From positions 1 to 45,338 of the forward strand of contig CAYJWS010000001.1 in the NCBI GenBank assembly GCA_964373925.1: a stretch of DNA of 45,338 nt, in the 5' to 3' direction. Below, one piece after another: positions 1-45,338 of this stretch. Below the pieces are notes generated by a model that saw only the letters and a program-made list of their open reading frames with translations, ran no database searches and was not told where the DNA came from. This DNA comes from an uncultured Gammaproteobacteria bacterium. GTDB lineage: Bacteria; Patescibacteriota; Patescibacteriia; Buchananbacterales; GWA2-38-13. Made by a program: the position numbers and the translations under genes. Position 1 is the first letter of the stretch; each line of letters starts with the position of its first letter.

Positions 1-58
1 CATTTTTACCACTCTATTGGATACTCAATCACCACACTATTTGACGAAGAGCCATAAA

Positions 59-86
59 ATCAGGGAATAGAATGCCATTCCCTGAT
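59..86 (-). terminator. hairpin terminator candidate downstream of CDS 109..651
   Basis: perfect 10-bp inverted repeat ATCAGGGAAT (59-68) / ATTCCCTGAT (77-86) with an 8-nt loop; only a short T-run on the minus strand. Confidence 0.4.
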
Positions 87-108
87 AAAAATATATTTTC
101 TTAAAAAT

Positions 109-651
109 TTATTCTTGAACCGGTGCTGCGCCCCCACTATTGGTATTTGTATCTGATCCCTTAGGAGAAGTTTCTTTTGCGGGAGAATCGCTTGGTTTTT
201 CCTTATCCATTACGGCAGGAGAGCCTTCCGGCGAGGCGTTCACATTAGCATCAACCGCGGCGCCTTGAGGCTTGTTTGCTTCACGAAATTTTGAAACCGT
301 GTCATCAATATTGATTATCTGCGGAATAAAAAGCTTGCCGTCTCGGGTAATATAAAGATCGCCCGAACTTGTTTGGCTATCCTTTGCGAATGTTACCGTT
401 ACTTTATAAAGCCCGTTTTCCTCCGTGACACCGCTCGGAGTTACGGTTCCAACTTTATCGCCATATACTTCCGATAAAAATTTTAGCAGGCTGTCAGATC
501 CCTCTTTGGATCCAATGGCTTCAATATTTCCGCCGAAACTTGAGAAAAGGCTTTTGCCACCAAAAATAAAAATTCCAACAATGGCAATGGCAAGTACTAT
601 TGTTGATACTATCCACGGATTGATATTTTGCTCTTTTTTCGCTTCTGGCAT
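109..651 (-). CDS. membrane-anchored secreted protein, function unknown
   Basis: 180-aa ORF; single N-terminal hydrophobic helix (WIVSTIVLAIAIVGIFIFGG), small middle domain, S/P/T/G-rich low-complexity tail; no catalytic motif recognised. Confidence 0.6.
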   Translation of the reverse strand: MPEAKKEQNINPWIVSTIVLAIAIVGIFIFGGKSLFSSFGGNIEAIGSKEGSDSLLKFLSEVYGDKVGTVTPSGVTEENGLYKVTVTFAKDSQTSSGDLYITRDGKLFIPQIINIDDTVSKFREANKPQGAAVDANVNASPEGSPAVMDKEKPSDSPAKETSPKGSDTNTNSGGAAPVQE

Positions 652-862
652 ATAAAGGTATAATGAATTAGTTATATAATAACTCTATTATACATGTATT
701 TTTAAAAATAGCAATAGCTTCTTAGCCGGCAGCACATTCCATAGTTGACGAAACGTGGAAAAAATTTTAAAGTACAATCATGTTATTCATGAAACAAATT
801 TCAAACCCCGTAACAAAGACCGCGTAGCATCTAAGTATTAATCTTCATTCCACGCTGTTAAC

Positions 863-922
863 TTCCCCCTCGCCTACTCCGCCGTAGTCCCGAATGCTTA
901 CGGGAGTATGCAGCGAAGGGGA
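863..922. repeat. GC-rich palindromic intergenic element immediately upstream of glyA
   Basis: nested stems CCCCTCGC..GCGAAGGGG, TACTCC..GGAGTA, CCCG..CGGG; shares the 11-mer CCTACTCCGCC with the element at 14155-14235. Confidence 0.5.
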
Positions 923-933
923 ATAAAAAACAT

Positions 934-2184
934 ATGCTTTATACCCATCTCAAAAGCGAAGATCCAGAAATTTCAAAAATTATCGGAAACGAAATAAACC
1001 GACAAAAAAACGGACTTGTTATGATTCCTTCTGAAAACTATGCCTCCTTGGCGGTGCTTGAAGCCATGGCAAGTCCGCTTTCCAATAAATACGCCGAAGG
1101 ATATCCTAAAAAACGATACTATACGGGAAACGAATTCATAGACGAAGTGGAGCTTTTGGCAATTGAACGCGCCAAAAAACTTTTTGGGGCCGAGCACGCC
1201 AATGTCCAGCCCAATGCAGGCAGCGGAGCGAACCTCGCGATCTATTTTGCGCTTCTTGAGAGAGGCGATAAGGTCTTGGGAATGAAGCTCGACCAGGGTG
1301 GGCATCTTACGCACGGGCATAAGGTAAACATGAGCGGAAAACTTTTTAACTTTGTCCAATACGGAGTGCGAAAAGACACCGAGCTCCTTGATATGAATGA
1401 AATTCGTGAAATCGCGCTTAAAGAAAAGCCAAAGATGATAGTGACAGGCGCTACGGCATATCCGAGAATATTTGATTTTAAAAAATTCAAAGAAATCTGC
1501 GATGAAGTGGGCGCAATACTTCTGGCGGATATTTCGCATTTCGTTGGGCTGTGCATCTCGGGCGACCATCCCCATCCGTTTCCAGAGTCTGACGTGGTAA
1601 TGTCAACAACGCATAAAACTTTGCGTGGACCGAGATCAGCGATTATCCTTTGCAAAGAAAAATATGCCCAAGCCATTGACCGCGCTATTTTTCCTGGCAC
1701 GCAGGGAGGCCCAATGGAGCATGTGATAGCAGCAAAAGCAGTCTGTTTTAAAGAAGCAGACACGCAAGACTATAAAGACTACTGCCATCAGATAGTAAAA
1801 AACGCGAAAACTCTCGCGGAAACTCTTATGGGTGAGGACATAAGGCTTGTCTCCGGCGGAACAGACAATCATCTCATGCTCATAGATTGCCTCCCCCTCA
1901 AAATTACTGGAAAAGTTGGATCGGACGCTTTAGCTGAATGTAATATTTTTACAAACAGAAATTCTATTCCATTCGACCCCGCGCCTCCATTCAAGCCCTC
2001 GGGCATACGGCTGGGCACCCCCGCAATTACCGCTCGTGGAATGAAAGAAAATGAAATGAAAGCCATTGGAAAAGCTATAGCCGATATTTTGAAAAATACT
2101 AACAGCGAAGACGCTAAATCGCGCGCAAAAAAAATCGTTGAGGATGCAACAAAAGAATTTCCAATATACCAAGAGTTGAATTAA
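934..2184 (+). CDS. glyA: serine hydroxymethyltransferase
   Basis: 416-aa ORF; MIPSENYAS, NKYAEGYPKKRYYTG, HANVQPNAGSGAN, GGHLTHGH and PLP-lysine motif TTHKTLRGPR are hallmark SHMT motifs. Confidence 0.95.
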   Translation: MLYTHLKSEDPEISKIIGNEINRQKNGLVMIPSENYASLAVLEAMASPLSNKYAEGYPKKRYYTGNEFIDEVELLAIERAKKLFGAEHANVQPNAGSGANLAIYFALLERGDKVLGMKLDQGGHLTHGHKVNMSGKLFNFVQYGVRKDTELLDMNEIREIALKEKPKMIVTGATAYPRIFDFKKFKEICDEVGAILLADISHFVGLCISGDHPHPFPESDVVMSTTHKTLRGPRSAIILCKEKYAQAIDRAIFPGTQGGPMEHVIAAKAVCFKEADTQDYKDYCHQIVKNAKTLAETLMGEDIRLVSGGTDNHLMLIDCLPLKITGKVGSDALAECNIFTNRNSIPFDPAPPFKPSGIRLGTPAITARGMKENEMKAIGKAIADILKNTNSEDAKSRAKKIVEDATKEFPIYQELN

Positions 2185-2194
2185 TATTATTTAT

Positions 2195-2221
2195 CTGTCA
2201 TCCTGAATTTATTTCAGGATC
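2195..2221. repeat. short hairpin repeat, CTGTCATYCC family (copy 1)
   Basis: CTGTCATCCTGAAtttattTTCAGGATC, 8-bp stem; same 5' consensus and architecture as copies at 10627-10652 and 20028-20054; sits just after the glyA stop. Confidence 0.6.
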
Positions 2222-2239
2222 TTCATTGGTTTTATTTAG

Positions 2240-2319
2240 ATGCTGAAACAAGTTCCATTCGGCCTCGCCCCTCGGTCTCTAACTCGGGGTCGAGAGAAGC
2301 TCATGGCCGAGGGCAGCAT
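2240..2319. repeat. GC-rich palindromic intergenic element between glyA and folD
   Basis: outer stem ATGCTG..CAGCAT; core GGCCTCGCCCCTCGGTCTCTAACTCGGGGTCGAGAG resembles TGCCTCGCCCCGTCTCGACTCGAGCCGGAG at 3269-3298. Confidence 0.5.
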
Positions 2320-2337
2320 GACACATAACAATAGGCT

Positions 2338-3186
2338 ATGGTCAAAAAATTGCACAATCACGAATTTCATCTCATTGACGGCAAGGCACTCGCCGAAGAA
2401 ATCCTCTTGGATCTTCAAAAAAAAATTATCAAAGAAAACTTCCATCCCGGCCTTGCGGTCATTTTAGTCGGGGATGATGAACCGTCAAAACTCTATGTGA
2501 GGAACAAAGAAAGAGCGTGCCAGAAAGTGGGAATGGAGTTCCATAAATACATCTGCGAAAAAGAAACCGAAGGTCAAATTATTGACATGATACGTTTTCT
2601 TAATAATGACCCAGCTATCACGGGGATTATTGTGCAGTTGCCTTTGCCAAAAGGCATAAACACACAAAAAATAATTGATGGCATTGATCCAAAAAAAGAT
2701 GCTGATGGGTTTCACCCCCAAAACATAAAAAAAATACTTTCTCAAAAAACAGCGCATCTTCCTCCGCTCATAAAAACCATTTTTTATATTTTAAAAAGTA
2801 TTGCAATGGATGTGGTGGATAAACGCGTATGCGTGCTTTCCAGATCCGATATATTCCGACAGGTTATTGTGAAAGCCCTAGAAGATAAAGGAGCGCGTGT
2901 TGATGCCACAACGCTTGAAGCAACAAATGCAAAAAAAAATTTAAAAGAAGCGGATATCGTCATCTCCATCCTTGGAAAACCAAAAATCATCACGGGCGAT
3001 ATGATAAAAAAGGGCGCGACGATTATTGATATTGGAATCACAAAAACAGAAAATGGATTTTTTGGCGACGTTGACCTTGAGTCAATAAAAAAAGTGGCAA
3101 AATTCGCCACTCCCACGCCCGGAGGTGTTGGCCCGATCACGGTCGCAATGCTTTTAGATACGGTATTTGAGCTTTCAAGAAAATGA
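2338..3186 (+). CDS. folD: bifunctional methylenetetrahydrofolate dehydrogenase/methenyl-THF cyclohydrolase
   Basis: 282-aa ORF; YVRNKERACQKVGM, IIVQLPLP, DPKKDADGFHP and TPTPGGVGPITVAMLL match FolD signature segments; adjacent to glyA. Confidence 0.93.
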   Translation: MVKKLHNHEFHLIDGKALAEEILLDLQKKIIKENFHPGLAVILVGDDEPSKLYVRNKERACQKVGMEFHKYICEKETEGQIIDMIRFLNNDPAITGIIVQLPLPKGINTQKIIDGIDPKKDADGFHPQNIKKILSQKTAHLPPLIKTIFYILKSIAMDVVDKRVCVLSRSDIFRQVIVKALEDKGARVDATTLEATNAKKNLKEADIVISILGKPKIITGDMIKKGATIIDIGITKTENGFFGDVDLESIKKVAKFATPTPGGVGPITVAMLLDTVFELSRK

Positions 3187-3248
3187 TGAGTAACGAGTAA
3201 CCCGTAATCAGTAACGGGTAACAAATACGAATTATCTTTTTTTTCTAT

Positions 3249-3405
3249 TTCTCCCCCGTGTGAGGGCCTGCCTCGCCCCGTCTCGACTCGAGCCGGAGCG
3301 GACGGCAAGGCTGGGGAGATGGAAGAGGGGGTCTTGCGATATAATACGATGACCTCCCCAGCCCCTCCCTGCCTCGTCGGCGAGCGGGCTCATGAGGAGG
3401 GGAAA
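3249..3405. repeat. cluster of C-run/G-run palindromic repeats
   Basis: GC-rich block in AT-rich spacer; CTGGGGAG (3311-3318) pairs with CTCCCCAG (3354-3361); CCCCTCCC..GGAGGGG arms like those at 10070-10210 and 21906-21950. Confidence 0.55.
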
Positions 3406-3429
3406 TGAACTTGGCGCGTAAATCCTAAA

Positions 3430-3642
3430 TTATACTCCTGATCGCAAGGAGGTAATTGCCCGAAAAACAATTTCTAGGGCAATAAAAATTGCTGACACGA
3501 TAATCAGCGACAGCACGACAACCTGAACGGAAATTTTTCTTTGTAATTTTGTATCTATGGGCGCAAGGCGCCTTTCTTGATGTTCGGGGTTGATCATATT
3601 ATTTGATGCGAATACTGCAAATTTTTTATGCAAATACCGCAA
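3430..3642 (-). CDS. small hypothetical membrane protein (weak call)
   Basis: 70-aa ORF with one hydrophobic helix (VVVLSLIIVSAIFIALEIVF); no SD, no motif; start ambiguous. Confidence 0.25.
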   Translation of the reverse strand: MRYLHKKFAVFASNNMINPEHQERRLAPIDTKLQRKISVQVVVLSLIIVSAIFIALEIVFRAITSLRSGV

Positions 3643-3653
3643 ATAGTATTAAT

Positions 3654-4042
3654 TTATAATTGAGAATTTATTACTCTTTTGGGAACAAGAATCCTTTGGC
3701 GAAAATTGCAGATTATACCCAATTTAAAATTCAACGAAATCAAATACCTGCGCATTTGATAATAGTCATCTCTGGTAATAAAATCCTTGGCTTTAAAATC
3801 AACAACTATTGCATCAGCTATTACAAAATCAGGAATACTTCTCATTTTCTCCCCCTCAAAAGAAGGCGGCAATTTCTTTTCTCTTTCAAGGATTATGCCT
3901 TTTTCATTTAGCAAGAATTCCATCGCATCGGCATATTGTTTTTCATTTCTATAGCGACCATGGTCGTTATGGATCTTATAGCAACAACCATTATGATATA
4001 GGATAATTCTGGATAAATTAATTTTTCAGATTGCTTATCCAT
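3654..4042 (-). pseudogene. GxxExxY-family (PD-(D/E)XK-like) small protein gene interrupted by a frameshift
   Basis: ORF 3654..3923 gives the C-terminal part (DFVIADAIVVDFKAKD..YQMRRYLISLNFKLGIICNF). Upstream in the same frame without an ATG it reads NGCCYKIHNDHGRYRNEKQYADA. A different frame starting at ATG 4042 reads MDKQSEKLIYPELSYIIM. Joining them needs a 1-nt shift near 3990. Confidence 0.55.
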
Positions 4043-4084
4043 ATTTATCCGCAGTATTAGCATTTGCTATTCGTGGTATTCGCA

Positions 4085-4462
4085 TCAATATGATTTTATA
4101 AAGTTACAATCTTCATCCACCTCTATAAAATGTTTTGCCTTGCCTTCACGAAATGCCGCGCACTGATTTTTCTCTTGATTATCGGTATCAATCCTGGGCG
4201 AATGTGCCACATCGCATACCCAGTCTTGCATATTGGGAATGGGATTTCCAATACAAGGTCCGCTCGAGAGATTGGTTTCGTTTTGCAGGGCCGCTTTGCA
4301 TAACTCTACGCACTGCGCCTTGGCAATGTCTGATTCCGCCTGAATCTTTTTTTCAATAGTTCCTATGCCAGTTGTCGCGTTTATTATATCATCCGTTGTT
4401 TTTTTCGCGCATCCGGACGATATAATAATAAAAATTATATAGCAAACAAAAATTTTTTTCAT
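4085..4462 (-). CDS. Cys-rich secreted lipoprotein, function unknown
   Basis: start moved to MKKIFVCYIIFIIISSGC (lipobox-like ISSGC); mature part has 6 further Cys; ORF track start at 4498 is probably too far upstream. Confidence 0.6.
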   Translation of the reverse strand: MKKIFVCYIIFIIISSGCAKKTTDDIINATTGIGTIEKKIQAESDIAKAQCVELCKAALQNETNLSSGPCIGNPIPNMQDWVCDVAHSPRIDTDNQEKNQCAAFREGKAKHFIEVDEDCNFIKSY

Positions 4463-4569
4463 ATGATATTGAAACTGCAAAAAATTGTCATGGCGCACCC
4501 CCGATGGCTATCGGGGGATCTAAAAAAATGACAAATTTACTTTTCTATAATCTTAAGTCTTAATACTAC

Positions 4570-5973
4570 CTATTTCTTTTGAATCGTCGCGGACTTTGCA
4601 AGCGGAAAAATGAGAATTACCTGCGAGCCGACCCCTTCCATACTTTCAATATAAATTTTTCCTTTCATTATTTCAACCAGTTGTTTCGTTATCCAGAGGC
4701 CAAGGCCTGTTCCCACCACTCCTTTCGTATAATCGTTTTGCACTCGGAAAAATTTTTCAAAAAGCCTTCCCTGATCCTCCGCTGACATTCCAATGCCGGT
4801 GTCTTTCACCTTCACTTCAAGGGAGTAATCTTTTATTTCATGTGATATGACAACCGAGCCTTTCTTCGTATATTTTATTGCGTTTCCTATTATATTTAAA
4901 AGAATTTCTTTGAATTTATCGGAGTCGGCGTAGATATTTTCAATCTTGCTTTTATTTGACGAATACTCTAAGCTAAGTTGCTTTTCTTGAGCTTGAGGTT
5001 CAAGTTCGCGCACAACATCAACGATGACATTTTTGGGATTGAATGATTTCATATTGAGAATCACTCTTCCCTGCTCAATTCTTGATACATTCAATAGATC
5101 TTCAATGAGCCCCGCGAGCCGCTTCGTAGATGTCATAACCCGATCAAGCCCGCCTCTCACATTTTTTGTGATTTTGCCATAGCTTCCGTCAAGCATCATG
5201 GCGACATATCCGCGCATGGCCGTTATCGGGGTTCTCAATTCGTGCGAAGCTATGGAAATAAATTCGTCTTTCATGGCGTCTACTTGCCGAATTTTTTTAT
5301 ATAGTGAGGCGTAGCCCCACAGCCGCGTTGACGCTGCCAAAAAAAGCACGGCTATGAGGGTTGACAGAGCCAAAGAGACAAGAGAAGATCTCCAACTGCT
5401 GTTGGTAAGCTCATCCACTACTTTTGAAGACATCTGAATACTTAAAAGCGCGGCTTTATTTTTTTGCAAATTATATAAAGGCATTGACACGAGCCAAAAT
5501 CGTTCTTCGTCTAAAACGAGCTCAAGTCCAATCTTACCATTAAGTTGCGCTAACTTTACAGAATCGGTTGCTAGCGCCTCGTTTTCCTTTTGCTGAAAAG
5601 CAACCGTATAGTAATAATAATTAATCTGCGTATTAATATTATCCAAAACAGTACTCGCCACAACCCTAAATCCATCCGTCTCGGGAACCAGAATGTGAAG
5701 TGACAAGATATCCGGGCTTGAGGCCTTGACTGAATTGAGTATTTCCTGAATGGCGAATGTATCTTGAAGATTATTTTTAGCAGCAGAGGAAAACATTCTC
5801 GCCAAAAGAAGCGCCTGCCTCTGAAGGGCGATATCGGTATTTTTATTATACTGATTGATAATAAAAACTGTGTTGAAAATAATCAAAAAAGGAATAAGTA
5901 CCATTAAAAAAATTCCATACGCGAGCTGGAATCTCACATCCGAAAATACGTGCCGTGCTTTCTTTTCTTTCAT
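4570..5973 (-). CDS. sensor histidine kinase (no cognate response regulator in window)
   Basis: 467-aa ORF; two TM segments around a ~170-aa outside domain; H-box SHELRTPITAMRGY, N-box NIIGNAIKYT, G-boxes DTGIGM and GTGLGLWI. Confidence 0.9.
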   Translation of the reverse strand: MKEKKARHVFSDVRFQLAYGIFLMVLIPFLIIFNTVFIINQYNKNTDIALQRQALLLARMFSSAAKNNLQDTFAIQEILNSVKASSPDILSLHILVPETDGFRVVASTVLDNINTQINYYYYTVAFQQKENEALATDSVKLAQLNGKIGLELVLDEERFWLVSMPLYNLQKNKAALLSIQMSSKVVDELTNSSWRSSLVSLALSTLIAVLFLAASTRLWGYASLYKKIRQVDAMKDEFISIASHELRTPITAMRGYVAMMLDGSYGKITKNVRGGLDRVMTSTKRLAGLIEDLLNVSRIEQGRVILNMKSFNPKNVIVDVVRELEPQAQEKQLSLEYSSNKSKIENIYADSDKFKEILLNIIGNAIKYTKKGSVVISHEIKDYSLEVKVKDTGIGMSAEDQGRLFEKFFRVQNDYTKGVVGTGLGLWITKQLVEIMKGKIYIESMEGVGSQVILIFPLAKSATIQKK

Positions 5974-5996
5974 GAATAAAATTAATTTCTTAGCCT

Positions 5997-8900
5997 CTAA
6001 AAATAATCATCTTTCTTGCCGTGCAGCAGAAAATAAATTACCAAAACAATTCCCAAAAGCATGACAGCACCCGCAATAAGAAGATAAGATTTAACATTAT
6101 CCCACGATGAGCTGCGGGCAGAGAGCCCTTCTATAAAAAATTCTTTAGCTGTTACGGCTTTTGCCTCTTTAATGAAAAAAGAATAAGGGTTGCTTTTTTC
6201 AACAACCTTTCCGGTGCTGTCGTTTATTGTCACATACGCCTCATGCTCTCCGTCACGAAGCGACTCCTTGAGCGTGTACGACCAATTGCCGAACTCATCA
6301 ACCGTTGTTGTTAAAAGAAGCGGCAAATCGCTGTATACGTATATCGCGACGACCTCGCCGGGAATACCCTTGCCCGAAAACTTGTAAAACGTATTAGTTG
6401 TTCCATCTCTATTTTCATCAATGCTCGCCGGCTCGGCAACATCTTCTACTTTTTCAATCTCTAGGTCTTCCGAAAGTATACCCGAAATTTTTGGATGCTC
6501 AATATTCGCGCGGGCCACAAGCGCCTCATCAATGCCCCCAAGCTTCTTTTGTATTGGTCCGGTCCCCAGAGGATTAAACCCGCCCCTTACCTCTATCCCA
6601 TCCAAATACCCGTCGCCATCAGAATCGGGGTTGCGAGGATTCGTGCCAAGCCTTTCTTCAACATCATCAGAGAGGCCATCTTGATCAAAATCAGAGAGCA
6701 TAACGGCGTTGGCCAAAGATTCCACCCTGTCATTGTGCAAAAGCTCTACTGTTCCGGCAGCTGGAATAAAAAGTACATTTGTTTCTTTTTTTACTACAAT
6801 GGGCACAATGTCTTCAACGCTTGTTATCTGGGTAAGATCATCTCCGTCCGCTGATACGTCTTTCGGGCGTAAAGTAACATCGCTATTGATGAATGGATCT
6901 AAAATTTCTTTTATTTTTTCAGACTCTTTTATCTTCTTTGCGGCAACGCCCAAATGCCTGCGGCGCAAAACTTCTTTGCACGAAATATCATCCAATCCCT
7001 GGCACCCTATTTTTGAAATATATCGATCAAATATATAATCAAAACACTCTTGACTGCTTGTGATTTTTTGCCTTTGGCATTCTTCTTCAAAATATTTTTC
7101 CTTGATGATATTATTGCATTCCCACTGCGTAAACGCATGCTTTTCTACGCACTCGGAAGGAAATGTAATTTTTTGCAAAAATTCCTCGCATTCTTTTTTT
7201 GAGGTTATTTCCTGCGCTTTGCATTCCTGTGGAAAATACTCGCGTGCTATAATTTTTTGGCATTCGGCGTCATCTTTGCCAACACACGCGCTATCTTGCG
7301 CCACAGAAGCGACACGCGATGAGTCATTATTTTTTTGGCTCTCTTGTGAAAATTTGAATCGCTGGCAGGCATAAAGATCCAATATTCCCTCATTAATGCA
7401 ATCATTGGGAAGCCGTAAAAACTCTTGGCAGCGATGGATATTAAATATTTTTACCCGTATGCACTCATCGGTTATCCCGATTTTTTTCAACTGATATATC
7501 TTACAGCCTTCCTCGGATACAATGCCCGCGACCGAACATTCTTTCATCTTTTCTTGAATAGAATCTCTTTGATTTTTTTGAAAATTCTCCCGTACTCTCA
7601 TTGTTTTGTTATCACCATCTCTTATTTCGCCTGCGGTTGTTTTCTCAATCTCATTATGTTCCAGCTCGGGCTCCGCCGAAATACCTTCTGGAGCGTTATC
7701 CTGATTTTCTTTTGGAATAAAAGATCCTTCTTGCTGCGTATTACCGCCTTCTACATTTTCCACCTGAAAAACTATCCGCTCTGACGCATACTGAGCCCCG
7801 CTCACCGATGTCATGGCCTGCGCAGTATACCCACCATTGTTCACGCTTGTGCTGTCCCACAAAACATACCAGATACTTTGGTTCGCCGGATCATTATTGA
7901 GCTCAAGCGAAAATTTATGAAGCTCTTTAAAAATTTTAATAAACATCCTATCTGGTTTTGCGTTACTAACAGCAACTAAAAATTTTGCTGATCTGGATAT
8001 CTTTGAATATGGCAAGGGCGAGGTAATAAAAACAACGGGCACTGCCTGCTCGGTTCCAATATTTTGAACATTCAGGGTGAATGGCTTTGTTTGATATACA
8101 AATCCTTGTGCCTTGGCCTTCGCGATTACCGCGTAGCTCCCATTGGGGACTTTGAGCGTATCCCAATACGAGATCCAGCTTGCCCCGTCAAGTCTTCCTC
8201 CTAGCTGATACTCTTGAGAACTTCCAGTAATAATAAAAATGAGCTCATCTAAAGCAGAAGATGCTTTGGCTTCAAGCCGAACGGTTTTTGAAACGGGTGT
8301 TTCGTCCGGCAAAAACAAAAAAATATCAATGGGGGGTGGCGTTTGAGGCGCTTCTTGAGTGGGCGGCAATTGAGCCGTTCCGGAAGTATTCGTTTGGATT
8401 GTCGGTGCTGTATTATTTACAAAAAATGTGGATATATTGCTTGCGTACGCTCTATCCAGCTTTTTTGCAACAATTCCAACTTTGTACTCTCCATTGGGAA
8501 AGGAAGCGGTATCCCATTGGGTTTGTATATATCTTCCATCAATAATCGCCGGGTAATAGAGAATGGCTGGGCCCGAAATCTCAAACTGTGCCGAATCAAC
8601 CAAAACATTTGATTGAGCCAGCAAAGTGACAATGCCTGATATTTGGCTTTGGCTCGGCTGGATGAATAAAAAATCTATGCTTGAAGGAAGATTGTTAATA
8701 AAAATTGTCAGAGTCTGTGCCGCAGGATATGCTTTTAACCCCACAAAACCAATAACAGAAACGGCATAGCTTCCATTAGAAAGCTCGGCTGAATTTAGGG
8801 TATATTGCCATGTTAATCTATCGCCAGAAATATTTTGCGCGGAAAACTGCTTGTCCGGCGAAATGACCGAATCGGGATTATCTAAAATGAATAAAAGCCC

Positions 8901-9161
8901 ATCAAGAGGATAGGTACTTTTTGCTTCAAGCAATGCTGTCGCGCTTAATGTGGAGCCATTCTGCGGCTTGTGCAAACTGATTTGCACATTCACGTCTGCG
9001 GGTGGCTGGGTTGTTTGTCCGGAAGTTGTTATTCCTGACGGAGCGGGCTCGTCTTTCGCAATGGCAAAAAAAGTAACCCCCACTGCTACAGAGATCACAC
9101 CCAGAAACACTATCAGGCAAAATTCTATTTGTTTTTTTATGAGTATGTGTTTTTGATACAT
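5997..9161 (-). CDS. large cell-surface protein: N-terminal anchor, four Ig-like repeats, Cys-rich EC..EC repeat region, TSP3-like calcium repeats, Ig-like domain, C-terminal TM anchor
   Basis: 1054-aa ORF; four ~90-aa repeats each with W..WD(T/S)..(V/F)(P/N)NG.Y; about 8 repeats of F(P/E).EC...I(T/S)..EC; DFDQDGLSDDVEERLGTNPRNPDSDGDGYLDGIE; C-terminal LLIAGAVMLLGIVLVIYFLL. Confidence 0.85.
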   Translation of the reverse strand: MYQKHILIKKQIEFCLIVFLGVISVAVGVTFFAIAKDEPAPSGITTSGQTTQPPADVNVQISLHKPQNGSTLSATALLEAKSTYPLDGLLFILDNPDSVISPDKQFSAQNISGDRLTWQYTLNSAELSNGSYAVSVIGFVGLKAYPAAQTLTIFINNLPSSIDFLFIQPSQSQISGIVTLLAQSNVLVDSAQFEISGPAILYYPAIIDGRYIQTQWDTASFPNGEYKVGIVAKKLDRAYASNISTFFVNNTAPTIQTNTSGTAQLPPTQEAPQTPPPIDIFLFLPDETPVSKTVRLEAKASSALDELIFIITGSSQEYQLGGRLDGASWISYWDTLKVPNGSYAVIAKAKAQGFVYQTKPFTLNVQNIGTEQAVPVVFITSPLPYSKISRSAKFLVAVSNAKPDRMFIKIFKELHKFSLELNNDPANQSIWYVLWDSTSVNNGGYTAQAMTSVSGAQYASERIVFQVENVEGGNTQQEGSFIPKENQDNAPEGISAEPELEHNEIEKTTAGEIRDGDNKTMRVRENFQKNQRDSIQEKMKECSVAGIVSEEGCKIYQLKKIGITDECIRVKIFNIHRCQEFLRLPNDCINEGILDLYACQRFKFSQESQKNNDSSRVASVAQDSACVGKDDAECQKIIAREYFPQECKAQEITSKKECEEFLQKITFPSECVEKHAFTQWECNNIIKEKYFEEECQRQKITSSQECFDYIFDRYISKIGCQGLDDISCKEVLRRRHLGVAAKKIKESEKIKEILDPFINSDVTLRPKDVSADGDDLTQITSVEDIVPIVVKKETNVLFIPAAGTVELLHNDRVESLANAVMLSDFDQDGLSDDVEERLGTNPRNPDSDGDGYLDGIEVRGGFNPLGTGPIQKKLGGIDEALVARANIEHPKISGILSEDLEIEKVEDVAEPASIDENRDGTTNTFYKFSGKGIPGEVVAIYVYSDLPLLLTTTVDEFGNWSYTLKESLRDGEHEAYVTINDSTGKVVEKSNPYSFFIKEAKAVTAKEFFIEGLSARSSSWDNVKSYLLIAGAVMLLGIVLVIYFLLHGKKDDYF

Positions 9162-9421
9162 AGTCCCTCTGTATACTATTATATATTACGCCACAAAACT
9201 TGTGAAGCCCACAAGCCCATAAACTTCTATACATTTTGAATGGACAAAACCCTCCGAAGCAAAATATGACCTTGCTTTTTTTACGTGCGGGTGTATATTG
9301 TATGGTATCTATTCCAATTTTTCTTGCTGTTTTTACACAGTGCGGAATAGGATAAAATTATAAATTCCTTAATATACCTTACAAACCATAAACTACTCAC
9401 TATAAGCTAAAACCTAATCCT

Positions 9422-10618
9422 ATGTCCTTCTCCATCGGCATTGTCGGACTGCCCAATGTCGGCAAATCAACACTTTTCAAAGCGCTCACCAAAAAACCAA
9501 TTGAAATCGCGAATTATCCATTCTGCACAATAAACCCCAATGTCGGCGTGGTAACAGTGCCAGATGAGCGGATTGAAAAACTTTCTCACATTTCAAAATC
9601 GGAAAAAACCATTCCGACTGTTATTGAATTTTTTGATATTGCCGGCCTTGTCAAAGACGCGCACAGAGGCGAAGGACTGGGGAATAAATTCCTCTCCCAC
9701 ATCCGCGAGGTAAAAGCAATTGTCCATGTCGTGCGCGGCTTTACCGACAAAAATATTATTCACGTCTCAAACCGCGTTGACCCCGAATCGGACAAAGAAA
9801 CCATTAATTTAGAACTTATCTTTGCCGACCTTGAAACCATTAACAAGCGCATGCGAGAAGAAGAGCGCAATGCCAAGGGCAATGACAAAGAAGCAATGGC
9901 GCGAGTCCCGGTATTAAAAAAACTTAAAGAACATTTGGAAAAAGGAAAACTTGCCAATGCACTTGAGCTCACCGACGAAGAGCGCGAGACTATAAAAGGA
10001 TTAAACCTTCTCACGGCAAAGCCTATGATAATGGTAATGAACGTAGACGAAGACTCTCCGCTGTTAAAATCCCCCTCTCCCCACCCCTCCCCCACAAGTG
10101 GGGAGGGAGAAAATGTAAAGCTAAGGAATTCCTCTCCCCTTATGGAAGGCAATAAATCCACACACTCTTCCCCTCCCCTGGTGGGAGGGGATAAAGGGGA
10201 GGGGGAAGCCACAATGGAAGGGGCGATCCCCGTCTGCGCGAAAATTGAAGCGGAGCTCGCCGAACTCTCTGACGATGAGGCCAAGGCATATCTCAAAGAA
10301 CTCGGCCTTGAGGTGAGCGGACTCCATAAGATTATCCAAAAGTCCTACGAAATTTTAGGGCTCATTACTTTTTTCACTTCCGGGCCCAAAGAAAGTCGGG
10401 CATGGACTGTACGTCGCGGCGCCAAAGCTCCCGAAGCCGCCGGCGTCATTCACACCGACTTTGAAAAAGGCTTCATACGCGCCGAAATTATTGCGTACGA
10501 TGATTTCATCGCCTGCGCGGGAGAGCTCGGCGCCAAAGAAAAAGGCAAACTCCGCGTTGAAGGAAAAGACTACGTCATCCAAGACGGCGACGTCGCGCAT
10601 TTTAGGTTTAATGTGTAG
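9422..10618 (+). CDS. ychF: ribosome-binding ATPase YchF, carrying an in-frame GC-rich insert
   Basis: 398-aa ORF; G1 GLPNVGKST, FCTINPN, DIAGLV, C-terminal IHTDFEKGFIRAE..DGDVAHFRFNV; about 35 aa longer than E. coli YchF as I recall it (363 aa) because of the segment at about 10055-10225. Confidence 0.93.
   Translation: MSFSIGIVGLPNVGKSTLFKALTKKPIEIANYPFCTINPNVGVVTVPDERIEKLSHISKSEKTIPTVIEFFDIAGLVKDAHRGEGLGNKFLSHIREVKAIVHVVRGFTDKNIIHVSNRVDPESDKETINLELIFADLETINKRMREEERNAKGNDKEAMARVPVLKKLKEHLEKGKLANALELTDEERETIKGLNLLTAKPMIMVMNVDEDSPLLKSPSPHPSPTSGEGENVKLRNSSPLMEGNKSTHSSPPLVGGDKGEGEATMEGAIPVCAKIEAELAELSDDEAKAYLKELGLEVSGLHKIIQKSYEILGLITFFTSGPKESRAWTVRRGAKAPEAAGVIHTDFEKGFIRAEIIAYDDFIACAGELGAKEKGKLRVEGKDYVIQDGDVAHFRFNV
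10070..10210 (+). repeat. two C-run/G-run palindromic repeat units lying inside the ychF reading frame
   Basis: CCCCTCCCCCacaagtGGGGAGGG (10084-10107) and CCCCTCCCCtggtGGGAGGGG (10170-10190); near-copy of the intergenic repeat at 21906-21950; translated as SPSPHPSPTSGEGE..SSPPLVGGDKGEGE. Confidence 0.7.
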
Positions 10619-10626
10619 CTCTTCCC

Positions 10627-10652
10627 TGTCATTCCCGCGAAAGCGGGAATCT
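10627..10652. repeat. short hairpin repeat, CTGTCATYCC family (copy 2)
   Basis: CTGTCATTCCCGCgaaaGCGGGAATC, 8-bp stem with GAAA loop, 9 nt after the ychF stop. Confidence 0.6.
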
Positions 10653-10705
10653 AGATTTAGTCTCTAATATTATTGGGCAAGAGGGATCCCATACTTTTTA
10701 TCCAC

Positions 10706-10734
10706 TTGCATAATCACAAAAAATTTCTTAGAAT
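10706..10734 (+). promoter_or_regulatory. sigma70-like promoter for the ORF-less unit 10741-10992
   Basis: TTGCAT (10706-10711), 17-nt spacer, TAGAAT (10729-10734). Confidence 0.45.
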
Positions 10735-10740
10735 TGATCT

Positions 10741-10992
10741 TAGTAGGGCATCTATGATGCCCCTGAAGTAGCGCCAGCTTGTCTGACCCACTGTGTTTGT
10801 GCGAGGTGACTCGCTTACTGGGATTGGCAAAATCAATCTAACGAGTAGCTCTTAAGTCTTCTCTGCCAGCCATTCGGGAATGAGCTGTATCCCGCGTTGA
10901 AGACAGTAAAGAAACTCACAGATGTACCCGCCCAAAAACTCCGATTTATAGAAGATCATTATAAATTCCGGCATTAAGCCGGAATTTTTTTT
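10741..10992 (+). ncRNA. candidate ~250-nt structured non-coding RNA, class not identified
   Basis: bounded by promoter 10706-10734 and terminator 10964-10992; no ORF of 60 aa or more; GC clearly above flanking spacer; hairpins GGGCATCtatGATGCCC (10746-10762) and GCGAGgtgaCTCGC with a GNRA loop. Confidence 0.35.
10964..10992 (+). terminator. rho-independent terminator
   Basis: 9-bp stem AATTCCGGC/GCCGGAATT, 5-nt loop, followed by T8. Confidence 0.8.
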
Positions 10993-11050
10993 CTTTCTTT
11001 AAAAAAATATAATACACATAACAACAGTTTCTTGCTACAATAAAGACACC

Positions 11051-11572
11051 ATGAAACATCTCAATATTGAAATTAAAGCAAAGTGCGAAAATCACGAAAA
11101 AATCCGTACTATTTTAACATCTCATAATGCGGACTTTAAGGGAACAGATCACCAAATAGATACATACTTCAAAGTGAATAAAGGAAGACTCAAGTTGCGC
11201 GAAGGCAATATTGAAAATTATCTTATCTTTTACGAGAGAGAAAACAAAGAGGGCCCAAAACAATCAGACGTTATTCTTTATAAAATCGATCTAAAATCCT
11301 CACTTAAAAATATTCTCCTCAACTCGCTTGGCATTCTTACAATAATTGATAAAACTCGGGAAATATATTTTATAGACAATATAAAATTCCATATTGATAC
11401 CGTAAAGGGGCTTGGAACGTTCGTTGAAATTGAAGCTATTGACAGTAACGGCACTATTGCGAAAGAAAAATTGCTTGAACAATGCAATAACTTCCTAAAA
11501 CTCTTTGATATTCCAAAAGAAGATCTTATTTCGGTATCTTACAGCGACTTGCTTTTAAAAAAAATACAATAA
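11051..11572 (+). CDS. CYTH-domain protein (class IV adenylyl cyclase / triphosphatase family)
   Basis: 173-aa ORF; N-terminal ExExK motif (NIEIKAK), RLKLRE, and VKGLGTFVEIEAI near the C-terminus are typical of CyaB-like CYTH proteins. Confidence 0.8.
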   Translation: MKHLNIEIKAKCENHEKIRTILTSHNADFKGTDHQIDTYFKVNKGRLKLREGNIENYLIFYERENKEGPKQSDVILYKIDLKSSLKNILLNSLGILTIIDKTREIYFIDNIKFHIDTVKGLGTFVEIEAIDSNGTIAKEKLLEQCNNFLKLFDIPKEDLISVSYSDLLLKKIQ

Positions 11573-11578
11573 GCTTTT

Positions 11579-12073
11579 ATGGAATATCTAGATATCGTAA
11601 ATGACGACAACGAAACAATTGGTACGGTAGCGCAAGAGGAAGTTTATAGAAAAAAACTCAACCATCGTATTGTTCATGTTTTTGTAATACATCCAACGTC
11701 AAATAAAATATATTTTCAAAAACGATCTGAAACAAAGTCTTTTCTCCCGGGATACTATTGCACCTCTGCTGGAGGGCACGTACGAACAGGAGAGACATAT
11801 AAACAAGCCGCGAAACGCGAACTTTTTGAAGAAATTTGTATACAAACTCCCGTAGAAAAAATACATTCCATGCTATTTATTTCCGACGGCCATAAAAGGT
11901 TTATTGAGCTCTATATTACAAAAGCGGATGATGGTTTTCTATTTCGAGATGGAGAAGTGTCGTCCGGAGAATTCTTTGATTTTGACGACGCAAAAAAACT
12001 TATTGAAAAGGGTGAAAAAATTCATCCCCAGCTAAATGTTTGTTTTTCTTGGCTGATAAAAAATAAAATATAA
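11579..12073 (+). CDS. NUDIX hydrolase
   Basis: 164-aa ORF; complete Nudix box GGHVRTGETYKQAAKRELFEEICI; 6 nt after the CYTH gene, so probably co-transcribed. Confidence 0.85.
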   Translation: MEYLDIVNDDNETIGTVAQEEVYRKKLNHRIVHVFVIHPTSNKIYFQKRSETKSFLPGYYCTSAGGHVRTGETYKQAAKRELFEEICIQTPVEKIHSMLFISDGHKRFIELYITKADDGFLFRDGEVSSGEFFDFDDAKKLIEKGEKIHPQLNVCFSWLIKNKI

Positions 12074-12163
12074 TTTAAAATGGTTTCTCGCATTTTTGGT
12101 TTTTTTTAATGTATAGCCTCAATCACTTTTTCCTTTTTTAAAAAAGTGGTATAATAATCTTAT

Positions 12164-12191
12164 TTGACACTTATTTTTTTATTGTTATAAT
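12164..12191 (+). promoter_or_regulatory. sigma70-like promoter upstream of the hicB-like gene
   Basis: TTGACA (12164-12169), 16-nt spacer ending in TGT, TATAAT (12186-12191). Confidence 0.55.
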
Positions 12192-12218
12192 AAAAATCAA
12201 CAAATAACCATCAAAATC

Positions 12219-12542
12219 ATGTCGTTGGGAAAACAGGTAAAAGATTATGCAGTGAAAATTCTTTGGGGTGGCAAATTTGTCCCACAAGGACTTTTTGAAG
12301 TATCCGAATACTTCAGAAACAACAGCGCTATTATATTTGATTACCATAAAACAGAAAACGGCTTAATGGCGGTTAGTAAAAATTTCAGATACGGTTCAAT
12401 TGTTACCCATGGCAAAGATGCCGAAGAACTGGATAAGAACATTAAGGATGCCATACTCACTTCATTCGAAGTACCATCGTCTTACCGCAAAGAGGCTGCT
12501 ATTAAAAAAGTGGTGACAGAGAATAAATATGCCCTCACTTAG
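12219..12542 (+). CDS. hicB: HicB-like antitoxin candidate
   Basis: 107-aa ORF overlapping the HicA-like ORF by 14 nt; GLMAVSKNFRYGSIVTHGKDAEELDKNIKDAILTSF resembles the HicB/UPF0150 N-terminal fold segment; no obvious DNA-binding tail. Confidence 0.5.
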   Translation: MSLGKQVKDYAVKILWGGKFVPQGLFEVSEYFRNNSAIIFDYHKTENGLMAVSKNFRYGSIVTHGKDAEELDKNIKDAILTSFEVPSSYRKEAAIKKVVTENKYALT

Positions 12543-12774
12543 TCAACTTCCTGATAAATTAAAAAGAAACAAATTAACCAGGGCGCTTACTCATCTTGGT
12601 TTTGAAATAAGCACAAAGGGTGGCAAAGGCAGTCATTTTAAAGCCGCATATATATTCAACCAAAAATCTATTACCATACTTTTTGATTTAAGAAAAGACG
12701 TTCTGTATTATGTATTAAAAGAGATTGAAATTCAAACCGGTATTACATGGTATCAAATCAAAAATTATCTATAG
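12529..12774 (+). CDS. hicA: HicA-like (YcfA family) mRNA interferase toxin candidate
   Basis: 81-aa ORF; LTRALTHLGFEISTKGGKGSHFK matches the HicA core (L...GF......GSH). Confidence 0.65.
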   Translation: MPSLSQLPDKLKRNKLTRALTHLGFEISTKGGKGSHFKAAYIFNQKSITILFDLRKDVLYYVLKEIEIQTGITWYQIKNYL

Positions 12775-12979
12775 TGCTAAAATAAAAATCTGATGTATAA
12801 ATTCGTTTTTGAAACGATTTTTTTTATTATTTGGTCATTATAATAATCTCAATATCCTTCTTATAAACATATTTAAAAAATGGTGCAAATTTTAATAAAT
12901 CATACTAAGGTATTTTTTAAAATAAAAAAGACCCTTCAGGATTGCTCCATGGATTTGGGTCAAAGCCTTTTTTACGTTA

Positions 12980-13008
12980 TTGACAATATAAAAAATGTAT
13001 TATAGTAT
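12980..13008 (+). promoter_or_regulatory. sigma70-like promoter of the TPR gene
   Basis: TTGACA (12980-12985), then TATAGT after 15 nt or TAGTAT after 17 nt (13001-13008). Confidence 0.5.
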
Positions 13009-13070
13009 TACATATTGTCCCTTACTTTGATCTTTACATTTTTTTCTAGACAAGTTAAGGAGGAAATCCA

Positions 13071-13949
13071 ATGCACAAAGTAACAAAAGAGGAACAGCGG
13101 GCCGTATTGGCCTTGGGCGCCTCCATCCACGCCAAGAACTACAAAGGAATTCTCCATGCGATAAACGTTCTCCTTAAAGCAAAAGATGTTCCAAGGCAAG
13201 TCAGGATAAACAACATGGAGATCAAGGCGTGCGCTTTGTTCCATCTTGATCGGTTCCAAGAGTGTATCGACTGCTTCAATATGATCATCCCGCTCGACCC
13301 AAGCAGCGAGGCAGAGCTTTATGTCTACCATGCTGGCTCTTTCGCCATGCTTGGACGGCATTCGGAAGCCCTGAAAGTATGTGAAAAGGGACTAAAAATT
13401 TTCCCCCAACACAAAGACTTGCTGAACTATCTAATGTGTATAAAAATAGAGTTCGAGCTCTATGAAGAAGTGCTCAAACTGGCCCAAAGCCGTCTTGATC
13501 AAGATCCAAAAAATATGATCGCCTATATCATGATAGTAGAATCGTTGTACCGTCAGACTCCGTATTTCACATTTGCAAAGAAAGATCCAAATCCCGACCT
13601 GGAGGCAATTAATCGTAAGGTTAAAGAGTGCAGACCTTTGTTCGCACAGATGCTCCACTTTACACAAAAAGCTCTTGAACTTGAGCCAAAAAACTTTACT
13701 TTACTAAAGAGAAGGACTTTAGCACTTTTCGGCTTTGATCGATTTCAAGAAGCTCTTGAGTGTTGCGAAAGGGCTCTGTCCGAAGAACCTCAAGATGGCC
13801 AAACATGGCAATATAAAGGAACTGCTCTTTTTAGTTTAGGGCGTCATGAGGAGGCAAAGATCTGCTTCCTTCAGGCTCAAAAGCTTGGGATCTTAGACCG
13901 GTCCACCTTCATGTTGAATCTATACAAACATAATCCGTCTAGAAACTAG
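13071..13949 (+). CDS. tetratricopeptide-repeat (TPR) protein
   Basis: 292-aa ORF; recurring 34-aa A/L/Y/G/P pattern (e.g. HAGSFAMLGRHSEALKVCEKGLKIFPQH, KGTALFSLGRHEEAKICFLQAQKL); strong SD TAAGGAGG 8 nt before the ATG; GC higher than the surroundings. Confidence 0.8.
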   Translation: MHKVTKEEQRAVLALGASIHAKNYKGILHAINVLLKAKDVPRQVRINNMEIKACALFHLDRFQECIDCFNMIIPLDPSSEAELYVYHAGSFAMLGRHSEALKVCEKGLKIFPQHKDLLNYLMCIKIEFELYEEVLKLAQSRLDQDPKNMIAYIMIVESLYRQTPYFTFAKKDPNPDLEAINRKVKECRPLFAQMLHFTQKALELEPKNFTLLKRRTLALFGFDRFQEALECCERALSEEPQDGQTWQYKGTALFSLGRHEEAKICFLQAQKLGILDRSTFMLNLYKHNPSRN

Positions 13950-13961
13950 AATTTTATATGA

Positions 13962-13991
13962 ACGGGCAAACTCCTTCTGCCCGTTTTTTTA
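13962..13991 (+). terminator. rho-independent terminator of the TPR gene
   Basis: stem ACGGGCA/TGCCCGT, 9-nt loop, T7 run. Confidence 0.75.
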
Positions 13992-14100
13992 TTTCCTTCT
14001 AAAAAATTTGCTTTAAGGAACTTTACAAATAACTTTATTATTATATATTTTCCTATTAACTATAAATTTCAATAAACCTCATGCTGGGGTATTTTTTTAA

Positions 14101-14147
14101 ATAAAAAACCCTTTCTTATAATCCATATTGGATATAAGAAAGGGTTT
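14101..14147 (-). terminator. long hairpin terminator downstream of CDS 14284..14871
   Basis: 18-19-bp stem AACCCTTTCTTATAATCCA / TGGATATAAGAAAGGGTT with a 3-nt loop; A-run on the plus strand gives a T-run on the minus strand. Confidence 0.65.
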
Positions 14148-14154
14148 AGGTTTC

Positions 14155-14235
14155 CCACCTACTCCGCCAGATGGCGGATTCGGCGGACAGGCCCGCCTGC
14201 CAACGCCTGAAGCGTAGCTAATGGCGGGCAGGCAA
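14155..14235. repeat. GC-rich palindromic element in the 3' region of CDS 14284..14871
   Basis: stems CCGCCagatGGCGG, GGCGGacaggcCCGCC and GCCTGCC..GGCAGGC; shares CCTACTCCGCC with 863-922. Confidence 0.5.
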
Positions 14236-14283
14236 GAATTCAAGAAGCTTTTTTAAGCTTCAAGGATTCAAGAGATCAAGAAG

Positions 14284-14871
14284 CTACTTGCGGAAAGCCA
14301 AGAAACGACAGCTGCCGCTCCAATCACGGCCGTACCAGTCCAGACGCAGCCTACGCCTAGAATCGTCCCCATCGAGACACGGCACGATGCGGCTACCACC
14401 CGAGTACGTCCAGACCGAGCCAAGAGCAATGATGGGAAACTCCCTTTGCTTTTCAGGGTATTTTGCCCCGAAAGCTAAGAGTTCCTGTAGTGTTGCAGGA
14501 CGATACTCTCGTCGGTCAAGCTCTTTTAACACATTGACTGTATTCATGGTTTTTCCGAAGTGGATGAGCTCTGCCTTGAGCTCAATCGTCCCTTCGCCCG
14601 CTACCGGGAAATGCTCTTGAGTGACGTCTGGATACGCCTGGTCGTATTTACCCGTCTTGATCATGTCGGCGAGCGTCATTGAATAGTCAACGGCGATTGG
14701 AAAAGCGCCGCTGGCCTTCTTTTTCTTGGCTTCTTGTCCTTCAACAAGACGCTGAAGCCCTTCCATTGTCGCTTCAAAAGGCAACGTGCCTTCGTCCACT
14801 CTCCGAGAAACCTCCGAGAGCCTTCGCGAAAGGTTGCCATACTCTTCGTCGGTGACACGTTTTCGCGTCAT
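14284..14871 (-). CDS. hypothetical protein (195 aa), no recognisable domain, compositionally atypical
   Basis: start moved to ATG 14871, preceded by TAAGGAG at 7-nt spacing; helical N-terminus, K-rich linker, ~130-aa C-terminal domain ending LRLDWYGRDWSGSCRFLAFRK; counted GC is 57% (14281-14340) and 63% (14341-14400). Confidence 0.7.
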   Translation of the reverse strand: MTRKRVTDEEYGNLSRRLSEVSRRVDEGTLPFEATMEGLQRLVEGQEAKKKKASGAFPIAVDYSMTLADMIKTGKYDQAYPDVTQEHFPVAGEGTIELKAELIHFGKTMNTVNVLKELDRREYRPATLQELLAFGAKYPEKQREFPIIALGSVWTYSGGSRIVPCLDGDDSRRRLRLDWYGRDWSGSCRFLAFRK

Positions 14872-14956
14872 GACAAACTCCTTACTGTAAAAGCCTTGTG
14901 TCTTCCATCTTTGAACCATTCAAATAAAGAAAACACGTGAAAAGAACTAACATAAT

Positions 14957-14985
14957 AATATAGCATTTATAAAATATTGTGTCAA
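14957..14985 (-). promoter_or_regulatory. sigma70-like promoter of CDS 14284..14871
   Basis: minus strand TTGACA (14985-14980), 17-nt spacer, TATATT (14962-14957). Confidence 0.6.
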
Positions 14986-15124
14986 TAATTCAATTAAAAT
15001 AGTATAAACCCTAAAGCTTCAGCCAAAGGCTTGAACCCTAGGCTCATCAGCCTTGGGCTGAGATCTGCCTATGGCATGACGCCCTGGACTCTTTTTCTAA
15101 AGCTCGCTGCGGAAATGGCATGAT

Positions 15125-16246
15125 TCAAAAATTTTTCAAAATCACAATCTCACGGATAAGTTTTTGTTCGGGTCTGCTGTATGAAAGCGCTTCCGTATTT
15201 TCACTTCGATAACCGATTTTTGTTATCTCGGGCATAATAGAGAGCCTGACAACGATATTTTGAAAGCGAAACGATGGAATCGCCATAACTATTATTGCGT
15301 TGGGCTTGAGTATTTTTTTAAATTCGCGCAAGGCGAACAGATACAGGCTTGAGAGCTCGCGGACAATCTTTGATATTTTTTCTCGCGTCTCGCGGCCGCT
15401 TAACGCCGGGCCCAAGTACGGCTCGGTCACAATGACATCAATGGGGCTTTCCAATCTTTGCGAAATCTGCCTGGCATCGCATTGAAATATTTGGTATTGA
15501 GTATCTTGTATTCGGTATTTTTCCTTCAACCATTCAAGATTTTTTTTTGTATCATCGATCGCCTTTGGCGAGTTATCTGATCCAATGATATTTTTATATC
15601 CCATCAAAACCGCTTCCTGCACTATAGTCCCTGATCCGCAGAACGGATCAAGGATTATATCGTTCTTTTGGGCACGAGAAAGATTAATCATCATCTTCGC
15701 GAGCTTTGGAGGAAGCATGCCGGACGCGGCATCGCGGCTGGGCCTGCCGTAATCGCGAAAACCATAATCTTCAAATTCTTGCACGGCCAGTGTTTCCGCG
15801 ACCACCGTCTTGCCATCGCGGGGCAAGAGCATAAACTCTCGGCACTTATTTTTCGCCACAACAACTGATGAAAGTATGGGCTCTCGTGAGACAACGAGCC
15901 GGGCGCTCCTGCCCTGTGCTTTCAAAATTTTTTTTATCTCCATTCCCATCCGCTCGTATTCCTTGCGTGTGCGCCGGTCATAAAAACTTATGCCAAAAAT
16001 AATTTTTCCAGGCTTTTCTTTCAAAATATCAGCAAAGCTTTGCGCGCCGATAGGCGTATGCAAAACTTTTCCAATTTTTATAGTTCCACCCAAGCTTCGC
16101 AATACTCTTTCACAATCCATGTCATCAGCCTCAACAAAAACGCTTGTCTCATCATGATATGATATGCGCCGGCCTAATACATGGGCGCGGATCTCGGCCA
16201 AAGAAAGTTTTGGATGGTTGCCTAAAATAAAAATGTATGTTTCCAT
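15125..16246 (-). CDS. SAM-dependent RNA methyltransferase (UPF0020/Trm11-like)
   Basis: 373-aa ORF; motif I LDPFCGSGT, acidic GSDNS, motif IV-like VTEPYLGP; N-terminal ~170 aa could be a THUMP-like RNA-binding part. Confidence 0.75.
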   Translation of the reverse strand: METYIFILGNHPKLSLAEIRAHVLGRRISYHDETSVFVEADDMDCERVLRSLGGTIKIGKVLHTPIGAQSFADILKEKPGKIIFGISFYDRRTRKEYERMGMEIKKILKAQGRSARLVVSREPILSSVVVAKNKCREFMLLPRDGKTVVAETLAVQEFEDYGFRDYGRPSRDAASGMLPPKLAKMMINLSRAQKNDIILDPFCGSGTIVQEAVLMGYKNIIGSDNSPKAIDDTKKNLEWLKEKYRIQDTQYQIFQCDARQISQRLESPIDVIVTEPYLGPALSGRETREKISKIVRELSSLYLFALREFKKILKPNAIIVMAIPSFRFQNIVVRLSIMPEITKIGYRSENTEALSYSRPEQKLIREIVILKNF

Positions 16247-16304
16247 AGGAATATTATATCATATATACGACGATAGACAGAATCGCCAAAAAACAGGTGG
16301 CATT

Positions 16305-17753
16305 ATGAAAATATCTCCTAAAAAATTTGAAATGGTTGCGATTGCTTCTATTTTTTTAATTGCGATTTTTTCGCGCGTAGAGCATTCTCTTTCAAGAGAA
16401 TTTTGGTATGATGAAGCGTTTACAGGAATACTCGTGCGACAACCATGGAAAGAAATGATTCAGATGATTAAATCCGACATCCACCCGCCCCTCTACTATA
16501 TCCTCTTGAAAGCATGGTCAACTATTTTTGGCTATGGGGCATTCGCGCTTCGGGCTTTTTCCATTTCCGCCAATATCGCGCACTTGGGAATTTTCTATAT
16601 ATTTTTAAAAAAATATTGCATTGATAAAAAATTCGCCCTTATCGCGGCAATGCTTTTTGCCATAAATCCTTTTTTAATAGCATATTCTGCGGAAGCTCGG
16701 ATGTACTCGTTGTTCGCCCTGCTTTATTTTTGCGCTTTTTATTTTTTTATTAAAGCAATGCATGAGAAAAAAAATATGTATTGGATTTTCTTCTCAATCT
16801 TATACGCTTTATGTCTCTACACCCACTATATGGCAATTGTAGGAATCCTCCCCTTCTTCATATATATAATTATTGAAAAAAATCGCCTCAAAAATGCGAC
16901 AAAGTGCATCGCATCTTTCTTTGGGATTTTCTTTCTTTACTATCCGTGGCTCACAACATTTTTTACGCACTTCAATAAGGATGAAAACGGGCTGTACTGG
17001 ATTCCCGAGGCGAATATCCAGTCATTTGTAAAAACTTTTTTTGTATTTTTCTTCGGCCTAAAATCCGGCGAGGCGGGAGTCTCTCAAATACAAGACTACT
17101 TTTTCTTCAACAACAATATTTTGTTTATATTTTTAGCTGCACTGCATATAGTCGCGTTTGCAATATTTTTTTCACGGATAAAAAAATCCGCGCGCGTAAC
17201 CATATTTTTTGTTTTTTCATACTGTGCCGTTTTTATAGTATTCGCCATATCAAAGCTCAAAAACCTGCATATTTATAACGACCGCTATCTTATAGCATTC
17301 ACGCCATTTGCCATTATTTTTTTGTGGCGCGTGTTATATAAAAATATGGATAGAAAAATATTTTTTGGAATACTTTCTGCATATATAATATTTCTTTCCT
17401 TCACAAAAATTCCAATACAAAAAAATTCGTATCGCGACATAACGCGCCATATTGTTTCGAGCGATAAAAAAAACTCCCCTATAATTATTACTGACGCAAA
17501 CAATTTTGTTCTGGCCAAATACCACCTTGGAAAGGAAAACGAACGGCGATTAAAAATACTCAACAAAGATAATCCTTCATATGATTTCTCTTCCTGGGTT
17601 GTCATAAAAAATTCTGAAAGAATTTTAGGAAAAAATGAGATACCGCAAGGTTCTATAATTCTTTCATCGGATAAAAATTTCCTCTCCGAAATATCTTCCG
17701 CTGAAAAAATAAGAAAATTCGGAGATATGTATTTAACTATATTTTCCCAATAA
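16305..17753 (+). CDS. polytopic GT-C glycosyltransferase (GT39/GT83, PMT/ArnT-like)
   Basis: start moved to ATG 16305 (AGGTGG 5 nt upstream) to avoid overlap with the divergent gene; more than 10 hydrophobic segments; first-loop YDEAF and HPPLYY motifs typical of ArnT/PMT-type enzymes. Confidence 0.8.
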   Translation: MKISPKKFEMVAIASIFLIAIFSRVEHSLSREFWYDEAFTGILVRQPWKEMIQMIKSDIHPPLYYILLKAWSTIFGYGAFALRAFSISANIAHLGIFYIFLKKYCIDKKFALIAAMLFAINPFLIAYSAEARMYSLFALLYFCAFYFFIKAMHEKKNMYWIFFSILYALCLYTHYMAIVGILPFFIYIIIEKNRLKNATKCIASFFGIFFLYYPWLTTFFTHFNKDENGLYWIPEANIQSFVKTFFVFFFGLKSGEAGVSQIQDYFFFNNNILFIFLAALHIVAFAIFFSRIKKSARVTIFFVFSYCAVFIVFAISKLKNLHIYNDRYLIAFTPFAIIFLWRVLYKNMDRKIFFGILSAYIIFLSFTKIPIQKNSYRDITRHIVSSDKKNSPIIITDANNFVLAKYHLGKENERRLKILNKDNPSYDFSSWVVIKNSERILGKNEIPQGSIILSSDKNFLSEISSAEKIRKFGDMYLTIFSQ

Positions 17754-17759
17754 AGTCAA

Positions 17760-17788
17760 TTGACAAGCCAATAAAAGACTGCTAAAAT
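17760..17788 (+). promoter_or_regulatory. sigma70-like promoter upstream of the rpsF leader
   Basis: TTGACA (17760-17765), 17-nt spacer, TAAAAT (17783-17788). Confidence 0.55.
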
Positions 17789-17795
17789 TATAAAA

Positions 17796-17980
17796 ATCTA
17801 AATACCTTTTCCATAATCTTGCCTTGGGCATGATTGTCCCCTTTCTCTCGAAACACTCGAGACCTTATCGGCCGGGACAAAGGCGAAGCCCCGAATCCTT
17901 TCGGGGCAAAGTTCCAAGTTCTTGAAAAGAACAAGGAATCTGCGCTGACAATCCCGGGAAACAACGGGATTTTTGTTTTT
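17796..17980 (+). ncRNA. structured leader or small RNA upstream of rpsF-ssb-rpsR, ending in a terminator hairpin
   Basis: four consecutive hairpins: TTGTCCC..GGGACAA enclosing TCTCGAaacacTCGAGA; GCCCCGAAtcctTTCGGGGC; TTCCAAGTTCTTgaaAAGAACAAGGAA; ATCCCGggaaacaaCGGGAT followed by TTTTTGTTTTT. Confidence 0.35.
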
Positions 17981-18034
17981 AAAGATTGCATATAATATAC
18001 ATAATACCTAATTCTTAATTCTAATATTTTAGCT

Positions 18035-18517
18035 ATGAACCGTTACGAACTCCTCTATATCGTTCCCGTGCAATATACCGAAGATGAACTTGCTCCGATA
18101 AAACAAAAAATTCGCGAAGTTATCGAAAAAGCCGGGGGCACAATCTCGCTTGAAGACAGCCTTGGCAAAAAAAAGCTTGCTTATCCCATAAAAAAATTCT
18201 TTCAGGGATATTTTCTCCTCTGCCATTTTGAGCTTGATGGGTCAAAGCTTGGTTCGCTCTATAAAAACTTAAGGCTCACCGATGAAATCATAAGGCATAT
18301 TATTGTTTCTTATGAGCCAAAGTCCGCGATGAAGCTTGAAAAGATCAAAGAAAGCATGCGAAGCGCTTCCGACAACTTTGAAATAACGGAAAAAGAAGAA
18401 ATAAGGCCGCCAAAACCCGTAGAAAAACCTGAACCGAAAAAAGAAGAAGAAAAGGTCAACCTTGAAGATCTTGATAAAAAGCTTGATGAAATATTAAAAA
18501 CCGATAATCTCTTATAA
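18035..18517 (+). CDS. rpsF: 30S ribosomal protein bS6 with a charged C-terminal extension
   Basis: 160-aa ORF; N-terminal MNRYELLYIV..GKKKLAYPIKK..GYFLL matches the S6 fold signature; rpsF-ssb-rpsR gene order. Confidence 0.9.
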   Translation: MNRYELLYIVPVQYTEDELAPIKQKIREVIEKAGGTISLEDSLGKKKLAYPIKKFFQGYFLLCHFELDGSKLGSLYKNLRLTDEIIRHIIVSYEPKSAMKLEKIKESMRSASDNFEITEKEEIRPPKPVEKPEPKKEEEKVNLEDLDKKLDEILKTDNLL

Positions 18518-18576
18518 AATTTTATTTATTAATTTTGGAAATTGGAAATTAAAAATTAGAAATTAATCCTACTTAT

Positions 18577-19035
18577 ATGGATCTCAATAAAGTAATGCTC
18601 ATAGGAAATCTCACGCGCGACCCTGAAGGAAGAACAACCCCCTCGGGACAAACTGTTACAAATTTTGGAATTGCCACAAATCTCGTATGGAAAGATGCCA
18701 ATGGAGAGAGGCAAAAAAGGGCGGAATTCCACAATGTGGTTGCGTGGAGAAAACTCGCCGAAATCTGCAACCAATACCTTAAAAAGGGCAATAAGGTATA
18801 TATTGAAGGAAGGCTCCAAACTCGGGAATGGCAAGGCCAAGACGGCGTAAAGCGGCAAAAAACAGAAATAGTAGCCGATAACATGATTATGCTTGATACA
18901 AAAAATTTCTCGTCTTCTTCTTCCGCCTCCCAGCCAATTTCCGCCCCAGCCCAAAGCCATCAAGAAATGCCCGAAGAAAGCCCGAAGGAACCGCCAGTAA
19001 CAGATGAAATCCGAGTTGAAGATATACCATTTTAA
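18577..19035 (+). CDS. ssb: single-stranded DNA-binding protein
   Basis: 152-aa ORF; [38 protein letters not shown], acidic C-terminal tip DIPF. Confidence 0.93.
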
Positions 19036-19053
19036 TTTTAATCAATTATTTTT

Positions 19054-19293
19054 ATGATGAACGGAAAAAAATCAAACACGCAGCCGCCTAAAGAGCGAAG
19101 TTGCCATTTCTGCCTCAACAACAGCCAAGAAATTGATTATAAAGATATCCAAACGCTTCGAAGGTTTATTTCTTCATATAATAAAATCGTCCCAAAGCGA
19201 AGAAACGGCGTTTGCTCATTCCACCAGAGAAAGCTCGCCACTGCCATAAAACGCGCTCGCATTATGGCGCTTCTTCCGTTTACGAATAAATAA
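19054..19293 (+). CDS. rpsR: 30S ribosomal protein bS18
   Basis: 79-aa ORF; CHFC..IDYKDIQTLRRFIS..KIVPKRRNGVC..HQRKLATAIKRARIMALLP. Confidence 0.93.
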   Translation: MMNGKKSNTQPPKERSCHFCLNNSQEIDYKDIQTLRRFISSYNKIVPKRRNGVCSFHQRKLATAIKRARIMALLPFTNK

Positions 19294-19350
19294 TTTTTAG
19301 TAAACAATAATCTATAAACTAAAAACTATAAACTACCAACTGTACATTCT

Positions 19351-19923
19351 ATGGCCATGCTATCATCACTCAACGAAATCAAGCCGGGTGTAACCATCGT
19401 ATATGCGAATGATCCCCATGTAGTTTTAAAATCCCAGTTTGTCAGGATGCAGCAGCGAAAGCCCGTGATGCAGACAAAGATGCGAAACCTCATAACCAAT
19501 AAAGTTATTGAATACAGCTTTAAGCCGGGCGACCGCGTAGAAGAGGCGGAGATTGAAAGAAAAAAAGTAAACTTCCTCTACAAAGCAGGCAATGAATTTG
19601 CGTTTATGGACAATGCCGACTACGAGCAGATGACGCTTCCGGCAACGCAGGTTGGAGAAAAAGAAAAATTTTTAAAAGAAGGGCTTGAAGTTTCAATAAT
19701 AGCCTTTAATAACCAGCCGATAAATCTTGAACTGCCCCCAAAAATTGATTTTAAGGTTACAGCCACCATGGAAGGCGTTAAAGGAGATACCGCCCAAGGA
19801 AGAGTTTTAAAAGAAGCAACGCTTGAAAACGGATCAAGAATCTTAGTCCCCATGTTTATTAAAGAAGGCGAAATAATCAGAATCAACACCGAAAGCGGAG
19901 ATTATGTGGAAAGGGTGAATTGA
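19351..19923 (+). CDS. efp: elongation factor P (non-canonical modification loop)
   Basis: 190-aa ORF aligning along its length with my recollection of E. coli EF-P (FMDNADYEQ, GVKGDTAQG, VPMFIKEGEIIRINTESGDYVERV); start may be M3. Confidence 0.9.
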   Translation: MAMLSSLNEIKPGVTIVYANDPHVVLKSQFVRMQQRKPVMQTKMRNLITNKVIEYSFKPGDRVEEAEIERKKVNFLYKAGNEFAFMDNADYEQMTLPATQVGEKEKFLKEGLEVSIIAFNNQPINLELPPKIDFKVTATMEGVKGDTAQGRVLKEATLENGSRILVPMFIKEGEIIRINTESGDYVERVN

Positions 19924-19951
19924 TAATATTTTCAAGAAATTTTAAATAAAA

Positions 19952-19987
19952 AAAATCGCTCAATATTTTAATAGGCGATTTTTTTAT
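19952..19987 (+). terminator. terminator candidate after efp
   Basis: stem AAAATCGC/GCGATTTT with a 15-nt loop, followed by a T-run. Confidence 0.45.
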
Positions 19988-20027
19988 TCTCTTGAATGAT
20001 GACTCAATGGACATTTAAGGGGGCCAT

Positions 20028-20133
20028 TTGTCATCCCCGACTTGATCGGGGATCCAGAAGATGGTCCTATCCTGATGAAAATGGATCTTCGCTGGAGTTC
20101 ATCCCGTACATTGTTACGGGATGAGGATGACAG
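20028..20133. repeat. 106-bp MITE-like composite palindromic element between efp and recA
   Basis: terminal inverted repeat TGTCATCC (20029-20036) / GGATGACA (20125-20132); internal hairpins ATCCCCGActtgaTCGGGGAT and CATCCCGTAcattgtTACGGGATG; left end belongs to the CTGTCATYCC family. Confidence 0.55.
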
Positions 20134-20149
20134 TTAACACAATTTTTTC

Positions 20150-21181
20150 TTACTCATCTTTCTTTTCCATATCCTGGCTTTTCACTTTTTCCCACGCCTT
20201 TTTTTTAATTTCACTGATAATCTTCGGATTTTCTTTCAAAAAAATCCTCGCGTTTTCTCGCCCCACTCCGAGCTTTACTTCTCCAAATGAATACGAGTTT
20301 CCCGATTTTGTTACAATGCCAAGCTCTGTTCCGCTGTCCAAGAGATCTCCGCCCACAGAAATGCCTTCGTTATACATAATGTCAAATTCGCAATGGGTGA
20401 ATGGCGGGGCAACTTTATTTTTTACGATTTTTGCCTTTACGCGATTGCCAATGGTTTTTTCCGCTTGTTTGATCTGCGCAGACCGCCGTACTTCTATTCG
20501 CACCGATGAATAAAATTTTAATGCTACGCCTCCGGTTGTTGTTTCGGGATTTCCAAAAAATACTCCTATTTTTTGGCGGATCTGATTTATAAAAATAACG
20601 ATTGTATTCGTTTTTGAAACTATCCCAGCGAGCTTTCGGAGGGCCTGGCTCATCAGGCGCGCCTGAAGCCCCATGTGCGAGTCGCCCATCTCACCTTCAA
20701 TTTCATTTTTTGGCACAAGCGCCGCCACAGAATCAATCACGACGATATCAACGGCGTTTGAGCGCACGAGCGTTTCCACAATTTCAAGCGCCTGCTCGCC
20801 CGTATCGGGCTGGGAGATAAGAAGCTCCTTGATATTCACGCCGATTTTTTGGGCGTATTCCGGATCTAGGGCGTGCTCGGCATCCACAAACGCGGCAATG
20901 CCTCCCTTTTTTTGCACCTCGGCGACAATATGCTGAGCAAGGGTAGTCTTTCCGGAAGACTCCGGCCCAAAAATCTCAATAATTCTTCCTCGTGGAACCC
21001 CTCCTATGCCCAAGGCGACATCCAGAGAAAAACACCCCGTTGACACCGCGTCTACCGACACCCTCTTTGCCTCTCCAAGCTTCATTATGGAGCCATCGCC
21101 GAACTTCTCCCGAATATTTAACACGGCCGCCTCAACCGATTTTATTTTTTCTACTCCCTCCTCCTGCGTAGCTTTTGCCAT
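20150..21181 (-). CDS. recA: recombinase RecA
   Basis: start moved to MAKATQ (ATG 21181); Walker [31 protein letters not shown]2-loop [10 protein letters not shown]. Confidence 0.95.
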
Positions 21182-21203
21182 ATATTCTGTGTTAAATTTT
21201 AAT

Positions 21204-21884
21204 TTACTGCACAACCACCCTCCTTGTTATGGTATTATCTTTACTATGATCTTTTTTTGACGTAATAGTAATCTCGTTTATTCCATCTCGTAAGTTAATT
21301 TTTTGTGAAAATTTTCCATCTTCTCCAATAAGCACATTTTGGTCGTTGATAATGACATGAGTTCCGTCTAAAGTCCTTCCCTGAATTGTGATAAATTTTT
21401 CTTTTGTCAAAATATCCACGGAAGGATACAAGATCTCAAGCTCCGGTGGGCTGATAATCGCCTCAACCTTAAATCCTATGTATAAAAGGCAGACCAAAAC
21501 AATTGAAAATATGAAAGTATTTTTTAAAATCTTTGGAAGTGAGATCATGTGGAGCTGCGAAATTATCTTCGCTGGCTCCCTCATAGCAAATTTGCCCAAT
21601 GAGTTTAAATTTTTTTGGACAGTTCGCTCGCGCTTGTATATATGCGCCAGCTCATCGGGATCAAGTCCCAAATACGTTCCATATGCCTTGATAAAATTTT
21701 TCGTGTATACTTCGCCAGGAAGATTTTCGTACTCGCCTTTTTCAAGATAACTAAGATAATCTTTGGAAATTTTTAAAACATTCGCCACCTGTCCAAGCGT
21801 CATAGATTGCGACTTTCTTTTTGCCTCGAGTTTTTCTCCAAGCGAACTTTCTGTTTGTATCTTTTTTGATCGAAAACTTACCAT
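21204..21884 (-). CDS. RodZ-like membrane protein with an N-terminal XRE-type helix-turn-helix
   Basis: start moved to MVSFRS (ATG 21884); residues upstream of it translate the GC-rich repeat; [54 protein letters not shown] then one TM helix and a beta-rich outside domain. Confidence 0.7.
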
Positions 21885-21905
21885 AATTTTTAATAAATCC
21901 GAAAC

Positions 21906-21993
21906 TCTCCCCCTCTCCCATCCTCTCCCCCAAGGGGAGAGGAGAAGAGGTGAGGGCGTTTCGAGCTTCGCCCCGATCATTCGATGGGGCGAC
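21906..21993. repeat. C-run/G-run palindromic repeat plus a second GC hairpin between ftsK and the rodZ-like gene
   Basis: CCTCTCCCCCaaGGGGAGAGG (21921-21941) and TCGCCCCgatcattcgatGGGGCGA (21968-21992); very similar to 10070-10112 inside ychF. Confidence 0.6.
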
Positions 21994-22022
21994 CCGTTGT
22001 ATGACTGGTCGTGCTTAAGTTG

Positions 22023-22051
22023 ATTATACTCCTATTTTTCATCATCTTCAA
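22023..22051 (-). promoter_or_regulatory. sigma70-like promoter candidate for the rodZ-like/recA operon, overlapping the ftsK stop region
   Basis: minus strand TTGAAG (22051-22046), 17-nt spacer, TATAAT (22028-22023) preceded by AG, giving AGTATAAT as in the lexA promoter. Confidence 0.4.
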
Positions 22052-24323
22052 CCTCGTTTTCTTCGATTTGCGAGGATTCTTGGGCTGAATGTGAGATAAG
22101 TATCTCGCGCGGTTTTGCGCCATCGGAAGGCCCTATAACTCCTTGCCTCTCCAATAAATCAAGAATTCTTGCCGCTCGAGCGTATCCGATCTTGAGCCTT
22201 CGCTGCAGGAGCGAGGCCGATGCCTTCCCTGCCTGCATAATAACGCGTTTTGACTCTGGAAGGAGAGAGTCAGAATCATCATCGCTCATCTGCCCGATAT
22301 GTATTCCTCCAAGCTCGCTTGATTTTTCAACTACTTCATTAAGATATTCAGGCTCACCTTGTTTTTTAAGAAAATCCGTCACGCGTTTAATATCCTGATC
22401 CGAGGTAAGCGCGCCTTGCAAACGCTTTGGCTTTGAGAGCTCGGCCGATGTATAAAGCATATCTCCTCGTCCAAGAAGTTTTTCCGCGCCCGAGGTATCC
22501 AAAATAGTCCTAGAGTCAACAGCCGAAGCCACGGAAAACGCTATTCTTGTGGTAATATTCGCCTTAATCAACCCAGTAATAACATCAACTGAAGGGCGCT
22601 GTGTTGCCAAAACCAAGTGTATTCCAACAGCGCGCGCCATCTGCGCGAGTCGTATGATAAGCCCTTCAATCTCAGGGCCCGCCACCGCCATAAGGTCTGC
22701 AAGCTCGTCAATGATAAAAACAATATATGGCAATTTTTCTTCCATCTCGCGGTTATAAGTCGCGATATCTCTTTTATGAAATTCAGAAAGCTTGTCAAAT
22801 CTTCTTTCCATTTCATGAATGCACCAGCGAAGCGCGTTGATAGTTTTTTTTGTGTCTGTAATAACTGGCGTCAAAAGATGAGGAATCCCATTATAAATTG
22901 GAAGCTCGACCCTCTTGGGATCAACAAAAATAAAACGTAAATCTTCGGGACTATTCTGGAAAAACAGGCTCATAATAATAGAATTAATACACACGCTCTT
23001 TCCCGAGCCTGTTGACCCCGCAATAAGCATATGGGGCATCTTATGAATTTCTCCAAACCAAGGAGTTCCCTTAACGTCTTTTCCTATAGCAATAGAGAGG
23101 CTTGACTTTCTAGCTTGAAATTCACTGCTCTCGAGCATACTTCGAAGTGTCACCACCGCTGAAATTTTATTAGGGACTTCAATGCCAACGAGTGATTTCC
23201 CGGGAATAGGCGCTTCAATCCTAATGGGGTGCGCCGCAAGCGCTAATGCCAAGTTATCGTTTAAGCTGACAATTTTTGAAAGCTTAATACCCTCAGAGGG
23301 TTTTATGGTAAACTGCGTAACCGTAGGCCCTATATTCACCTCGCCCATTTCAACAGGAATATTAAAATTGGAAAGTGTTTTTTGTATGATCTCGCAATTC
23401 GCCTCTACATCACCACTTTTTGGCTTATGCGAAGTGCCATCCAAAAGATCAATGGGTATGTCAATTTTGGGAAAATGTTTTTTTATTTTTTCCTCCGGAG
23501 CTTCGTGAGTTTCCGGCCATTGAGTTTGTGCCTCCTCATCTTCCTCTTTGCTTTTATCATCTTCATAGTCTACCGGGATATTTTTGCTTTGAAATTCAAC
23601 CTCAACTTCTTCTTGCGGCTGATTCTCTTCTTTTGACTCGCCTTTCATCTTAAATTTTTGCTTATTGAACACTGCAAATAACGAAAAAAAACTTTTTAGC
23701 TTAGAAAAAAACGCCGCGTGCGAGGTATTAAAAAAAAGAAAAACACTTATGAGAAAAAAGGCAAACAAAATTATCGCGCTTGCGTAAAATCCAAATGCAC
23801 GTGACAGCGGATATGAAAGCATAAGGCCGAAAAGCCCGCCTCCAAGCCCAAGGCGCGCGGCATCAACGATGGTTTCGCGATACTTGATAAGGTGGACAAA
23901 TCCGTTAAAACTCAAAATCAAGAACATGCCCCCCAAAAAAACAACTCTGGAAATCCCTTTTTTTGAAGGTGACATGAGAAAAAATGAAACAGTGATAAAA
24001 ATTATCGGAACATACCATCGTCCAAATCCAAAAAATAATTTTATATAATATTGCAGGGCCTCTCCCGCTCTTCCGGCCAAATGAAACAAGCTCAAAAGCA
24101 TAACCGCGCCAAGCGCAAGCATGCAAATGCTCCCGATAGCCTTTTTGGCTTCCGGTGAAATATTTTTAAATTGTTTTGCAATTCCCAATGAAGAGTGCCT
24201 TTTGGGAGTAGAGTAATATTGGCTATATGTTCCTTGCGGCCGCGATGAACGGCGAGAAAACCAACCTCTTTTTCTTATTCTTTTTCTCATAAATGTGCCT
24301 GCCATTATCAAATAAATACACAT
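22032..24323 (-). CDS. ftsK: DNA translocase FtsK/SpoIIIE
   Basis: 763-aa ORF; N-terminal TM helices, acidic linker, Walker A GSTGSGKS, Walker B IVFIIDELADL, C-terminal gamma winged helix (LLQRRLKIGYARAARILDLLERQGVIGP); exact start uncertain (ATG 24323, 24305 or 24290). Confidence 0.92.
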   Translation of the reverse strand: MCIYLIMAGTFMRKRIRKRGWFSRRSSRPQGTYSQYYSTPKRHSSLGIAKQFKNISPEAKKAIGSICMLALGAVMLLSLFHLAGRAGEALQYYIKLFFGFGRWYVPIIFITVSFFLMSPSKKGISRVVFLGGMFLILSFNGFVHLIKYRETIVDAARLGLGGGLFGLMLSYPLSRAFGFYASAIILFAFFLISVFLFFNTSHAAFFSKLKSFFSLFAVFNKQKFKMKGESKEENQPQEEVEVEFQSKNIPVDYEDDKSKEEDEEAQTQWPETHEAPEEKIKKHFPKIDIPIDLLDGTSHKPKSGDVEANCEIIQKTLSNFNIPVEMGEVNIGPTVTQFTIKPSEGIKLSKIVSLNDNLALALAAHPIRIEAPIPGKSLVGIEVPNKISAVVTLRSMLESSEFQARKSSLSIAIGKDVKGTPWFGEIHKMPHMLIAGSTGSGKSVCINSIIMSLFFQNSPEDLRFIFVDPKRVELPIYNGIPHLLTPVITDTKKTINALRWCIHEMERRFDKLSEFHKRDIATYNREMEEKLPYIVFIIDELADLMAVAGPEIEGLIIRLAQMARAVGIHLVLATQRPSVDVITGLIKANITTRIAFSVASAVDSRTILDTSGAEKLLGRGDMLYTSAELSKPKRLQGALTSDQDIKRVTDFLKKQGEPEYLNEVVEKSSELGGIHIGQMSDDDSDSLLPESKRVIMQAGKASASLLQRRLKIGYARAARILDLLERQGVIGPSDGAKPREILISHSAQESSQIEENEVEDDEK

Positions 24324-24426
24324 GTATTATAACATTAAAAAAAAGAAAAGAAAATAAATTATCTAAAATAAGAGAAAAAATAAAAAAATATATTGATGAA
24401 ATATTGTAAAAAAAGAAATTACGCAC

Positions 24427-24452
24427 TAAAAAAGCCCCCGCTCTTGGGGGCT
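24427..24452 (-). terminator. rho-independent terminator after rpoC (bidirectional shape)
   Basis: stem GCCCCC/GGGGGC with a 6-nt loop, A6 before and T5 after on the plus strand. Confidence 0.8.
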
Positions 24453-24462
24453 TTTTAAAAAC

Positions 24463-27400
24463 TTATATTATTCTAAATCCCGTACCGGCGGGAATGAGCC
24501 TCCCGATAATGACGTTCTCCTTCAAGCCTTCAAGCCTGTCTATTTTTCCCTGCACTGCGGCGTCAATGAGCACTCTTGATGTTTCTTGAAACGACGCTGC
24601 TGACAAAAAGCTTGATGTCGAAAGTGAAACTTTGGTAATTCCCAACAACAGCCTCTCGCCTTCAGCGGGCTTTCCCCCAAGCTTCACTACTTTTTCATTT
24701 TCCAGTTCAAACTCTCTCCACTCAACTCGGCTTCCCGCAAAAAATCTCGTATCGCCCGCGTCTTTCACATATACTCGCGAGAACATTTGCTTGGCGATAA
24801 TTTCAATATGCTTGTCATTAAGTTTTTGTCCCTGCGAGGTATAAATATTTTGAATTTCTTTGACAATATATCTCTGCGTCTCCATAAAACCCTTGTATTT
24901 GTAAATCTGCTTCAAGTCAAGGCTACCGTCGGTAAGCGCATCGCCCGCAGAAACCAAGTCGCCGTCCTTCACAACAATAAAAAATTCCGGCGGGATTGCA
25001 TTTTCAACGAATGTTTTGTGTTCAACCACGACAAACACCTGACTATCTTCAATCTTTACTACTCCACCGCGCTTCGCTAGAACTTTTTCACCGTCAGAAT
25101 TCACAAACAACACATCATTTTCTTTAACACTCTGACCTTCGTGAACAAGCACTTCGACTTTCTTCGCTTTCTTTGCTTTTGATTGGCGCACTACATAATC
25201 GTCTTTTTCAATGGTATCGTAAAATATTTTAACTATTTTTTTCTTGGTAAAATCTCCTTCTGCCGGCTTTTCTATTTTGACCATTCCAGTTGCTTCCGCG
25301 ATAAAAGCTTTCACTTTTGGCGAACGCGCTTCAAATATCTCTTCGACTCTCGGCAAGCCTTGCGTGATATCAACTCCTGCGACTCCTCCAGTATGGAAGG
25401 TTCTCATGGTGAGCTGCGTTCCAGGCTCTCCAATTGATTGCGCGGCAATGATTCCCGCGGCAGTTCCAATCTCAACAAGCTTATTATAGCCAAGGTCAAA
25501 TCCATAGCATTTTTTGCATGCCCCTCTTTTATTCTTGCAGTTCATTACAGAGCGCACTTTAATTTCGGCGAGATCAAGAGTTTTAAGCTTTTCAACTATT
25601 TCGGGTGTCAAAAGGTCTCCATTGGAGATAATCGGTTTTTTTGTTTTTGGATCAAGTATTGTTTCCAAAATAAAACGGTTAATAACCCTCTCAACCATAT
25701 TGACGCCTATGAGTTCGCTGTCTTTTTTTGTAAGCGTGTATCCGTCTTCATCTCCGCAGTCCTCCGCGGAAATGACCGTGTCTTGCGCTACGTCAACAAG
25801 GCGTCGAGTAAGGTATCCGGCATTCGCCGTTCTTAAGGCGGTATCCGTAAGCCCTTTTCTCGCTCCATGGGTTGAAATAAAGTATTCCAAAACGTCAAAT
25901 CCTTCTTTAAAATTCCCTTTGACGGGAAGTTCGATAATGTCTCCGCGTGGATTAGTCACAAGGCCCTTCATTCCCATAATCTGAATAAGCTGCCCCCATG
26001 AGCCTCTAGCGCCGGACTCAATCATAGTGTATATAGGACCGAGAGGATCAAGGGCGTTTTTTGAAATACCGACGACTCGATCTTTTACCTTCATCCAAAT
26101 TTCAATAATTTTGGTGTGCTTCTCGCTATCCGTAAGCAAGCCTAAGCTGTATTGCTCCTCCACTTCTGCCACGGTTTTTTCTCCTTCTTTTATCATTTCT
26201 CTTTTCTCATCAAGCGCTGGTATGTCATCCATGCCCCATGAGTATCCCGAAAGTGTGATATATCGAAATCCCAACTCCTTGATATCGTCCAAAATCTTAG
26301 CCCCTTCTGACGGATACAAGCCGATAATTTTTGAAATAATATTTTTTAATGCCGCATTTCCAACCACTTGATTAAGGTATGGAAAATCCTTCGGCAGGAT
26401 TTGGTTAAAAAGAATTCTCCCCACCGACGTTTCTAAAACTTTCCCGGAAAATTTCTTTTTTTCATCCTCCTCATACATATCCTTGCCAAGCCCTGAAACG
26501 CGAATCTTTATTTTCTCCTGAAGACCGATGACATCGTATTGATTGGCAATGATAGCTTCTTGCGAAGTTGCAAATACTTTCATCTCTTTTGTCTTTGGCT
26601 CGCTTAAAAGCGTCATGTAATAACATCCCCAAACCATATCTTTGCTCGGGCTCGCGACCGGATCTCCAGTTGCTGGCTTTAAAAGATTTTTTGAAGATAA
26701 CATGATATTTTCCGCTTCCCATTTCGCCTCTTCGGTAAGTGGAACATGAACAGCCATCTGGTCTCCGTCAAAGTCGGCGTTAAAAGCGCTGCACACCAAA
26801 GGATGCACCTGAATGGCCTTGCCTTCTATAAGCGTTGGCTTGAATGCTTGAATGCCAAGGCGATGAAGGGTTGGAGCTCTGTTTAAAAGCACGTATGCGC
26901 CCTTAATAATCTCCTCGAGAATATCCCATACTTCTGGACGGCCGCTTTCAATAAAGCGAGAGGCAGAACGCACATTGTGCACAAATCCATCCTTAATTAA
27001 CCGGCTCATGATAAAGGGCTTAAAAAGCTCTAGCGCCATCTTTTTTGGAAGGCCGCACTGATACAGCTTAAGCTTTGGCCCGACCACAATAACGCTTCTT
27101 CCGGAATAATCAATTCTTTTTCCAAGCAAATTTTGCCTAAATCGTCCCTGTTTTCCTCGCAATATATCCGCGAGGGATTTGAGCATTCGTTTCTGACCGG
27201 TAGAGGCGACAACCGTCTTTCCATGACGAGCGCTGTTGTCTATTAATGCGTCTACGGCCTCTTGAAGCATTCTTTTTTCATTCCTGCATATTACCTCCGG
27301 CGCATTAAGTTCAATAAGCTGCTTGAGGCGATTATTCCTATTGATTATTCTCCTGTAAAGATCATTAAGATCAGAAGTTGCGAATCGGCCGCCGTCTAAA

Positions 27401-28383
27401 GGGACCATCGGGCGAAGATCCGGAGGAATCACTGGAATAACGCTTAAAATCATCCAGTCGGCTTTTACGTTATTTTTAAAAAGATTTTTTGAAAGTCTCA
27501 AACGCTTAATGAGTTTTTCTTTAACCTGGCCTTGGGCTTCGTCAACTTTTTTTTCTAAATTACTAATAAGCTCTTCTATATTTAATTGATTCAAAAGCTC
27601 GGCTATGGCTTCAGCGCCAATTCCCGCCTCAAAAATATGACCGTATTTCAAAGACAAATCTTGATATTCCTGTTCAGTAATTATCTTTAACGGCTTAAGT
27701 TCTTTTAGTTCCTGCTCGGCAGCGGATACAATTTCTTGCAAATCTTCAAATTTTTTCTCTTTCAACTTTTTCAAGCTCTCTGCTTCAAGCGCGATAGCCT
27801 CTTCCATTTCTTCCTGTTTCTTTCCATGGCTCGTTTTCATTATTTTTGATCGCGCTTCGCTTACTTGCCCAAAATAATCATCGTCAATCCTTTTTTTCTT
27901 TGATTTAAATTCTTGCTTAATCTGCTCAAGCGTTGCCTTCTTGAGGTCATTATCCACTTTTGTAATAATAAAATCCGCAAAATAAATGACGCGCTCAAGG
28001 CTTTGCGGCGACAAGTCCAAAATAAGGCCGATCTTAGATGGAATGCCCCGCAAAAACCAAATATGAGAACACGGAGAAGCAAGCTTAATATGCCCCATTC
28101 TTTCGCGTCTCACAAGCGATCGCGTGACCTCGACTCCGCACTTGTCGCATACGATGCCTTTATATCGAATCTTTTTATATTTTCCGCAGTAGCATTCCCA
28201 GTCTTTTGATGGACCGAAAATCCTCTCGCAAAAAAGCCCATCACGCTCGGGTTTTTGGGTCCGATAGTTAACAGTCTCCGGCTTGAGCACTTCTCCGTGC
28301 GACCATGAATATATTTTTTCAGGAGAAGCCAAGGTAAGCCTCAACGCGTCAAAATCGATTACTTTTTTATCGTCATAATGCAT
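24463..28383 (-). CDS. rpoC: DNA-directed RNA polymerase subunit beta-prime
   Basis: 1306-aa ORF; zinc motif CYCGKYKKIRYKGIVCDKCG, catalytic NADFDGDQMAVH, bridge-helix and trigger-loop regions recognisable. Confidence 0.97.
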   Translation of the reverse strand: MHYDDKKVIDFDALRLTLASPEKIYSWSHGEVLKPETVNYRTQKPERDGLFCERIFGPSKDWECYCGKYKKIRYKGIVCDKCGVEVTRSLVRRERMGHIKLASPCSHIWFLRGIPSKIGLILDLSPQSLERVIYFADFIITKVDNDLKKATLEQIKQEFKSKKKRIDDDYFGQVSEARSKIMKTSHGKKQEEMEEAIALEAESLKKLKEKKFEDLQEIVSAAEQELKELKPLKIITEQEYQDLSLKYGHIFEAGIGAEAIAELLNQLNIEELISNLEKKVDEAQGQVKEKLIKRLRLSKNLFKNNVKADWMILSVIPVIPPDLRPMVPLDGGRFATSDLNDLYRRIINRNNRLKQLIELNAPEVICRNEKRMLQEAVDALIDNSARHGKTVVASTGQKRMLKSLADILRGKQGRFRQNLLGKRIDYSGRSVIVVGPKLKLYQCGLPKKMALELFKPFIMSRLIKDGFVHNVRSASRFIESGRPEVWDILEEIIKGAYVLLNRAPTLHRLGIQAFKPTLIEGKAIQVHPLVCSAFNADFDGDQMAVHVPLTEEAKWEAENIMLSSKNLLKPATGDPVASPSKDMVWGCYYMTLLSEPKTKEMKVFATSQEAIIANQYDVIGLQEKIKIRVSGLGKDMYEEDEKKKFSGKVLETSVGRILFNQILPKDFPYLNQVVGNAALKNIISKIIGLYPSEGAKILDDIKELGFRYITLSGYSWGMDDIPALDEKREMIKEGEKTVAEVEEQYSLGLLTDSEKHTKIIEIWMKVKDRVVGISKNALDPLGPIYTMIESGARGSWGQLIQIMGMKGLVTNPRGDIIELPVKGNFKEGFDVLEYFISTHGARKGLTDTALRTANAGYLTRRLVDVAQDTVISAEDCGDEDGYTLTKKDSELIGVNMVERVINRFILETILDPKTKKPIISNGDLLTPEIVEKLKTLDLAEIKVRSVMNCKNKRGACKKCYGFDLGYNKLVEIGTAAGIIAAQSIGEPGTQLTMRTFHTGGVAGVDITQGLPRVEEIFEARSPKVKAFIAEATGMVKIEKPAEGDFTKKKIVKIFYDTIEKDDYVVRQSKAKKAKKVEVLVHEGQSVKENDVLFVNSDGEKVLAKRGGVVKIEDSQVFVVVEHKTFVENAIPPEFFIVVKDGDLVSAGDALTDGSLDLKQIYKYKGFMETQRYIVKEIQNIYTSQGQKLNDKHIEIIAKQMFSRVYVKDAGDTRFFAGSRVEWREFELENEKVVKLGGKPAEGERLLLGITKVSLSTSSFLSAASFQETSRVLIDAAVQGKIDRLEGLKENVIIGRLIPAGTGFRII

Positions 28384-28420
28384 AAAATAAAATATAAATT
28401 ATTTGAAAAACTCAATATAA

Positions 28421-31400
28421 TTATTTTGCCTTCTTATTTTTCATTTCTTGCGCTTCTTCCATTTTTACCTTTTCCTCTTTCACCAGTTCAATATCAAGGC
28501 ACAGTCCGTTAAGCTCGCGCATAAGAACATTAAAAGACTCTGGAATATTAATATTTTTTATAGGATCGCCTTTAATTATCGACTCATAGGCTTTTGACCT
28601 TCCTGGAACATCGTCAGATTTAATGGTCAAAATTTCTTGCAGCGTATGAGCCGCTCCGTACGCTTCAAGTGCCCACACTTCCATTTCACCGAATCTCTGG
28701 CCGCCAAACTGCGCCTTGCCGCCAAGTGGCTGTTGCGTAATAAGCGAATATGGTCCGATTGATCTTTGGTGTATTTTATCCTCAACCATATGATTAAGCT
28801 TCATCATATAAATATATCCAACGGTTACTGGATTTTCAAAAGCCCTTCCCGTCCTTCCGTCATACACAGTCATCTTGCCGTCCTCTCTGAATCCAGCGCG
28901 CTTTAATTCATTTTTTATATCTTTTTCATACACACCATCAAGCGGTGGCGAAACAATCTTATATCCCAAGGTATGAGCGGCCAAGCCAAGATGCGTTTCA
29001 AGAATCTGCCCAAGGTTCATGCGCGAGACAACTCCAAGCGGACTTAAAATAATATCAATAGGAGTCCCATCTTTCAAAAATGGCATATCCTCTATTGGAA
29101 GCACAATAGAAACAACGCCTTTATTTCCATGTCGCCCTGCCATCTTGTCTCCCACTTGGATTTTTCTCAAATTAGCTATGGTAACTTGAATAGTTTTAAT
29201 AACCCCAGATGGAAGCTTGTCTCCATTTTCCCGCGAAAAAACCTTTACATCAACAACTTTTCCTTGCTCGCCATATTCAAGATACAAAGAAGTATCGCGC
29301 ACATCGCGCGCCTTTTCTCCGAAAATTGCGCGTAAAAGTTTTTCCTCGGCGGAAAGCTCAGTTTCTCCTTTTGGCGTAATTTTACCCACCAAAATATCTC
29401 CGGATGAAACCGAGGCGCCTATTCGTATCACCCCTTCCGCATCAAGGTCTTTGAGTTTTTCCTCTCCAATATTGGGAATATCAGACGTAACCACCTCGGG
29501 ACCAAGCTTGGTATCGCGCACATCAATTGAAAAGTCTTCTATATATATAGAGGTAAAATAATCTTTGTGCACTATACGCTCAGAGATAATAATTGCGTCT
29601 TCATAGTTATACCCTTCCCATGCCATAAATGCGCACAGCACATTTCTTCCCAACGCAAGTTCTCCCTTATCGGTTGCCGGCCCGTCAGCTAAAACCTCTC
29701 CTTTACGAACTTTTTGCCCCTTCTCAACTATGGGTCTCTGATCAATGCACGTGGATGCGTTTGATCGAATAAATTTGTTCAAATTATAAGTTTTAATCTC
29801 GCCTTTCTTCGCCTTTACTTGGATTTGATCGGCCTGTAATGTAATCACCTCTCCATCAACTTCGCTCAAAATAACATGGCCGGAATCAGCGGCCGCCTGC
29901 CGCTCAACACCTGTGCCAACTATGGGCGACTCCGGCATGATAACCGGAATTGCCTGGCGCTGCATGTTTGATCCCATTAAAGCTCGAACAGCATCATCGT
30001 GCTCCAAAAAAGGTATAAGGGATGTTGCTATGGAAATAATCTGGTTTGGCGCGACATCCATATAGTCTATGGTATTTACATTATCAATTTCAGGCTGTCC
30101 ATTTTTTCGTACTTCCGCAATCTCATTAATAAAATATCCATTATCATCGATTGACGTCGTTGCGGCGGTTGTAACTGTTCTTTCTTCTTGAAAAGCCGTA
30201 AGATAATGAATCTCTTTCGTGACTCGCGGCTTCACTGGAATAGTTGTAAATTCTATAATTTTTTCAAATTTTTTTGCGATACTCTCCACGATAGTCTCAC
30301 CCGCGGAAACGATGACTTTATCGCTTCTCGGATATTTGATATCTTGGCGCGCAACTTCACCTTGAGTTTCAGAGGCTGTGTTTTTTGGATCATGTATAAC
30401 CTTCCTAAAAGGCGTTTCAATAAACCCATACTCATTGATTCGCGCATATGACGCAAGGTGCCCGACAAGGCCGATATTCGGCCCCTCTGGAGTGGCTATG
30501 GGGCATATTCTCCCATAGTGAGTCTGGTGAACGTCGCGCACGTCAAATCCTGCTCGCTCGCGCGAAAGCCCTCCAGGACCCATGGCAGAAAGCCTTCTCT
30601 TGTGTTCAAGCTCTGAGAGGGGATTCGTCTGATCCATAAACTGCGAAAGCTGCGATGACATAAAAAATTCTTTCACTGATCCGATCACCGGCCTCGCGTT
30701 GATTAATTTATTCGGAGTAAGCTCATTTAAATCCATGGTGCTCATCCTGTCTTTGACGATTCTTTCCATTCTCGCAAGGCCAATCCTGAACTTATTTTGT
30801 ACAAGCTCGCCAATCGCCCTCACTCGCCTATTTCCTAAATGATCAATGTCATCCGAGTCTTTTTGTGAAATATTGAGTTTTATCACTTCTTGTATAATGC
30901 TTATGAGATCCTGGTGCAAAAGTACTCTGTTTTCTTTTGTTATGGGAATATCAAGCTTAAATTTTTGGTTTAATTTATATCTTCCCACCGTTCCAAAGTC
31001 GTATCTGTCAAAATTAAAAAACATTGAAAAAATAAGAGACTTCGCGTTGTCAGCCGTTGCCAAATCTCCAGGTCGAATTCTTTTATATATTTCTATAAGG
31101 CCTTCATTTTGATTTTTGCTCGGATCTTTTCCCAGCGTTGAGTGAATAAACGAATTATCAGGATCTAGTTCCAAATCTTTAAACAGATCGAGTATCTCTT
31201 CATCCGAGCTGTAGCCAAAGGCACGAAGAAGCGCTGTAACCGCGACCTTTCTTTTTCTATCTATTTTCACCCATAAGACCTTATTAAGGTCTGTTTCAAT
31301 CTCAAGCCATGATCCGCGGTTTGGAATAATTTTTGCCCCGTAATATTTTTGCTCATTAATAACCTCGGAGGTAAAAAATACTCCAGCGGAGCGAATAAGC

Positions 31401-31798
31401 TGCGAAACAACGACGCGCTCAACTCCGTTTATAATGAATGTTCCTCGATCCGTCATAAGAGGAAAATCGCCCAAAAAAACTTCCTGTTCGACGACTTTTT
31501 TTGTTCGGTTATTAACCAGTTTCACGCTGACGCGCAGAGGCGCCTCGTAGCTTAAATTTTTCTTCTTCGTAGCCACTTCATCAAATTTCGGCTCGTCGAG
31601 GTAATAATCGCCAAAATAGATTTCCAAATCCCTTCCTATAAAATCTTTTATGGGCGAGACTTCATCAAATAATTCTTTGAGTCCTTCTTTTAAAAACCAA
31701 TCATAGGATTTTTTCTGGACATCCACGAGGTCAGCGAGAGGAATTGCCTCCTTATTTTTTCCAAATCGCTTCCTTGTTATGAGAGGGATAGTATTCAT
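28421..31798 (-). CDS. rpoB: DNA-directed RNA polymerase subunit beta
   Basis: 1125-aa ORF; [56 protein letters not shown]. Confidence 0.97.
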
Positions 31799-32047
31799 AA
31801 AGAATTCTTCATTGATAAATGTATTAAAAAAATTTTAAAAATAACGAAAAAATTGAATTGAAAATTGTGCAGGTGATTTTAAAAAAATATTTCAGAGCAA
31901 AAAACAGCTCCTCTCATTTTTTTTGAGACGAGTTTTATGAAAATTTTACAATATGGTTGGAGTGATAATACCCACTATCTAAAGGTAAAATGAATTAAAT
32001 TATCGATGACTCGATATAGCGGGATTTTTTCTTTGAGTTTCTTCATT

Positions 32048-32076
32048 AGTTTAACATAAAAGAAAATGCTTGTCAA
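32048..32076 (-). promoter_or_regulatory. sigma70-like promoter candidate for rpoBC
   Basis: minus strand TTGACA (32076-32071), 17-nt spacer, TAAACT (32053-32048); would leave a ~240-nt leader. Confidence 0.4.
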
Positions 32077-32175
32077 ATTTTTTAAACCTAAACCCTCTTT
32101 TTTTGAAAAATTATTATATAAATATCTAAAATAAGAGAAAAAATCAATAAAATTCAAACTCCAATTACTAAAATT

Positions 32176-32225
32176 TTTGAGGTTTGGCGCTTGGGATTTA
32201 TTTGAGGTTTGGCGCTTGGGATTTG
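32176..32225. repeat. perfect tandem duplication (2 x 25 nt) spanning the Mur ligase stop codon
   Basis: TTTGAGGTTTGGCGCTTGGGATTT at 32176-32199 and again at 32201-32224; the stop codon (32198-32200) sits at the junction, so copy 2 encodes the C-terminal KSQAPNLK and copy 1 is untranslated. Confidence 0.85.
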
Positions 32226-33550
32226 AAATTTTTTTGGAATACTTTTCGTAATTCTTCTCTTGCCACTCTTCGATCATCCCATGGAATTTTTTCATTGTCT
32301 TTCACTACTATCGCCTGCTCGCACCCTTTTCCCGTAATAAGCACAATATCTTTTGCTTGGGCGAGTGACAATGCTTTTCGAATTGCTTCTCTGCGATCAA
32401 GCAATATAAAAAGATTTTCATTTTCCTTTTTACCCATTTCTTTTGCGCCTTGCGCCACTTCGTTGATAATTTCCATAGGATCATCGTCATAAGGATCTTC
32501 ATTGGTCGCTATGACGTAGTCAGAAAATTTTCCCGCCATCCTCCCTAAAACTTTCCTTCGCGTCCGATCGCGCCCGCCTCCGCATGATCCAAAAACATGG
32601 ATTATTTTATTTTTATCTAAAAACTCAAGCGTTTTATAGAGCTTGCTTACTCCCTGAGGTTCTGGCGCGTAATCAACAATAACGGTAAAGTCCTGCCCTT
32701 CATTGATGAATTCCATCCGACCGGGAACAATAATATTTTCAAATGCGTGTTGCGCTTTTTGTATTTTTAATCCTAATCCGAAAACCGCCGACAGGGCGGC
32801 AAGCGCATTATAGACATTATGCATGCCTAAAAGATTCGTTGAAAATGCAATATCGCGCAAAGAAAATCGCGAACCGCCCGGCTTGAGGTCAATATCTTTG
32901 GCGCGCAGCTCTTCTATGCCCGCGATATCGTACGATCCCGATGCGCCAAATCCAATTTTTATATCGGCAAAAAATTGGAGAAAAAATGGGGCATGAGCGT
33001 CATCAAGATTCACTACGATGATTTTTTTAATTTTTTTTCCTTCTATTGTTTTTCGCGGCATTTTTGTAAGATGCGAAAAAAACTTTCCTTTTGCTCTTTT
33101 GTAATTTTCAAATCCTCCATGAGCTTCAATGTGCTCCGGCGTAAGATTGGTAAAAACCGCGACATCATAATTGATGCCAATATGGCGGAATTGCTCAACT
33201 CCTTGCGATGACGTTTCAATTATGGCGTAAACGCATTGGGCGTCAAACATCTGCTTGAGAAATTTTTGCAAAATGAACTTTCCCGGCATTGTCATCTTCA
33301 TGTCATTGAGGTATCGCTTCTCTCCAACCTGAATTTCCGAGGTTGAAACAAATCCTACTTTGTGCCCAAGCGCCATAAGCGCTTGAGCGATAAGTCGCAC
33401 GGTAGTCGACTTGCCGTTGGTGCCGGTAACGCCAATAACGATCATTTTTTTTGACGGATTTCCATAGTAAAAAGAGGCAAACCTTGCAAGAAAAAAATGA
33501 TACAAAGAAATAAACGGGCGCGGTATAAATTTTTTAATATTATATGGCAT
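32198..33550 (-). CDS. murE: Mur ligase family protein, MurE-like
   Basis: 450-aa ORF; P-loop GVTGTNGKSTT, IIETSSQG, FTNLTPEHIEAHG, C-terminal domain GKGCEQ; short N-terminal domain; amino-acid specificity not determinable by eye. Confidence 0.75.
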   Translation of the reverse strand: MPYNIKKFIPRPFISLYHFFLARFASFYYGNPSKKMIVIGVTGTNGKSTTVRLIAQALMALGHKVGFVSTSEIQVGEKRYLNDMKMTMPGKFILQKFLKQMFDAQCVYAIIETSSQGVEQFRHIGINYDVAVFTNLTPEHIEAHGGFENYKRAKGKFFSHLTKMPRKTIEGKKIKKIIVVNLDDAHAPFFLQFFADIKIGFGASGSYDIAGIEELRAKDIDLKPGGSRFSLRDIAFSTNLLGMHNVYNALAALSAVFGLGLKIQKAQHAFENIIVPGRMEFINEGQDFTVIVDYAPEPQGVSKLYKTLEFLDKNKIIHVFGSCGGGRDRTRRKVLGRMAGKFSDYVIATNEDPYDDDPMEIINEVAQGAKEMGKKENENLFILLDRREAIRKALSLAQAKDIVLITGKGCEQAIVVKDNEKIPWDDRRVAREELRKVFQKNFKSQAPNLK

Positions 33551-33610
33551 AATATTCTGATACTATATTATAATAAATGCTGATTTCTGTAAATTCGCGA
33601 GTTGCCAAAA

Positions 33611-33650
33611 AACAAAAACCGCCCCGAGTTTTGTCGTTGGGCGGTTTTTG
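33611..33650 (-). terminator. terminator after the 941-aa dockerin-module protein (bidirectional shape)
   Basis: stem AACCGCCC/GGGCGGTT flanked by an A-run and a T-run. Confidence 0.7.
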
Positions 33651-33667
33651 CGATAATGAGATATTTT

Positions 33668-36493
33668 TTACGAAGGATACGCGTCGCATCCCAAATCATC
33701 AGGCGTTGGATCCGAACCAACATTCTTTGTTCCAGGCGCTGGCGGTTCTGCTCCTCCTTGCGTAAACCACGTAGAAAAGTATATCCAATCCGATATATTT
33801 ACCTTGCCGTCATCATTTACGTCCGCCGCGTCAAGGCAAGAGAGTGGCTTTGCGTGGTTAAGATAATCCGAAAATGCCACTATGTCGGTTATATTAAGAG
33901 TGCCATCGCTATTGATATCGCCTCTGCGGAACAACTTTGGAGTGGAAACGCTCTTTGTCTGCGTTTTTGGATATTCGGCGCAACCAAGAGTGTCTTCCGT
34001 TGGATCAACTCCCGGAGTTGTGGGGCCTGGCAATGCCAGCGCGTCTCCGCTTCCATTAAACCATGCCATAAAGTTTACCCAGTCAGAAAGATCAACCGCG
34101 CCATCATCATTGGTATCGGCCGCGTCAAGGCAAGAAAGTTTTTCGCCTTTATTAATATAATTCGCAAAAGCCGATACATCGCTTATGTCTATGGCGCCGT
34201 CGCTGTTGATATCGCCTCTGCGGAATAATACCTGGGGTATGGTTATGGTAGCCGGATCGCCAAATGTGCTTACATAACTATTATAATCGCGGCTTTTTTT
34301 CCAAACCGGATATTCAAGGCTCGGATGTATTGCGCCAATTCTTGGACCATTCGCTATTACATCTTTTATGGCTCGAAGAGGATATTCGCCATAACAATAC
34401 GCATCAGACAATGATCGACTAACTTTATTTGCAATTGATAATCCAAAATTCTTTTCAAGATGCAATTTTAAATCTGCAATGCAAATCCTATCTTCGGTCA
34501 AAACTTTTCGAGCAATACCATAGGGGAATCGAATAGTTCTGCTGCTGAATGAAACTGGTTTTGGCTTTGCTTTATTGGTTGCAGGATATTTCTTGCATCC
34601 AAGCGTATCTTGCGTTGGATCTTCTCCGGCAATATTCGGCCCAGGCGCGGGAGGTTCTGCTCCGCCCCGGCTGTACCAGGCGCTTAAATATATAAAGTCA
34701 GATAAATCAATTGCTCCATCATCATTCACGTCAGCGGCGTCCAGGCAGCTTATTGATCGTGAAAAATTTATATAATCTGACATTACTATAAGATCTGAAA
34801 GGTCTACGGAACCATCGTTATTAACATCGCCTCGGCGGAATACTGCCGCCACAGAACGCTGCGGAATAATAACTGGACTAGCGCTCACCGATGGGCTTGG
34901 TGATACAGAAGGGTTGGGCACTGGCGAACTGGTTGGCGAAGCAGTTGCCGAAGGAGAAGCGCTTGGGCTCGGAGTTGGGTTTATGATTCCTGAATATGAA
35001 CTAGCTGTCACATCTGACCATGATCCACCGGCAATAGTACCGATAACGATAGATACACCCACATTGCCAATAGATGAATACTTATAAATCTGGTTCGGTG
35101 AGCTTGGTCTTAACCAAGGAGTCTTGGTAACAAATATATTATTAGAATCGTAAATGTTAAAACGTATTTCACCAAAAGCAAAATTGTCGGTTCCAGGTGC
35201 ACCATAGTTATTGTAAGCTAAATCTGCAACAACAATCCTGCCACCATTGTTAATAATAATAGTATCCCATTGAACTACGCGATATGTTCCATCGCCACGA
35301 AAAACTTTATTTGAGGATGGGGACGAGCTTGAAGATGGCGTAGGTGAGGTACTTGGACTTGGTGATACCGATGGGCTTGTCGCCGGAGTAGGCGTTGGCG
35401 TTACAGTTGGACTCGGGCTCGGAGAAGCCTGTGGCTGAAGCGTAGCAAAAGAATTAACTCCGCTAATCGCCCTGTTACTTAAAGTAATCCATGAGTCTAC
35501 TTTATAATAATACTTTGTATTTGGCTGTAAACCAGTAAGACGAATAAAATGCGATGAACGATAATCTCCTGCCTCTTGGATATAAGAAGATCCTGACGGA
35601 ACCGATGCGTCCGTGCTGTATGTTATATAGCCAGAACTAGGATAATTGCTATTCCATACAATTGATGCTGAATTTGAAGTAATTGAAGAAACGCCAATAT
35701 TAGACAGCGACACAGGCCCATAATCTACGTTATAATCTCTGCATTGTAAAGAATCTGGGGTGTCATCCGTACCATTAGAGAATGCCCCAGGTGCCGAGGG
35801 TGCCGCTCCACCATTAAAAAGAAAATTTAAAATATACTCTTGATCTTTTGCGTCTATTGTCCCGTCATCATTGGCGTCGGCGGCATCAAGGCAAGAAAGC
35901 AAGGCTCCTTGATTTAAGTAATTCTTAATGGCGCTGGGATCGGATACATCTACTTTTCCATCTTGATTCGCGTCTCCGCGTTTAAACCCCGCGCTTAATG
36001 TTCTAAGGGTACTGTCTGGACTATTTACGGCTTTTGCATTAATGTCAGATTCATTTCTACTTGAAACGTTAAAATGATATAAAGTATTTGGTTTCAAGTT
36101 GTTGACATAAACCAAGTGCGAAATTACGCTTTTTTCACCTTCCATTGCGTTGCCATAACTTGTATTTTCTCCATAATTTACATAGCTATTTGATGCCACA
36201 TTAGTACTCCATGAAATAATTGCTTTTGTCGCTGAAATTTGAGTGACCTTAATATTTGATATCGCAAGACCCAAAACAGGCGTATCTGCCGTGCTGCTTG
36301 GGCTTGGTGAAACCGATGAAGTGGTTTCAGATGGTGTATGGCTTACAGATATGGAATATCCGCTTCCTGCGACTCCAGAATTCTTTGCGCTGACAATATG
36401 CAGTGTTAACGCAAAAAATACTATTCCAAAAGCAGTGATTGCAAGAGGAATATACGAGTATAGAGCAGAGCCTTTTTTGTTATTTTGTAACAT
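33668..36493 (-). CDS. secreted multidomain protein with two FN3-like domains, P/S/T linkers and four dockerin-like calcium-binding modules
   Basis: 941-aa ORF; N-terminal hydrophobic leader; FN3-like segments (ISWSTNV..YG..Y, IVWNSNY..Y..Y); four ~85-aa modules F(K/R)RGD.N.DG..(D/N).(S/T)D...SCLDAAD.NDDG..D..D, the last three ending (L/A)PGP..DPT.D.LGC..YP. Confidence 0.85.
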   Translation of the reverse strand: MLQNNKKGSALYSYIPLAITAFGIVFFALTLHIVSAKNSGVAGSGYSISVSHTPSETTSSVSPSPSSTADTPVLGLAISNIKVTQISATKAIISWSTNVASNSYVNYGENTSYGNAMEGEKSVISHLVYVNNLKPNTLYHFNVSSRNESDINAKAVNSPDSTLRTLSAGFKRGDANQDGKVDVSDPSAIKNYLNQGALLSCLDAADANDDGTIDAKDQEYILNFLFNGGAAPSAPGAFSNGTDDTPDSLQCRDYNVDYGPVSLSNIGVSSITSNSASIVWNSNYPSSGYITYSTDASVPSGSSYIQEAGDYRSSHFIRLTGLQPNTKYYYKVDSWITLSNRAISGVNSFATLQPQASPSPSPTVTPTPTPATSPSVSPSPSTSPTPSSSSSPSSNKVFRGDGTYRVVQWDTIIINNGGRIVVADLAYNNYGAPGTDNFAFGEIRFNIYDSNNIFVTKTPWLRPSSPNQIYKYSSIGNVGVSIVIGTIAGGSWSDVTASSYSGIINPTPSPSASPSATASPTSSPVPNPSVSPSPSVSASPVIIPQRSVAAVFRRGDVNNDGSVDLSDLIVMSDYINFSRSISCLDAADVNDDGAIDLSDFIYLSAWYSRGGAEPPAPGPNIAGEDPTQDTLGCKKYPATNKAKPKPVSFSSRTIRFPYGIARKVLTEDRICIADLKLHLEKNFGLSIANKVSRSLSDAYCYGEYPLRAIKDVIANGPRIGAIHPSLEYPVWKKSRDYNSYVSTFGDPATITIPQVLFRRGDINSDGAIDISDVSAFANYINKGEKLSCLDAADTNDDGAVDLSDWVNFMAWFNGSGDALALPGPTTPGVDPTEDTLGCAEYPKTQTKSVSTPKLFRRGDINSDGTLNITDIVAFSDYLNHAKPLSCLDAADVNDDGKVNISDWIYFSTWFTQGGAEPPAPGTKNVGSDPTPDDLGCDAYPS

Positions 36494-36576
36494 AAATATA
36501 ACCTTTAATTATTAATTAATTTATTATGATTATACTATAGCATAAATTATAAAATTTTTCAAATATTATCCACAAT

Positions 36577-36607
36577 AAAACCGGATTTCTTGCGAAAATC
36601 CGGTTTT
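36577..36607 (-). terminator. terminator after the 1462-aa gene and small ORF (bidirectional shape)
   Basis: perfect 12-bp stem AAAACCGGATTT/AAATCCGGTTTT with a 7-nt loop. Confidence 0.8.
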
Positions 36608-36637
36608 ATGAATTTCCATGGAATTATTCAATGGAAA

Positions 36638-36784
36638 TTACGATAAACGGGATAGTGCGTTGGTTGCAGAGATTATCTGCAATGAAAACACAAAGTATGA
36701 CATGAAAATGAGGCATGTTGCAAATGCTGAATAGATTTGCACATACACTCTTTCTTGCACCGCATTGTTTTTTTCTTGCGCCAT
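36638..36784 (-). CDS. 48-aa ORF that is a paralogue of the giant protein N-terminal leader (orphan leader copy A)
   Basis: my translation: MAQEKNNAVQERVYVQIYSAFATCLIFMSYFVFSLQIISATNALSRLS; 13 of 30 identical to HIYLHAYTAFATTIVIVAFFVFAMQIASAS of the 1462-aa protein; below the ORF-track size cutoff; may be a gene remnant rather than a gene. Confidence 0.35.
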   Translation of the reverse strand: MAQEKNNAVQERVYVQIYSAFATCLIFMSYFVFSLQIISATNALSRLS

Positions 36785-36851
36785 AAGTTTATTGTGTTAT
36801 GTATTAGTTTTTGTTTTTGTTTTATCTCCAAGGCAACTTCCTTTAGAGTTT

Positions 36852-39800
36852 TTATTCACCAATTGTTAATGGAGTTGAGGTGGATGTCACGCCAAGCCCT
36901 GCCACAAGATACCCGTTAAACCACTGTTTGGTTGTTAAACCCGTGCCCGTAGTTGTTTCCGTTATATTAAGGTCTGACCAAACAAAATTTCCTTGATTAA
37001 GTATTTTATATGCAAATGCGCTTTCTCCTGGCGTAGTAGACGCTGTATCTCCAAGCAAGCTCGTTGATACGGTATCGGCATTTGTTGTCAGGGTGGCCGT
37101 GGCAATAAAATCAATTGTAGCGGTAGCGCCATTGGCAATACTCAATAAACTTTTACCATGCGACTGCGTTGAATCAATTGCCATGTTCCAAATCTTAACA
37201 CCAGATACAACATCAGATCCCACGGCTACTGTTGTCGCAAGTTGGCTTCCATCCATAATTCCGCCGCAACCGCCTCCGCATGATACAAGCCTTGTATAAC
37301 CATTCGCCAAGTTAACATTTACTGAAGTCGTTGTTACATACGATAAACGATAGATACCAATATTTCCTCCCACTGCCGTAATTTTTGCTTCATGCAACAC
37401 TGACATTGCTGAAAGCTTGTTTATGGGAGTAACCATAACTATCTGTGGAACGGATTTATGTAAAATAACAGCGGATCCAGTTGTATCATTAAGCGATACC
37501 GGAATCAAAGCTGCTGAAAGATTACCCATAGCCGTAAACCCATCCGGACCTCTGCCGCCTAAGCCCATTACAATGTCAGCGCTTTCAGTTCCGGGTAAGT
37601 TGCTTCCTATTGAAACAATATCCGCGAGAACGCTCAATTTTTTTCCAATATTGCCTTCTGGAATGGTTACGTCGCCTCTTACAAGATTAATAGTAAGATT
37701 CGCCGTACCCATATTATAACCAAATGGAGATCCGACAATATTGCCATCAAGCTTGAGGTAAACTTTGGAAATCTGCGTATAATCGCCAACTGCCGAATTA
37801 ATTTGCGCGTCTGCGACCGTAACAGTAAGCTTTGTGATATCAATAGATTCGTTAGTTGCCTTTAATCTGATATCGGTAAGCGGAACCGCGCTGCTTCCGG
37901 AAACCACAAGCCGCTTGGACAAAGCCGAAGCATCAAGTCCCGCGCTAGTATTTCCTGTTCCTGGAGTGCCTCCTTCGGCAATTGTTATTGGCGTACTTGT
38001 CGCAGTCGAACCTAATCCTGAAACAAGATAGCCATTAAACCACTGGGGACTTGTAAGGCCGCCAGATGTGGTGACTTCAGTATTCCTAAAATCTGACCAG
38101 ACAAAGTCGCCTTGATTATTAAGGGTAAACGCATATGCTGGCGCGCCTGTCAAATTGTCGGTCATGGTAGATGCGGTATCGCCAAGCAAGCTCGTTGATA
38201 CGGTATCGGCATTTGTTGTCAGGGTGGCCGTGGCAATAAAATCAATTGTAGCGGTAGCGCCATTGGCAATACTCAATAAACTTTTACCATGCGACTGCGT
38301 TGAATCAATTGCCATGTTCCAAATCTTAACACCAGATACAACATCAGATCCCACGGCTACTGTTGTCGCAAGTTGGCTTCCATCCATAATTCCGCCGCAA
38401 CCGCCTCCGCATGATACAAGCCTTGTATAGGCATTAGTCAGACCAACGCCTGAAGAAACCGCTGTAGTATAAGATAAACGAAATACACCAATGTTTCCTC
38501 CCACTGCCGTGATTTTTGCTTCATGGAGAATCGATGTAGTCCCAAGAGTGTTTGTGGGAGTAACCAAAACTATCTGTGGAACCGCCTTGTGGAGAATGAC
38601 TGCTGTGCCAGTTGAATCATTGTAGTTCTTGTTTGCGTTTGTAACTATTGCGTTTGAACCATTGCCTACGGCAATAAAACCATTCTTGCCATTTAATCCT
38701 ACTTTAATATCAGCATTATCTGTCCCTGCTTCGTTCGTTCCAATTTTCACGAGGTCAGCAAGAACTTCCAGTTTCTTTCCAACAGTACCCATTGGAATAG
38801 TCAAATCGCCTCTTCCAAGAGTAATAGTCATGTTTGAGGCGCCTATGTTATAACCGGAAGAATTTCCTACTACATTGCCGTCAAGCTTAAGATAAAACTT
38901 AGAAATTTGCGTATAGTTTCCTACACCAGTTCCCTTAAGTCCTCCGTCAGCTACCCTTACAATAAACTGTGTGATATCTATATCTTCATTGGTTGCTTGT
39001 AATCTAGCCGCAGTCATTGGCACCATGGATGAACCAGCTACAACGAGCCGTGCCGGCAGAACTGAAGAATCTAGGTTAATATTTAAAGTGCCAGCTCCTT
39101 GAGTTGGGTCTATAATTTTTACTTCTGGAGCCGTAACTTCACCTTCTGGCATGGCAATGATCTTTTCCACAGAATCAATGCCATATACAACAAGTTCATT
39201 AGGCACTAAAAATGTTGAAAGACTGTTTCCTACAATCCAAAAATCTAAATCACCATATATAGAAAAAGTATGTTCACCGACAGGAAGAACCACGTATTCT
39301 GTAAAAATAACTATTCTCGTTTTATCTGATAATCGATACGAAGAATTTTTTGGACCCATAATAACTTGACCCGATTCATCCCTTACTACAATATGCCTAA
39401 TGAGATCTGCCACATCGGGCGCAGGATGATTTAATCTAAAATGCACATCAAACATTGAAATGCTTACTGGCTCATTTTTTACAGTAAATTTAAATTTTCC
39501 AAGTAATACATTATCTGTCTTTTTTTGAGCTGTACCTGCTGAATCCAAGGGTTCAATATTAAGAGTTCCAATATCGCCCGAGTAAGGATAGGTTTCACAG
39601 CCCAAAGAATCTGGTGTTGGATCATAACCCGCAGTAAACGCGCCTGGACTAGGCAACTCTTGCACTGTGCCCAGACTATACCACGATGAAATATATATGG
39701 CGTCGGATAAATCTATTGCTCCGTCGTCATTGGCATCGGCGGCGTCTTCACATTGCATTTTTTTTGTAGAAGTAAAAATTTCCGTAATTCTTACCATATC

Positions 39801-41240
39801 GCTTATATCAACTTTTCCGTCAATGTTGGCATCGCCTCTTCGAAATTTCTTTTCTTGCGGAGATACCACTTTTAATAATTGAGATGTGCCTGCTCCTCCG
39901 CCTTGGGCATTTTGTATATTTTCATCATTGCCCACCGCTCTTTTTGTCCAAGCGGAAGCAGGTATAGAAGCGTGAACCAAGGATGAATCTTTAAGTGACG
40001 CAAGGATATTTGAATCATTATAGCCGCCGTAGCAAGATGCTTTTTTGGCAAAATCAAGAAATGATTTTTTTACGGTTTTCTTTCCTTTGAGCACATTAAA
40101 TCTTTTGACAAAATCATTATAACAAGCTCGCTCTGATTTTATTTCCATCCGCGGTTTGCCGTACGCATAAAACGCAATACTTGCAGAAGGCGCGGGATCT
40201 TTTGGATCATGGCCGGTACTTGCTTCTTGACCATCAGAAAATCCATCTCCGTCAGTATCGGTATTAAGAGGATCTGTTTTAAATACATTTTTTTCATCAA
40301 AATCATTAACGCCATCTTTATCCGTATCAATAAATGACAAAACATTTACGTTTAGTGGCTTTTGTTTTATTTGGACAGTAGGAGATACTAACTTTTTTTC
40401 TAGTGGATACTTCTCGCATCCCAGGTTATCTTTAGTAGGATCAATACCTGCAACCCTTGAACCGGGCGATGGCAATAATCTGTCTCCTCCATAACTTATA
40501 TAGGAAGAAAGGTTTACAAGATCCGATATGTCAATGCGCCCGTCATCATTAGTATCCGCAGCGTCCTTACAAATAATAGAATTTCCTGAATAGAGATAAT
40601 TGCTTAAAATTAAAATATCATTTACTGAAACAAATTCATCTCCGTCAACATCACCTCTTCGAAAACGCAAAGCTTCTTGAGTAACAGTATTATCAGGATT
40701 TGCTGGCGTTGAAATGATTGGTGATGGTGATAATTCTGGAGTTGGGGTTACTTTTGGAGTAGTTTGTGGATTTGGAGATTTTGAAACAACTGCAACTGGA
40801 TTTACTGAGGGTGTTGGTGTTGGAGATATGCGTTGTATTGGAGTAGCCGAGACTACTGGAGAGGGGGAGGGGCTTGGAGATGTCGATGGATTTGGTATTG
40901 GAGATGAAACTGGAGAAGGTGTAATACTTGCGCTTGGGGAAGGGCTTACGGAAGATGAGGAAGAAGGCGATGGAGTGGCGCTAGCACTCGACGTAACAGT
41001 CGTACTTGGGGATGGAGTTGTCGTAGATGGAGGGGTTGGCGAAGCAGAATACGCGACCCCCAAGATTCTTGGGTCATTAGTAATTTTTGTTGAAGCCGAG
41101 GCAATTTGCATCGCAAAGACAAAAAAAGCCACAATAACAATTGTGGTGGCAAACGCCGTATACGCGTGCAAGTAGATGTGTTCGTGAAAATGAGCATACC
41201 ATCCTTTTTTGTTTACATTTTTTGTTTGGGCGTTTTCCAC
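36852..41240 (-). CDS. giant secreted protein: leader, P/S/T linker, two dockerin-like modules, TSP3-like repeat, and two ~377-aa tandem repeats with a CGGGCGG motif
   Basis: 1462-aa ORF; FRRGDVDGDEFVSVND..CKDAADTNDDGRIDISD and FRRGDANIDGKVDISD..CEDAADANDDGAIDLSD; DTDKDGVNDFDE..DTDGDGFSDGQE; C-terminal half is a 1131-bp tandem duplication. Confidence 0.85.
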   Translation of the reverse strand: MENAQTKNVNKKGWYAHFHEHIYLHAYTAFATTIVIVAFFVFAMQIASASTKITNDPRILGVAYSASPTPPSTTTPSPSTTVTSSASATPSPSSSSSVSPSPSASITPSPVSSPIPNPSTSPSPSPSPVVSATPIQRISPTPTPSVNPVAVVSKSPNPQTTPKVTPTPELSPSPIISTPANPDNTVTQEALRFRRGDVDGDEFVSVNDILILSNYLYSGNSIICKDAADTNDDGRIDISDLVNLSSYISYGGDRLLPSPGSRVAGIDPTKDNLGCEKYPLEKKLVSPTVQIKQKPLNVNVLSFIDTDKDGVNDFDEKNVFKTDPLNTDTDGDGFSDGQEASTGHDPKDPAPSASIAFYAYGKPRMEIKSERACYNDFVKRFNVLKGKKTVKKSFLDFAKKASCYGGYNDSNILASLKDSSLVHASIPASAWTKRAVGNDENIQNAQGGGAGTSQLLKVVSPQEKKFRRGDANIDGKVDISDMVRITEIFTSTKKMQCEDAADANDDGAIDLSDAIYISSWYSLGTVQELPSPGAFTAGYDPTPDSLGCETYPYSGDIGTLNIEPLDSAGTAQKKTDNVLLGKFKFTVKNEPVSISMFDVHFRLNHPAPDVADLIRHIVVRDESGQVIMGPKNSSYRLSDKTRIVIFTEYVVLPVGEHTFSIYGDLDFWIVGNSLSTFLVPNELVVYGIDSVEKIIAMPEGEVTAPEVKIIDPTQGAGTLNINLDSSVLPARLVVAGSSMVPMTAARLQATNEDIDITQFIVRVADGGLKGTGVGNYTQISKFYLKLDGNVVGNSSGYNIGASNMTITLGRGDLTIPMGTVGKKLEVLADLVKIGTNEAGTDNADIKVGLNGKNGFIAVGNGSNAIVTNANKNYNDSTGTAVILHKAVPQIVLVTPTNTLGTTSILHEAKITAVGGNIGVFRLSYTTAVSSGVGLTNAYTRLVSCGGGCGGIMDGSQLATTVAVGSDVVSGVKIWNMAIDSTQSHGKSLLSIANGATATIDFIATATLTTNADTVSTSLLGDTASTMTDNLTGAPAYAFTLNNQGDFVWSDFRNTEVTTSGGLTSPQWFNGYLVSGLGSTATSTPITIAEGGTPGTGNTSAGLDASALSKRLVVSGSSAVPLTDIRLKATNESIDITKLTVTVADAQINSAVGDYTQISKVYLKLDGNIVGSPFGYNMGTANLTINLVRGDVTIPEGNIGKKLSVLADIVSIGSNLPGTESADIVMGLGGRGPDGFTAMGNLSAALIPVSLNDTTGSAVILHKSVPQIVMVTPINKLSAMSVLHEAKITAVGGNIGIYRLSYVTTTSVNVNLANGYTRLVSCGGGCGGIMDGSQLATTVAVGSDVVSGVKIWNMAIDSTQSHGKSLLSIANGATATIDFIATATLTTNADTVSTSLLGDTASTTPGESAFAYKILNQGNFVWSDLNITETTTGTGLTTKQWFNGYLVAGLGVTSTSTPLTIGE
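37051..37298. repeat. 248-bp segment 100% identical to 38182-38429 (copy in the distal tandem unit)
   Basis: base-by-base comparison of the two stretches at an offset of exactly 1131 bp (377 codons); flanks diverge immediately (37050 T vs 38181 G; 37299 A vs 38430 G). Confidence 0.9.
38182..38429. repeat. 248-bp segment 100% identical to 37051-37298 (copy in the proximal tandem unit)
   Basis: same as above; encodes TRLVSCGGGCGGIMDGSQLATTVAVGSDVVSGVKIWNMAIDSTQSHGKSLLSIANGATATIDFIATATLTTNADTVSTSLLG. Confidence 0.9.
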
Positions 41241-41277
41241 ATTTTTATTTTTATTTTTTTTAAATTGTAATACTATT

Positions 41278-41418
41278 TTATGAAATAAGCTGGGCTGCCC
41301 TCACTATCTGGCTGGCAAATATAAAATGCGCTCCGATGAGCAAGGAAGTAGCGGTCACAGAATACAAGTGCACAAAAAAATAATCATATCTTTTTGGTTT
41401 TCTGAAAATAATGCGCAT
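41278..41418 (-). CDS. 46-aa ORF that is a paralogue of the giant protein N-terminal leader (orphan leader copy B)
   Basis: from internal Met of ORF 41278..41535: MRIIFRKPKRYDYFFVHLYSVTATSLLIGAHFIFASQIVRAAQLIS; 12 of 30 identical to the leader of the 1462-aa protein; ends 37 nt before that gene's start. Confidence 0.3.
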   Translation of the reverse strand: MRIIFRKPKRYDYFFVHLYSVTATSLLIGAHFIFASQIVRAAQLIS

Positions 41419-41619
41419 ATATTTGATTTTGGTCATTAATTGCGGGCAAATAAAAAAGCCCCTTGATATATAGAAACATCTATTTTGGGGCGCTGATATT
41501 AGTATAGCATATCTTATGGAACTTGTAAAGCCCAAATCGCGATTTTTAATCTCAGCAAGATAAAAAAATGCATTTTTCTTTCCTGCTTTTTTCTGATAAA
41601 ATATGTTTAATGAAACTTT

Positions 41620-43008
41620 ATGAAAAAAAATAAACTCATAATTTTTATTTTTATCGCGATAGCGCTTATAACGCGCCTTTTATACTTGAATACCAGGCCT
41701 CTTCACCATGACGAGGGAGTTAATTTCTTTTTTGCCGAACAGATTATCCAGCAAGGAAAATTTATGTATGACCCGACTAACTACCACGGGCCACTGTATT
41801 TCTTTTCCATTTTTTTGTCATTTATGCTATTTGGCGTTTCAGAATTTTCTCTTCGTTTGCCCGCGGCAATATATGGAATATTGCTTTTACTCATTCCGCT
41901 ATTATTGATAAGGAAAAAAGAAGTGTTTGAGCCATACACAACATTAATTTTTTTGCTTATTTCACCAAGTATTCTCTATTTTTCTCGATATTCCATTCAT
42001 GAAGTAGCGCTTGTATTTTTCTCGTGTTTAACAATAATTTTTTTTACAAAAATTTTTGAAAACAAGGATCTCCGCTACCTTCCATTTTTTTCAATCGCGC
42101 TTGCCCTTATGCTTGCGACAAAAGAAACGTCCATTATCTTTTTATTGCTATTATTGATACTTCTTTTTTTAGAAGGAAAAAATCTAAAAAAAATTCAATG
42201 GCGCGAAGATCGTTTTTTTATATATATCTCCATTATACTTTTCTTGCTTATTTATATTGCCCTTTTTACTGCTTTCTTTAACAGCTTGCAAGGGTTTATA
42301 CAATCAATTCAAGGGATCTTTCCGTGGTTCAAAAGAAGCTATTCTGACAGCGGTCATTTTAAGCCATGGTTTTACTATATTGCAATACTTACGAAATACG
42401 AACTTCCGATTTTTATATATGCCATTTTTGGAATCTTTTATGCTTGGAAAAATGCGTTTTCAAGAACTATCGCGCTCTGGTTTCTTTGGAACTTGGCAAT
42501 ATATAGCATAATTAAATATAAAATGCCGTGGCTTGTGGTTAATATCACCGTGCCCATGTGCTATCTTGCCGGAGTTGGATATAAGCATATCCCTTTGAAA
42601 AAAATGCAAAAGCTGATTTTTACTTCTGTTGGCATAGCCTATCTTGTATTTTTTTCTTTATATACTAATGTCTGGTATCCATGGCAGTCAAACAATACTT
42701 TTGCTTACGTTCATACATACGCGAATATTTTTGACCTCGTAAAAAAAATTAATTCTGTCTATGGCCAAGATGACAAAATTTTGATTGTTTCCAAGGACTA
42801 CTGGCCATTGCCTTTTTATCTTTACAAAAAAAATGTGGAGTATCTTCCAGATGCTGCGTCAATTAAATATGAGGATTATGAAAATTTCAAAATATTCATT
42901 GTGCGAGACACGCTATTTTCTCAAGAACAAGTTCCAAGGGGTTTTGCCTATGAAGAGTTTGCCCTTCGAGATGGCGTGAATATCTACGTGGTGTATAAAA
43001 ATCAATAA
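41620..43008 (+). CDS. polytopic GT-C glycosyltransferase (PMT_2/ArnT-like)
   Basis: 462-aa ORF; more than 10 hydrophobic segments; first-loop RPLHHDEGVNFF and YHGPLYFF motifs; divergent from the giant surface-protein genes. Confidence 0.8.
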   Translation: MKKNKLIIFIFIAIALITRLLYLNTRPLHHDEGVNFFFAEQIIQQGKFMYDPTNYHGPLYFFSIFLSFMLFGVSEFSLRLPAAIYGILLLLIPLLLIRKKEVFEPYTTLIFLLISPSILYFSRYSIHEVALVFFSCLTIIFFTKIFENKDLRYLPFFSIALALMLATKETSIIFLLLLLILLFLEGKNLKKIQWREDRFFIYISIILFLLIYIALFTAFFNSLQGFIQSIQGIFPWFKRSYSDSGHFKPWFYYIAILTKYELPIFIYAIFGIFYAWKNAFSRTIALWFLWNLAIYSIIKYKMPWLVVNITVPMCYLAGVGYKHIPLKKMQKLIFTSVGIAYLVFFSLYTNVWYPWQSNNTFAYVHTYANIFDLVKKINSVYGQDDKILIVSKDYWPLPFYLYKKNVEYLPDAASIKYEDYENFKIFIVRDTLFSQEQVPRGFAYEEFALRDGVNIYVVYKNQ

Positions 43009-43094
43009 TGTGATAGATGCTTGACATTATTTAATGAATGAAATAGTATAAAATAAAGGAATATTAGCACTCTACAATATTTGCCCCTCTCATT

Positions 43095-43382
43095 TTGTTA
43101 ATGTATTTTGACGAAATACTCGTTAACAGAATCGAGAAGGGCAAAGCTAAAAAAAGCTTAACACGAGGATTCGTCATCCTAATAGTGTACCCTCTCAATT
43201 TAACACATAATGCTAAACATATGTTTCAAGCATTGCGAGCGGGTTTCACACTCGTTATTATAATCCTTGTGCTTCAAGCTCTTCTCCCTGAGGTAGCCTC
43301 GGGCATAATTCAAATCATTCTTAAAATGATCGGCATCGCGAATTATTCTCTTGACCAAGCCATCGATGGCTTGCCTCAGTGA
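43095..43382 (+). CDS. small hypothetical membrane protein (weak; the true start may be the internal MFQALRAG)
   Basis: 95-aa ORF with one clear hydrophobic helix (FTLVIIILVLQALLP); followed by terminator 43387-43419. Confidence 0.3.
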   Translation: MLMYFDEILVNRIEKGKAKKSLTRGFVILIVYPLNLTHNAKHMFQALRAGFTLVIIILVLQALLPEVASGIIQIILKMIGIANYSLDQAIDGLPQ

Positions 43383-43386
43383 TCTT

Positions 43387-43419
43387 TAAAAAGACTCGAA
43401 CCTTCGAGTCTTTTCTTTT
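43387..43419. terminator. bidirectional terminator between the small ORF and the SEFIR/TIR gene
   Basis: stem AAGACTCG/CGAGTCTT, A-run before and T-run after. Confidence 0.75.
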
Positions 43420-43436
43420 GGCGAATTTCGGGAGAG

Positions 43437-44885
43437 CTATTTAATGGTACCTATCTTATTTGGATCAATAACATTTTCTAATGGAAGAATCTCATAATCC
43501 CATGGATGTCTGCGTTGTCGCTCTTTGTTTTTCTCAGTATATTCTGCAATCAATTTTTTAAGTTGCTCAATATTTTGAATATCAAAAAGGACTTTAATTT
43601 TCTCAAAATATTGAAACGATATCATTCGCTCAAATAGCTCAACGGCACTTCCACGAGAATTATATACAGAAGTTCGAGGAAACCACGAAAACCTACCTCC
43701 ATACAATTCAGTTATATAATACAGAACCAAATCTGCCTGTTTGATTTCATCAAAACTAATATCCGTGCGTGTTGAATGTTCCTTAATTAAATCCGCAGTC
43801 AAACTGACACGACGCTTGTCTAATCTTTTATTTCTTGTTTCATCCAGTGAACGAGAAGACTTATTAAAAATATTAATACCGTTATATGTTAATTCACTAG
43901 AATTTGGATGATGGTAGAAGTATTGAGAGTTTATGAAATGGGAAACCTCCTTATACTTTTTCAACTGCAGAAGTATCGCAACAAAATTTAGAATAAGTTC
44001 ATAAGTAAAAAATTTGTAATTATCATAATCAACCTCAGTATAAGACTGAATATTTTCTGGACGATAAAAAAATGGTATCAATTTTTCAAAAAAGTTATGG
44101 AATTTTTCAAAATCAACAGATTCTTGATATTTAAACACTGTAAAAACAAAATCAATAAAATCATCCCTCAAAGGAAGCATTTTTTCTATTGTTTTAACTA
44201 CACGATCATCAAAATCTGTCATCGAGCCACCCGACAAACGAAAATCTTCTAACAAAAAAATCACCGTATCAAGATAATCCGAGATTAAACCGTTTGAGCT
44301 TCGTCTATCATTTAAAAGTGCATTCTTAATTTCAGCTACCTTGTGAGATGTTTTTAATACGATCTGCTCTTCCTCGACAATATAGACGGGTGGAGTTCCG
44401 AGTAATGGTCTTTTTAGTAACGGTTTATCGTACAAATTCCTTATCAATTTTTGATAACTTTCTTCAAATTTTTCATCCGAAGAAAGATCAATATAAATTC
44501 TACTCGCCATATAATGCGGAATGCAAGGGTTCCCCGCGTCATCATATTCCCGCACAATGGGAATAAATTTTTCTTGGACAGTATTTTCATAAACCTCTTT
44601 TGAAATTAACTGTGTTTCTGTCCCCACTCCTCCCTTTCTATCATCAGCTTTCGTTTGATAAACACGGTCACAAACAACAAGCACTTTTTTAATATTTATA
44701 TCATTTATCATTTGCTCCATAAAAACATGTTTATCCTGTCCCCCTTTCAAATCCCACTCATCCAATACCACGACTATCCCATCTCCAGACAAACGCACCG
44801 CTAAATCTAAAACCCACTGCTTATGTTGTAGGCTTGTCCAGCTATAAGAGATAAAAACTTTAGGTTGTGCGGTGCTACCTTTCAT
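43437..44885 (-). CDS. SEFIR/TIR-like domain protein with an uncharacterised ~330-aa C-terminal domain
   Basis: 482-aa ORF; N-terminal PKVFISYSWTSLQHKQWVLDLAVRLSGDGIVVVLDEWDLKGGQDKHVFMEQMINDINIKKVLVVCDRVYQTKADDRKGGVGTE matches the bacterial SEFIR/TIR_2 pattern as I know it; the remainder is helical with no recognised motif. Confidence 0.75.
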   Translation of the reverse strand: MKGSTAQPKVFISYSWTSLQHKQWVLDLAVRLSGDGIVVVLDEWDLKGGQDKHVFMEQMINDINIKKVLVVCDRVYQTKADDRKGGVGTETQLISKEVYENTVQEKFIPIVREYDDAGNPCIPHYMASRIYIDLSSDEKFEESYQKLIRNLYDKPLLKRPLLGTPPVYIVEEEQIVLKTSHKVAEIKNALLNDRRSSNGLISDYLDTVIFLLEDFRLSGGSMTDFDDRVVKTIEKMLPLRDDFIDFVFTVFKYQESVDFEKFHNFFEKLIPFFYRPENIQSYTEVDYDNYKFFTYELILNFVAILLQLKKYKEVSHFINSQYFYHHPNSSELTYNGINIFNKSSRSLDETRNKRLDKRRVSLTADLIKEHSTRTDISFDEIKQADLVLYYITELYGGRFSWFPRTSVYNSRGSAVELFERMISFQYFEKIKVLFDIQNIEQLKKLIAEYTEKNKERQRRHPWDYEILPLENVIDPNKIGTIK

Positions 44886-44912
44886 AATTTTTGGTTGGGG
44901 ATAACTAACTAC

Positions 44913-44952
44913 TTGTATACTTTCTATTTATCTTCTATACTGATAGTATAAT
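44913..44952 (+). promoter_or_regulatory. lexA promoter region with a candidate palindromic operator
   Basis: TTGTAT (44913-44918), 17 nt, TATACT (44936-44941); second -10 TATAAT (44947-44952); perfect palindrome TATACTgatAGTATA (44936-44950) overlaps both. Confidence 0.45.
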
Positions 44953-44977
44953 CCTTATAAAATTCTCGTCAATACCC

Positions 44978-45338
44978 ATGATTACCAAAAAACAAAAAAA
45001 GGTGCTTGATTTCATAAAAATTTATAAGACCGCCAAGGGCTATGCCCCCTCTCTTGAGGAAATTGGTAAAAAATTCAAGCTTGCTTCAGTATCTACTGCC
45101 CACTATTACATAAAAAAACTACAGGAAGCTGGGCAACTTAATAAAGAATTTAATCAACCCCGGGGCATTTCGGCTATTGAACAAAAACAAACGATAGAGA
45201 TACCAATTCTCGGCGCAATTGCGGCAGGTGAGCCTATTGAGGCGATAGAAATTCCTGATGAAACCATCACTATTACAAAAGATGAAATTGGAAAGCAGGG
45301 CAAGCACTACGCTTTGCGTGTGCAAGGTAGCAGTATGA
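44978..45338 (+). CDS. lexA: LexA repressor, 5' partial (continues beyond the window end)
   Basis: my translation from ATG 44978: MITKKQKKVLDFIKIYKTAKGYAPSLEEIGKKFKLASVSTAHYYIKKLQEAGQL..IPILGAIAAGEPIEAIE..YALRVQGSSM; winged-helix, Ala-Gly cleavage site and the G-S-S-M catalytic serine motif are all present; not in the ORF track because no stop is reached. Confidence 0.85.
   Translation, partial: MITKKQKKVLDFIKIYKTAKGYAPSLEEIGKKFKLASVSTAHYYIKKLQEAGQLNKEFNQPRGISAIEQKQTIEIPILGAIAAGEPIEAIEIPDETITITKDEIGKQGKHYALRVQGSSM

What the first reader, a model, noticed from the sequence alone, without database searches (positions are those of the whole stretch)
10055..10225. GC-rich palindromic repeat sitting in frame inside the essential GTPase-family gene ychF
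The segment between the conserved MNVDED and IPVCAKIEAE blocks reads PLLKSPSPHPSPTSGEGENVKLRNSSPLMEGNKSTHSSPPLVGGDKGEGEATMEGA (56 aa). In my recollection of E. coli YchF the equivalent spacer is 21 aa. At the DNA level it contains two C-run/G-run hairpins, CCCCTCCCCCacaagtGGGGAGGG and CCCCTCCCCtggtGGGAGGGG. It is nearly the same sequence as the intergenic repeat at 21906-21950 (compare TCCCCCTCTCCCCACCCCTCCCCCACAAGTGGGGAGGGAG with CTCCCCCTCTCCCATCCTCTCCCCCAAGGGGAGAGGAG). The reading frame stays open, so an intergenic-type repeat appears to have entered a conserved gene and is translated. This is analogous to the in-frame palindromic elements known from Rickettsia (RPEs). I have not seen it described for this kind of genome.
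Basis: partly seen in the sequence, partly recalled or inferred. Interest (0 to 1): 0.65.

Follow-up and report, generated by a model that had tools for sequence, protein, structure and literature searches.

The report
Triplex-motif repeats translated inside ychF
A small GC-rich repeat that normally sits between genes (the BoxC / intrastrand-triplex motif known from E. coli) lies three times, in frame, inside the conserved ATPase gene ychF of an uncultivated Patescibacteria bacterium, where it most likely encodes a floppy surface loop; this is a real but fairly ordinary case of selfish palindromic DNA tolerated inside a protein.

Summary
ychF (9422-10618, +) has a 58-codon loop (10052-10225) where 120 related Patescibacteria YchF proteins usually have 9-10 codons. 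Two independent public assemblies reproduce it exactly. The insert is a cluster of three ~40-nt units, not one palindrome. Each unit has a C-rich stem, a loop, a complementary G-rich stem, a short spacer and a mirror-image G-rich tail. That is the architecture of the known G/C-rich intrastrand triplex motif (BoxC / PIT / TM_ECO, Holder et al. 2015), reported as always intergenic in E. coli. The window holds one more copy, at 21905-21956 between ftsK and a rodZ-like gene. An almost identical unit occurs in more than 120 metagenome contigs and in genomes of many phyla. The closest insert-free orthologues (79% and 74% identity, one syntenic) keep an AT-rich 10-codon loop, so the insertion is recent. 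Triplex-type inserts occur in at least four separated YchF lineages, at different codons of this loop. AlphaFold models the insert as disordered, between the G4 (NVDE) and G5 (CAK) motifs. About 3% of copies elsewhere are also in frame in real genes (ispG, mfd and others). Verdict: a new member of a known kind. How the repeat spreads is unknown.

The parts
9422..10618 (+). ychF coding sequence (398 aa): Obg-like ribosome-binding ATPase, host gene of the insert
   Evidence: ORF list. Pfam MMR_HSR1 7e-22 and YchF-GTPase_C 1e-39. PDB 1jal 3e-119 and 8kie 3e-118.
10040..10051 (+). G4 nucleotide-specificity motif N-V-D-E (residues 207-210), immediately upstream of the expanded loop
   Evidence: Alignment to the NVNE motif of H. 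influenzae and E. coli YchF. The motif closes strand 202-207 in the AF2 model. Assignment as the G4 motif is from my own knowledge of the family.
10052..10225 (+). Expanded loop of 58 codons (174 nt, GC 0.56 against 0.47 for the rest of the gene). The ancestral state is 9-10 codons.
   Evidence: Loop lengths in 120 orthologues. DNA of filled and empty sites. pLDDT below 50 for residues 220-264.
10070..10109 (-). Unit A, a triplex-type motif read on the minus strand. On the + strand it reads C-tail TCCCCCTCTCCCC (10070-10082), C-stem CCCCTCCCCC (10084-10093), loop ACAAGT, G-stem GGGGAGGGAG (10100-10109). It encodes SPSPHPSPTSGEG.
   Evidence: Motif finder hit 10074-10107 (-). 9-nt stems with at most 1 mismatch. 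Aligns to 21907-21946 with score 42.
10129..10149 (+). Unit B remnant. The C-stem TTCCTCTCCCC is intact and the G-stem is decayed (TTATGGAAGG). The homologous unit is intact in the P0002 lineage (TTCCTCTCCCCTGGTGGGAGAGGAAAGGAGAGGGGGAAA).
   Evidence: DNA alignment window versus L001. Motif hit L001 10730-10761.
10168..10207 (+). Unit C, a triplex-type motif on the coding strand: C-stem TTCCCCTCCCC, loop TGGT, G-stem GGGAGGGGA, spacer TAAA, G-tail GGGGAGGGGGAA. It encodes SSPPLVGGDKGEGE. It also fits a G-quadruplex consensus (G3+ N1-7, four times).
   Evidence: Motif finder hit 10169-10202 (+). Aligns to the reverse complement of the intergenic copy with score 41. Letter-identical copy in L135 and near-identical copies in more than 120 metagenome contigs. 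The G-quadruplex fit is read directly from the sequence.
10226..10249 (+). IPVCAKIE: the strand and G5 (C-A-K) motif that resume the conserved G domain after the insert
   Evidence: Alignments. Strand 269-271 and helix 273-280 in the AF2 model.
21905..21956 (.). Intergenic double-tailed copy of the same repeat: C-tail, hairpin CCTCTCCCC/GGGGAGAGG, G-tail AGGTGAGGG. It gives a triplex-type hit on both strands. It lies between ftsK (22032-24323, -) and a rodZ-like HTH gene whose probable start is 21884.
   Evidence: Motif hits 21912-21943 (-) and 21921-21955 (+). Gene identities and position of the HTH domain.

Best explanation
The extra 48 codons in this Patescibacteria ychF are a recent in-frame insertion of a small, dispersed, normally intergenic GC-rich repeat.

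Anatomy. The repeat unit is about 40 nt: a C-rich stem, a loop, a complementary G-rich stem, a short spacer and a mirror-image G-rich tail. This is the architecture of the G/C-rich intrastrand triplex motif described as BoxC, PIT or TM_ECO in E. coli and other bacteria. Three units are present. Unit A lies in one orientation. Units B and C lie in the other, and B is decayed. The outer C-tail and G-tail therefore form terminal inverted repeats around internal hairpins.

Shown. The cluster sits in the one short, AT-rich, variable loop of the G domain, between the G4 motif NVDE and the strand carrying G5. Insert-bearing and insert-free orthologous sites both exist.

Inferred.
- The pyrimidine and purine runs cannot contain stop codons, and they translate to Pro/Ser/Leu and Gly/Glu/Arg. 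The insert is therefore read through as a flexible, disordered surface loop that does not disturb the fold. It is most likely a neutral or slightly deleterious passenger, not an adaptation of YchF.
- Entry occurred after the split from the insert-free P0003 and P0004 lineages and before the window and P0002 lineages separated.
- The same loop has been hit independently in at least four YchF lineages. The likeliest reason is that it is the only place in the gene where an insertion survives selection.

Unknown. How the unit is copied to new places. The candidates are an unidentified single-strand or hairpin-specific enzyme, or template switching at the structure during replication. I favour genuine insertion of pre-existing copies over de novo growth.
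For: - Host gene identity.
- Filled and empty sites: loop lengths are 58 and 65 codons in the window and P0002. They are 10 codons in P0003 (79% identity) and P0004 (74%). The P0002 loci and the P0004 locus share the upstream HisKA and ~1070-aa Big_13 genes; I matched these to the window by ORF position and size only. The empty loops have GC 0.20-0.30 against 0.56 for the filled loop.
- Ancestral state: 9-10 codons in most of 120 orthologues.
- Repeat nature: local alignment to 21905-21956 scores 42 and 41 against a background of 16 +/- 3. The three-block motif gives 4 hits against 0 in 30 shuffles.
- Same architecture as the E. coli motif. In E. coli it occurs in inverted pairs. The table of 23 E. 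coli copies is in PMC4666352.
- Spread of the general pattern: it is found in 120 or more genome stretches from many phyla. 140 of 143 matches obey the full triplex rule, which the search pattern did not impose.
- Spread of the window's own sub-type: it is found in 120 or more metagenome contigs. Extra short contigs in the source metagenomes match only 10169-10206, with other flanks.
- Independent hits: triplex-type inserts occur in four separated clades of an NJ tree. They begin 7, 4, 2 and 7 codons after NVDE.
- Discordance with vertical descent: window unit A is 93% identical to L007 unit A although the two genes are 67% identical (P about 1e-4). L007 unit A is only 71% identical to that of its closer relative L008.
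- Translatability: seven triplex-type inserts of 60-195 nt are all multiples of three without stops.
- Structure: pLDDT is below 50 for residues 220-264, flanked by confident strands at 202-207 and 269-271.
- Precedent elsewhere: the motif is in frame in ispG of an Omnitrophota MAG (+11 aa against PDB 3noy). It is also in the mfd linker of a Bordetella-labelled MAG (63 aa against 15 aa), in a Brocadia radical-SAM protein, in a FecR-TPR protein, in two DUF2229 proteins and in an AAA_22 protein.
- Assembly support.
Against: - Translation is not shown. No transcriptome or proteome data could be found.
- No target-site duplication or sharp insertion boundary can be read. The ancestral 30-nt loop is not recognisable around the insert.
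- No transposase or other mobilising gene is linked. None is known for this repeat class in E. coli either (PMC4666352).
- Only 45 kb of the genome is available, so the copy number per genome is unknown.
- The order of the window, P0002 and P0003 lineages is close to a trichotomy. DNA identities are 0.862, 0.845 and 0.799. The protein NJ tree even pairs the window with P0003. One precise loss instead of one gain cannot be fully excluded.
- The strict TM_ECO consensus (CCCTCNCCC stems, 3-nt second loop) is not met by the window copies.
- Neutrality is assumed, not tested.
Confidence: 0.75

Rival explanations
1. One ancient insertion in an early Patescibacteria YchF, inherited vertically and lost many times, rather than recurrent independent insertions into the same loop.
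For: Three lineages share the same layout: a C-orientation unit, an AT-rich spacer, then a G-orientation unit. The first unit is read in the same kind of frame, S/T-P-x-P ... G-x-G. Triplex-motif loci are reported to be deletion-prone (PMC4666352). P0011 and P0099 look like secondary losses within insert-bearing clades.
Against: Insert-bearing clades are separated by many lineages with a conserved 9-codon loop (DKIYQETDY and variants). A single origin would therefore need many precise losses. Insert positions within the loop differ. Unit similarity is discordant with gene similarity: 93% between genes that are 67% identical, but 71% between genes that are 78% identical.
Confidence: 0.12
2. The segment is kept because it does something for the cell. 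One option is a lineage-specific protein loop, for example a flexible binding or regulatory segment next to the nucleotide pocket. The other is a nucleic-acid structure that tunes ychF expression: hairpins or a G-quadruplex in the mRNA pausing ribosomes between the two halves of the G domain, or an unstable DNA tract acting as a switch.
For: The insert has been retained in frame in two lineages that are 86% identical in DNA. The RNA folds more stably than shuffles, z = -3.25 for the window and -3.4 for L001. Unit C on the coding strand fits a G-quadruplex consensus. The position is adjacent to G4 and G5.
Against: Between the window and P0002 the insert evolves faster than the gene. It shows indels, a decayed unit B and a 21-nt nested insertion. 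The closest relatives do without it. The model shows no order. The same unit is overwhelmingly intergenic elsewhere, and in E. coli it showed no promoter, terminator or regulatory activity (PMC4666352). Purine-motif triplexes are stated not to form in RNA.
Confidence: 0.1
3. The repeats grew in place: replication slippage or template switching on an initially small GC-rich hairpin generated the units locally, so nothing was transposed.
For: No target-site duplication and no transposase. Units are tandem or inverted neighbours. Smaller GC hairpins are nested inside spacers and loops. A different 30-nt double hairpin occupies the same loop in other lineages.
Against: Unit C is letter-identical or nearly so to copies in more than 120 unrelated contigs, including loop and spacer bases that no local process would reproduce. 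The intergenic copy 11.7 kb away matches both halves. The empty sites are 20-30% GC and contain no seed hairpin.
Confidence: 0.08
4. Assembly artefact: a repeat shared by many community members was wrongly threaded into ychF by the assembler.
For: The unit is at high aggregate depth in the source metagenomes, about 150 against 16 for the flanks in run X1. Contigs of two other runs break inside the insert.
Against: Two independent Logan assemblies span the whole insert with no difference. A homologous insert in the sister lineage is assembled by different pipelines in at least 4 samples. Frame and length are consistent across seven lineages.
Confidence: 0.02

Closest known systems
BoxC / PIT / TM_ECO G/C-rich intrastrand triplex motif (E. 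coli and other bacteria; Holder et al. 2015, PMC4666352)
   Same: Same three-block architecture: a C-rich stem, a complementary G-rich stem and a mirror G-rich third block. The sequence is very similar: E. coli CCCTCTCCC-TGT-GGGAGAGGG-TTA-GGGTGAGGG against window CCTCTCCCC-TTGG-GGGAGAGGA-TGG-GAGAGGGGG. Both are dispersed and multi-copy and occur singly or as inverted pairs. No mobilising gene is linked to either. Both are associated with local indels.
   Different: In E. coli K-12 all 23 copies are intergenic. Here three units are in frame inside a conserved gene. The window units use CCCCTCCCC or CCTCTCCCC stems and 1-5-nt second loops, so they fail the strict TM_ECO consensus. The host is a low-GC (40%) Patescibacteria genome, a group not covered in that study.
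Rickettsia palindromic elements (RPE; Ogata et al. 2000, cited in PMC3184786)
   Same: A palindromic repeat found both between genes and in frame inside conserved protein genes. It is translated as an extra surface segment compatible with the fold, and is regarded as selfish DNA.
   Different: RPEs are single elements of about 105-146 bp restricted to Rickettsia (size per PMC3184786, the rest from my own knowledge). Here the insert is a cluster of ~40-nt units of a family spread over many phyla. No sequence comparison with RPEs was run.
Other small repeats fused in frame to genes: pneumococcal BOX/RUP/SPRITE, Bordetella and Yersinia repeats, Coxiella MITEs (PMC3184786, PMC5896051, PMC10969869)
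   Same: Short non-autonomous repeats with hairpin potential, mostly intergenic, occasionally internal to or fused with coding sequences.
   Different: Those have recognisable terminal inverted repeats with target-site duplications, or lineage-restricted consensus sequences. This unit is defined by a polypyrimidine/polypurine mirror rule and is nearly identical across phyla.
Cyanobacterial small dispersed repeats (Elhai et al. 2008; from my own knowledge, not read here)
   Same: Hairpin repeats of 20-30 nt that appear at orthologous sites without target duplication and nest inside each other.
   Different: Different sequences. Not checked here for coding insertions.

Membership tests
G/C-rich intrastrand triplex motif (BoxC / PIT / TM, ITxF definition) | Three consecutive blocks: pyrimidine stem, loop, complementary purine stem, loop, purine block mirror-symmetric to the second. 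Stems at least 8 nt with at most 1 mismatch, and short loops. | tested here: met
   My own finder gives 10074-10107 (-), 10169-10202 (+), 21912-21943 (-) and 21921-21955 (+), and 0 hits in 30 shuffles. Best stems are 9-11 nt. My finder allowed loops of 1-8 nt. Some first loops come out at 7 nt at the stem lengths shown, above the 1-6 nt used by ITxF.
G/C-rich intrastrand triplex motif (BoxC / PIT / TM, ITxF definition) | Strict TM_ECO consensus CCCTCNCCC N3-6 GGGNGAGGG N3 GGGNGAGGG | tested here: not met
   Window stems are CCCCTCCCC or CCTCTCCCC, and second loops are 1-5 nt, against the pattern quoted. The window copies are a sister sub-type, not the E. coli sub-type.
G/C-rich intrastrand triplex motif (BoxC / PIT / TM, ITxF definition) | Dispersed, multi-copy, over-represented relative to chance | tested here: met
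   Two loci in 45 kb against none in shuffles. The copy number in this organism's whole genome could not be measured.
G/C-rich intrastrand triplex motif (BoxC / PIT / TM, ITxF definition) | Intergenic location ('always' in E. coli K-12) | tested here: not met
   Units A-C lie inside ychF, in frame. The copy at 21905-21956 is intergenic. Elsewhere about 3% of copies are inside real genes.
G/C-rich intrastrand triplex motif (BoxC / PIT / TM, ITxF definition) | Single strand folds into a triple helix in vitro (CD/NMR) | not testable with these tools
   Only hairpin energetics could be computed: RNA -69.2 kcal/mol with z = -3.25, and DNA with z = -2.75.
Rickettsia palindromic elements (RPE) | Sequence homology to the RPE families, in Rickettsia | not tested
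   No RPE consensus was available for comparison. The organism is Patescibacteria by the names of its closest YchF relatives, and the unit matches a different described family.
Rickettsia palindromic elements (RPE) | In-frame insertion in a conserved gene, at the protein surface, compatible with the fold | tested here: met
   The frame is open and all insert lengths are multiples of 3. The insert is a disordered loop between confident strands. This supports 'works like an RPE', not membership.
MITE | Terminal inverted repeats plus target-site duplication, derived from an IS with the same ends | tested here: inconclusive
   The outer C-tail and G-tail can pair. No target duplication or sharp boundary is visible against the empty sites. 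No cognate IS was seen in the window. An ISL3 fragment in L001 is unrelated.
REP / REPIN (RAYT-mobilised) | GTAG or CGTC tetranucleotide at one end of the palindrome; RAYT gene in the genome | tested here: not met
   No GTAG or CGTC head on any unit, by sequence inspection. The criterion is from PMC3733652. Presence of a RAYT gene is not testable with 45 kb.
YchF / OLA1 subfamily of Obg-like ATPases (host gene) | G domain with an NxxE G4 motif, inserted coiled-coil domain, C-terminal TGS-like domain | tested here: met
   Pfam MMR_HSR1 plus YchF-GTPase_C. Full-length alignment to 1jal and 8kie. Helical hairpin at 121-173 in the model.

The most novel reading that the evidence does not exclude
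The BoxC/triplex-motif unit is an actively mobile, cross-phylum, non-autonomous element. Its origin and means of spread have remained unknown since the 1990s. Under this reading it inserts de novo into AT-rich DNA using a ubiquitous host function or an unrecognised enzyme. When it lands in permissive loops of genes it seeds new disordered protein segments. The repeated, independently dated hits in the YchF loop, plus ispG, mfd and DUF2229, would then give the first clean filled-versus-empty sites from which its insertion mechanism and target rule can be read.
Probability: 0.3. Interest if true: 0.65.

Novelty: new member of a known kind. Interest (0 to 1): 0.4.

Why it matters
1. It corrects the picture of BoxC/triplex motifs as purely extragenic. 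They can be carried in frame in conserved genes of several phyla, where they add Pro/Ser/Gly/Glu-rich disordered loops.

2. Filled and empty orthologous sites inside a well-aligned gene are the cleanest evidence so far that these units arrive by insertion. That bears on the unresolved question of how such a conserved ~45-nt sequence spreads across phyla.

3. It is a practical warning for annotating Patescibacteria and other metagenome-assembled genomes. Length outliers of core proteins, N-terminal ORF extensions (as at 21980) and short 'hypothetical proteins' can be translated repeats.

4. It does not point to a new function of YchF.

Tried and rejected
- I searched the 56-aa insert peptide against 1.84 billion protein representatives. 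Only three borderline hits to 74-82-aa ORFs came back. Protein-level search cannot census these inserts.
- I looked for RNA runs to test transcription or processing. None could be listed.
- An Rfam scan and a tRNA scan of the whole window found nothing. The units are not a described RNA family.
- I looked for a target-site duplication or a retained ancestral loop. An AATAAA shared by the middle of the insert and the empty sites is expected by chance about one time in four by my own estimate, so I dropped it.
- I considered filing the insert as a MITE or as a REP/REPIN. I rejected both: no target duplication, no cognate IS, no GTAG or CGTC head.
- I checked whether the RefSeq annotation of MG1655 marks BoxC at 164.5 kb. 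No repeat feature is listed there. The link to BoxC therefore rests on PMC4666352.
- I tested whether flanks of metagenome copies are AT-rich. They are, 0.39-0.41 against 0.50 for the locus. That is also what intergenic DNA looks like, so it is not evidence for a target preference.
- I considered programmed bypassing or excision of the segment. Nothing supports it, and consistent frame maintenance in seven lineages argues for read-through.
Full report
**1. The observation**

Window 9422-10618 (+) is a 398-aa YchF. It matches Pfam MMR_HSR1 and YchF-GTPase_C. It aligns over its full length to the H. influenzae and E. coli YchF structures, E about 1e-119. Those alignments break into two blocks. 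Query residues 213-262 stay unmatched against only 13-15 residues of the solved proteins.

A local alignment confirms the link to the intergenic sequence.
- 10070-10112 matches 21907-21946 on the same strand, score 42.
- 10158-10207 matches its reverse complement, score 41.
- 200-nt pieces of the rest of the window give mean 16, sd 3 and 99th percentile 25.

The assembly is sound. Contigs built independently from two public runs span 9800-10500 with no difference.

**2. Anatomy**

The insert is a cluster of three units, not one palindrome. Read in what I call the G orientation, each unit has five parts:
- a C-rich stem of about 9 nt,
- a 4-6-nt loop,
- a complementary G-rich stem,
- a 1-5-nt spacer,
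- a G-rich tail that is the mirror image of the G-stem.

Unit A (10070-10109) lies in the opposite orientation, so its tail is a C-tail at the 5' end. Unit C (10168-10207) lies in the G orientation. Between them is unit B (10129-10149). Its C-stem is intact but its G-stem has decayed. In the sister lineage (P0002, locus L001) unit B is intact.

The outer C-tail and G-tail can pair, enclosing the inner hairpins. The RNA fold is -69.2 kcal/mol with z = -3.25 in the window, and z = -3.4 in L001.

The copy at 21905-21956 is a hairpin with a tail on both sides. It lies between ftsK and a rodZ-like HTH gene.

**3. Identity of the unit**

A full-text search for the stem sequence led to Holder et al. 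2015 (PMC4666352). That paper describes a G/C-rich intrastrand triplex motif, earlier called BoxC and PIT, with this pattern: CCCTCNCCC N3-6 GGGNGAGGG N3 GGGNGAGGG.

Its reported properties:
- 23 copies in E. coli K-12, all intergenic.
- Five copies as inverted pairs.
- No link to transposons.
- The single strand forms a triplex in vitro, but this was not detected in vivo.
- No promoter or terminator activity.
- Raised local sequence variability between strains.

I wrote a finder for this three-block rule, with stems of 8 nt and at most one mismatch in both the Watson-Crick and the mirror comparison. It gives four hits in the window: two in ychF and two overlapping, opposite-strand hits at the intergenic copy. 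It gives none in 30 dinucleotide-preserving shuffles. The window units fail the strict E. coli consensus, because their stems are CCCCTCCCC or CCTCTCCCC and their second loops are longer or shorter than 3 nt. They are a sister sub-type.

**4. Distribution**

The hosts include:
- Alpha-, Beta-, Gamma- and Deltaproteobacteria,
- Planctomycetota, Nitrospirota and Chloroflexota,
- Acidobacteriota and Verrucomicrobiota,
- Omnitrophota, Atribacterota, Nostoc and Patescibacteria.

Of 143 matches, 140 obey the full triplex rule, although the pattern fixed only six bases of the C-stem.

The 23-nt core of the window's unit C found at least 120 metagenome contigs of GC 0.37-0.64. Nearly all continue with the spacer and a GGGGAGGGGGA tail that the query did not require. 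Some are letter-identical to the window copy.

In the source metagenomes, several short contigs match only 10169-10206 and then continue into other sequence.

**5. History in YchF**

Among the 120 closest YchF clusters, all Patescibacteria-like, the loop between NVDE and the (I/V)x(I/V)(S/C)AK(I/L)E strand is usually 9-10 residues, often DKIYQETDY.

| Lineage | Identity to window | Loop length | Note |
|---|---|---|---|
| P0002 | 87% | 65 residues | Homologous, longer insert; loci share flanking genes with P0004 |
| P0003 | 79% | 10 residues | 30 nt at 20-30% GC |
| P0004 | 74% | 10 residues | 30 nt at 20-30% GC; syntenic locus |

Outside the loop, DNA identity is 0.862 for window/P0002, 0.845 for window/P0003 and 0.799 for P0002/P0003. 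The insertion is therefore recent. The branching order is close to a trichotomy, and the protein NJ tree even pairs the window with P0003. P0003 and P0004 share the AT-rich loop, so the simplest reading is one gain in the window/P0002 ancestor.

Triplex-type inserts also occur in P0006 and P0008, in P0087 and P0089, and in P0010. These clades are separated by many short-loop lineages. The inserts start 7, 4, 2 and 7 codons after NVDE.

Unit similarity does not follow gene similarity. Window unit A is 93% identical to that of P0006 although the genes are 67% identical (P about 1e-4). P0006 and its closer relative P0008 have units only 71% identical, of different sub-types.

I therefore favour at least four independent insertions, or replacements, over one ancient event.

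Other features of this loop:
- Small unrelated GC hairpins are nested inside several inserts.
- A second family, two TCCGCC/GGCGGA-type hairpins of 30 nt in all, encodes SAKGGPASGG. It splits DKIYQET|DY cleanly in yet other lineages.
- All seven triplex-type inserts read at DNA level are multiples of three without stops.

**6. Effect on the protein**

The AlphaFold2 model has mean pLDDT 76.7 and pTM 0.75. Confidence is below 50 for residues 220-264. The whole insert shows no secondary structure beyond one short helix. It lies between strand 202-207, which ends in the G4 motif NVDE, and strand 269-271, which precedes the G5 motif CAK.

The insert is therefore inside the G domain, after the coiled-coil domain. 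It occupies the place where E. coli YchF has about 22 residues.

Polypyrimidine and polypurine runs cannot contain stop codons. They translate to Pro/Ser/Leu and Gly/Glu/Arg. This explains why such a unit can be read through as a flexible loop.

**7. Generality**

The phenomenon is not peculiar to this genome. Among 143 genome matches and 122 metagenome matches, most are spanned only by short ORFs. Several lie inside real genes:
- ispG of an Omnitrophota MAG, +11 aa against PDB 3noy.
- The D2-D3 linker of mfd in a Bordetella-labelled MAG, 63 aa against 15 aa.
- A Brocadia radical-SAM/SPASM protein.
- A FecR-TPR protein.
- Two DUF2229 proteins, hit within the domain.
- The linker of an AAA_22 protein.

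That is roughly 3% of copies.

**8. Mechanism and rivals**

Shown:
- the repeat identity of the insert,
- filled and empty orthologous sites,
- recurrence in the same loop,
- frame maintenance,
- a predicted disordered loop.

Inferred:
- translation,
- neutrality,
- insertion of pre-existing copies rather than growth in place.

Unknown: how the unit is copied. No target duplication, transposase or RAYT-type signature was found.

I rank the rivals below the main reading, for the reasons given in their entries. They are one ancient insertion with many losses, a selected protein or mRNA function, local growth by slippage, and an assembly artefact.

**9. Comparison and novelty**

By architecture, the unit is a member of the described triplex-motif class, in a sub-type other than the E. 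coli one. The behaviour is that of Rickettsia RPEs and of other small repeats known to fuse in frame with genes (PMC3184786). I found no report of this for Patescibacteria, or for BoxC-type motifs in coding sequence. The library searched is incomplete.

I class it as a new member of a known kind. Interest is moderate. The value lies less in ychF than in the clean insertion sites it offers for a widespread repeat whose means of spread is still unknown.

Noticed in passing
L253 3433-3489; L254 1211-1267 (YchF loops of P0081 and P0032): A second family of GC-rich mini-hairpins sits in frame in the same YchF loop of other Patescibacteria lineages. The 30 nt are TCCGCC-AAA-GGCGGA plus CCCGCC-TCT-GGCGGG, encoding SAKGGPASGG. 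They split the ancestral DKIYQET|DY cleanly. The sister cluster P0105 has the empty site.
   Followed up: partly
window 14162-14209: An intergenic GC-rich island (at least 75% GC in a 40% GC genome) made of TCCGCC/GGCGGA-type hairpins. The same kind of hairpin is nested in the spacer of the P0006 insert (L007).
   Followed up: no
window 3250-3402: Two adjacent GC-rich long-hairpin segments (CTCCCCC...GAGGGGG and CCTCCCC...GAGGAGGGG) downstream of ORF 2338-3186. There is no Rfam match. They may be another repeat or a structured RNA.
   Followed up: no
window 21885-21980 (-): The mechanical ORF for the rodZ-like HTH_25 gene starts at ATG 21980 and reads through the triplex-motif unit (ETPSPLLLSPWGRGWERG). 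The HTH domain begins at residue 51 and an internal Met at 21884 is the more likely start. Gene callers may extend ORFs through these repeats.
   Followed up: partly
L009 2306-2379 (inside called gene 1738-2574, -): An inverted pair of triplex-type units lies in frame in a hypothetical ORF next to ychF in the P0087 genome. Further palindrome-like peptide stretches are in the same ORF. A bAvd/23S_rRNA_IVP gene lies between it and ychF.
   Followed up: partly
L151, L183, L214, L230, L241, L251 (metagenome contigs): A sub-family of the unit has conserved flanks, AGTCGAATTT-[unit]-GGACGTAAGTG, in several low-GC contigs (a few more contigs carry near variants). This may be a longer composite element or one conserved locus.
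   Followed up: no
L143, L153, L185, L192, L206, L238: The same hairpin without a G-tail, followed by a conserved TCACCCTGTTAGATAG. This is a different context for the same stem-loop.
   Followed up: no
L189 3503-4642 (-) and L219 231-1370 (+): Two different metagenome contigs carry the unit in frame within the DUF2229 domain of CoA-enzyme-activase-like proteins. It is not known whether this was inherited or is a second hot spot.
   Followed up: no
window 36852-41240 (-), repeats 37036-37335 and 38167-38466: A 300-nt direct repeat (93% identity) lies inside a 1462-aa ORF. A 63-nt family is repeated across the neighbouring large ORFs (33807-40602). These look like repetitive surface-protein genes.
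   Followed up: no

Follow-up and report, generated by a model that had tools for sequence, protein, structure and literature searches.

A bSEFIR anti-phage gene, with signs of horizontal acquisition, beside a LexA-like reading frame in a probable Patescibacteria genome

We analyzed a stretch of 45,338 nucleotides (the window) in which a gene encoding a SEFIR-domain protein lies between a block of PMT_2 glycosyltransferase and dockerin surface-protein genes and a LexA-like open reading frame (ORF), as the initial annotation had described. The visible neighbors of the SEFIR gene inside the window are housekeeping or surface genes; recA is located 22 kb away. The features of the locus are the following (the evidence for each is given in parentheses).

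43388–43415, unstranded: intrinsic terminator, a bidirectional hairpin that the gene shares with the convergent upstream region (sequence, fold energy)
43437–44885, minus strand: bSEFIR gene, complete 482-residue ORF including the stop codon (ORF list, PADLOC, dN/dS)
43440–44366, minus strand: C-terminal all-alpha domain, residues 174–482, presumed phage sensor or autoinhibitory module (AF2 model, searches)
44367–44435, minus strand: inter-domain linker, low confidence, residues 151–173 (pLDDT)
44436–44864, minus strand: N-terminal SEFIR (TIR-fold) domain, residues 8–150, presumed NADase effector and oligomerization module (Pfam, 5Y8E, Foldseek)
44616–44618, minus strand: codon of the candidate catalytic Glu90, invariant GGVGTE loop (homologue conservation and position)
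44886–44977, unstranded: divergent control region common to the SEFIR and lexA genes, belonging to the lexA side (DNA homology, motif counts)
44896–44905, in the control region: box TGGGGATAAC
44913–44918, in the control region: −35 element TTGTAT
44922–44937, in the control region: direct repeat TTCTA-N6-TTCTA
44936–44950, in the control region: palindrome TATACTGATAGTATA, equal to two back-to-back −10 hexamers
44945–44972, minus strand: predicted sigma-70-type promoter facing the SEFIR gene, TTGACG-16 nt-TATACT (10/12 consensus match)
44978–45338, plus strand: LexA-like ORF with a DNA-binding domain, an A-G cleavage site and the start of an S24 peptidase (sequence, relatives)

The SEFIR ORF has an ATG start, backed by an MKGS N-terminus that is kept among homologues, and a single stop codon. 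Compared with four loci that encode homologues (L001–L004), its dN/dS is 0.07–0.12, and this holds in both domains; the ORF is real and is under strong purifying selection. The gene is a self-contained single-gene unit with its own promoter-like site and terminator. The bidirectional terminator had been placed at 43387–43419, and we find it as a 12-bp stem at approximately 43388–43415 with a run of T on each strand (−15.4 kcal/mol, z = −3.9); a simple consensus scan for terminators did not flag this hairpin. DNA homology with loci L001 and L002 stops within the hairpin, at 43411. At the other end of the gene, the geometry of the predicted promoter (TTGACT, 16–18 nt, TATACT) also occurs in loci L003 and L005, as read by eye from their sequences. 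Rfam and tRNA scans of the whole window were empty.

Pfam assigns residues 8–148 to both SEFIR (1.9e-15, 57.9 bits) and TIR_2 (2.4e-16, 60.7 bits), that is, the two scores are nearly tied with TIR_2 marginally ahead. By PDB sequence and by fold, the match to SEFIR is stronger than that to TIR, which is the selection rule used for the family (10.1101/2022.05.11.491447). The SEFIR domain of Bacillus cereus (5Y8E) is ~55% identical over residues 8–163 (E 8.6e-36; 3.6e-49 with a profile); the top Foldseek matches of the N-terminal model are 5y8e and 5y8f (TM 0.83–0.87), followed by the TIR domains of SARM1, SPARTA and MyD88, with E-values of 1.9e-10 for 5y8e vs 1.2e-3 for the SARM1 TIR domain. By sequence profile, AbTIR gives E 0.66 and aligns with residues 10–53 only. 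The SEFIR/TIR fold that had been recognized at residues ~8–150 is thus upheld by Pfam, 5Y8E and Foldseek, and all of the motifs quoted for it are present, including FISYSW (residue 11), FME (55), KVLVVC (67) and GGVGTE (85). Among 23 homologues of 49–90% identity, D42, D45, D51, E57 and E90 are invariant in the SEFIR domain. Glu90 is also kept in B. cereus 5Y8E and lies ~80 residues past strand A, the offset of E642 in SARM1; from its position, it is a candidate for the catalytic glutamate.

The match extends over the full length of the protein: the PADLOC bSEFIR profile (PDLC03957) covers residues 5–481 with profile positions 37–385 of 412 (362.6 bits, E 1.2e-108). Both this E-value and that of the PDB match (8.6e-36) are far above chance, and the protein, which is intact, is a typical representative of the bSEFIR single-gene anti-phage family described before. 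This family is present in 460 genomes from >20 phyla and is enriched in defense islands; the Bacillus protein protects against phi29 as a single gene, and its D40A mutant loses defense (10.1101/2022.05.11.491447). The N-terminal SEFIR domain has been reported to deplete NAD+, an activity that phages evade with the NARP1 pathway (10.1101/2024.02.11.579819). Any one of the invariant D42, D45 and D51 may be the counterpart of D40 in the validated Bacillus sp. NIO-1130 protein. The initial annotation had also regarded the gene as a stand-alone unit, and this is what 80 species genomes show: the genes at position −1 belong to 74 distinct families (77 genes) and those at +1 to 67 (70 genes), and a conserved partner gene sought at positions −4 to +4 was found at none of them.

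The C-terminal domain is separated from the SEFIR domain by a linker whose residues 155–173 have pLDDT <50 in the full-length model, and it is modeled by AF2 with confidence (pLDDT 87.8, pTM 0.89) as almost wholly alpha-helical. This region had been described as ~330 helical, F-rich residues with no nameable motif, and the description is accurate: phenylalanine accounts for 8.2% of its ~320 residues vs 4.4% in the housekeeping ORFs of the window, and Pfam gives no match to it even at E ≤10. A fold search with the model of the domain returned no fold match (best E 0.57 in the PDB and 0.39 in BFVD), and PDB sequences searched with a profile yielded chance-level matches only. The fold matches none of the Argonaute, APAZ and STING modules, and no ThsA-type partner is conserved nearby. 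The domain alone has no match in PADLOC at E ≤1e-3, and we found no structure or trigger for it in the literature citing SEFIR.

The claim that this C-terminal part makes the gene a new defense variant is not supported. The domain is found in 1275 clusters at 50% identity (E ≤1e-3), most of which are ~480-residue SEFIR fusions. Because it joins SEFIR in most of these clusters and raises the score against the bSEFIR profile by ~89 bits (362.6 for the whole protein vs 273.4 for the N-terminus alone), the architecture is that of a canonical bSEFIR protein; the defense reading is supported and the new-variant reading is unsupported. As judged from the profile alone, the domain is likely equivalent to that of the NIO-1130 protein. 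The domain is also fused to other heads, including kinase, ParA-like and TIR/NDT-like domains; the ParA-like fusion (P0256), with an unrelated head, matches the C-terminal half of the bSEFIR profile (positions 209–364, E 1.5e-15). In the 23 homologues, D226, D288, Y295, E296, R351, R354, R359, D365 and W401 are invariant. The modular distribution suggests that the domain is a sensor, and its breadth (>1000 clusters), its confident model, the lack of a known fold and its reuse with different heads make it well suited as a target in the search for what bSEFIR proteins sense.

The GC content of the SEFIR gene is 33.5% vs 40.4% for the window, that is, 7 points lower, and homologues that are 84–88% identical come from different CPR lineages and from a MAG labeled Gammaproteobacteria; together, these observations indicate horizontal transfer of the gene. 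The host genome is probably that of a member of the Patescibacteria (CPR). Members of this group are thought to be poor in CRISPR. Placing an intact, selected bSEFIR gene in such a genome is a finding of modest value in itself. The closest relatives with informative flanks (loci L001, L003, L004, L005 and L161–L165) all adjoin restriction–modification (R-M) genes, as expected of a family located among defense genes. The neighbors are a BsaWI R-M system in L001, L161 and L162, MvaI/BcnI and HNH genes in L004, LexA and a C5 methylase in L003 and L163–165, and a LexA–methylase fusion in L005. In this clade, the gene travels as a bare ORF and inserts beside modules of type II R-M to give minimal ‘R-M plus abortive infection’ islands. 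This location among defense genes is seen in the relatives; in the window, it is deduced from the relatives of the truncated neighbor.

That neighbor, the LexA-like ORF, is truncated after 120 residues, where the contig ends. It has 80 relatives of 78–93% identity and matches at this level the N-termini of LexA–methyltransferase fusions of type II R-M modules. Among its complete close relatives, 55/57 are fusions of LexA, S24 peptidase and type II methyltransferase with lengths of 620–714 residues (mostly 620–633); their domains are LexA_DNA_bind, Peptidase_S24 and N6_N4_Mtase (PADLOC MTase_II, 2.3e-132), and both the cleavage site and the catalytic dyad of S24 are kept. An MvaI/BcnI endonuclease then follows the fusion in 46/54 loci. 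The ORF is probably the N-terminus of such a fusion, and we rejected a housekeeping SOS repressor as the default reading of it, its relatives being methylase fusions in R-M modules. With only 450 bp left before the contig ends, the R-M neighbor is read from homologues; the earlier remark that no R-M genes are visible here probably reflects an artefact of the contig end. The sole unusual feature of the SEFIR gene is that it adjoins what appears to be an R-M system with a LexA-like repressor domain on its methylase. In the literature searched, we found no description of a complete LexA with S24 peptidase fused to a methylase.

In the relatives of the lexA–methylase module, the slot occupied here by the SEFIR gene holds ~50 different genes, including CBASS cyclases, PARIS-like AriAB, DUF4238-Pers and PDC-S39. 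SEFIR was present in 0/80 of the closest lexA–methylase loci, and the long leader bearing the divergent promoter is missing from most of them. Homology at the DNA level with these 80 loci begins at 44881–44902 and ends at the SEFIR start codon. Within the shared region, the box TGGGGATAAC is found in 58/71 lexA upstream regions (vs 0.06 expected), the direct repeat TTCTA-N6-TTCTA in 69/71 (vs 1.6) and the palindrome TATACTGATAGTATA in 14/71 (vs 0.85); when no mismatch is allowed, each occurs just once in the window, and neither the region upstream of recA nor any other part of the window has a further copy. The reading of the palindrome (TATAC-N5-GTATA) as an operator for LexA common to lexA and SEFIR was rejected because the window shows no excess of this motif, which is composed of two −10 hexamers and occurs in 14/71 upstream regions vs 69/71 for the repeat. 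The GGATAAC box was considered as an integron-type core site (GTTRRRY/RYYYAAC) and rejected, as its sequence does not fit. Membership of the SEFIR gene in a housekeeping LexA/SOS regulon was also rejected: there is no conserved linkage to lexA (0/80), none of the control-region motifs is shared with recA, and the relatives of the LexA-like ORF are methylase fusions.

We consider it likely that the SEFIR gene encodes a horizontally acquired, single-gene anti-phage protein of the bSEFIR family in a small defense locus beside a type II R-M module. Transcription would most likely run from the TTGACG-16-TATACT promoter (44945–44972) to the hairpin (43388–43415). In the uninfected cell, the C-terminal alpha-helical domain would keep the protein inactive; on infection, this domain would recognize a phage-derived cue. 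The N-terminal SEFIR domains would then associate by SEFIR–SEFIR contacts, as shown for the family by the Bacillus D40A mutant, which loses defense. The TIR-like site assembled in this way would, probably via Glu90, hydrolyze NAD+ to ADP-ribose and nicotinamide. By analogy with the NAD+ depletion reported at the level of the family, the loss of NAD+ would starve the phage and abort the infection.

The likeness to the bSEFIR proteins of Millman et al. is close (an N-terminal SEFIR domain followed by a ~320-residue C-terminal region, similar size, a single gene, a full-length profile match and, in the relatives, a defense-gene neighborhood); however, the comparison is by profile, the host here is probably a member of the CPR and the gene adjoins a LexA-like/R-M module. 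BcSEFIR (B. cereus F65185, PDB 5Y8E/5Y8F; Yang et al., 2018) shares the conserved motifs, including GGVGTE, but its structure is that of the domain alone, and its sequence as query retrieved 14 short proteins only (144–264 residues) that lack the C-terminal domain. With the TIR NADases (SARM1, AbTIR, the SPARTA TIR-APAZ subunit and Thoeris ThsB), the protein shares the flavodoxin-like TIR fold (Foldseek probability 1.0, TM 0.6–0.7 to target), a conserved acidic residue past helix C and, presumably, oligomerization-dependent activity; however, the sequence similarity is marginal, SEFIR being an outgroup of the TIR clan (10.64898/2026.04.30.722052), and the gene is not accompanied by Argonaute, ThsA or another partner. 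DSR1/DSR2 would follow the same logic in that one polypeptide combines an NAD+-degrading effector at the N-terminus with a helical sensor at the C-terminus, the outcome being abortive, and they too are countered by phage NARP1 (10.1101/2024.02.11.579819); however, their effector has a SIR2 rather than a SEFIR fold, the sensor is unrelated and the proteins are far larger.

A possible but doubtful extension is that the SEFIR gene is one arm of a co-regulated R-M and abortive-infection unit, with its expression set by LexA-domain occupancy of the overlapping promoter/control region; self-cleavage, stimulated by RecA once DNA is damaged or phage attacks, would relieve this occupancy. Three independent SEFIR–lexA junctions (the window, L003/L163–165 and L005) have the same divergent geometry, and at each of them a near-consensus SEFIR promoter overlaps the −10 element or the 5' region of lexA; the shared region contains the conserved direct repeat and box, and the conserved cleavage site and dyad of the fusions point in the same direction. 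Precedents are CapH/CapP, CapW and CapK/CapS, damage-sensing repressors located divergently upstream of varied immune operons such as CBASS (10.1101/2022.04.27.489752; PMC11662680; PMC13373217), although these use HTH and metallopeptidase, WYL or kinase components instead of LexA/S24 and the regulation of the neighbor is only putative here. Likewise, the SsoII/Ecl18kI-type HTH methyltransferases (R-M autorepression) and the C-protein controllers resemble the adjacent family in that a DNA-binding domain is joined to a methylase beside a conserved, repeat-bearing promoter region, and divergent, competing promoters have been described for Ecl18kI (PMC3874152); however, the DNA-binding part of the adjacent family is a complete LexA with a self-cleaving S24 peptidase, which implies a DNA-damage input. 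Against co-regulation, the LexA operator is putative, the palindrome being simply explained as two −10 hexamers; SEFIR is absent from the 80 closest lexA–methylase loci; the close SEFIR homologues in L001, L161 and L004 have no LexA neighbor; most lexA–methylase loci lack the leader that carries the divergent promoter; and the adjacency could be mere clustering within an island. We therefore propose only tentatively that SEFIR is cargo in a variable defense slot, its expression wired to a self-cleaving LexA domain that either forms part of an R-M methyltransferase or is encoded directly upstream of one. If so, cleavage of the repressor upon DNA damage or phage attack would turn on the R-M module together with the divergent abortive-infection gene, a LexA-based counterpart in CPR bacteria of the CapH/CapP, CapW and CapK/CapS regulators. 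The LexA–S24–methyltransferase fusions with their hypervariable defense neighbor suggest a putative link between DNA-damage sensing and the control of R-M and abortive infection.

Some TIR proteins, as in Thoeris, are signal synthases. A SEFIR domain that, like ThsB, makes a nucleotide signal for a separate effector instead of depleting NAD+ itself would be compatible with the TIR fold and the conserved Glu, but is very unlikely: the family protects as a single gene with reported NAD+ depletion (10.1101/2022.05.11.491447; 10.1101/2024.02.11.579819). Moreover, the 80 genomes contain no conserved partner at positions −4 to +4 that could serve as the effector.

Eukaryotic SEFIR domains are adaptors. 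A general interaction role for bacterial SEFIR domains was proposed by Yang et al. (2018), as cited in 10.1101/2022.05.11.491447, before defense was shown, and the gene adjoins a LexA-like ORF at 22 kb from recA, so a non-enzymatic protein–protein adaptor in a housekeeping or SOS-related process can be envisaged. We regard such a role as highly improbable; the relatives of the LexA-like ORF are R-M components, the lexA control motifs do not recur at recA, all 80 related lexA loci lack SEFIR, the neighborhood of this horizontally transferred gene varies among genomes and Glu90 is invariant. Least probable is the reading of the gene as what is left, inactive or in decay, of a transferred defense gene: disruption is seen in some homologues (L008 is broken into two ORFs; L006, near a serine recombinase, lacks the N-terminus), but the ORF in the window is intact and full length, keeps all invariant residues and has the low dN/dS in both domains.

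The ORF at 43437-44885 encodes a bona fide new member of the bSEFIR family of single-gene anti-phage proteins. The initial annotation described a SEFIR/TIR-like protein here, and that observation is confirmed, with all of its quoted motifs present at the places given; the start codon is fixed by the MKGS N-terminus kept in homologues. A 92-bp intergenic region lies upstream, followed by a divergent LexA-like ORF that is cut by the contig end after 120 residues. The hairpin on the 3' side folds stably and has T-runs on both strands, so the proposed bidirectional terminator is real; it was not flagged in a simple consensus scan.

~43388-43415, downstream of the SEFIR gene: hairpin, 12-bp stem, T-runs on both strands (-15.4 kcal/mol, z = -3.9)
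43437-44885, minus: SEFIR ORF, 482 aa (window ORF list)
44913-18 and 44936-41, plus: predicted lexA promoter, TTGTAT, 17 nt, TATACT (by homology with 80 loci)
44972-44945, minus: predicted SEFIR promoter, TTGACG, 16 nt, TATACT (10/12 match)
44978-45338, plus: LexA-like ORF (relatives in L081-L160, e.g., L123:4001-5866)

The proposed N-terminal domain is recovered by Pfam at residues 8-148 (TIR_2, 2.4e-16; SEFIR, 1.9e-15). The only significant sequence matches among solved structures are to the B. cereus SEFIR domain (5Y8E/5Y8F; E 8.6e-36; ~55% identity, GGVGTE loop included; E 3.6e-49 to 5Y8E with the family profile). An AlphaFold model built from an alignment of 23 homologues (pLDDT 82) is nearest to the same structures (TM 0.83-0.87), followed by the SARM1, SPARTA TIR-APAZ, MyD88, and ACT1 domains. 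In homologues of 49-90% identity, D42, D45, D51, E57, and E90 of this domain are invariant; E90 is located ~80 residues after strand A, the offset of the catalytic Glu in SARM1, and by position it is the best candidate for the catalytic residue.

The PADLOC bSEFIR profile gives one continuous match to residues 5-481 (E 1.2e-108, 362.6 bits). The N-terminal 164 residues alone score 273.4 bits; the C-terminal 318 residues alone match no PADLOC profile at E<=1e-3, so the C-terminus adds ~89 bits only when chained to the N-terminus. The second half of the profile nevertheless represents the same C-terminal domain, because that domain in P0256, a ParA-like protein without a SEFIR domain, matches profile positions 209-364 (E 1.5e-15) and because tblastn aligns the SEFIR protein end to end, at ~40% identity, with homologues from Paenibacillus, Clostridium, Thermohalobacter, and a wide range of further phyla.

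This family corresponds to the SEFIR system of Millman et al., in which one gene, taken from Bacillus sp. NIO-1130, defends B. subtilis against phi29; its defence is abolished by D40A, at a SEFIR-SEFIR contact, and members are enriched in defence islands and occur in 460 genomes from >20 phyla (10.1101/2022.05.11.491447). The family is reported both to deplete NAD+ via the N-terminal SEFIR domain and to be countered by the phage NARP1 pathway (10.1101/2024.02.11.579819). The protein in the window most likely acts as a single-protein abortive-infection system, in which the C-terminal helical domain would sense infection and NAD+ would be depleted.

The initial annotation could name no motif in the C-terminal part, and the searches agree: residues 165-482 alone have no Pfam match even at E<=10 (in a Pfam copy without PF27287). 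Modelled alone, the domain is predicted with confidence (pLDDT 87.8, pTM 0.89) and is all alpha except for one small hairpin; fold searches with this model turned up no structural neighbour in PDB (best E 0.57, TM<=0.22) or BFVD (best E 0.39). The idea that this C-terminus makes the gene a new defence variant is not supported. An exhaustive HMMER search against 1.84 billion cluster representatives returned 1275 relatives of the domain at E<=1e-3 (147 at E<=1e-30), and 107 of the 148 best have a SEFIR domain in the same ~480-aa layout; thus, the domain is the usual companion of bacterial SEFIR rather than a novel partner. Other heads joined to it are a Ser/Thr kinase akin to PD-T4-6/mad6 (P0142), ParA/AAA_31-like domains akin to PDC-M28B (P0223, P0256), and a weak TIR/nucleoside-deoxyribosyltransferase-like domain (P0167); it is also found in ~300-aa proteins without a head. 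The bSEFIR C-terminal domain behaves as a modular domain without a Pfam family or a known fold; different effector heads on a constant tail are expected for a sensor or regulatory module, and we infer that this is its role. P0152 is listed with these four proteins among the relatives that show modular use. PF27287 appears in the precomputed domain lists of five homologues ~90% identical to the SEFIR protein (P0002, P0003, P0005, P0008, and P0009); the list for the window protein lacks it.

The SEFIR gene is a self-contained, horizontally moving gene under selection. Compared with four homologues, it shows a dN/dS of 0.07-0.12 overall, with similar values in both domains, and its GC content is 33.5% vs 40.4% for the window. 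Unrelated Patescibacteria (CPR) lineages have homologues of 84-88% identity, and so does a MAG labelled Gammaproteobacteria; DNA similarity to these loci is confined to 43411/43437-44889, the ORF and <=26 nt past its stop codon. Across 80 species genomes, the flanking genes nearly always differ, with 74 families among 77 genes at -1 and 67 families among 70 genes at +1. Some homologues are disrupted. In an Acidobacteriota MAG (L008:9995-11443), the gene is broken into two ORFs of 298 aa and 167 aa and adjoins what looks, by sequence, like a PIN/antitoxin pair; in a Saccharibacteria MAG (L006:10166-11203), only a 345-aa ORF without the N-terminus is called, ~4 kb from a probable serine recombinase.

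The neighbours in the window are not defence genes: they include recA, a RodZ-like gene, ftsK, rpoC, rpoB, a Mur ligase, two dockerin/TSP3 surface proteins, and a PMT_2 glycosyltransferase, with glyA, folD, a histidine kinase, ychF, CYTH, NUDIX, and others farther left. The closest homologues, listed here with their identity to the window protein, adjoin restriction-modification (R-M) genes.

L001, L161, L162 (88-90%): SEFIR directly after a BsaWI-type R-M operon
L003, L163-165 (84%): divergent from a 202-208-aa LexA, then a C5 methylase
L004 (78%): MvaI/BcnI endonuclease, methylase, HNH protein
L005 (75%): divergent from a LexA-S24-methylase fusion

These neighbours and the full-length PADLOC match support the defence reading of the initial annotation. 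In L161 (602-4895) and L162, the SEFIR homologue (90% identical) is the last gene, 6 bp downstream, of an operon that encodes a C-protein-like HTH protein, a methylase, an endonuclease, and a second methylase; this suggests that SEFIR is co-transcribed with the R-M system in the L161 genome. The initial annotation saw no R-M genes in the window; given these neighbours and the methylase fusions among the relatives of the LexA-like ORF, this absence is most likely an artefact, with the assembly breaking inside a variable island.

A metagenome scan with the LexA-like ORF identified 80 loci with N-termini 78-93% identical. Nearly all complete relatives (55/57) are 620-714 aa, mostly 620-633, and join a complete LexA (LexA_DNA_bind and Peptidase_S24) to a type II N6/N4 DNA methylase (PADLOC MTase_II, 2.3e-132); 46/54 loci have a convergent MvaI/BcnI-type restriction endonuclease next. 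The S24 peptidase looks active from its sequence, as its A-G cleavage site and Ser/Lys dyad are kept; the whole resembles an R-M system whose controller cleaves itself and possibly responds to DNA damage. We found no description of the fusion in a literature search (not exhaustive). L003 and L163-165 encode a separate ~205-aa LexA before the C5 methylase in place of the fusion. The divergent position, occupied by SEFIR in the window, is hypervariable and contains 52 unrelated families in 75 loci, including CBASS cyclases with 2TM effectors, PARIS-like AriAB, DUF4238-Pers, PDC-S39, and a weak AbiV-like HEPN protein; SEFIR occupies it in none of the 80. Many of these genes start within ~25 bp of a conserved box. 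This LexA-linked R-M system with a variable defence slot and the modular C-terminal domain of SEFIR are the features that merit follow-up.

DNA similarity to the 80 loci begins at 44881-44902, so the intergenic region belongs to the lexA side. The conserved control elements are located at 44896-44950 in the window and in the upstream regions of L081-L160, L003, and L005; equivalents of the SEFIR-strand promoter were found by reading the L003 and L005 sequences. Placed back to back, the two -10 hexamers make up the palindrome TATACTGATAGTATA. Among 71 distinct lexA upstream regions, 69 have a TTCTA-N6-TTCTA direct repeat in the promoter spacer (1.6 expected), 58 have a DnaA-box-like TGTGGATAAC/TGGGGATAAC box (0.06 expected for the TGTGGATAAC-like box), and 14 have the palindrome (ATACT-N3-AGTAT), always at -41 and in a long-leader subgroup. 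In most lexA-methylase loci, the mRNA is apparently leaderless or near-leaderless, with the ATG 7-10 nt after TATAAT. The motifs do not recur elsewhere in the window and none is near recA, so the LexA domain is more plausible as a local regulator of the R-M module than as the global SOS repressor. SEFIR expression could also be set by this repressor or by competition between the promoters; the layout is compatible with this but does not prove it. There are precedents for methylases that carry an N-terminal HTH autorepressor and have competing divergent promoters (PMC3874152), and for immune operons preceded by a regulator that responds to DNA damage (10.1101/2022.04.27.489752; PMC11662680; PMC13373217).

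A 428-bp stretch (43009-43436) separates the PMT_2 gene from the stop codon of SEFIR and has no Rfam match and no homologue among the 160 loci compared. It contains a promoter-like site (43021-43049, 10/12 match) and a 95-aa ORF (43095-43382; TTG start, internal ATG at 43222, hydrophobic stretch) that stops immediately ahead of the shared terminator. The 1462-aa dockerin/TSP3 surface protein (36852-41240, minus) has a long, nearly exact internal duplication; both copies of the segment '...RLVSCGGGCGGIMDGSQLATTVAVGSDVVSGVKIWNMAIDSTQSHGKSLLSIANGATATIDFIATATLTTNADTVSTSLLGDTAST...' follow an N-terminal region rich in Ser, Pro, and Thr. The 11000-13000 stretch has low GC (30-34% vs ~40%), may have been acquired horizontally, and includes adjacent CYTH-domain (11051-11572) and NUDIX hydrolase (11579-12073) genes; a 29%-identical relative of the NUDIX protein is encoded in an island upstream of lexA-methylase in L099.
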